Below, in pieces: positions 1 through 64,000 of a DNA stretch of 64,000 nucleotides (the stretch's first letter is position 1; the number at the start of each line of letters is the position of its first letter). Below the pieces are notes generated by a model, which saw nothing but the letters and a program-made list of their open reading frames with translations, was not told where the DNA came from and searched no databases. The translations under genes were made by a program, and so were the position numbers. This stretch comes from Yuukianura sp. NJ FZ-2021 (taxonomy: Eukaryota), in the NCBI GenBank assembly GCA_046563655.1, contig CM102286.1, positions 11,594,001 to 11,658,000 of the forward strand, in the 5' to 3' direction.

Positions 1-1235
<1,235 letters not shown>

Positions 1236-2127
1236 GTGAAGGAACAAATTACATCGATCTGTCAAAGACCAAATTATCTCCACTCTACAAAGTCGAATTC
1301 TATTTTTAAAAATTTTGGTAGCGATATCACTAAATATTTCCTGCAGGCATCTTTAAGATCGCTTTCTGTCAAATCCATGTCAACTTCAATATTGTTCGCC
1401 ATTCTGTGAGTGTTTCCTAATTGTTCATTTAGATCATACTGGGTGTTTTCGGTGCATTTAGTAAAAATATAGCTATTGCAATTTCATCAGTTGGTACAAA
1501 AGTTTTTTCTTGTTTTTTAAAAAAAAATCGCAGTTATGGCATTTGTATAAATGGGTGCTGTAGCAACTTTGGAATTGACTGGACAATAGCTTTTTCTTCA
1601 AGAAACCGAAACTTTAGTTGTTACAGAAATCTGTTTTGTCAGTAGTGTGCTTTAAGAACTGATCTCCCAGTCAGTTTTTTTTCGCTACTAAACAAACTCC
1701 AATTTTTTTGAAAGCTGACAATCGTATGACTCGGGAATATACCATCCACCTTGGGAAGTCCATTTAGAACGCTGCTCTGCACACGTAAACTGTTGAATAG
1801 TTTAGGTAGAACTACTACTATAGAGGAGGAGGTGGGACGACGTAAGAACCTCCACTTTCGAAATCCAATGAAAAAATCAGAAAATGACGAAAAGCCGAGG
1901 ACCGTGAAGACTCAAAAGCATTAAAATTTTGGCGACGCACCACGTGCCTTTACAGCAAAACACTGAAGATTGTCAGTAGCAAACTGAACCTCTCTGGATG
2001 AGCATCTCCTCTGCTGCTGAAAAACTACACTTGGCAGTGTAGCTCTAATTTACACTAAATTTCTTAATTTCAGTTCCAGTATTTAACGCTGCAACTAAAA
2101 TTTACAAAAAAAAATCTGCTCTAGATT

Positions 2128-2137
2128 GTCACGTGAC
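2128..2137. promoter_or_regulatory. Palindromic extended E-box GTCACGTGAC (CLEAR/MiT-TFE/USF type) upstream of ATF3
   Basis: Perfect 10-bp palindrome about 210 bp upstream of the ATF3 ATG, with a second CACGTG at 1941-1946. Function is inferred only. Confidence 0.4.
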
Positions 2138-2348
2138 TTATTTCGGTTACGCTTGATAACCACTGATAATCCGTAGGTTGTTATTGTCCAGCGTCTCATG
2201 GGGACAAGTAAGTACTTCCACTTGAAAAATACTCATTCCACGTATTAACTTCTGTTGAAGTTGGAACACAAACTTTACAACGGAATTAAGTTACTACTTC
2301 AAATATTTTTAAGCGTGAGTGCGTTTACACAGTGTGACTTTTGAATAA

Positions 2349-4540
2349 ATGTTTGCTAAATTTCAGAAAATGCAGGCGTTGAATATTGAAGCTGCCAGTA
2401 AGCATGCCGTTGACCTTGTGTCAAATTTTGCTCCCCTCTCGGGCGGAGGCACCAGCACCCCTTTGTCTCTCAACACCCCTGATATTCTGAACTCACTCAT
2501 TTCAATTACATCAAATCCGTTCTTTGGCTCATCAGCACCATCAAATCAAGCATCCACGGCGATTTCCGCTGCAACAACTTCCGCACAAAATAGCGCCAGT
2601 GGAGATGAGGATAAAAAAGTTTTTGCAACTTTGGAAGTTTCAACTGGGTCCAGCGTAGCATCAAATCCTGCTGGAAATGGTTCTGTTACTGGAAATACTC
2701 CAGTTCCATCCACAGTTCAATCTCTGCGTTCCCAGTTTATCAAAGACAGTCTCAAGCTAACGATTCAGACCAAGCGGAAATCCAGTGGTAAAGAAGTGTT
2801 GGATGTCCAGGCAGACCTACAAGAGAAAGTGAAAATTCGTGAAGAGGTAGATGTGACAGATACTAATTCTTCACACTTCCAGTTCCGCTCTGTTAAGAAT
2901 TCAGTTGAGACACCAAATAAGGTTTTTACTTTGACAAAATTCTGTGTCATTTTTTGTTGTTCAGAGTTTTGTTTACAACGTTGTTTTTTTAACCCCCCAG
3001 TTTGGAGTTTTTGCTTTTCAGTCTAAAACTTTTAGTCGATGCGGTTTCGGAATTCGTGTTGTTAACTTTTAGGCAAATTGTACGTAGCCTCCAGTGTTCC
3101 TGGGCAGACAACCGAATTGCATTTTCTACAATAGGTTATCTAGTCATTCGGGATTTCCAAACCGAAATATTTGCTTCTCAAATAATTTTACCATCTATTT
3201 AGCACCAATTATCATTACACTACACATACAATTAATTCTCATAGAAAGAAACAGAAAAGCGCGTTTTGCTAATTTCAGCCAAAAGAGAGTTCGAGTTGTT
3301 GGACAGTCTAGTGCAGGAAAAAAATTTTTTTAACGAACATTGCATTGGTAGCTACCACTCTTTTGGAGAATTTCGAAAAAAAAAATTCATAAATGCCCTA
3401 TAAACCGTGCCCGGTAACGTGGTAGTGACATCTGATTTTGTAGTGAATGGACGTAATTGGTCACAAAAATTTGTTGTTGAACATTTGTGTTAGGTTCAAA
3501 CATTCTCTAATATTGTTACGTGTAGTTTGTTACTGTTTGCCGCCTTGTCGCCCTAAACTCCTCTAGTTTCGGTGCATGTAGGGATTAGTTGTATCCCTTG
3601 TAACCACACGATGTCACTGCCGTAATAAATATATGGCTAAATTTGCAAAGTTGCAAGTTTAACAAGCCTTCTGTAACAGGTTGGGCAGTTCCAATGGATA
3701 GTAAAAATATGACGGCGGTTGTGACATCGTGTGGTATAAGAGAGGCTACTAAATCCTTAGCGTAACTGTGCTTTCTGTTGTACATTTCGGGTTTAGTAGG
3801 TAGTAGTAATTATATTTTACGTATTCTTTTGTTTTTTTAGTTAACTCCTGAGGACGAAGAAAGAAGGAGGCGTAGGCGGGAAAGGAATAAAATTGCAGCA
3901 ACAAAATGCAGAAATAAGAAAAAGGAAAAGACTGGGCTATTAGTGCTGGTAAAATATTATATACTACTATAATTGTAATGGTAATTAAATAGGAGTTTAG
4001 AAATTTTAATGTGAGCTTAATTTAGAAAATTAAGTTTTTTTTTTTCCATTCTGGGTATCTTAGAACTTAAAATGAAATAACAATATTTTTTCCACTTTCT
4101 CCCTGGCACTTAAAACATTAGATAACACGCGAGCTATAAACCAGAATCTAGGGTACGGACTTTTCCCGGGGTTTTCAACTTACTTTTGAACTACCAAACG
4201 GCTACCAAACAATATCATAAAAAACGTTTGCTCATGCGATAACTAAATACTAAACAAATAATAATAACACATTACTCTTTTTGTCATTTAGGAATCACAA
4301 ACCTTGGAACGAACCAACGTGTCACTGAAGAGCGAGATTTCCAAATTAGAGCAGCAAAGGCAGCGCCTTGCTGAAATCCTAGCAGCTCATGCGCCATTGT
4401 GTTTGATGAAAAAAGGCGCTCCAGGTCGTGTGCAAGTATCTTATAACCGGAGTTTAGACGTACCTTCAAATCCCTCTGCATTTTACCAACTCCAGCAAAC
4501 AACTCCAGCGCGACACCACATTTCAGTACAAAGGAGTTAA
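2349..4540 (+). CDS. ATF3: ATF3-like bZIP transcription factor
   Basis: Exons 2349-2846, 3841-3948 and 4292-4540. Contains the motif [13 protein letters not shown], the basic region [28 protein letters not shown] and the leucine zipper [33 protein letters not shown]. Confidence 0.9.
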
Positions 4541-5200
4541 CAGCTCTCAACATCCGTGTCGCTCCATTCTGTGATATTAATTATTGAATTGTATTTTATA
4601 GCAGCAGCGAGATTCACGCTTATAATATTACCTGATAAATCCCTATCTTGTATTTGGACCAGGTCAAATTTCTCAAATTTAACATTTTCCACAATGCTTG
4701 GTTGGTTGGATGGATGAATAACAGCTTATTTTACAGAAACGTTTAATAATACACACAATTTGAAATATTATTATCCAGCTATGTTCAATTTTAGTAGTTA
4801 GTGTCAAATTCAAATTAAGCCAACGTAAGTTACCATTGTAACAGCAAACATCGAATCAAATTTAACCAAAATGCAACCGAACGTAGTAGCAGCAGAAACT
4901 TTATCTTGCAATCCATCCCGATTAAACTCACAGTAGGTCTAATTTTATAATTAAAATCCAAAGATATATTAAAATGTTTACTTCGTTTTTGTCTCGGCCT
5001 ATTAAGGTCGTAATGGTAATAAAAAGTCTCGTTTTTCGAGGATTTATACACAAATCCACCGGTTGAGTTGATAAGATGACAGTAATCTGTTCTTTATTTT
5101 TATATTTAACTTAATCCTTTTTTTTATACACTCTTGATTTATTTCTTTAAGAAAAAATAATGCTGAAAGATTATCTGAACTTTATAGGTTTAACTAATAT

Positions 5201-8200
5201 TTATTGTGATTCTAACCCAGCGTCATCGTAGCATGCTTGGTACCGCATCTCCTTTTCCGCCATTTCATAAGAAATTTCGTTGACTTTGGCATATATATTA
5301 ATTAGTGCTTCCGGTAGCAGTACATAACTAATGTAGTCACTCCACTGTAGGAAAGAAAAATGAGTGTTAGTGAGTACAGATAAATAAATAGTAAGTTTAC
5401 CTTAGGCCGGTCAGAGGTATCCGGAATGAAATATTGGAGCAGCATTGTGATAATGGAACTCGTTTGGTCATGATCGAACGGTATCGAGACGCTCATTTCC
5501 TGAAGACGCTTGATTCCAGCCGGTCCTTGCAAGTAAGTCTAAATTGTAAGTGTCGACAGTTATATTGTGTAATTATTTAAAAAAAAAAAAAAGTTGAATT
5601 AAATGTTGAAGTATACGTACGGTACTTCGGGCGTTGGGAACCTCCCCTTCGAAAATTTGGCGCAGTGCAGGTCTAATGCTAAGGTAGTGATCTTCCAACT
5701 TTTCGAACGTAAGATCTGTAATCTTCCTGTAAATCCAAAATGAAATCAGTAAATCTCGATTTAATTATTAGAAGTAGTTACTGAAGTTCTTACTTGCAGT
5801 GGATTTTGAAACTACGACTTTTCCGAGAGTATTCCGGAATAATGTTGAGATAGCACATGGACTTTTGTGAAAGATCGTATCCGTCTCCTGCAAATACAAA
5901 TAGCAAGGAAATTAATTGTCGTCGTATATGTCGCAGATCACGAATTCCAACTCGATTGAATGTAATAAACTTTAAGCCTTGTACACCATCCCAATTGAGT
6001 ATTCTAACAACTTCACACTATAGCTTACCTTCAGGTTCGTAAGAGTCGTGTACTTTAGCATTTTCGTGTACCCGGTTGAGCAATTCTCGGATAAGATCTT
6101 GTCCTGCGTATGGATAAGGTTCATACTCATTATCACTGGAGTCCTCTTCCAAAAGATCCGGAGCAGAGTGATGGGAACGTCCAGGAACAAGATCGCGTTT
6201 ATTCAATGACTGACCACTTCCTTCATTTTGTGGCTGAGACGGTAGTTCCGTAATGTCTGGACTTAGGGCACGTCTACCTCTGTTCATTCTAACTTCAGGG
6301 TTGACTGTCTTCTCGTGTATCGTAGAGGTGTCGACGTTTTTGCTACTTAATGTTTTGAGGAGTCCTACACCGGCGCTTAGCATATTCGGGTTACACATAA
6401 TTTGTAATGTGGAAAGCTTGGAAGGTTGAATCTGATTTGCAGACAAGTTTGGTTTTTTAACAGGAGGAATAAATGGGTAGTGATGTTGAGTTAAAGCTTT
6501 CTTCGGAGTTCGAGGCGCAGGATGAGCCGGAGGAGGCATCATTTGTGAAGATTCATTAGAGGTAGTATTAGTAATTGCATTACGTGTATGACTGACGAGT
6601 TGACCTACGCTACGGTCTTCTGAAATTTGTTGATTTCCAGCGTTCTCTTCAGCCTCTTCCATGGTAGGTGTCGGTGTGTGTACGGGCAAATTGTACACAC
6701 TACTAACTGGAGGAATGACGAAGTTATTTGTATCTTCGAAGCTTAAGGATCTTCTGTAGCCAGATTCTTCCACCTCTGGAAATTGAGAATTGGAAACGGA
6801 ATGTGTAGAATGAACAGTACTCATGTCGCCTCGAGATTTTCTTGATAATCGAGTTGTCGATTCTCGGACGTTTCTTTTTTCAACTGTAACGCAAGGAGTT
6901 AGTATTGGTCGATTATACGATGGTGGGTCCCTGTCAATCGGAGTCATAGTTTCTGGTATTAAGACAGGCATTTCTGGATCGATCACAATATCTGCCAACT
7001 CGGTTCTCGCAGCATCAATCCAATCATCGGCAATGATTAATGGTATCGGTTCAGTATTCGTGGGAAATTTACGTTTTTTGCTTCTTTTGCTGCCACTTTT
7101 CTTGATTTTCGGCAACACTTTTGTTACAGCAGTTGAGCTTGAATACAATAAGGTATCGATGTCCTTTGAAGTAAGGGAGTTTGTCTTTTTAGTAGGTTGG
7201 AATGACGAAGATGTTGTCTTAGGCGGGGTCATTTCCTTTCCCAAACTTAGATGGGAAGCCCTGTTATCCTCTTCATATCTTGGATTTCGGATTTGAGGTG
7301 CACTACTTTCAGTTTGTGATTTCTCATTCCCCAAAGGCGCAGTACTATCCTCAGTGGATACCGTGGTAAAAGTTGTATGCCGCCTCTTCATCCCGCTGGT
7401 TTGTTTTGCACTGGTTTTTAGCTTCAAGGACGTGGTATTGTAACCGGTACGTTTTAAAACCTCGGATGCAGCAAATAGCATTCTGGTTTCAATGCTGTCT
7501 AAGCTTTCGTCCAAATTATCGCTACAAGTGCTATTGAACTTGCCTGTTCGGCTATTCTCCTGGCTGTGTGCTGTGACTGTTTTCGGCTTATTTTCGTGGC
7601 CCTTCTTACTTAGCTTGCTCATCCTTTTCTTAAGTTGGACTTGTTGGCTCAAACTTCTAACTCTGGTATCGGTTTTCTGCTTTTGATGTTTTGAATGATT
7701 TAGGAGTTGTAAACCAGGTTTTTCAATATCTTGTGTCGGTATTGGCTCATTGTAATGCGACGTTCCCTTTACACGTTTGTGTTTGACGTGCTTGCTTTGA
7801 GAAGCGTCGTTGGTCACTAAGGTATTTTCTTTTGTTTTAACTGTGGTGCATGCTTTACTAAATTCCCGCAAGTCTGATTGCGGAGCTGGAGCATCAATAT
7901 CGGGCAGACTTAGGTTGTCGTCGTCATCACTGCAAACCAGTTTGTCATCGGTGTGTAACTCCTTCTCCATATAACCATCATTGGACTCTTCATCTTGTTC
8001 TTCATAATATGTTTGTCCAGTTTTTGAAGTAACAGCATCCCGAAGACGTTCCACACCAAACGTCCGAGAAGGACTTATATAAGATGTTTCCGTAATAGTA
8101 CCTCTTGAAAGTGTATTTCTAAATTCTCTGCGATGGGCAGACCTATATTCACAAACGATTTTTGATCCATGTACATATTTCTTTTGAAAAAAAAAAGGTA

Positions 8201-9461
8201 TTATTAATCTTATCTGTATAAACTTTTTCGCCTTTTTTAAACTTACTTTTTACTTGTAAGCGCTTTCTTCGATTTTGTAGGTTGCACATATGCAAGTATG
8301 TCTTCTCTCTTATAAGTGAGTTCCTTTTTAAGCCTCCTCGAGTCGTCTGACATAGACAATGTTCTCTTGACTACTGCAGCCTTGATATACGCCCTTGTCG
8401 AAAGAGTTAGGATTCGTGATCCTCCTAAAATATGAATATCTATGAAGACTCTTACAGACTAAAATTTGCACCATTATAAAATCTAAAGAATACCAATGTC
8501 AGTTGCCCATAAGCGTATTCATTCTAGTGTGATACACTATTTGGTGAGATCGACGTGTGACATATTCATAATTACAATACAATTTGTGACTTTCTAGCCA
8601 TACTTAATTAATTACATTACATACCTGTGGCTATATCGTAATCGCCATGAGTATTCAAAGCACTCATTGAATCACAATCGTCCTCGTCGTCTGTCCAACA
8701 ATTCCGACGTGTGTCCAAAATCCGAGTAACATGTGTGGTTTCATTTACAGAGTCAACGCATAAAGAATACCTAAAAGAAATGTAGCAAGTCAATTGGATA
8801 TGACGTGATTGGCAGTTTATCGAACCACTTTAACTTACGCCAAATGAACACAAGGTAATTTTGCTTACCCTAATCCCACTTCCGTACCGTACACAATATG
8901 TGGTCCTGTAGAGCATGTTTCCTTTGTGCTTGATACACAGGACTCAGCCGCTGGTTTTAGTAAAACTTTGATTTCCTAAGTTAGAACAGATTGGCAGGTT
9001 AAACTTAAGGACAAAAGAGTAGTATGGAATACAAAGTTTGCATAAAAAAAAATTGGGCTAAAAATTGTTAATGTTGGCAACTTGATTGTTGATCATTCTG
9101 CCTGCTGAATTGGAATTGTATTAATTGATAACTGTGGAACCCAATTGCCCAATTGGAAATCTGGAGGAGATAAACCACGTTTTACCAGAAGAATCAAACA
9201 TCATACCTTCCAATGTTTTCTGTCAGCCCACTTGGAAGTTACAAAGTCCTCCCCATCCTCGTGACAAGTTGTAGGCAAAAACGTAATTTCGATTGGTACG
9301 ACATAACAGCCAACCTGCGTTTGGATAAAGAGAACGACTTTACTTCATCATATAAACATAAAGAACTACCCGGACAGACAAGAAAATACGCGATTCGATT
9401 TTTACTATTAAATAACATAACGTTTCCGTACCCTTAAAAGTTCCACATATTTTCCTGGCAT
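5201..9461 (-). CDS. Uncharacterised ~1054-aa protein: SLX4IP-like N-terminus, long disordered middle, PWWP3A/MUM1-C-like C-terminus
   Basis: Ten phase-consistent GT-AG exons: 9461-9432, 9314-9207, 8975-8869, 8770-8625, 8424-8247, 8142-6029, 5887-5794, 5726-5621, 5538-5401 and 5344-5201. The 8142 acceptor is the least certain boundary. N-terminus MPGKYVELLRVGCYVVPIEITFLP..SKWADRKHWKEIKVLLKPAAESCV; C-terminus ..LRQIFEGEVPNARSTTYL..DYISYVLLPEALINIYAKVNEISYEMAEKEM. The gene model is well supported; the domain identities rest on recalled motifs. Confidence 0.8.
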
Positions 9462-11072
9462 TGTGACGTGAAGCAAGTTAGTTTAATCCAACTATGTAAG
9501 TGAAGAGATTAATGCGATCCTGTCGTCGTACCCGTACGTCTTGGTATTTAACCCTGTAGATCAAATCTAGCAGTTACCTCCCTGGCGTTGGTATGGTACT
9601 GCACCTCCAAATCAATGGTTTTGACGTGTTTATCACAGAAGTGTTTTGTCTAGAATAGAAACTTACCAAATTAATGGTAAAAAGTATGTTTCATAATTAA
9701 TAAACGAACACCAAAACAAGTTGATGTTAAAAAAAAATCACGGAGATGAACTAATCCTCTGACACCTTACTTTAAACCTAACAGAAACGTAGAGAAAGTA
9801 AAATGAGAGAGCGGGAGTCGTACCCCAAATCTGACTAATGGCCTCCCCTCCAGTCCTCTGTAAGAGTCACTTTACAAACAGAACTAATCCTCTGAAGTAC
9901 GCGGAAGATATAACAAACCCTGCGAAAGCGGTCGTGGATTCGCAAAAAAACCTCGAAATACCCGACTCATTTAGTTATAAAACGACAATGCCATTATTGC
10001 GAATGTAAAATTATTACATTACTCTTTCATGAGCGCAATTTACTCGTTGTTCGGCTAGAATGATTCAAAGTTAACTAATTTCAGAAAGGTTTGGGAAACA
10101 ATACGGAGTCGAAGTTGCGAATTTTTGGAAATACAGCAGAGCATCATCGCATCGCATCGTATCCTTAAAAAGTGACGAAGTGAAACTACTGTATTGCTAT
10201 ACATGAACAGAACATGAGCTCCCACCTTTTCTAATTCGTCGCCATAATATTACTTAGGGGTCTAGTACTGTTATAACGGTAAAGTAGAAGCAACATAACC
10301 TTCGTGTTTGTTTTCCTATTTGACTCATTCCAATGCTGAATTCTTGAAGTTGATTGATAACTTTATTGACATTAAAACATAACACGGAAGTCAGTTATTT
10401 ACTGCTGTTTCACTTACGACGCGTGATCCCTGTAAGGCTTAACCGAAGATAACGGTGACATCTGTTTCGTTACTGGTACAATAATAATTGACAAGTAAGT
10501 TTTCTAATCGTAGGAGGATTTTAGGTCATATGTTATTGTTATTATTGTTTTTACCAATACGAATTTCGATTTCATTTAAGGGTGGTAAAAAGTACAACTA
10601 CAAGGGATTTAACTGTTTTGTTTCAGTAGCTTTGTTTCGCCTTTTTAGATACAATCTTTTACAATATGTTCGAGAAAAATGGAATATTATTAGGGCATAC
10701 TCCGTATTTAGGTATTCACACGTACTCGACGGTGTTCACCATGAATTTGAAAGCAAATGTATTATAGAGAAGGTCAAGGTCAAACGATATGCAGATACGC
10801 GTGTTGAAATAGTACATTGCCTTGCGTTTTAGTAGTTTTGTGGTGCGTACCTTCCTTCGTGCTTTTATTAAATTTTTGACTACACAGTATATTGACCATG
10901 CCGCATTCTTCTGCTAATGTTGTTGTCCGAGTTTCTCTCAACCCCAGTATAACTACGTAACGGAGCATATTTGCCGCTTTATACATGGCTTTGCGATACA
11001 TAAAGCGAAAGTTAATATTTCTTCGCTTTGTTTTAGCTGGAACAGCGCTCGAGGTCTGTAAGCCAATGCAAA

Positions 11073-14000
11073 ATGGAAGGCTCCGGCGACGTAATTACCT
11101 TCAGCTTTCAAATTGGATTAATCAGGGACATTACGACGGTGGATGCTTCAACCCTAACACTTAAGGTGCTCAAAGAACTGGCATGCGATTTCGTAGTTCG
11201 AAAGGTAATTTGTTGTTTCATATTTGTGGTTTGGTAGTACTATACAGCCGAAACAAAAAGACTTAATCAACTCAGCTTTAACGATTGGATTTATTGACTG
11301 CAGGTCCCAGAGCATGGTATCACCAGGTTAACGGAAAGGCTACTTCTGTACCGCCACGACTATAGCACACCCAACATTTTGCAGATGGTGAATTCAGCTT
11401 CCGACATTACTGAGGCTACATTAGTGGAAATAGTTATAACTGGTAAGTTACATATGTCAAACAGTCATACGAACGCTATAAGGAGATGCTAGTGCCTGAG
11501 TTTAAGGTTTTTGCCTTATAAATCTCAAAATTATTTTTTCCTGTTATTACAAAAGTTAAAAGTACACATGGCATATACTGTTTTGATCGAAGGGTACAAA
11601 AAAAATTCGGAAATCTATTTCGAAGATAATGTATGGAGTTATAATAGCTCAATTTGGAATTGAAGGGCACAATTCTGCTAGCACTCGAATATTCACCTAG
11701 TCATTTTCTTCTTTCCTTATCTAGCTACTTCGCCCACTTCAGACAGCATTGAGATTCGACCACATACAGTTGCAGTTCACTCATATAAAGCACCGACTTT
11801 CTGTGATTTTTGTGGGGAAATGCTTTTCGGTCTTGTCCGTCAAGGCCTCAAATGCGAAGGTAAGTTGATAGCTGCGGACCACTTATAATACGTTATGTAA
11901 CATTAACCTGTTAAGTCGTGTGACAAACCCACTGTCACTGAAGTTGCTTCAGTGACTTCTTTTACGTATGCGCTTCGTCGGGCGCGATGCGTTAGTGAGC
12001 ATACGAAGTTTCGTACGCAGGCAGTACAACCGAATATGTTTTGAGCAATATAAAAAAAATCCTGAAAACTTCTGTCATTTTTTTATGCTACGACAATTGC
12101 ATGCAATGGAATGCCGATAGAAACCAGTGCCAGACTAAAGTTACTGACTCACATTATAACCACTCGACTGTTGGATGTTTTTTGTTTGTATCTGGAAGTG
12201 ATTATGTATGTATTTATTTCAGGCTGCGGTTTGAACTACCACAAGAGATGTGTATACAAGGCTCCAAATAACTGCACGCAGTCTTCCTTTTCTGCATCAA
12301 ACCGACGCCGCTCTTCCGCTCAAATAAATATGTCACGAAGTCCTGGCGACACTGGATCCATCACTTCTATTTCTTGTTTGTCAGATGACTCCGGTTTGAC
12401 AACTTCCGGTGGGCTGGTGAGTAGTAAATATTTAGTACTCTGCGAATGTAATGTATAAATTTTATACGGTTTTGCAACGGGAGTTGAGTTAAACCATTTA
12501 GAGCTAGCATGACGCGGTAACAGAAGTTGCAGAACTATGGAGGGAGTTGGGTGGCAAAATTATTTTAAATTTTCGCGCGTTAAAAAACGTTTCGCGCATT
12601 AAAAACGGCATTTTTCGCCGATTAAAACAATGCGCGAAAAGTATTTTTAATTGGCGAAACGTTTATTGCAGGAAAAGTAAATTGCAGGAAAAAATCAATT
12701 GCGGTAACTCTATTGCAGTAAAAACTTGTTTTTTTACCATTTCAAACTTTGTCTTTTACCATTTAAAATTTTGCCATTTACCATTTAAAGTTTTGTCATT
12801 TACCATTTAAAAGGTTGTTTTTTCCCATAACAAAATTTTGTCATTTACCATTTAAACTTGTTTTTTACCATTCAAAATTTTGTCATTTACCGTTTAAACT
12901 TGTTTTTTACCATTTAAAAGCTTGTTTTTACCATTTAAAAGTTTGCTTTTTACCATTTCAAATTTTGTTGTTTACCGTTTAAAATTTTGTCTTTTGCCAT
13001 TTAAAATTTTGTCTTTTGCCATTTCAGTTTTGTATTTTGCCATTTCAAACTCTGTCTTTTACCGTTTTAAAGTTTGTCATTTAAAAGTTTGTTTTTCGCC
13101 AATTGATTGCACTAAAAGTCCCACATGGCCCAGGTCCCCGTGCAAAGATGGGCAAATAAATTATTCCTAATCTTAATTGTTTCGTTAAGCTAACTACGTC
13201 ATAAACATGAAAATAATCTACTAAAATTAATGCATATTTTTTGTATTAATTATATTAATATTTAAGGCGCCTAATGGTTATTAAATACAATGCTGTTGGT
13301 TATGGTTGTAGCATTTGTTCATTTGGACATTGACAGAGTGACAAGTCACAAGCCGGTTGACGTAAGGTATACCATGCACAATTGTACATTGTAGCCAGTG
13401 TTGGTGGATGCTTAAACGTCCAGTGGCTTAATTGCCACTTCCACTGGATATCCACTGGAAGAAATGCTCCCGAAATGGATGAATTCAAAGGGGACGGAGC
13501 TTTGCCCGCGGGATTTTAATTAATTAAATACAACAAGATTGAACAATTCAAAATACCGTACAAAAACGAAGGAAATCTCGTTTTTGTATGAGTTTTAAAT
13601 AAATAATTAATTTTAACGATGAAGGGAACTCATTTTCATATTATTTTGTAATTTTAAATTTGAATTTTTTTGAATTTCGCGCTAAATTCTTTGTTTCTTC
13701 CATCCACTAAGTGTTTCATCCATTTCGGGAGCATTTCTTCCAGTGGATATCTAGTGGAAGTGGCAATTAAGCCACTGAACGTTTAAGCATCCACCAACAC
13801 TGCACTGGCTACAATGTACAATAGTGCATGGTATACCTTACGTCAACCGGCTTGTGACTTGTCACTTTGTCAATGTCCAAATGAACAAAAGCTACAACCA
13901 ACAGCATTGTATATAATAACCATTAGGCGCCTTAAATATTAATATAATTAATACAAAAAATATACATTAATTTTAGTAGATTATTTTCATATTTATGACG

Positions 14001-17000
14001 TAGTTAGCTTAACGAAACAATTAAGATTAGGAATAATTTATTTGCCCATCTTTGCACGGGGACCTGGGCCATGTGGGACTTTTAGTGCAATCAATTGGCG
14101 AAAAACAAACTTTTAAATGACAAACTTTGAAACGGTAAAAGACAAAGTTTGAAATGGCAAAATACAAAACTGAAATGGCAAAAGACAAAATTTTAAATGG
14201 CAAAAGACAAAATTTTAAACGGTAAACAACACAATTTGAAATGGTAAAAAGCAAACTTTTAAATGGTAAAAAACAAGCTTTTAAATGGTAAAAAACAAAG
14301 TTTTAAATGGTAAATGACAAAATTTTTAAATGGTAAAAAACAAGTTTAAACGGTAAATGACAAAATTTTTAAATGGTAAAAAACAAGTTTAAACGGTAAA
14401 TGACAAAATTTTTAAATGGGAAAAACAAGCTTTTAAATGGTAAATGACAAAACTTTAAATGGTAAATGACAAAATTTTAAATGGCAAAAAACAAATTTTG
14501 AAATGGTAAAAAAACAAGTTTTTACTGCAATAGAGTTCCTGCAATTGAATTTTTCCTGCAGTTTACTTTTCCTGCAATAAACGTTTCGCCTATTAAAAAT
14601 AGTTTTCGCGCATTGTTTTAATTGGCGAAAAATGCCGTTTTTAATGCGCGAAACGTTTTTTAACGCGCGAAAATTTAAAATAATTTTGCCACCAGAATCC
14701 CTCCATACAGAACAAGTATAAATCTTAGGTACTACTTGAGGTGTTATACCTTACCAATACCAATGTTTAAGAGAATAGACAGAGCACGCTATGGAACTGT
14801 AACAAAATACTGGCGCTAATAGGCGATTATACTTATTTGTTTACATTGCTTTTGAGTGTAGTTAGCTCCATCTCCAAGTGATGGTAACCGAAGTCGCTCG
14901 CCTTCTCTAGGAGGACGTCCTCAGTGGATTGAAAGGGAAATGGCTAGTAGAATCAGAATACCTCATACATTCATGGTTCATACGTACACAAGGCCCACGA
15001 TATGTCACTGCTGCAAGAAACTGCTGAAGGGAATTTTCAAGCAGGGGCTGCAATGCAAAGATTGTAGATACAATGTCCACAAAAAATGTGTCGAGAAAAC
15101 ACCTAAGGACTGCCCGGGGGAAGCACCAAAAGGAACAGGTAAATCTCCCATACATTACGATTACGATGCATATGTCATAAGGTGTAGCCTGTGTGATATG
15201 TTTTACTGAATATGAAAATCAAATGTAGGAGGGATTTTTAGAGATTTACGTTGTCTTTTCTTTAGGTAGTACCGCAGAGTCATTTGAAATTGGAGAAGAT
15301 GACTCCGATGATTCTGGTTCATCACCACAATCTTTTCATAAAGAAACCGACAACGGGAACCAGGATGATGGCAACAAGCCGCCTTCAATAATGGTATTTA
15401 CATACTTAGAGCTTAGCTCGTATACCTTAAGCACAAAATTAATAGCAATAGATATATTAAAAAGCACGCATACATCAACAATTAACGTTATATTTAAACC
15501 GATCATAACTTTCCTAGCCTAACATAATAACGTGAACCTACTTATGTAATTTGGTGATGTAAATGTACGGCGTATGTTCTTGCTTACGTCATGTGTATTG
15601 ATGGGTTTTTATATTGGGCTTTGGTTCTTACCGTCGTTTTGGTTTCCTGGCTCAATACTTTTGTGCATTTTGGACAACATAATGGTAGAGAATACAGCTT
15701 TAGATTTACATTAGTATTTATCTATATTTAACTATTATATACATAATACTTTATTCGCGTATGTAAATAATTTCAGATGGAAGGCAACGCTCGTAGTTAC
15801 GAAAAGAAACGATCATCCAGGTACTTCTATTACAATACGTATACGTATATTATCGTTTGACTACAAATCATACAATGATGATTTTTCGATTATATTTGTA
15901 CCAATTTAGCCCGAGTGAAACAAACAATATTCCGTTGATGAGGATAGTCCAGTCTGTAAAACTCACAAAGAGACGCGGTTCGAAAGTAATTAAAGAAGGT
16001 TGGATGACGCACTACACCAGTAAAGACAGCACGGTAATACAAATAGCTTAATTAAGTTTCAACCTACCTTACAGCTATAAGCGTTTTCCCCGATAACTTT
16101 TTCAATATATGTGGAAATAGGTGAAGACTAATTTTAATTAACATAAGTAGTGGCCATCCGATTAGGCTGCAGCCTAGTTCACCAAATTCCAATGAAGAAA
16201 GTTTTTTATTTCAATATTGCGTGACTATTTCACACGGACTCTAAAATCTTCGTAGTCAAGCCCTCATTGGTCTTCTTCATGTAATCGCATTTTTATTCTT
16301 TAATTTTTTTCCACACAGAGAAAACGGCACTACTGGAGATTGGATACGAAGTGTTTAACACTTTTTCAGAGCGACACAGGAAGTAAATACTATAAGGATA
16401 TCCCTCTATCAGAGATTCTTGCCGTCGAGACAGCGAAAAACCCAGTAAAGCCTGGTAATTTGTAATTTGTATTAAGCTATGAAACAGGATACCTGTTAGA
16501 AGTCTACATATGACTCCTGAATTTGAAGGGGTCATGCATTGCTTCGAAATTCGGACAGCAAGCATAGATTACTTTGTTGGAGAAGATCCTCTACATAAAT
16601 CTCAAAAGGATTCTAACGCAGTTCAGAATCAATCTCCTGAAAGTGGTGTAGGAGCGCAATTGGCGAAGACTTGGGAAAGTGCAATTCGATTACATTGTAT
16701 GGCCGATATTATAAAAGGTAATTAGAACATTCTTGTGGTTTTTACTGCCTTACTCACTGAATGTTCCTCAGTTATAACTACAGTTATAAAACACATGTAG
16801 AACACTACTAAACTATTTTGCATTTAAGTTTGAGTGAAGGTAGTTAGGCATCATTCTGTTAATTCCGTGTTAGTTGCACGGAGTAATTGTATTCTCTCTA
16901 AAATAGTACCAATGTTGTTTGCAGACAAACAAGATGACCGCGAAGAACGGATTTCAGATATCAGTCAGCTCTACCAAATATTTCCGGATGAAATCTTAGG

Positions 17001-19255
17001 ATCCGGACAGTTTGGAATTGTTTATGCAGGTAACGCAGGACACTGAACGCTAATGTTCTTGGGAAAGTTATATACGTAGTATACAATACAATACACGTGA
17101 TTTTCTTTTCCTCCAAACTGCAATTTAGAAGCTCAAGTGATATCTTAATGAGTAAAATATTGTGATTCTGTAAACTAGCAATACAACGGAAAACACACAA
17201 GGCAGCAGCAATAAAGGTGATCGACAAATCAAGATTTCCCACCAAACAAGAAGCACAATTAAAAAATGAAGTGGCGATTCTTCAAAATTTTTCACACCCA
17301 GGTAAGAATTAGTTGTAGAGTGGAATTGAATAATGAATACCCTTTGGATAATCAATCATATTAATCATATAGTTGGAGTTTACATCAAATACGCTCGAAT
17401 TGTTTACTTGGATTTTGAATACTATGAATTCGGAACATTTAAGAATCGTATAAATTCATTCTAACAATTTTCACCCTCCATACCCGACTTTTACCGAAGA
17501 TTTACTGTATTTTACTTAAGTAATTTTATTTCACCGCTCCTTTTCTTTCAGTAGCTTTAACCACTCTTGTACTTTTCCAGGCGTTGTTAATTTGGAACGA
17601 ATGTTCGAGACACCAGAACGCATATTTGTGGTCATGGAAAAATTGAAAGGAGACATGCTGGAGATGATTCTCTCAAATGAGAAAGGGAGACTTTCGGAAA
17701 GAGTTACAAAATATTTGATCACACAGGTTTGTTCTGTTCACAACTGCTTGTCACTCATTCCAGAGCTTCCAGTCCCGTTTGGGGCAGTAGTTGACTCAAT
17801 TTTGAGATTTTGAATTTTACTAGATCTTGGTGGCTCTCAAGCATCTTCATAGTAAAAACATTGTCCACTGCGACCTAAAGCCTGAGAACGTCCTTCTGTC
17901 TTCGGATTCCGATCTTCCGCAAGTAAAACTGTGCGACTTTGGATTTGCCAGAATTATAGGCGAAAAATCCTTCAGAAGATCAGTTGTCGGGACCCCTGCG
18001 TACCTAGGTAACGGAATATTTCCAAATATTAGCCGCAAAATTCTGGAATATTGCGGTACTTTTGCTTTTGGGTCACAGGTTAATGGATTCATGGGATTAT
18101 ACCTTGTTAATTTATGACTGTACCTCGAATGTACATTGAGTTGTAATCGTCGTTTTTTTAACTCCCTATATTGTCTTTCCATTCTGTCATGGTTACAGCT
18201 CCGGAGGTGTTGCGGAACAAAGGATATAACCGTTCCCTTGACATGTGGAGTGTTGGAGTAATAATCTATGTGAGTCTCAGTGGCACATTTCCCTTCAATG
18301 ATGATGAAGATATCAACGACCAGATACAAAACGCTGAATTTATGTACCCGCCTAATCCATGGAAAACGATATCTCACGGAGGTAATATAAAAATGTTGAA
18401 TGGATCGCTTCATTTTATGCTTTAGTTAAGTAGACGCGGCCTCTTACGCTTTTGTACGAAGCCGGTCAACTAAAAATAGTAATTGCACGGCTGTCTATTG
18501 TTCATTTCATCTAAATCCTGATCGCATGAAACGAAATATACTGCTTGCTTGCAATACAAAATGCAATTTCAAAAGCTTATTTTAAATGTGTTTTGTCTTT
18601 ACACAGCTATTGATCTGATTAATAACCTGTTGCAAGTGAAGCAACGCAAACGGTTCACGGTGGACAAGTCTTGTGCTCACCCATGGCTTCAGGTAAGTCA
18701 AAATCTTAAAAAATCTAAAACTGCTCAAAGTCCCTCAGCACAAATTCATCTTTATCAAATTCATTTTTATCGACAGATTTGTATGTGAAGCGTATGACTG
18801 CAAATGAGTTTAACTAATAGAATAATTTGAATTTGAAGCACCCAGAACTATAGCTACTGACAAATAATCACTTACTACAAACATAAAGCGTCCCTGTGTT
18901 TTAAAAAGTACGAAACGAAGAAAATCTACTTTTGAGTGATTTTTGTGGGTTTAAATGGGGTAACGTATAAAGTTCGTTCGCAAAGTGTTTAGCACGGGAC
19001 TTTCGTAGAGATACGACATTTTAATGTTGATTATGTCATTTATTATGTGCGGTCTGCTTTCAGGATTATCAAACTTGGTTGGACCTTCGTGAATTGGAAC
19101 TTCAGGTTGGGGATCGCTACCTTACACATGAATCTGACGATGCTAGATGGGAATCTTATAGACAAGAAAATTTTGGACACTTATCAACGCAAAGACCCAC
19201 TAACATGACTTCCATTCCTAGCCTTACAACGTCTATGCCATCCATGCGCCTTTAG
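11073..19255 (+). CDS. PKD: Serine/threonine protein kinase D
   Basis: About 17 exons. N-terminus [17 protein letters not shown]1a [35 protein letters not shown]1b [23 protein letters not shown] domain [17 protein letters not shown]; kinase motifs [21 protein letters not shown] and [24 protein letters not shown]. Stop TAG at 19253-19255. Confidence 0.97.
12536..14707. mobile_element. Non-autonomous foldback DNA transposon in a PKD intron
   Basis: Left arm 12536-13483 is the near-perfect reverse complement of right arm 13715-14707, separated by a 231-bp AT-rich spacer. Termini are TATGGAGGGA...TCCCTCCATA. Direct repeat CAGAAC flanks it at 12530-12535 and 14708-14713. The arms contain ~21-23-bp tandem subrepeats (TTTTACCATTTAAAATTTTGTC-like). 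No transposase ORF. Confidence 0.95.
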
Positions 19256-19768
19256 GCACACAGTTTTTAAATTTTAATCTTTTTTTTACTCTTTTATAAA
19301 TACTCAGGAAATAAATACTGTCTACACTCTACAGAAATGTATTGTGAATTGATTTTAATGGCGAACGAAGCTGGCGAGTTTAGAGGCTGATTTTAATGGC
19401 GAGTGTAGAGTTGAAATCTGGATTCTAATAAGAGATCGAAGGTCTACAGTTTTGAAAATGCTAAAATTTATTATTAAGCAGCGAAGCTACTTTATAACGT
19501 GGTTCGGGTATGTCCGTCTGTTTACGGTGACAGAGAAAACGTTTGTCTGCATCTGCTAAACGAAATCCCTCAAAACAAAACAACTAAATATTCATCCTTA
19601 GTTAATCCGTTTGGGCAAACAGCGGTTTATTGAACGTTTCCACCAGCAAAATGTTTTACATATTCAGATTAAGGCTAATCACGGTTAGTACAGCGGACGA
19701 GCTAAACGTTAATTCTTACCATTTCAGCATGTAAGGTAGTTAAAATAGGAAGATATAAAATAGATGGC

Positions 19769-27307
<7,539 letters not shown>

Positions 27308-28345
27308 GGCCAAGCGATTCTAATTTCCTTCCTGGCGTGTTGTATCTAAAAGCATTTTACAAATTAGTTACAGATATGTTGTGAACCAATTCTGGAAAAA
27401 TAGTTACCATTCAAAAGGTTTTGGAATAAGATATAATTCAGATAAAAAATTACACCCGAAAGTCAATGTACAGCGTGTCAGACTAAAAACTGAACACCTT
27501 CAGCGTAAACAATTTGTTTATTTTTCAAACCATGAGGGGATTTCTGAGCTCATTTCTAAATTATTGAAAATCTTGAACATATCAAAATTAATTACTGGAA
27601 AAGTTTGCAAATATCACTCCATGTTTTGCAAATTTTGCAGTGGTTGTCAAGGGAATTATTTTGGGGTGTTCAGGTTTTAATTTGACACGCTGTATACTTA
27701 AATAAATAAACATACAAAACTAATACTGATGCTCCAAGGTAAATTTATACATGTTTCAAATAAGTTTTGTAAAAATAATTTGCAGCAGAAACGTCTTCTT
27801 AATTTCAACTTTGTAGTGTTTCGAGAAGAGACTTTTGTAAATAGACTTATAAGCGACTAACGGTTTTAGTCATAATATCTAGATGAAAAGTCAAAATATT
27901 GATAATGCCACAAATAATAAAAATAGAACTAACCTGATTTATTGTTAATATTTTCGTTGTTTTAACAGCGACTTAAAATGCGGACAGTTCTACACAAATC
28001 CGTTTCCCTAATGTTAACTTAAATTTCTGTAATGACTTCCGTATTACAGAAACTTGGTCCCAAATATTACCGTAAACTGTTGTAATTAATTTCAAATGTC
28101 TATCAGATTACTCTGACTCATTTTAAAATTTTCTTAAGATCTCTTCGGGCGGTGTCTCACCCGGGAGGATGAGGAAAGAAAATAGGTTATCGCCATAAAA
28201 GGGAAAAATAAACAAGTAACCAGGCATCACTAATCCACCTATATCTCAGATAAACCTCGTAGACTACGAGTCGTGGCTCCATAAATAGGTTAGGTATGTA
28301 CATATGTCTCCTGTAAACGACACAAAAATGCATATTATGTTGGAC

Positions 28346-28577
28346 CGAGGTTCCTTCACAACCGAATTGTTTTTCCTACGACAGGTTGTCCAATAACTCA
28401 GGGTCCCCTCCCCCTCCCCCCAGATTTTCCCCCAATTCCTATTACATTACATGTAAATCACTTCCATAGTAAAGCACTTCGAGGCAAGTTTTGCAAATTA
28501 TTTAACACAAAATTAAAAACGTCGAGTTATTGGACAACCTGGTGTAGAAAAACATTTTTGTTTGTTTACAAACCTTG
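28346..28577. mobile_element. MITE family A, copy 1 (8-bp TSD, P/hAT-like)
   Basis: Termini CGAGGTT...AACCTTG. TSD TGTTGGAC/TGTTGGTC (28338-28345, 28578-28585; one mismatch). Internal inverted repeat CAGGTTGTCCAATAACTC/GAGTTATTGGACAACCTG. Homologous in reverse orientation to 39510-39745. Confidence 0.85.
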
Positions 28578-28749
28578 TGTTGGTCGGATCACGCAACTTA
28601 TGTATGCGTTTCTATAACATCAACAGAGCTAGCTCTAAATTACAACCGCAATTTTGTAACTCCGTTCTTGAGAAAAAAAAATCAGTGAAGAGTTGTATAC
28701 AGTTTGCGCCAAATTACATAACTTACTCATGCTGTTATACTACACATAG

Positions 28750-30224
28750 GGGTCGGAATCCGGAACGGGTTTCTTAAAATCCGGATTTCGGATTTTGACG
28801 GATTTCAATCCTGAAATCCGGATTTAATTCCGGATTTCAATTTCTGTGTTAACTCCCATAAGAAATTCAAAATTGATTTAAGCTGTCGGAATTGCAGGTT
28901 GGAAACACTCGTAGCTAAAACCTTGATGATAAATTTGGCGTGTTTATTTTTTGAATCAAATTACTAGTGTTGAAAAAAAATGAAACATTGGCACAACATT
29001 AGCACAACATTGGCACAACATTGGCACAACATTACAACATTGGTACAACATTGGCACAACATTACAACATTGGTACAACATTGGCACAACATTAGCACAA
29101 CATTGGCACAACATTAGCACAACATTGGCACAACATTGGCACATCATTACAACATTGGCACAACATTGGCACAACATTAGCACAACATTAGCACAACATT
29201 GGCACAACATTGGCACAACATTGGCACAACATTGGCACAACATTGGCACAACACTAGCACAACATTGGCACAACATTAGCACAACATTGGCACAACATTA
29301 GCACAACATTAGCACAACAGTACCACAACATTGGCACAACATTAGCACAACATTAGCACAACATTGGCACAACATTACAACATTGGTACAACATTGGCAC
29401 AACATTACAACATTGGTACAACATTGGCACAACATTAGCACAACATTGGCACAACATTAGCACAACATTGGCACAACATTGGCACAACATTACAACATTG
29501 GTACAACATTGGCACAACATTACAACATTGGTACAACATTGGCACAACATTAGCACAACATTGGCACAACATTAGCACAACATTGGCACAACATTGGCAC
29601 ATCATTACAACATTGGCACAACATTGGCACAACATTAGCACAACATTGGCACAACATTGGCACAACATTGGCACAACATTGGCACAACATTGGCACAACA
29701 CTAGCACAACATTGGCACATCATTACAACATTGGCACAACATTGGCACAACATTAGCACAACATTGGCACAACATTAGCACAACAGTACCACAACATTGG
29801 CACAACATTAGCACAACATTAGCACAACATTGGCACAACATTACAACATTGGTACAACATTGGCACAACATTGGCACAACATTGGCACAACATTAGCACG
29901 ACATTAGCACAACATTGGCACAACATTGGCACAACATTAGCACAACATTGGCACAACATTGGCACAACATTAGCACAACATTGGCACAACATTAGCACAA
30001 CATTAGCACAACATTGGCACAACAATACAAAATACGGTATTTTACGAACCCTGAAATTGAGTAAATCTGAGGTTGGATATTTTTTTGATACCGCACATGC
30101 ACTCGAATAGCTCTTGAAATCCGTAGAAATCCGGATTTCAGTATTTAAAAATCCGGATTTTGGATAATCCGAATCCGTCAAAAATGCGGATTTGAATCCG
30201 GAGCCAAAATCCGGATTCCGACCC
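28750..30224. mobile_element. TIR element (8-9-bp TSD) carrying an internal satellite array
   Basis: 15-bp TIRs GGGTCGGAATCCGGA/TCCGGATTCCGACCC. Flanks TACACATAG (28741-28749) and AACACATAG (30225-30233). Multiple subterminal AATCCGGATT palindromes at both ends. Confidence 0.85.
28984..30025. repeat. Tandem array of an 11-bp unit (GGCACAACATT and variants), about 1.04 kb
   Basis: Roughly 95 units GGCACAACATT/AGCACAACATT/GGTACAACATT plus 8-bp deletion units. It produces the spurious MLCQCCANVVP and AQHWHNI ORFs. Confidence 0.98.
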
Positions 30225-31419
30225 AACACATAGCAGATAATCATGAACCTTTGGCAAACCGCCTGCAACACCTAAAAGGAATGTGTGGACAGAGTTTGTT
30301 GACCCTCATTTGACCCTCCACGTCGTCCACTAGTCGGATTTTTCCATTTGCAGATAATGTGCCTTAATAACATTGAAAAAATTAAGCCTTAACAACAATT
30401 CTGTGAGTGTATAAACAACTCTAATAAATAGCCCTGAACTTTGACGCGCTGCTTCGCTGACAAGCTTTACGGCTACTTCTCTATGACGTTTAAAGCGGTT
30501 TACTTTGTTTCCATGTTTGTCTTGTTTTAACATTTACCATTATGTTTGCAAAATTATACATTGTGTATTCTTGTGTCTCTTCCTTTCCCCAAAATTCTAT
30601 TCTCAAAAAAGCTTCACCTTTGTGGATTTGTTCAAATTTCTTGCTTATGCTTGGAGAGAATTTAAGCGAAAAATCGAATGAAAAATTTCAACGCAAATAA
30701 TTATTGCCCGAGTGGTGATGCCGTGTTCTAGGGTTACGTATAGTATTGTACAATTTGTATACTATGTTCCAAGCTGAATTGTATAAAATCTGTAGAGACA
30801 ATTGAAAATTCAATTTGTACTAATGTGTACCGTGTGAATATAGGCTCCGTAAAAAAGTCGTACGAACTCTGCCTTTACTCATACAGAACAATCCGCAGAA
30901 TCCGAGGAGTAGTACGACCATTGAGGAGGTATGCAAATGAGACCTCGGACCGCTGATTACAATGAGTACAATACTGTTTGGCTAACATTTTATGCAGCAC
31001 CACATGTGCTTCGGTTCCATTGTGAATTTGCGGGCTAGGAGTGGCACACTGCCACTGCAAACAGTTTTCTTTCACGAATACAGAGTACGAGTCCACTGTG
31101 GTTAATCTTCAAAGAAGGTACGGTACCATGTTGAATTAAATTCCAGCTGTTTACTTTAATTTATTGTTGTTCTGGTGTAACGAACGTATTCGAAATGATT
31201 GCCATTTACCTACATATTAGCGAGCAGTTCGGAATTCATCTCGCGTGGGCTGGGGACAACTTGTAAATCAGCTGTTTTGTATGTTAGGTCGGGAAAGCCT
31301 CAAAAAACCTTGGGACAATTTCTGTTGGATAAGTTAGTGTTTTAGTTTTTCTAAATGTTAAGTTAGGAAGTGAGAAAGTTTGAGCGCGATTTTCTCTGTG
31401 ACGTCACTGCAACTACTGG

Positions 31420-33640
31420 AAACGTCTATGCAAACATTGTCAGACCTCGACGAGAAGATCAAAGAATTCATTTTGGATAGATCGATTTGATGAAATTCAA
31501 CGGAGATTTAACGGACTGGTTGGGTTGGTGGGCCCAGTTTAAGAAGATTGATGAAGATGAGGAGCTCCACAATTCAGACAAATTCAGTTACCTGGTGCAG
31601 TCCATGGTGTTGGGCTCACGTGCAGAAGAAGTTGTGAAGCGATATCCCCAGTCTTCTGAAAATTACCCGAAAGCCCTTGCTGCACTGAAGGAACGATTTG
31701 GCAAGGAGAAGTTGCTGAAGCAAGTGTATGTCCGTGAGCTAATCAAATTGATTCTGGACAATCGCTCAAAGGAAAAGACATCACTGGCTACACTAATTTT
31801 GGGAAGGACGGATCAAGAGAAAATCTGAAGATTGAAATTGAGAATGAGGAACAGCGGAAGTTAGCCCGGTCTGGATTCGGCCTCATCCCAGAAAAACGGA
31901 AAAATCAGAATCGACCACAACATGCAGATGAAGATGTTCCAACTTCAGCTGGACTTTTCAGTGGAACAAGTGGAGGTGGGAAGGCAGGAAAAGTCTCATG
32001 CATTTTTTGTGAGAAGCCCCACGACTCCAACAATTGTTACAAAGCCCAGAAGATGAAGTTGGAAGAGAAGAAGGAAATTGCATCCAAGAAACGTGCTTGT
32101 TTTTCGTGTCTAAAAATTGGTCATGTCGTCTCAAAGTGCCCCATTCGTGTTAAGTGCTTAATTTGTGGGAAGAGACATGCTATTCTTTTGTGTCCTGGCC
32201 CAGAAGCGAAACCAAAAGTGGCTACTGAGGAGCAGACAGTTCTGAGCAGTTTGAACTGTACCAGTGAAGTGCTCCTTCGTACACTAATTGTTCGATTGGA
32301 AAATCCAGTGACTCATCAAACCACGAAACGTGAGAATGATTTTGGATTGTGGTTCCCAAAAATCCTACATTCTCAAGAAGACTGCAGAGGCCCTGAATTT
32401 AGATGTGAAGGAGACTGTCACTCATGAATCACTTGCTGTTTATGAAGTCGTGGGAAACCGACATTCAATTTTGGGAATCGGAGTCACCGCAGACATTAGA
32501 AATAGCATTTCTAATGATTGACGTTAATGAGAGTGACCGGAAGTATCTCCAGTTTCTTTGGTGGGAGCAGTTATCCTACATCACTTGGCCAAAAATAGGA
32601 GTGTGGCACCGACTGTCGTGAGTTTAGTGGAAAAGTCCCTTTACGTTGACAATTTGGTTTTTGCAGTAGACGGAGAAAGTGACCTTGGAACTATTCGTGA
32701 GGTGTCTACTTCAATTATGTCAACAGCCAAGATGGAACTACGACAGTGGGAACAAAGTGGTATTTGTGGTGAACAGTTTGTGACTAGTGTTTTGGGTCTA
32801 AAATGGAATAAGAAGACTGACACTCTGTTTTGTGACTCTGTTCCATTTGAAATACCACTTAAAATTACTAAAAGAGTAATTTTGTCTGTTTTTCAGAAAC
32901 AAAAAGCCTAAAATTCAAATTCCCAGTCAGAAGCATTTGACACTACCAAATCAGTCATCGAGGGTCTACGAGTCGTCAGAGATGAAGAGGGCATAGTTAG
33001 AGTGTCTATTGCTTTGTTTCGTTCGTTTCTGCAAACGTAAGCAAAGACCGTCAATTGTTTACTCGGACAATGGAACTAACTTTGTAGGTGCCGTGAACCT
33101 GTTCAAGAAGATTGACAACTGGAGACAGCACTTTGTGAGTCATCGTGCCAACACTGAAGAAGGAGCAAAAGAATCTACAGCAGCTCCACCAAGAAATCAG
33201 AGATCGTTTGGCCAGAATCCGGACGAAAAACGGAACTCAGCTTCGTCCCATACAACGTTTGATTCCACTGGAGATTCGGCATGACGTCACAGAAATCGTC
33301 ACTGATGAAGAGCCGAAGAGTGGAGTCAAGAAGAGCATCACAAAGCCAAGAAAACTCCAGGAACACATTTCAAGTTTAAAGGTTAGTTTAATTTGATTGG
33401 CTAAGTTATGGTTTCATTTTTGAGTTTAAAATTAAGTTTACATTTTAAATGTTTCACTTTCTGAGTTTTCTTTCCAATTGGTTAAAGTTTCTTCGGTAAT
33501 TGTTTACCTCAGAAAGTGGGAAGAAATGTTAACAAGTAAGAACGTGTTGAGATAGAAGTACAAGAGAAGAATCTGTAAGGATTAGGATTGGAATTAATCG
33601 GTTTGATTAATTAAAAGTATCATCTGGTCGTTTTTCTACA
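31420..33640 (+). mobile_element. Decayed BEL/Pao LTR retrotransposon (gag-pol remnants, PPT, probable 3' LTR)
   Basis: BEL gag KFNGDLTDWLGWWAQF..DKFSYL..ALKERFG; three Cys-His knuckles (CIFCEKPH..C, CFSCLKIGH..C, CLICGKRH..LC); protease ILDCGSQKSY; RT SLYVDN; VLGLKWN; integrase IVYSDNGTNFVGA; terminal RPIQRLIPLE. Frameshifts and stops are present. Purine tract 33511-33526 is followed by TGTT...CA (33527-~33640). No matching 5' LTR seen. Confidence 0.92.
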
Positions 33641-33994
33641 ATTTCAAAATACGAGGCGTGAATATTTGATGATTGTGAGTGCGTGGTGCTTTTCTTAATC
33701 AGAAATTGGACTTCACAATTCCGTTACTATTGATTTACTCCTTTGTGCCGTAGCCGGTTGCTGGTAATCTAAAAATTAAAGAATCGCCAGTTCTTGCGAT
33801 TGGCAACCAGCACCTCAAAATAAGATGGAAAGCTACAAAAATGTTAAACGTTAATTTCCAAAGCGTTACCCAAATTATAACCAAAACCAAACTCTTTGAA
33901 AATTTCAAACTGACCCTGTTTTCTGACGAAAGTTAAGATGATCTTAAATGATCATCCCCATGCCCATGCGAGAAACTGCTCCTGTATTACTTAA

Positions 33995-34063
33995 TGGAAT
34001 GGAAAGATTTCTATATATTAATAATATATAGAAATATTTCCATTCCACGTGACACGTGAGTCA
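33995..34063. promoter_or_regulatory. AdSS proximal promoter: 53-bp palindrome, two tandem E-boxes and an AP-1 site
   Basis: Arms 33995-34020 and 34022-34047 (26 bp, one mismatch). CACGTG at 34046-34051 and 34053-34058, TGAGTCA at 34057-34063, about 80 bp upstream of the ATG. Confidence 0.55.
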
Positions 34064-34143
34064 TTCATGACTTTCCGGGTGATCAAAATTATAATTTTCA
34101 AGTTACAGGCTTTAGGAGTGGAAGAATAGAAGCAACATACAAC

Positions 34144-37278
<3,135 letters not shown>

Positions 37279-38280
37279 TCCGACGTCTTCACCGACGCCC
37301 AAAATCTTAAGCTACTTCCCGCGAATCGTACTTTGAACATGGATCTATATTAATAATGAGGAACTTCGTGTATTCCTGTCATTGCAACTTTTAGTACATC
37401 CAGTGAATCTCTTCAAAAAAAATCTCCCAAGAAATTGACAAACGCAGCGCTGAAGATCAATTTGTTATTCTGAAGATCTGTATCATTGGTATTACACATC
37501 ATAAATAGTAGATTTGAACATTAAAGTCTTTATTGTGACCTCAGTTTATTAAAGTCTTTATTAACCTCAGCACTGTTTCATGCTTGCCATTTCGCAACCA
37601 TCTTTCTTGGAATGTTTCGTAGCTTTTAATATTACCCGCTGAAAAGTTACGAAGATTTGTTGACGTTGATTTTCTTTAGTGTTTTTTTTCATTTTTTTTG
37701 TCAACAAATGCGGTAGTACTCAACCTGTTAAAGCCAATTAACTTTTCCATGTCAAGGAACCTTGAGTAGTTACAACGTTGGCACTGAACATTTTATTTTC
37801 ACATTTTAATTTTTAACAATAAATAAACCAATGCGAGTTAATATTACATAAGACTAAACGTTACAATACCAACTTACAGTGCCGACTGCCTGATGAACAA
37901 GGTAGTGCAGCAACGTAACTCAAACATTGATGTTTCATACTCAACGCTTCTCACCCTAACGTAAAAACAAAATAAAGAATTTACAGTAACCCGAGTCGTT
38001 CGTAATTTGCTGCTGGGGATAAAATTAGCAGGATTCAATACTTATTCCATCTAAGCTAACGAAACGATAAGATAGAATTCTGCAACAAGTGATCGTCCTT
38101 CCTTACGAGTACGACGACTCACGCGTATCGTACGACCGAAACTAATTTGTTTACATGTATTTCAATCAAAATTCATAACAACGTGTTGTGTCATCTAACA
38201 TGAAGGTATGAACGAAGAGTTGGCACATAATTTACTTTTCCAATCAACCATATTCAAGTAGAACGGAATTAAATAGATTC

Positions 38281-44334
<6,054 letters not shown>

Positions 44335-44542
44335 TGTAGCGCCCTGAGAAAGTAACTCACAACGTTATTCTCACTGTCAAAAATAAGTTTATTATTCTGC
44401 CTGTTTGTTACTGGATGTGTTTTATGATTCGCTCCTTGAAATAATAGGGGGAAAAAGGTGCGACTATTAGGCAGATATCGTCGGATTCGCAGAATATCTA
44501 TCCGATTTGGAGTATGCACACTGAAGATGAGATACTGTACGG

Positions 44543-44661
44543 AAAGTTGTTAGAAAGCGTCTCCGCTTGTGAGTTGTGGTGACGCACAGTTCTAGAAATA
44601 TTTCCAAAAGTTATTAGAAAGCGTCTCCTGCTGGTGACGTACAGTTTTAGAAATTTTTCCA
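44543..44661. repeat. Imperfect ~64-bp tandem duplication upstream of the Actn ATG
   Basis: AAAGTT(G/A)TTAGAAAGCGTCTCC...TGGTGACG(C/T)ACAGTT(C/T)TAGAAAT occurs from 44543 and again from 44607. Confidence 0.8.
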
Positions 44662-44923
44662 TCAAAAGGCTAATTTTATGAAATTTTTGTCTCTTTTCTT
44701 GAATTACCGTAAATTTCCAAGTAGTTAGTATATTTCTAAAAAAAAATTCTAATATACTAACAAAATATACGGTACTGACAAATCGGATAGAAAATTAACT
44801 AAATGAAGTCTCCGAAATATACCTAACTATTTTAATACTCATATGAAATATACCTTGGCTGTTTGTAACTCCTTTGTGTGCGTTCAGATATCTAGGTACA
44901 TAGTATCTGTATTAATGCATAGC

Positions 44924-45093
44924 AGCAAATGCTTTCTCCCGTTGCCACTAAAGAATGCGGAAATGGAAACGCATGTAATTTGAATTATTTAGTGATGATG
45001 ATGAAGGTTAAATTGATGAAACTATCAGAACAATTTTGCAATTGTAAAAGAAATTAATAAGGTTTTCTCCCCATTCGCGAGAAAGCATTTGCT
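44924..45093. repeat. 170-bp segment bounded by perfect 15-bp inverted repeats (possible MITE)
   Basis: AGCAAATGCTTTCTC at 44924-44938 and GAGAAAGCATTTGCT at 45079-45093. No clear TSD. Confidence 0.55.
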
Positions 45094-48000
45094 TAACATT
45101 TGGTATTCATTCAAAACCGTTAATATGTCACGTCAAAACCTTTGACCTGACATAATATTAAATTAGCTAAATATTTACTGCCAGTTACGGTTTTTCCCCA
45201 CAAAAAGTGTGCCACCGTATTTAGCAGGATTCTAAATTTGAATAACTTTCATTGCAATAAAATTCGTTTTATTGTATTCAGCGTCCTATAAAATGCAAGT
45301 GCATAAAAAACTTTACCAGCACAATCGCAGATTGCCGATCCTAGTTATTCCCATGCAACTTTATCTTACAAAGATTGCCTCATACCGCAGCGACTTGAAG
45401 GTCGATGAAAATTTAATATCGAGAAGTGCGGATAAGAAATTAACCTGAGCGTTTCGAGAGCGAACGGTAATTGCGTTGGAAAGTTATGTGGAATGTTACG
45501 TGGGTTTCTTGCGGCCTTCCCAGACTTGTCCAGGACAGCTACCACCTTCTCGTTTCGTTGATTTCGAATGGGCGTACACGGACTTAACTACACCATTGAA
45601 TTAGAAAGAATTTGCACTGCCATATGCTAGTGGGGTTAGGAAGACTGAGAATGAAGATGTGAGGCAGATTCGATGATGGGCTGAGTGTGACGAGGTATAG
45701 GATTTATTAATTAGGAAATCCTAAACCAGAGTTCCCGACGGCGCTACAGCAAGAGAAGCAAACTGGAACACTGTTCTTTGCCATTTTCAATGCGAGTCCA
45801 TTAAGTCGCGCGACCGACTTTCGTTGCTACTCGTCGTAATGCGGAAACTTCCCACCAGTAACTAGAAACAACTCCTTTTCTGAGTTTCAGTTATAAATAG
45901 CATCTTCTTGGAGTTAGATTGCACGGGAGCACAAAGCGAACCTGAGTAAGTATATAAAAATAAAACAACTGCTGAGGGAACTAGGACCGAACAGTATACG
46001 TCCAGAAAACCATGTCAAATGTTGTTTTTGATATGATTAGCGTTACACAACCTCGAACGCCATTCCATTGCATTACATGTACAGTTCGTCCTTACGACAT
46101 CTTCGTTAGTGGGTTTAGAAGGAGGCCAGCAATTCTAGCCAAATACTTGTTGTATTAGTATTACCATACTTATGTTGAGTATGTTGCTTAGTAATATGAC
46201 GGCGAATTACAGTGCCATCTGAAGACTGGTGGTGAATTGAGCTAGCCCAACACCAAGTTTTTCCGAGAGAATAAATCGACTGTAATAAACCGTACATAAC
46301 GAAGTAGCGCAGGCGCAAATGTACTTAGTTTTTTAAATACCCAGGTAGCTAAGTATCACATTGTTCCTGATGCCGACATTTTCTTTCAGCTTTCTCACGT
46401 CGACTTTAATACAAATCCCTCTCTTCAACGTTTCTTCATAGCTCTGTCCAGCCAATTGGCTAGACGTAGTTTGTGGAACAAAGGGTTTCCAAGTAAAATG
46501 TTGAAGGCGAACTCAGTTGGACTCTTCTATGCTAACTGAAAAAAAAAAGGTCAAAAAACAGTAAATGTTAACTGGGTTTGAAGTTCAGTTAAACGGGTGA
46601 AAAAAACTATATTCTGGCACTAACTAGCAAGGTAACCGGGGTGCACTTAAGTAGCAAAAGATCAACTGACGTTTGACCCTGATGCTTTTTTGTACGACCC
46701 TGGTACATTTGCTTTTCAATACAAATGCTTTTCAAGTGAATTGTTAAGGGGAAAATGTAAAAATGGATCTAAAAAATGTGGAGCCGTTTACGAGATGGCT
46801 GCTTCTGACATGGTGGTGGCGTGGAAAGACAGACCGACAGACAGACATACCAAACACACATATTTTCAGACCAATGTCTCAGTTTGATGTCTCAAGTTCA
46901 TTCCAAAATACGATCTTTCACAAGTTGAGGCTACTAAATATTCTATGGATTCAATGTGTCAATCTATCAATGTTCAACGTGTGAATTCAATTCGAAAGCT
47001 TAACGTGATAGAAGGTAAATTAGGTTGTCAGTTGCGGAGACTATGTGAGCATTCATTCAGAACTGATATTACCTTGACATGACTGTGAGATATAGTTGAT
47101 TAAGTTAGTCGTTATTCAAATTTGTGAAATATTCTCAAGGCAAGATTTTTTTGAAAGCTCTTCAGGTCAATTTTTGAAAATGCTGCTGCAATTTATCATC
47201 TCCCAGGTTTCTCTGGCCAAAGTTTTGTCTATTCCAGACTAATCAATTTTGAAACTTTGATTGCCAATTGAGGGAAATTTCGTCAACATCGGCAAATGTC
47301 TGCAACTGTATTTGGATTCATTCTCAAAGTGACGACAGGGGGATTGGAATGAAAATGAACAAATGCCGACATCTTGTGACTTAACTTTCTAACGTTGAAG
47401 GAATGCGTGGGATTTTACCGAAGAGATTTAATTTCCAAGTCATTTATTTATCCCAATGGTGCAAAATTTTTCACACAAAAATGTATTCCTTGAAGTGAAT
47501 CGGAGTTGTATTCGTTGTAGCCAAGTAGCGTAACCATAGAGTCAGCGAGTAAGTTTGTATCTTGGGTTACAACTAGTGCTAGCAACAAAGGTCGCCACAA
47601 ACTTTGTCAAAAATCTCATCAAAGTCTCGCATGGAATTGATTGCAAGTACTGAGTTGTTCATGTTCACTTGTAGTAATAGTTTTTTTTTCGTTTCATTTT
47701 GTTGCAGCTGGTTCTATTCATCCCCCATCCTAACCAATCATAGAATTTAAAAAAAAAATAGAACTGAACTAGTACTTTGACGTGGGCGAATAATGATTGA
47801 ATTCGATTCCCTACTTGCATTTTGTTCCATTACGGACGCGTCAGAACCTCTGACTTTGGTAGCCGACTGAAAAGCTTATTTCTTAAACCCGTACTACACA
47901 ACGTACGAATGCACCAGCTTCAGACACAAATTTAATCTAACATTTAAATCTCATATTGTCAAACGAAATTTTAACATTTAATGTTTGAAACTTCTCCTGT

Positions 48001-49608
48001 TTTTTTAATGTGGAATGTCCTAATTCACTATAAATAAGTTAATCGCGCTATCCTTCATAACACAGTCAACTCTAAAACCGTGTAGACTTAATTTGTTTTC
48101 GGTCAATTGAAAAGGGCCGCTCCGGACTGGCCGAATTCCACTTTACAGCGGACGACCGAAATGCTTCGTGTCTGAAACCGGAACACTGTTTTGGTTATTA
48201 TTAGCTATTCTATCATTTCTCTTCTGGAGCATTTCTTTCGAAATTGGCAAAGCCACCTTTTATAAAGAAAGCTATTTTTGAAAAAGAGGATATATGCCGT
48301 TTTTTGTTGTTGCCCATATTGGGTTATAGAGATCAATTTCGTTTCATTTTCGAGAAGGCAGATCTGGGTGCAACGTTGCTAAGTCCCTCCCACATCTAGT
48401 CAATCCAGTAGACTTTTTTTTGTTAACTTGATTTGAGGAGTTGAAAGCGACTTTGGATAATTCGTTTCAAAATCGCCCGCTTCTTAGGTTGCGATTTTTT
48501 TCTTCTTGAAGAAAGTTTTCTCCGCATTCTGTTCTCTCTTCTCATCGAGTAGTCGAACGATCTATAATTGGCCAGTTAACAGTGTCCTAACTAAGTGCTT
48601 TAACGGGACGCTCCATAATCTCTCAAGGTAATTCAATTGTAAACAACTTTACAAGTTTAACTCTACTTTTTGTTGACAGTATATTACAACATAACTTATT
48701 CAAACTAAATACAAGCTATTGTTCACCCCATCAATTAATGAATTAATCAATAACAACATTATTCCAAAATTAAACAAAGTATAAATACTAGTCAAATTAG
48801 CTTTTAGACCAAATGAAGGTTCACAAATAGATTTACCGCAAAGTTTCTACTGCTCCTTCGAACGGAGTGCATGGAAAAGTTAGACATAATTCTAAATTGT
48901 CCATGATATAACTCTATTATAATATTTAATTGATATTATTTTATTATTGATGGGAGTTTTACATTGAAGTATAATTCACGAATCAATTTATGCGAAGCAC
49001 AAACTTGACATCAATTTTGTGCACCAGTTACGCCAAAACTCAAAATGCTACAAAAAAGCATATGGCGTAAGTTTCTACGTTAGGTTTCACTCTACTTTCC
49101 GTAGAAACGGAATTGTGCCAAAAAACATTCAAGGGACTATTTCTATTTTTGACACCTACTTAATTCGATTAGTACGCTATTGAAAAATGCACAGGATATT
49201 GAAATAAACTTTGTCCTGGGGACTCTACCTATTGCATCAGTTCGGTAATAGCGTGGGAGGTGGGAAGCGGTTAATCACTACTTCAATTTTCGTATTTTCT
49301 TATTAAAAATCGTATCGTGATTTCTTCATTTACAAGAAATTCATCAACCACGCTCTGCTGCTAAATTCTCAATTTGAATTGGGATATTCTACCATCAGCA
49401 CTTTCCTCAAAATTCTATATTATTTTGAAAACCTCATACAAATATTTCTACACTACATTATTTGAAACTTAACGACATTAACGTTTAGCCAGTTCAATTT
49501 TAAAGTAACTGTAGTTCGAGTCGAGTATGATATTAAGTCGAAATTGCATTGGGATTATGGATTTATTTAATTCCAGACAAGTAATCCGACAACCTTCCTG
49601 ATTTTACA

Positions 49609-50452
49609 ATGGCCGGGGAAGCTTCGTTTAAGAACCATATGGACATGATCAGCTTGAACGAACCAATCACCAGAAAGGCAAAATTTTGGCAGTCTTATGT
49701 GCGAGCGTTGAAAGGTAAATACAAGCAGTAACATCCAAAGTAATAGTAAAACATTCTAATCACTTTTATTTCAAGGTTAGGATTTCATTCTCACACAGAT
49801 TACGTTAACGTTGCATTTTTCTTTGTACCCACTCGGTGGCTACAGTGTAGCATACAAAGTGTAAACACCGGTTGCATTTGGTTAACCAATAAAACTGTGA
49901 ATCTCAGGAGTCAGACGTATGCAACTACATAAACTCAGGAACTTATTCTATTTTCTTGTTTGCAAATATTAAGGCACAGACGACATGAGGGCTGACGACG
50001 CTACTCACAGACGTCCAGCAGCCAGGGCGTTCTCAGATTTCCCGGACTTTTTCGGTGGATCATCAAGCACGGAACCCTCGACGCGGATATTTGCCCCTGG
50101 CTATCGCTACCTTCCAGTTTCTAGAGAGACTTATGGATATTCTCCACGAAAACTGTATGCACACGACACTGGATCCAGATACGTTCCCAGAGCAGGTAAA
50201 CACTGTTATAGCAAATTATTATAGCAATTAACAAATATAGTTGTAAAGTATTTAAGAAAGTCTGTTTCTCCAACATCAGGCTACAAATATACCATACTTA
50301 TTTTCGCTAAGTTAACACAAATTACCTTATCGCTAATTGTTCATAATTAATTTTAATTAATAATTATTACTTTTGCTTTCTAGAAGAGATGTAAAATCGT
50401 TCTATTTGTTTGCATTCTCGCAGGTAAAGCTTTGGGCGCCAACGAATGGTAG
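49609..50452 (+). CDS. Mf: Myofilin (thick-filament protein), short isoforms
   Basis: Exon 49609-49714 MAGEASFKNHMDMISLNEPITRKAKFWQSYVRALKG; exon 49974-50195 TDDMRA...PGYRYLPVSRETYGYSPR. These match the recalled myofilin signatures FKNH..M, KAKFWQSY.R.LKG and GYRYLPVSR.TYGYSPR. Candidate terminal exons are 50384-50394 (EEM*) or 50424-50452 (GKALGANEW*). Confidence 0.9.
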
Positions 50453-51285
50453 AGAAATGACAAGAGAAATATCATACCACCCAAAAACAGCCGTCGCCCG
50501 TATTAATCAAAATATTCACGGAAAACCGTTATACACGTCGAAACAACGCGATGTTCGGAAGTTGTGGCAAACTTTTTATGAAACAAAAATTCTGATTAGA
50601 CCTATGACAAGTTAAATTAATATCTGATGCATATTGATACTGAATAAAACACCCGAAACTATATTTACAAAACGTGCTTGCGTCAACCTACAAATCTGAA
50701 GACTCTATAATTTCTAGTTCTCGTAAACACAAAGTAAGTCACAGATGTAAATAGTTTCATCGGTGTAACCTGTATGAGTTTGCTCTTTGGGTTTTGTCTT
50801 AATTCATGAAAACTGGCTCATACACTATGCTAAAAATGAATCATTAAAACGTTTCACTTATCTGTTTTCTGGCGCAATGCTTTAATAAATCAAACATAAA
50901 ATTGACAGGTTTATAGCATTAACTTTCTGTTAACTTTAATACTTGGATCCGTGATTAGGCTCCAGAAAGCTACTGAACCCATTTTAAATTTTTCCACAAA
51001 TTTTGCATGGAATGACTGACGTAAACTTTTAATTCGTCATTTTATTTCATGTTGGTTTAGACAACACATCAAATGCGTTACTCTGGTATTTGATGTTTTA
51101 CAATAAAATTTTTGTCATTCCTTGCTAGTAAGAAGTGTTAGGCTACAATCGGAGAAAGGAAGAGGAAAGTGGATGTTCATGGGGAAAAAGTATGCTGAAT
51201 GAAATAGGGAAAGGGGATCTTCTAAATTGAAATCTTAGGACATAAAGAGTGAAAGGCAAAATTAGCTTTCTCCTAAGACTCCGAC

Positions 51286-54200
51286 ATGGTTTCGGGAAAG
51301 TCGGGACTTTTCCGAGAAAGCTTAGAAAGGTTGAACTTACCTCAACGCAGCCTCAATCATGGTAGGGCGGTTGCCACAAGCAGTATGTATTACAACACAG
51401 TCCAGAGCTACACATCAGCGGGACGTGCAGGGTCACTGCCCAGCAGTCAAAGGGCAAGTCCAATGCAGTCCCGTGTGGACCAAATACAAGATCGTGATCG
51501 TCGTTCGAGGTTAACAGACAGGTAAGCAGTGCTACATTAATTGAATTCAAGTAAGCGTGTAATTTATTGTAGGCCAATGTAACACAATTTAATGAGCACT
51601 TTTAAAGCGTGCAATACACTCATGTGCCATTTTCCACACCCACCATGTTACACAATGCCAGCCTAGGGCGACATACTAGCCACAAAATCTAGCATGGAAA
51701 TATGCCAATTTAAATGTATTTACTTTGGGGCGTAGGCTAACTGTTCACTGTACGTTAGCGTTCGAATTGTTACTGTAGGTTGCACCATAAACAGCTAGCC
51801 TAGCTAATAAACAGATACAACTGAAGTCCCATACCCCATGTACATTGCACTTCACGCAAAGCTAATGAAAAAGCTAGGGAAATCTGGTGATGCTGACGAA
51901 GATGACATCCTACTACCGTAGCAATAGCATTTGTCACAAGGTGAAGTAACCAACCATTGTAGAGAAAATCAAACAAACAAAACAGATATAATCGTAACTC
52001 GTTAGCATTAGGCAGTGAGAAAGCAAAAATTTATTTTTCCTTTGGTCGTTGTTCCTTTTGTAAGCTTTCAAATCCAATTGTAGTTACTTATGGGTGCCAC
52101 TTTTTTTATGGAGAGAGCGCGAGGCAATTGAAAAGAAAGCCAAGCAAACAGCTCTGTAATACTGAAACGGCGCATGACTTGATCACTCAATGATATGTTC
52201 ACTGTTAGTTGAGTTCTTTGAATTTGTACGCGAGTATTAACATTGTAAACTGTAGTTGCGTAAGTTATTTTAATTATGCTGATGTTTTCGCAACTTAAGT
52301 TAATTGCGAAAACAGCCCAGTCAAATCTAATTCCAATCTATCGCATCATCCAACTACAGTTACACTAAATGCGTAAACAACAAATCATATAGGCGCAATT
52401 TAGGAAAGAAATGCCAATTTCCAGATTCATATTCCACTACACAGGAAACGAGGAAACTGCCCTAAAACAAAAATCGAAGACTTGGATTTTGTTTATAGTG
52501 ACCAGCAGACATACAGACAGACAGACTCGGGGAAATACATAAAGTAGCTCATACTTTCGCTATTTAATAAAGCAATACGTTATTTACGTATTGCTATTCT
52601 AGTACGCATTAGCAACATTACCCGTATGGTAACGTAAGGATTGTCTAATATCCCCGAATTCTGAGAATTTTTCGAATTATTCGCTCACAACAATGCAAAT
52701 TGTAGAAGACAATTGAGCAATGAAATGTGATGTCTGCTGTCAAATCCCCGTTCGGTAGTTTGAAAAAACCGCATGAACTTTTGTGCTCCGCCTTATCGTG
52801 GTTCATTGGCCCTCAGGGAAAACGCAAGGCAGCTAGTGCGACCACCATAATAAAAAAAAAACTACGCATCATGTATTAAATTGTAGGTGCGTGAGTTAAT
52901 TTCAAAAGGAAAATTATCCATATACTAGTATAGTATAACTGTTACATAAAAATAGTATACTACCTGAGACAGAGTGATAAGGTAATGCTGGAATAATAAC
53001 TCCCAACCTCCCATTTTACGTTGGGCTTTATGATTTTGAACATACCGATAACATTAGGCGTACTCTATTATATGCACAAATTTTTTGATATCATAGGCCT
53101 ACAAGATCTTCAACTAATTCACCGCTCCTCGCCTATTCAGATTTGGATGCACGGGAAGACTACAACTTGGATTACCGGTCGAGGTCTGCTACAAGACTGA
53201 ACCCTGGTCGCTATGAACAAGCAACGAGTGATTTTCTCCCCATACGAGACACACGTAGAGGTATATTTATTGAAAAAATTAAAATTTAATGTGACAAGAT
53301 TTTATGTACTCAAGCGGTAATGTCCCGCAACATTTGATGCTATACATTTAATAGTGAATTTTATCAGGAAATGTACTGCATTGTTTAAAGCGAGTAAACT
53401 TGTGGCTTTTAAATTGAGAGCGCTGACGCTCTAGTCTAGCTAACTATTTATATTTGTATGACAGAGACCCAGGGAGCGGGACAGGCTGCTTACAATCAGC
53501 AATACATTGAAGATGATTACTATTCAGCTCAATCGCAGCCGATGGGAATTCTGAACAGATCGCAGAGGGGACAAGTACGCTCGTCTGATAATTATCTTGG
53601 CGAACTTCAACTACAAAATAATGATCTGCAGCGTGAATTGGGCAATCTGAAAAAAGAGCTGGAATTGACCAATCAGAAACTGGGATCTAGTATGCATAGT
53701 ATCAAAACCTTTTGGAGTCCGGAATTGAAGAAAGAGAGAGCATTGCGGAAAGAAGAAAGTGCTCGCTACAACATTGTCACCGACCAGTTGCGGGTGTTGA
53801 ATCAAGAGAATCATGTAAACAAATTTACTCTATTGAAATAAATTTCGTAAGCACATGCTAATTTTGTGTATCATTACTGTAGAAACAATCACTTCTGGTT
53901 CGTCAATTGGAGGAAGAGCTAAGAAGTCGATCGCTTCGGGGAGGGAATTCAATGGAGCTTCAGCGCCAACTTGAAGCTCTTGTTTCTGAAAATGATCACT
54001 TGCTTCGGGAGATCCGAATACTGCGTGAAACAATCAAGGAAATGGAACTACGGATTGAATCGCAGAAGCAAACAATACATGCAAGAGACGAAAGCATTAA
54101 GAAACTACTGGAGATGCTTCAGAGCGGAAGATTGGGTTCTAGTAGTAGAGAAGAGCAAATTGTTCGTGAAGTCCAGTTACTTGCACAAAAACAGGCAAGA

Positions 54201-57200
54201 AATGCTTCATACGTTTTTTCTTTAAATTAACCGTTCAAATCTATCGCCATTTATGTAAATGGTACACGGGTCACATCACATAAGAAAGTTTGGTTGGTAG
54301 TATTCCAATAAGATTTGGGCCCGTTAGGATCTATGTTGAAATGATATTTGAAAATTTCCACCCGCTTAAAAGCAAAAGATTAAAGGTCATTCGAGGTCAG
54401 AGGTCATCCTATCACGACCCTATGGAAATAGCATATCGTTGGAACGCTAGAAGCGTAGAATCTTAGATTTTGCTACAAATTTCTTTTTTTTAAACATAAT
54501 TTATTGACTGTTAGTGACTTTGTTAGTGAACTCATCATTGAATATGATTAAAAGCGGAAGATCGAGGTACAATGGATTTACTTTGACTCAATACTTAAGT
54601 GACTTCAGTGTCGGTGTAAAGGTGACCACATAATGCGTGAAAAAATACAAAGCGTTAGTTCATTCTATATCTGAAGATTAACAACCTTGAAATGATTTGC
54701 TAGATAAAACGCTAGGAGGAAAATTTAAAGCTATGTATTTGGGGTTTAGGATTTAGTGAGTTTTTGGAATAAGATTTGCCCTTGCACACAATTGCTAACA
54801 ATTCGAGTGAAGGAGTAACTAAAGTTTTATGAAAAAAATTAAGCTTATAGCATTGGACATTTCCAAATCGTCAAACCATATACCTCTCATTGGTTTCAAT
54901 ATTTGGGTTGTGTAGATTGATGAATTACGGATGGAAATTCAAAAACGCGACACCGAACTCCTTTCGATGGCAGCCAAGATGAAGACAGTCGATGAGCAGC
55001 AAGCAGATTACCAACGGCACATTGTTGTTCTTAAGGAGTCTCTTTGTGCAAAGGAAGAACACTACAACATGCTCCATTCAGATGTAATACTGTGATTCGT
55101 ATTTAAATGACACAGCACGCGCCAGTACTAGCACAACCATAATGAAATGTATTCCTTAGGTTGAAGACCTTCGCGGCAGACTAGAAGAGAAGAATCGAAC
55201 AATCGAAAAGAAAACACAAGCCGCTTTACAGGCAGCACAAGAACGCAATCGAATTGCAAACGAGTACACGGAGTTCAGAGATCAAATGGAGATCAAAGAA
55301 CGGAAAATAAATGTTCTGCAGCGAAAAATTGAAAATTTGGAAGACCTACTAAAAGAGAAAGACCTTCAAGTGGACATGGCCAGAGCCAGGTAAAACTATC
55401 TTTAAAAACTAAAAATTCTTCAAAACAGGCTTGAGTTGCAAAATTTTTTTTACAAGAAACCACGCAACGGCTTAGCCAAGGTTGCTTGACAACGAAACAT
55501 GAGTTTTCTTTAACATGTTGAGTACTACCTCGCTTGCTGGTAAAAAATGGGGGGAAAATTGGTACCAATATCGGTAACAATTCGTATGTAAAATTTACAA
55601 AATTCGGCTATATTGTTATGACTAACGACACCCAGAAATGAAAGACACTCTTTTTGTGCAAAATCTAAAAAACACAAGGTATTACTCAACCTGTTTAAGA
55701 AAATCAAAGTCAACACACCTTGGCATTAGCAAAAAAGCAACTCAGCTAAATTGCCAATAACTTGATTCTGTCCATACTATTAACCCATAAATTCATAGAC
55801 TAGCTCAATATCAAGTGTCCGGGCCGGCTGGAGCTCACTTGTCTCCTTTAAATACGCTGGAAGAGGCTCTGCAGGACAAAGAGAAAGTCATTTCACAATT
55901 GAGAGAACAACGGGATAGGGCGGAGTCAGAGAAAAATGAAGAACGTGAACTGCACGAGCGGGATGTACAAGAAGCCAAAATCAAGTTTCACACTTTGGAG
56001 TCGGAAGCTGAAAAATTGTCTGCAAAAGTGGAGCGTTTGACCGTCGAGAAGGAGAGAATTGAATGTCGCCTGGAAATGAGTCAAAGTGAGCTGGGGAAAT
56101 GCAAAGCTGAATTGGAGAAAATGGAAAGCGAAGTCGGGAAAAGTTCCATGGAGTGGGGAATTGGCAGAGAAAAAATTTCTAAAGTCGAAGTAGAAAATGA
56201 ACGATTGAAGGTATGCGCCAAGCCAGAAAAAAATATTTTGATAATTCAATATTCAAAAAAAAAAAACACTCAAAACCGTAACTACAGTCGTGTCGTTTTG
56301 AATTTAGGCGGAAAATGAGCGGTTAACTAAAGACCTTAATTTATCGCAAACGACTTTTGGCCGAACTACGTTCAATGCATCCCAAGAACTAATTTCCCTC
56401 CAAGAAAAATATGATCGCTGCCAAGCTGAACTTCGCCGAGCTCAGGCTGAACTTCGTTTGAATCAAAACGACTTTGACCGCGCCAGCACAGAAGCCCAGC
56501 AGTTACAGGACAAAATTGAAAAGTCACAGGGCGAAATTTACAGATTAAAGGCCAGGCTAGAGAATGCAGAGAGTGAGAAAATGAGCCTTAAGGACGAATA
56601 CGAACGGGCAGTCAGTCTGAATAGTCGTATGGGACTTGAGAAAGAAAAACTTGCCAGCGAATTGGACAAGTCTAACGACGAAGTAGATCGACTCAAAGCG
56701 TCTCTAGAGAAAGGAAGCGATCGAGTTGAAAAACTTCAGGGAGTTGTGGATAATCTGCAAGGAGAATTGGACAGAGTCACAGAAAGAGGAGAACGGGAAC
56801 GCGTTGAGCTTCGCCGGGTAAGCCTTGATCAGAACAGTTTTTTTAACACTAGAATTAGACGCGTGCAATATGTAAACTAACTTGTAAGGCTTGTGTACAG
56901 TTCATTCTATCGTTTGTCTCTTTTTAGAAAGCACTTTTCAAATCTGAATGCAGATTTGAAAATAGTCGCTTTATGAACCGTTAACACAGAAATTTACAAT
57001 TTTTGAAATTTTCTGTACAAACTAAATGGAGAAAGTGTTTTTGAAAAACCGAGTTTTTTCATAAGCGTCGCAATGAAAGCGAAGAAACGACCAAAACAAA
57101 AAATGACTTCTAAAAAGAGACAAACTGTTATTACGGCTAAAAAATTTGTTCATTAAGAAGTTCATTAATTTCGTGTTTTATTGAAATTCAGCTTCAGAGC

Positions 57201-59961
57201 GCTATGGAAAAGTCCGACTTCACATGTTCCCAACTGCAGACAAAATTGGATACAGCATTAGCAACAAATTCTAGGCTACAGAAAGAGAGAGACGGAGCAG
57301 TTAGTGAATTGAATCTCTTCCAGGGCAAACTGGACAATCATCAACATTCAATAAGCAAGCTCTCGAAAGAAAGAGACGCTCTACAAGATCAAACTAAAAA
57401 ACTAGAAACCCAGTTGGACATGGCACAGTCTAATTTGATGAAGTTAACAAGAGAAAAGGACAGTCTCATTGCTGAAGCAGAATTTGTGAAAGACAAGTAC
57501 GAGAAAGCTGTAATAGAGCGAGAAGAGCTGAAACGCTCAAGTGACGGTCTTAAACATGAGATTGGCAGAATACGCGGAGATGAAATTGGAAAATTAAAGG
57601 AGGAAATTGATAAGGTCAAGGAAGAACTTGAGAGGTAAATCACAGTATAAAGTTAAAGTATAACAAAAAATGGCAAACCGAAGCTAGTTTTTCAAAATCG
57701 GGTTTAAATTTTTCAGAGCTCACCTTGATGCATACCGTCTACAATCCAAATTGGAGTCTACAACTGCCGATTTAAATGCCGCACAATCACAAACTTCAAA
57801 ATTACGTGAAGAAAATTCCCTACTGCAGCAAATGAACGACCGATCTAGTGTTCGTTTGAAAGACAGTGAAGATAAAATCAAGGAAGAGCTGGAACGCACA
57901 CGAGTTGAACTGGAACTTCTACGTGAAAAGAAAGAAGCTGAAGTGAAGAGGCTATCGCAAGATAAAGAACGCCTTCTCGATGAAAAGAGAAAGTTAGAAG
58001 CTGAATTGGAATTCAAAAATAGAAGCAGTGGTGACCCAGCAGAAGTACAACGTTTACGAGAAATGGTCCAGACATGGCAAGCTAAAGCTGAAAAGTTAAA
58101 CAGTGAACTGTCACAATGCAAGGCAGTAATTAATGAGCTGCGAAGTAATGAAATGGAGTTAAGCGCACTTCGGGAAAGAGTGAAAGCTCTAGAATCTGAA
58201 GCCCAAATTCAGCCAGATTTCCAAAGTAAATTAGAACAAAAGAACATTGAGATCAACAATTTACGATCCGAACTTTCGTACAATCGAACCGAGTTCTCTA
58301 AATTCAAAAATGAAAAGAACGAGCAAATATCCAACTTAAATTCGAAACTTGGGGATTATGCCAATTTGAAGTCCGAACTCAATAAGCACCAGTCTTTGTT
58401 GAATAATCAGAATAAGGAATTAGAAAAAATGAAAGCATTGCTCGAAGCTCGTGCTGCTGAAGCCGGAAATTTAAATCGTGAACTCGCTCTTAAAGTTCAA
58501 GAAATTCAGCGCCTCAAGGAGTCCAGTAGTAAATCCATTCCTGCAGAAGAGAGTAATAAACTTCGCCAAAGTTACGAGGAAAAGTGTAATGAACTAAGCA
58601 AGTACAGAAGTTTGCTTGACGAACGGCAAGCAGATCTCAAAGCTAATGCCAAAGAAATTCAGAAGCTACAGGAGAAATTAGAAAAACATAAAATCCAGTG
58701 TGACAAGTATGAGAAACAAATGGCGAAATTTGAGCACGAGATGATGCAGTTAACAGGCGAACGAGATGAACTGGTTGGCCAACTAGAGAAGAGTCAGGAG
58801 CTTCTCGTTCAGTTTCAACGGGAACTCAATAGTCGTAAAGGTGAAAGTGACGGGAGAGTGAAAGAACTGGAAGCAGAAATTGGCAGACTCCGAAATGAAT
58901 TAGGAAAAGTGAGAGAAGTTGAGGTAAGTTTATCCACGCACATTCAATAATTGTGTTAAAAAATAAATATTTATAATAAATAAATATTGGTTTTTTGTGT
59001 TCCAATAGACCCATTTACACCAAATGGAGAAAAGTTACAAGGATGAATTGGATTCCGAACGAGCCGCTGCCAATGAAAAAGTTGACGGATTAATCAAGCA
59101 GATAAAGCAGTTGGAAGCGAAATTACAATCCACAGCAAAACAAATTGGTCAGTCAAATCCAAATCAAGCGGAAGTAGAAAAAGTGCGACAAGAAAGCGCT
59201 AACATTCAAGCGGAAATGGAGCGCTTACTTAAACTTCTTCAGGCTTCGCAGGAAGAAGTCAATAACAAGGATAAGGCGTTACAGCAACTGCGAGAGTAAG
59301 AAAACTTTCACTGAAACTTTCACCTTAATAGTAATTTTTCGTCGATAAGCAATCAATGATTATTATTTTTTTTTACAGAGCACTTAAAGCAGAAAGGGCG
59401 AAGGCCTCGGCTGCGGAGCAGGTAATGTTTTTCAGATTTCTTGAATCCATATCAATGCAATCTCTAGAATAAAGACGTACGCTTGAAGTTAGGGAGCAAA
59501 ATCGCAATATGCTGACCGCCAAAGTAGTAAGTTTGGTGATGCATTGCGACTATTGGAAATTTCGTTTGGCGCAACGAGCAACATTTGACTAAATTTTAGT
59601 CACAGGGATTTGGTAATGGTAATCAGAATCACACGCATACAGAACTTAACATAAGTTAAATTTTAAACAACAGTTCTTGAGTCTCGAGCGTACATCTTTA
59701 TTCTAAATACTTCTGTACGTATTTCTAGTACATTTACAGTACATTCTCTAAATACGAAACTGAAAACCTCAAACCTTTATCCATTTCTTTTCAATGAGGC
59801 CTCAGTGCGGCCTTAAAAGAAGGCTCAATTAATGCCGTCAAGAAATGGAGAAAGGGCTGAGGTTTTTAGTTGCTTATTTAGAGAATGAGGTGTATTTATT
59901 TCACTATACTTATGGTTTACCTTTCCAGGGTCCGGCGGGTTTTCTCAAATCGCTCTTTTAA
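51286..59961 (+). CDS. brp: Bruchpilot (ELKS/CAST/ERC family active-zone protein)
   Basis: Exons from 51286-51521, 53097-53260 and 53465-53814 onward. ELKS motifs LQRELGNLKKELELTNQKLGSSMHSIKTFWSPELKKERALRKEES and DYQRHIVVLKESLCAKEEHYNML, then long coiled coils. The last exon 59929-59961 encodes GPAGFLKSLF*, matching the recalled Drosophila BRP tail GPAGFLKSFF. The first exon is less certain. Confidence 0.95.
52500..52570 (-). repeat. Possible Helentron/DINE-like fragment with (GTCT)n microsatellite; related fragment at ~19471-19521
   Basis: The reverse complement TTATTAAATAGCGA..AGCTACTTTAT..GTCTGTCTGTCTG resembles TTATTAAGCAGCGAAGCTACTTTAT..GTATGTCCGTCTG at 19471. Another CAGA-type tract lies at 46826-46850. 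Confidence 0.4.
56912..57125. mobile_element. MITE-like element in a brp intron
   Basis: Perfect 18-bp inverted repeat GTTTGTCTCTTTTTAGAA/TTCTAAAAAGAGACAAAC bounding 214 bp. TSD unclear. Confidence 0.55.
59742..59887. repeat. 48-bp-arm inverted repeat in the last brp intron
   Basis: 59742-59789 versus 59840-59887: ungapped, 42 of 48 positions Watson-Crick, 50-nt loop. Confidence 0.9.
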
Positions 59962-60217
59962 TCCAATTTCCGGCTGAAAGTGAATAATAATGACACAAAT
60001 AATTAAATTACTAACAAATATAACCGACATTACTTGGATCTCATATCTCATTACAGGGCTGTGTTCAAACTTCAATAAAGATTTGTCTCGTGTTTTTAAA
60101 TTTCGAATAATTACTGGAAACCTTTTGCTGTCGTCTTGTACGTAACTAATGAGTTAATTTTTTTTGTGTTTAATTTTTTATTGCAAGAATAAAGCAAAGG
60201 TTGTCATAAAAATAACT

Positions 60218-63200
60218 TTAATAGTGTGTCAGGCATGCTGGCTTCCTCCAACTAGTAGTCCAATCAGGCGGAGTAAGGTACTTTATATCTGAATGTCAAA
60301 CAAAAATGAAATTAGGTCCATACTAAAATTAAATTAAGAATTAAAGTCCTACTCTACAATTAAAAGCTTACCCAACAATTCATCTTCATCCTTGGATATT
60401 TTTGACCATATTTGTCTCGTAATTGTGCCAATTTCCTTCAAAAAGTCGGCAAATAAATCAAACAAGTGAGCTCCTTCAGCATCCAACTCCAACCTGGCCA
60501 AACACTCGATCGTCCTTTCGATGTCAGCTCTAACTTGGCGTTCCACGTTTGTAACTGCTTCCCATACATGTGCAATGATCGCTTTGTCTTCATACTTGGA
60601 GCCTTCCTTTAAGGAGTGCACCTTCCGTTCTTGCTTCCTTCTGCCTTTTCCAGAGCGGGAAGTTCCTCTATAAACATGACAATGACCTTTACCGAATCAA
60701 CTTCACATGAGAGAGCGGAAAATGAACAATGTAAGCGTCGATCATCGTTGAAACTGAGAATTCAATATATTTTAATAAAAAAAAAAATCAAATCGTACCT
60801 TGACCTAGAAGAAACTGGATTACTACCGGAAGTCATGGTTGAAACGCTTTCGGTCTCTGAAAAGTCCTCCCCATTGTCTCCCATTCCAAGGTCAGATTGT
60901 AGTAACAATGCTTCCCTCTTAGCTATAATTTGTATGTAGCGATCTCCGTGACGTTTTAACTCTTGGAGCAGGTTGGTGAGAAAATCGGCCAAATTAACTT
61001 GGTGTTCCAGTAGCTTTGGCTTTACGAGCTCTTCTATAAGACACTTCGAATTCTCGTCTTTGAACGTTAAGGCACAAGCATGTGACCAATGATGAGCCTT
61101 AGTCCAGTAAGTTACGGCGGAGCGGTAATCTGATAAGAACACTTCACACAGCCGAGCAGCATTCTCCCATTCCTGAATTAATAAACAAAATAAGAACCAA
61201 TCAGAAACCTTAATTGCTTCACTGTATCTACTTTCCCAGTAAGAAGAGAAACTTAGAATGTTTACAGTTTTAAATATAGAAATTAGGGAAAATTAGTCAA
61301 TGTCAATAATGATAAATTGCTCACTTGTTTCTGCTCGAAGTGGTGAACCAGACTGCGACAAAAGTCCATTCTCCCTTGGTATTCCGAAGTGACGAGAGCA
61401 TACTCCCAACTACCAGCTTTGACAGCACACTCGACAGACTTAGCAAGATTTCCGCTTCTCATATATAGAATGCTTGCATCTTGATTCTCCCCGCGACTTT
61501 CTAAATACTCGCCATACACTTCTTGTATACGTTTTCGAATTAACATTGCTTCCTCTTCGCATCGCTCTCCCAAAGTAGACGGAACAGTTCGAAGAATTCT
61601 GAGGGCATCAGCGTAAACTTGATGTTTTTGGACATATTTTAGAATTTCTTCGATTGGTACAGAAGAGTCCTGGAGCAGATCTTCCAATCCTTTCGTCCAT
61701 CTTTTCAGCGTTACATTAATCTGGAACTTCCTCTTGAGAAGGGGCAAAGTTCTGAGGTTATTGAGAATTGGGAGATACTCTTTCGGATCCTTCCCGAGAC
61801 AATCAGCTACAATTGCCACTAGATTAAGGTCGTAAGTTCCAAGAGCAGCCTCGTAAAGCGTCTCTGACTTGTCAGCATAAAAACTGAAAAAAAATTAGAT
61901 ACAAACCACACGATAGTTATTTGAGAACCGTAAAGAATTTCTTTTAAAAAATCATAAACTCACTAAATGAGTGAAAGCTTACCTCAAAAATTGAACCCGC
62001 TTCTTAGCCACTTCCCGATTCGTTTCTCCGAATATGAGTTTGGAATTCAGTAATTCTTCATACTGCCCTAGCCTTGCCATTGTGGCTAAATACGGCTGAA
62101 CCGAAGTGTTTTTATTACCGGTCAAATCTTGAATCTTCATCTCCAACGCTGCCCTTAGCAAATGGACAAAGTCCAAATTTTCTGTACTGATTTCAGTGAC
62201 GAACAGTACCAGCAAGTTAGGATCTTCCACATCACTTGACATGCATTGCGCAGCTTCAGTCAATGATAAATTGGCGTTACTGTCAGCAGCAACGGATTTG
62301 AGTTCGGCCACCAGAATATTTGCGTCAATGCGATGTCTCCGCATTGAAGCTAAAATTTTGGTAAAGGACCTCTCCTTTTCGTGCCTTAGCATGATTTTTA
62401 TAGACATTAGAAGCAATGGACGAGGGTGAATCGTTTCTATATTTCCTCTTGGCAGCACTTCAACGACTACTGTTGGATCATTCACTCGATTAAAGCAGCA
62501 AGTTAGTATCATAGAACCTTTCTCCACTTTTCTTGAGTAGCGCTCCATTTGTTCCGGAGTATAACTAACAGCGAAGCCTTTCTCCAATTCGGAAACATGA
62601 ATTATTTGTAGAATTCCTTGCACTGTTGTGTACAAGAGATTGTCGTGGAATGTAGTCATCGAGGCACAATCTGTGGCTACTTTACACGTCCTGCTTCGCC
62701 AATACACCTCCAACAGTCCTGTCCTTGTGTCGTGAAGCACGAGCATAATGGAGTTATGAATATCGTTGTCTCCAGTGAATGAACCGGTGAATAGGCACTT
62801 CACGTCTCTGTAAGGAGTATTTGCTGTGACCAGTGTCGTGGGGTGATATTTTGATGAGGATGCATTTTTCAAATCCAAGAGGCTGAGTTCATTCTCAGAT
62901 AGAAGCAGAAGATGATCAGATTGAACATAACTTGGTCCCGTTACTGCCATAGTAGCCAGACAGGCAAATGGAACAATGAGTGTCGGGGCAAGTAGTATTG
63001 CAGTGGCGGTGTCACTATCAAGTAGGAATTCCTTTTCTCCACAACCTTCCGGAACTTCGTATGTAATAATTTCTCTTCCATTAATACAACAAATTGTTCT
63101 GGAATTTGGCCATGTCCAATTATACGCCGATTCAACTTCGGGAGTTTTTGGAACCACCATTCGTTTTACAATCTTCAGTTGGTTTTCAATGTAATGTACT

Positions 63201-64000
63201 TGCAAGATGCTTCCGTTTAGTAAAACACATAAAAATCCGTTCCAAAAACTGCTAAGTACAACCTCTTGAACACGACTTTCAAGTGACACCTATAGCATGG
63301 AAATAGGATTAGCTCATCGGTTTAATATAAGTGATTATTAACGGGTATAAGTATTATAAATCAATAACTCAAGGTTGGATTGCTCAATTGGTGTTGGCAG
63401 ATACAGACCATTGACATTGATCATTACCTGGACGTATCCATATGGTGGTGGGGCGGATGTAACGGAGAACGGAGTACAGTACACATTGCATCCATTAATA
63501 GAGACTGATAATGAAGAAATTGACCAGCTCCCCGATGAGAAACTAAGCTGGCAATCATGAACCGAGTAATGCCCGCTCTTGAATATGGTGTAAAGTCTGT
63601 GGGGTACAAACGATATGGCTTTAAGAATGGAATAGATAATCATTACCAAAAAGTACCAATTTCGACATGAAAATAAGACATTGATGAATATTAAAAATTA
63701 CCTGTATACATTCCTTTCATCCCAACAAGTGTACTTAATTTCTTCATCGGTATCGGATGAGACTTGTCGCCGTATCGTGTATTTACACATCCACAAGTAA
63801 TTCGATCGATGCCAAAGTTCCACAGCATTCTGTAGTGTTACTGCCAATATTTCGGAGGATGGATTCCAACATAAATCCTTGACAGTACTACGGTACCCGG
63901 AGTCGACAGTAGCATCTACTTTAGGATTGAATGCCGACCTTCTCATCATGTTTAGTTCCAAGAAAATGATTAGGTCGTCGTCGGTTTCAATTTTAGCTTT
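60218..64000 (-). CDS. ELP1: Elongator complex protein 1 (IKAP), divergent; 5' part lies beyond the window
   Basis: LCWNPSSEILAV..W.RSNYLWMCK; RKVEKGS..VLPRGNIETIHPRPL; MRRHRID; ALGTYDL..KDPKEYLPILNNL; basic tail KRKVHSLKEGSKYED. Stop at 60218-60220. Confidence 0.93.

Follow-up and report, generated by a model that had tools for sequence, protein, structure and literature searches.

A putative ten-exon gene of Yuukianura whose tail is distantly related to the RTC4 and PWWP3A/PWWP3B C-terminal domains

The minus strand between positions 9461 and 5201 of the window, by which we mean the whole stretch of 64,000 nucleotides of Yuukianura sp. DNA analysed here, contains a proposed chain of ten exons whose splicing yields a reading frame of 3165 bases, encoding 1054 amino acids and a stop. 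Taking the evidence together, we lean somewhat towards a single ten-exon gene for a mostly disordered nuclear protein of about 1054 residues, with a tail of the RTC4/PWWP3A-C type that would have a docking role. This leaning includes the view that the locus is one real gene, in which we infer that exons 1 to 5 share the transcript of the remaining exons. Our verdict is that the product is a divergent RTC4/PWWP3A-C-type protein, and that its fusion with an SLX4IP-like head, as proposed in an earlier note on this DNA, is unproven.

How is the gene built? All nine introns are of the GT-AG type, and the exon phases are consistent throughout the chain. Exon 1 (9461-9432, on the minus strand like all features given below) comprises ten codons from the ATG at 9461-9459 to the donor AGG/GTACGG, and is without outside support. 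It is followed by exon 2 (9314-9207, residues 11-46), which carries the GCYVVPIEITFLP and SKW strings cited in the earlier note, by exon 3 (8975-8869, residues 47-82), which ends in phase 2, by exon 4 (8770-8625, residues 82-131) and by exon 5 (8424-8247, residues 131-190), whose donor reads AAAAA/GTAAGT. Exon 6 (8142-6029, residues 190-895) supplies about 700 residues rich in S, T, K, P and E and without a family match, among them a basic KRSKKRK stretch at residues 542-548; its earliest in-frame ATG lies at 7970. The conserved C-terminal region begins in exon 7 (5887-5794, residues 895-926) and continues through exon 8 (5726-5621, residues 926-961), exon 9 (5538-5401, residues 962-1007), which bears the family's invariant PF pair, and exon 10 (5344-5201, residues 1008-1054), which holds the VLLPEAL...AEKEM helices and the stop codon TAA at 5203-5201. 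Two AATAAA signals (5143-5138 and 5098-5093) are located 3' of the stop. The phase-consistent gene of ten exons and about 1054 residues that had been described before is present in the sequence, and all the residue strings cited for it are found in the spliced product. The 678-residue open reading frame that had been taken for its middle exon does fall in the exon 6 frame, being a table-11 reading, from the first GTG, of a 743-codon stop-to-stop frame (6018..8249).

The last five exons (6 to 10) are confirmed from outside, at the level of sequence comparison, by proteins and metagenome contigs that are colinear with the model at junctions 6/7 to 9/10. A search with exon 10 returned 14 representatives at E <= 0.001 among 1.84 billion proteins, 12 of which we judged to be true; dropped were P0001, a PPR repeat protein in which 11 short stretches added up, and P0014, which has an internal repeat and no PF20886 row. 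The spliced product aligns with P0011 over model residues 891-1044 (E 1.7e-28), gap-free at junctions 6/7, 7/8, 8/9 and 9/10, and this protein is colinear with exon 7 through both of its junctions. Further alignments extend over residues 849-1047 with P0006 (E 3.2e-21) and over residues 963-1054 with P0002 (59% identity, E 2.5e-35), and the product is also colinear with P0005 (E 7.2e-17) and P0009 (E 1.4e-21). Exon 8 is colinear with P0011, P0005, P0006 and P0009, and the last 45 or so residues of exon 6 align to P0006 and P0011. A metagenome scan with alignment A2 yielded four loci (L001-L004) from 106 pattern matches; one of these contigs, L001, holds equivalents of exons 8, 9 and 10 with their order kept, and the acceptor and donor positions of its exon 8 equivalent are identical to those of exon 8.

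On these comparisons the gene appears to belong to a small family, the named members of which are so far uncharacterised springtail proteins only: ODM91841.1 of Orchesella cincta (342 aa), CAL8093974.1 of Orchesella dallaii (328 aa) and CAG7731623.1 of Allacma fusca (176 aa, partial). The first of these carries the source name 'Ubiquitin thioesterase otulin', and this public entry looks misnamed. The nearer relatives, at 59-65% identity, are metagenome fragments only (P0002, P0003, L001, L002 and L003). Word-indexed protein searches gave no match with exon 6, nor with exon 10 against longer proteins. Alignment A2 returned nothing among proteins of 600-2000 aa, a range that excludes Orchesella-sized and domain-sized proteins, and its 35 pattern matches in prokaryote genome contigs contained no relatives.

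To which known domains is the tail related? The conserved folded part consists of the C-terminal 155 or so residues encoded by exons 7 to 10, and we regard it, as judged from its sequence, as a distant relative of the RTC4-like/PWP3A-B_C domain group. Exon 10 alone matches PF20886 (PWP3A-B_C) with E 1.3e-4 and 22.4 bits at profile positions 94-124 of 141. Six of the seven true homologues scanned match the same part of this profile at 15.4-20.7 bits, P0009 having no match in the Pfam scan; the whole-domain homologues P0005, P0011 and P0006 score 20.7, 19.7 and 19.6 bits, respectively, below exon 10. RTC4 (PF14474) is matched by P0011 alone among the seven (15.4 bits) and was not reported in the Pfam scan of exon 10, and the last exon of L004, a more distant relative, matches both RTC4 (21.0 bits, E 3.8e-4) and PF20886 (17.9 bits, E 0.0031). 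Over the six homologues, exon 10 and L004 the PF20886 matches occupy positions 61-137 of 141 with E values from 1.3e-4 to 0.019, and the Pfam matches fall mostly on the last third of the profiles. All PF20886 and RTC4 scores are consistent but lie below the curated gathering cut-offs, which stand at 27 bits for PF20886 and 23.7 bits for RTC4.

A language-model search (Atlas) with the springtail orthologue P0005 placed RTC4 clusters at the top three positions (0.89, 0.86 and 0.81, with 189, 184 and 172 of 256 features in common); the best of these scores is below the 0.9 line of the tool and serves as a lead only. The clusters are fungal, comprise proteins of 355-600 aa and are auto-named 'Restriction of telomere capping protein 4'. 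P0011, modelled by AlphaFold2 from alignment A2, displays eight helices at a mean pLDDT of 77.7 and a pTM of 0.70. Profile A2 against PDB sequences produced five chains (E 0.07-1.2), all judged to be chance matches. A Pfam scan of exons 2 to 9, including the 704-residue exon 6, returned no families, and in no exon was a PWWP domain detected. Because the Pfam scores stay below the cut-offs and no exon yielded a PWWP domain, we take the gene to be a distant domain relative and not a PWWP3A orthologue. The likeness of the tail to the PWWP3A/PWWP3B C-terminal domain and to fungal Rtc4, which the earlier note had pointed out, is supported by the PF20886, RTC4 and Atlas matches, all of them sub-threshold.

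How might such a protein act? We envision a product of about 1054 residues that would be mostly disordered and probably nuclear. Exon 6 would act as a flexible linker endowed with the nuclear-targeting-like KRSKKRK stretch, the first 190 or so residues (exons 1 to 5) would form a small second module of no assigned family, and the eight-helix tail would dock chromatin, DNA-damage or telomere-associated partners. The docking role is put forward by analogy, because we know of no biochemical function for the RTC4 and PWP3A-B_C domains.

Do exons 1 to 5 form part of the same transcript as exons 6 to 10? We infer that they do from support internal to the sequence. Their splice sites are strong, among them the GTAAGT donor of exon 5. 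Their GC content is 0.42 compared to 0.32 in introns 1 to 5, which is the same contrast as between the confirmed exons 7 to 10 (0.44) and their introns (0.29), and exon 2 on its own has 0.44 versus 0.34 in each adjoining intron. The proposed frame has the best codon score in each of the five exons, with summed log-odds of +12.7 bits, whereas each of the nine introns scores below zero whichever frame is read. Exon 5 accounts for +7.1 bits and exon 4 for +4.6 bits, the remaining two frames of exon 4 scoring -17.1 and -12.8; the per-codon scores of exons 2 (-0.02) and 3 (+0.02) are unremarkable compared to null reading frames (75th percentile 0.001). At the acceptor of exon 6 (8142) the GC content rises from 0.22 to 0.39: the 35 open codons directly upstream are intron-like (-6.5 bits, GC 0.22), and the 57 codons between the acceptor and the first in-frame ATG score +7.7 bits at a GC content of 0.39. 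A stop-free run of 58 codons is in itself not rare by chance, occurring at 4.9% of 89,162 non-genic window positions.

Alternatively, the locus may comprise two units or a shorter gene, whereby an RTC4-like protein of about 807 residues starts in exon 6 at the ATG at 7970, and exons 1 to 5 represent a separate small gene for about 190 residues, terminated by the TAA past exon 5, or are not exonic at all. We consider this unlikely. Conceivably, an in-phase GT-AG chain assembled by eye might arise by chance, and several features are in keeping with a start in exon 6: the acceptor of this exon (gtttgtgaatatag/G) is pyrimidine-poor and weak, the frame of exon 5, if unspliced, reaches a stop (TAA) one codon beyond the donor, P0005 and P0006 begin with M just 190 or so residues ahead of the domain, and the N-terminal exons have no relatives in the searches run. 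However, the stop past exon 5 is merely the TAA contained in the GTAAGT donor, in phase 2, and no AATAAA or ATTAAA poly-A signal was found between exons 5 and 6. The sharp shift of composition at the exon 6 acceptor, the coding appearance of the 57 codons ahead of the ATG, and the exon-like GC content and best-scoring frames of exons 1 to 5 also argue for one gene, and the short models of other springtails may have missed small upstream exons.

Protein searches (word-indexed with exon 6, and by homologue alignments) found no relatives of model residues 1-848, and a metagenome scan with exon 5 gave 595 pattern matches and no relatives. Within the window, a motif built from exon 2 hit that exon alone, and it had no match in L001-L004; being circular, this test carries no weight. 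The L001-L004 contigs stop short of where equivalents of the N-terminal exons would be expected; in L004, with 4.8 kb of upstream sequence, the large reading frame is cut off by the contig end. Smith-Waterman comparison found no match between model residues 1-250 and the first 160 residues of this frame (p ~0.14, 500 shuffles), nor between exon 6 and the whole of it (p ~0.47, 100 shuffles). Because the two full-length annotated springtail proteins have only 328 and 342 residues, and are without any N-terminal module, a long N-terminal part cannot be counted as an established trait of the family.

Does the first module of the single gene belong to a known family? One proposal is that the first 120 or so residues are a beta-grasp of the SLX4IP/MAJIN type, with five strands around one long helix, which would dock on the helicase-like domain of XPF by strand addition; its fusion to the RTC4/PWWP3A-C-like domain would create a two-ended genome-maintenance scaffold. 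This strikes us as improbable. Position and size would suit human SLX4IP, in which, according to PMC12804970, the N-terminal 122 residues are a folded beta-grasp and the remainder is disordered. The human motifs cited in the earlier note are plausible, because the residue numbers L16/V17 and W32/F33, as given in PMC12804970 and PMC6821277, match the places expected for them. Judged by eye from hydrophobic and amphipathic runs, the first 105 residues of the model may be arranged as strand, strand, helix and strands, and the evidence for one gene (codon scores, GC contrast and the exon 6 start) counts here too.

Against this, the likeness, claimed for the first 85 or so residues, consists of three short motifs compared with the human sequence as cited in the earlier note. 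Pfam returned no family for exons 2, 3, 4 and 5 singly or for exons 1 to 3 translated straight through their introns in a single frame (stops in the introns replaced by X), a weak test given pieces of 35-58 residues and HMMER filters that discard matches above E ~0.1. The Pfam copy used may omit the SLX4IP family, which we take to be UPF0492. Searching the chains of solved structures with phmmer (E <= 10) produced no match for exons 2, 3 and 4, a weak test for pieces of 35-48 residues and in a set from which 9QED/9QEE, the human SLX4IP structures deposited in the structure bank according to PMC12804970, may be missing; the one chain found with the read-through of exons 1 to 3 (E 1.5) is unrelated. 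The Atlas search with exon 2 listed no SLX4IP cluster, and its best matches were unrelated clusters of the nucleotidyltransferase type (0.76-0.81). Moreover, SLX4IP is described as conserved from Xenopus to humans in PMC6821277, and the annotated springtail relatives have no such head. The SLX4IP-like N-terminus claimed in the earlier note went unmatched in Pfam and among solved chains, and its fusion with a PWWP3A-like tail has found no outside confirmation, the searches having found no relative of residues 1-848 and the springtail relatives having only 328 and 342 residues; in the literature searched, we found no paper combining SLX4IP and PWWP3A.

It is highly improbable that the N-terminal module instead derives, as a relic, from a protein with the nucleotidyltransferase fold (Mab-21, OAS or DZF type): the best Atlas matches of exon 2 are Mab-21 (0.81 and 0.78), DZF_N (0.78) and OAS1_C/PAP_NTPase (0.76), and all ten best family-bearing matches share family or clan with the top one, but the scores stay below 0.9 for a query of 36 residues, the tool documents scores of 0.8 for one third of shuffled proteins and ten same-clan matches for one third as well, Pfam gives no match to those families, and 190 residues are too short for such a domain.

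In its present form, the finding extends the RTC4/PWWP3A-C domain group, which is poorly understood, by a divergent branch from animals, with named members in springtails and others found solely in metagenome contigs. Present Pfam cut-offs miss this branch. We regard it as a long shot that the head is a true, highly divergent beta-grasp of the SLX4IP/MAJIN type, residing in one arthropod protein with an RTC4/PWWP3A-C-type domain. If it were, SLX4IP would be placed outside vertebrates, and an XPF-docking module would be physically tied to a domain with namesakes in telomere capping (fungal) and 53BP1-dependent chromatin (human). One reading would then be an ancestral single scaffold that was split or trimmed later, and the natural fusion would provide a testable hint at the function of the RTC4/PWWP3A-C domain.

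How does the model compare with known systems? It has in common with the springtail proteins a colinear C-terminal domain of about 140-155 residues at 30-39% identity, the invariant PF pair, the V..PE....A..N......AE.EM motif and a short helix ahead of the domain, whereas these proteins have one third of its length and no counterpart of its residues 1-848. Fungal RTC4 (PF14474) resembles the model in that the protein closes with a helical domain, preceded by a long region without an assigned family, but scores remain below 23.7 bits, RTC4 was not reported for exon 10, and the listed RTC4 clusters are fungal. Exon 10 (22.4 bits) and six of the seven homologues have their best Pfam match in the PWWP3A/PWWP3B C-terminal domain (PF20886); human PWWP3A, however, has a PWWP domain at 408-505 (PMC12045991), and none was detected in the model gene. 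What SLX4IP and its structural homologue MAJIN share with the model is limited to a small first module ahead of a long stretch of disorder (PMC12804970) and to the likeness of short motifs claimed in the earlier note. In human SLX4IP, according to PMC12804970, the C-terminal half is disordered and without a folded domain, whereas the model ends in a folded tail.

The ten-exon minus-strand gene that the earlier note had traced from 9461 to 5201 is present in the sequence; it is a real gene, with a real RTC4/PWWP3A-C-like tail. Spliced by coordinate (exon 1, 9461-9432; exon 2, 9314-9207; exon 3, 8975-8869; exon 4, 8770-8625; exon 5, 8424-8247; exon 6, 8142-6029; exon 7, 5887-5794; exon 8, 5726-5621; exon 9, 5538-5401; exon 10, 5344-5201), it contains every residue string quoted for it and encodes 1054 residues in one frame that ends in a stop codon. 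All nine introns (56-231 bases) are GT-AG and keep the frame throughout, and the stop is followed by AATAAA signals at distances of 58 and 103 bases. What had been described as a 678-aa ORF is what the bacterial code gives for a 743-codon open frame (6018..8249) when read from the first GTG. Antisense to exon 6, a 160-codon open frame (6814-7296, plus strand) is most simply read as a shadow of the coding strand. Just past the gene's 3' end, on the opposite strand and convergent with it, an open frame at 4292-4540 (plus strand) resembles, by eye only, a leucine-zipper (bZIP-type) segment. Elsewhere in the window, two open frames at 28956-30271 (minus strand) are built from a short Cys/Gln-rich unit arrayed in tandem, with CQCCANVV.ML repeated many times, and GC skew is strongly negative over 28001-30000 (-0.20); open frames at 31481-32911 (plus strand) carry a Cys-His zinc-knuckle-like segment, recognised by eye only, which suggests a possible retroelement gag/pol remnant.

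The C-terminal half of the model is confirmed from outside by sequence relatives. Used as query in an exhaustive HMMER search, exon 10 (47 aa) gave 14 representatives at E <= 0.001. Two of them were judged spurious and set aside: P0001 is a protein of PPR repeats, its E-value of 5.5e-27 being summed from 11 short stretches, and P0014 matched through an internal repeat. With so short a query, ranking by whole-protein E-value is a trap, because short partial matches sum in such internally repeated proteins. All 12 retained relatives align C-terminally on the spliced model; P0011 covers residues 891-1044 (E 1.7e-28), colinear over junctions 6/7, 7/8, 8/9 and 9/10, P0002 shares 59% identity with residues 963-1054, and P0006 aligns with 849-1047. 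The three with organism names are springtails (Orchesella cincta, ODM91841.1; Orchesella dallaii, CAL8093974.1; Allacma fusca, CAG7731623.1), the others being fragments. A metagenome scan with an alignment of the C-terminal domain (A2) led from 106 pattern matches to four loci. One of them, L001, has equivalents of exons 8, 9 and 10, with exon 8 boundaries identical to the window's and the last intron seven codons further downstream (L001:380-470, versus 5345-5400 in the window); because the spliced proteins are colinear despite this shift, the position of the last intron varies between relatives. At the L001 intron position, P0008 retains an unspliced insert of 35 aa. A more distant relative, L004 (10.6-kb contig), has the same layout as the window gene: a 752-codon S-rich ORF without family match (L004:1-2259) that extends past the contig's 5' end, and, ~2.5 kb downstream, small exons (L004:4855-5007), the last of which matches both RTC4 and PF20886.

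Do exons 1-5 belong to the same gene? Residues 1-848 had no relative in any protein or metagenome search, and the N-terminal half is supported internally only. GC content is 0.42 in exons 1-5 and 0.32 in their introns, the values for the confirmed exons 7-10 being 0.44 and 0.29, and each of the nine introns lies below both flanking exons. Codon log-odds, trained on 2,959 codons from other long ORFs of the window, are best in the proposed frame for all ten exons and sum to +12.7 bits over exons 1-5, introns being negative in all frames; taken singly, exons 2 and 3 score unremarkably against 644 null ORFs. That the gene is shorter, or is really two units, is an unlikely reading, to which the weak acceptor of exon 6 and two annotated full-length Orchesella proteins lacking such a head (328 and 342 aa; these models may be truncated) lend some weight. 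Against it, the first in-frame ATG of exon 6 comes only at 7970, and the 57 codons between the proposed acceptor (8142) and this ATG score +7.7 bits (GC 0.39), the 35 open codons immediately upstream of the acceptor -6.5 bits (GC 0.22); because coding-like codons thus precede the ATG and intron-like codons lie upstream, exon 6 appears to be internal and to need an upstream partner. Its sole in-phase partner is the exon 5 donor GTAAGT, which itself holds the TAA that would end an unspliced exon 5, and neither AATAAA nor ATTAAA occurs between exons 5 and 6. At non-genic positions, stop-free runs of 58 codons occur in 4.9% of cases and runs of 93 codons in 0.8%.

Might the head be SLX4IP-like, as the earlier note proposed in describing a fusion with a PWWP3A-like C-terminal domain? 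One paper describes human SLX4IP as having a beta-grasp resembling MAJIN in its first 122 residues and a disordered C-terminal half, with structures deposited as 9QED and 9QEE (PMC12804970); L16/V17, W32/F33, K91/R92 and V115/V116 are given as important for XPF binding or folding (PMC12804970, PMC6821277), and the protein as conserved from Xenopus to humans (PMC6821277). Because these published residue numbers fit the positions of the human motifs that the earlier note compared, those motifs are plausible. The likeness itself gained no homology support from pieces of 35-58 aa, which give little power: exons 2-5 singly and exons 1-3 as a one-frame read-through (the two introns in between have lengths divisible by three; stops read as X) matched no Pfam family, phmmer against all solved chains returned nothing for exons 2, 3 and 4 and one unrelated chain (E 1.5) for the read-through, and Atlas, a language-model protein-cluster search, listed no SLX4IP cluster for exon 2. 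No paper covering SLX4IP and PWWP3A together was found in the literature searched. An SLX4IP head and its fusion with the tail are unproven, and we consider the fusion improbable. That the head is a nucleotidyltransferase remnant, as the only Atlas leads for exon 2 (weak, 0.76-0.81) might hint, is highly implausible.

On balance, the most likely reading is that one gene encodes a long, disordered, probably nuclear protein with a C-terminal helical domain as docking module. All domain scores for this tail lie below the curated Pfam cut-offs (27 bits for PWP3A-B_C, PF20886; 23.7 bits for RTC4, PF14474): exon 10 alone matches PF20886 at E 1.3e-4 (22.4 bits), six of seven true homologues scanned match the same profile stretch (15.4-20.7 bits, E 4.1e-4 to 0.019; P0009 has no match), P0011 reaches 15.4 bits against RTC4, and the last exon of L004 bridges the two families, because it matches both RTC4 (21.0 bits, E 3.8e-4) and PF20886 (17.9 bits). 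The best three Atlas clusters for P0005 (ODM91841.1) are RTC4 clusters, with scores of 0.89, 0.86 and 0.81, just under the tool's 0.9 line, and 189, 184 and 172 of 256 features in common. The source name of P0005, 'Ubiquitin thioesterase otulin', looks wrong, because Pfam gave only sub-threshold PWP3A-B_C and its Atlas neighbours are RTC4. Of the PWWP3A-like C-terminal domain originally claimed, a distant likeness to PF20886 and RTC4 survives; from these comparisons, we conclude that the tail belongs, as a divergent member, to the RTC4/PWWP3A-C domain group and that the gene is not an orthologue of PWWP3A.

How might such a protein act? We picture one long, disordered product, its nuclear location suggested by a basic KRSKKRK stretch (aa 542-548), whose conserved C-terminal helical domain would dock in the context of chromatin, DNA damage or telomeres. 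Homology of the tail domain is shown, and its docking role we infer by analogy. Rtc4 is named, in the Atlas clusters, for telomere capping, a name behind which yeast genetics lie. According to PMC12045991, 53BP1 recruits PWWP3A, and the human protein has a PWWP domain at residues 408-505, whereas the Pfam scan finds none anywhere in the window gene.
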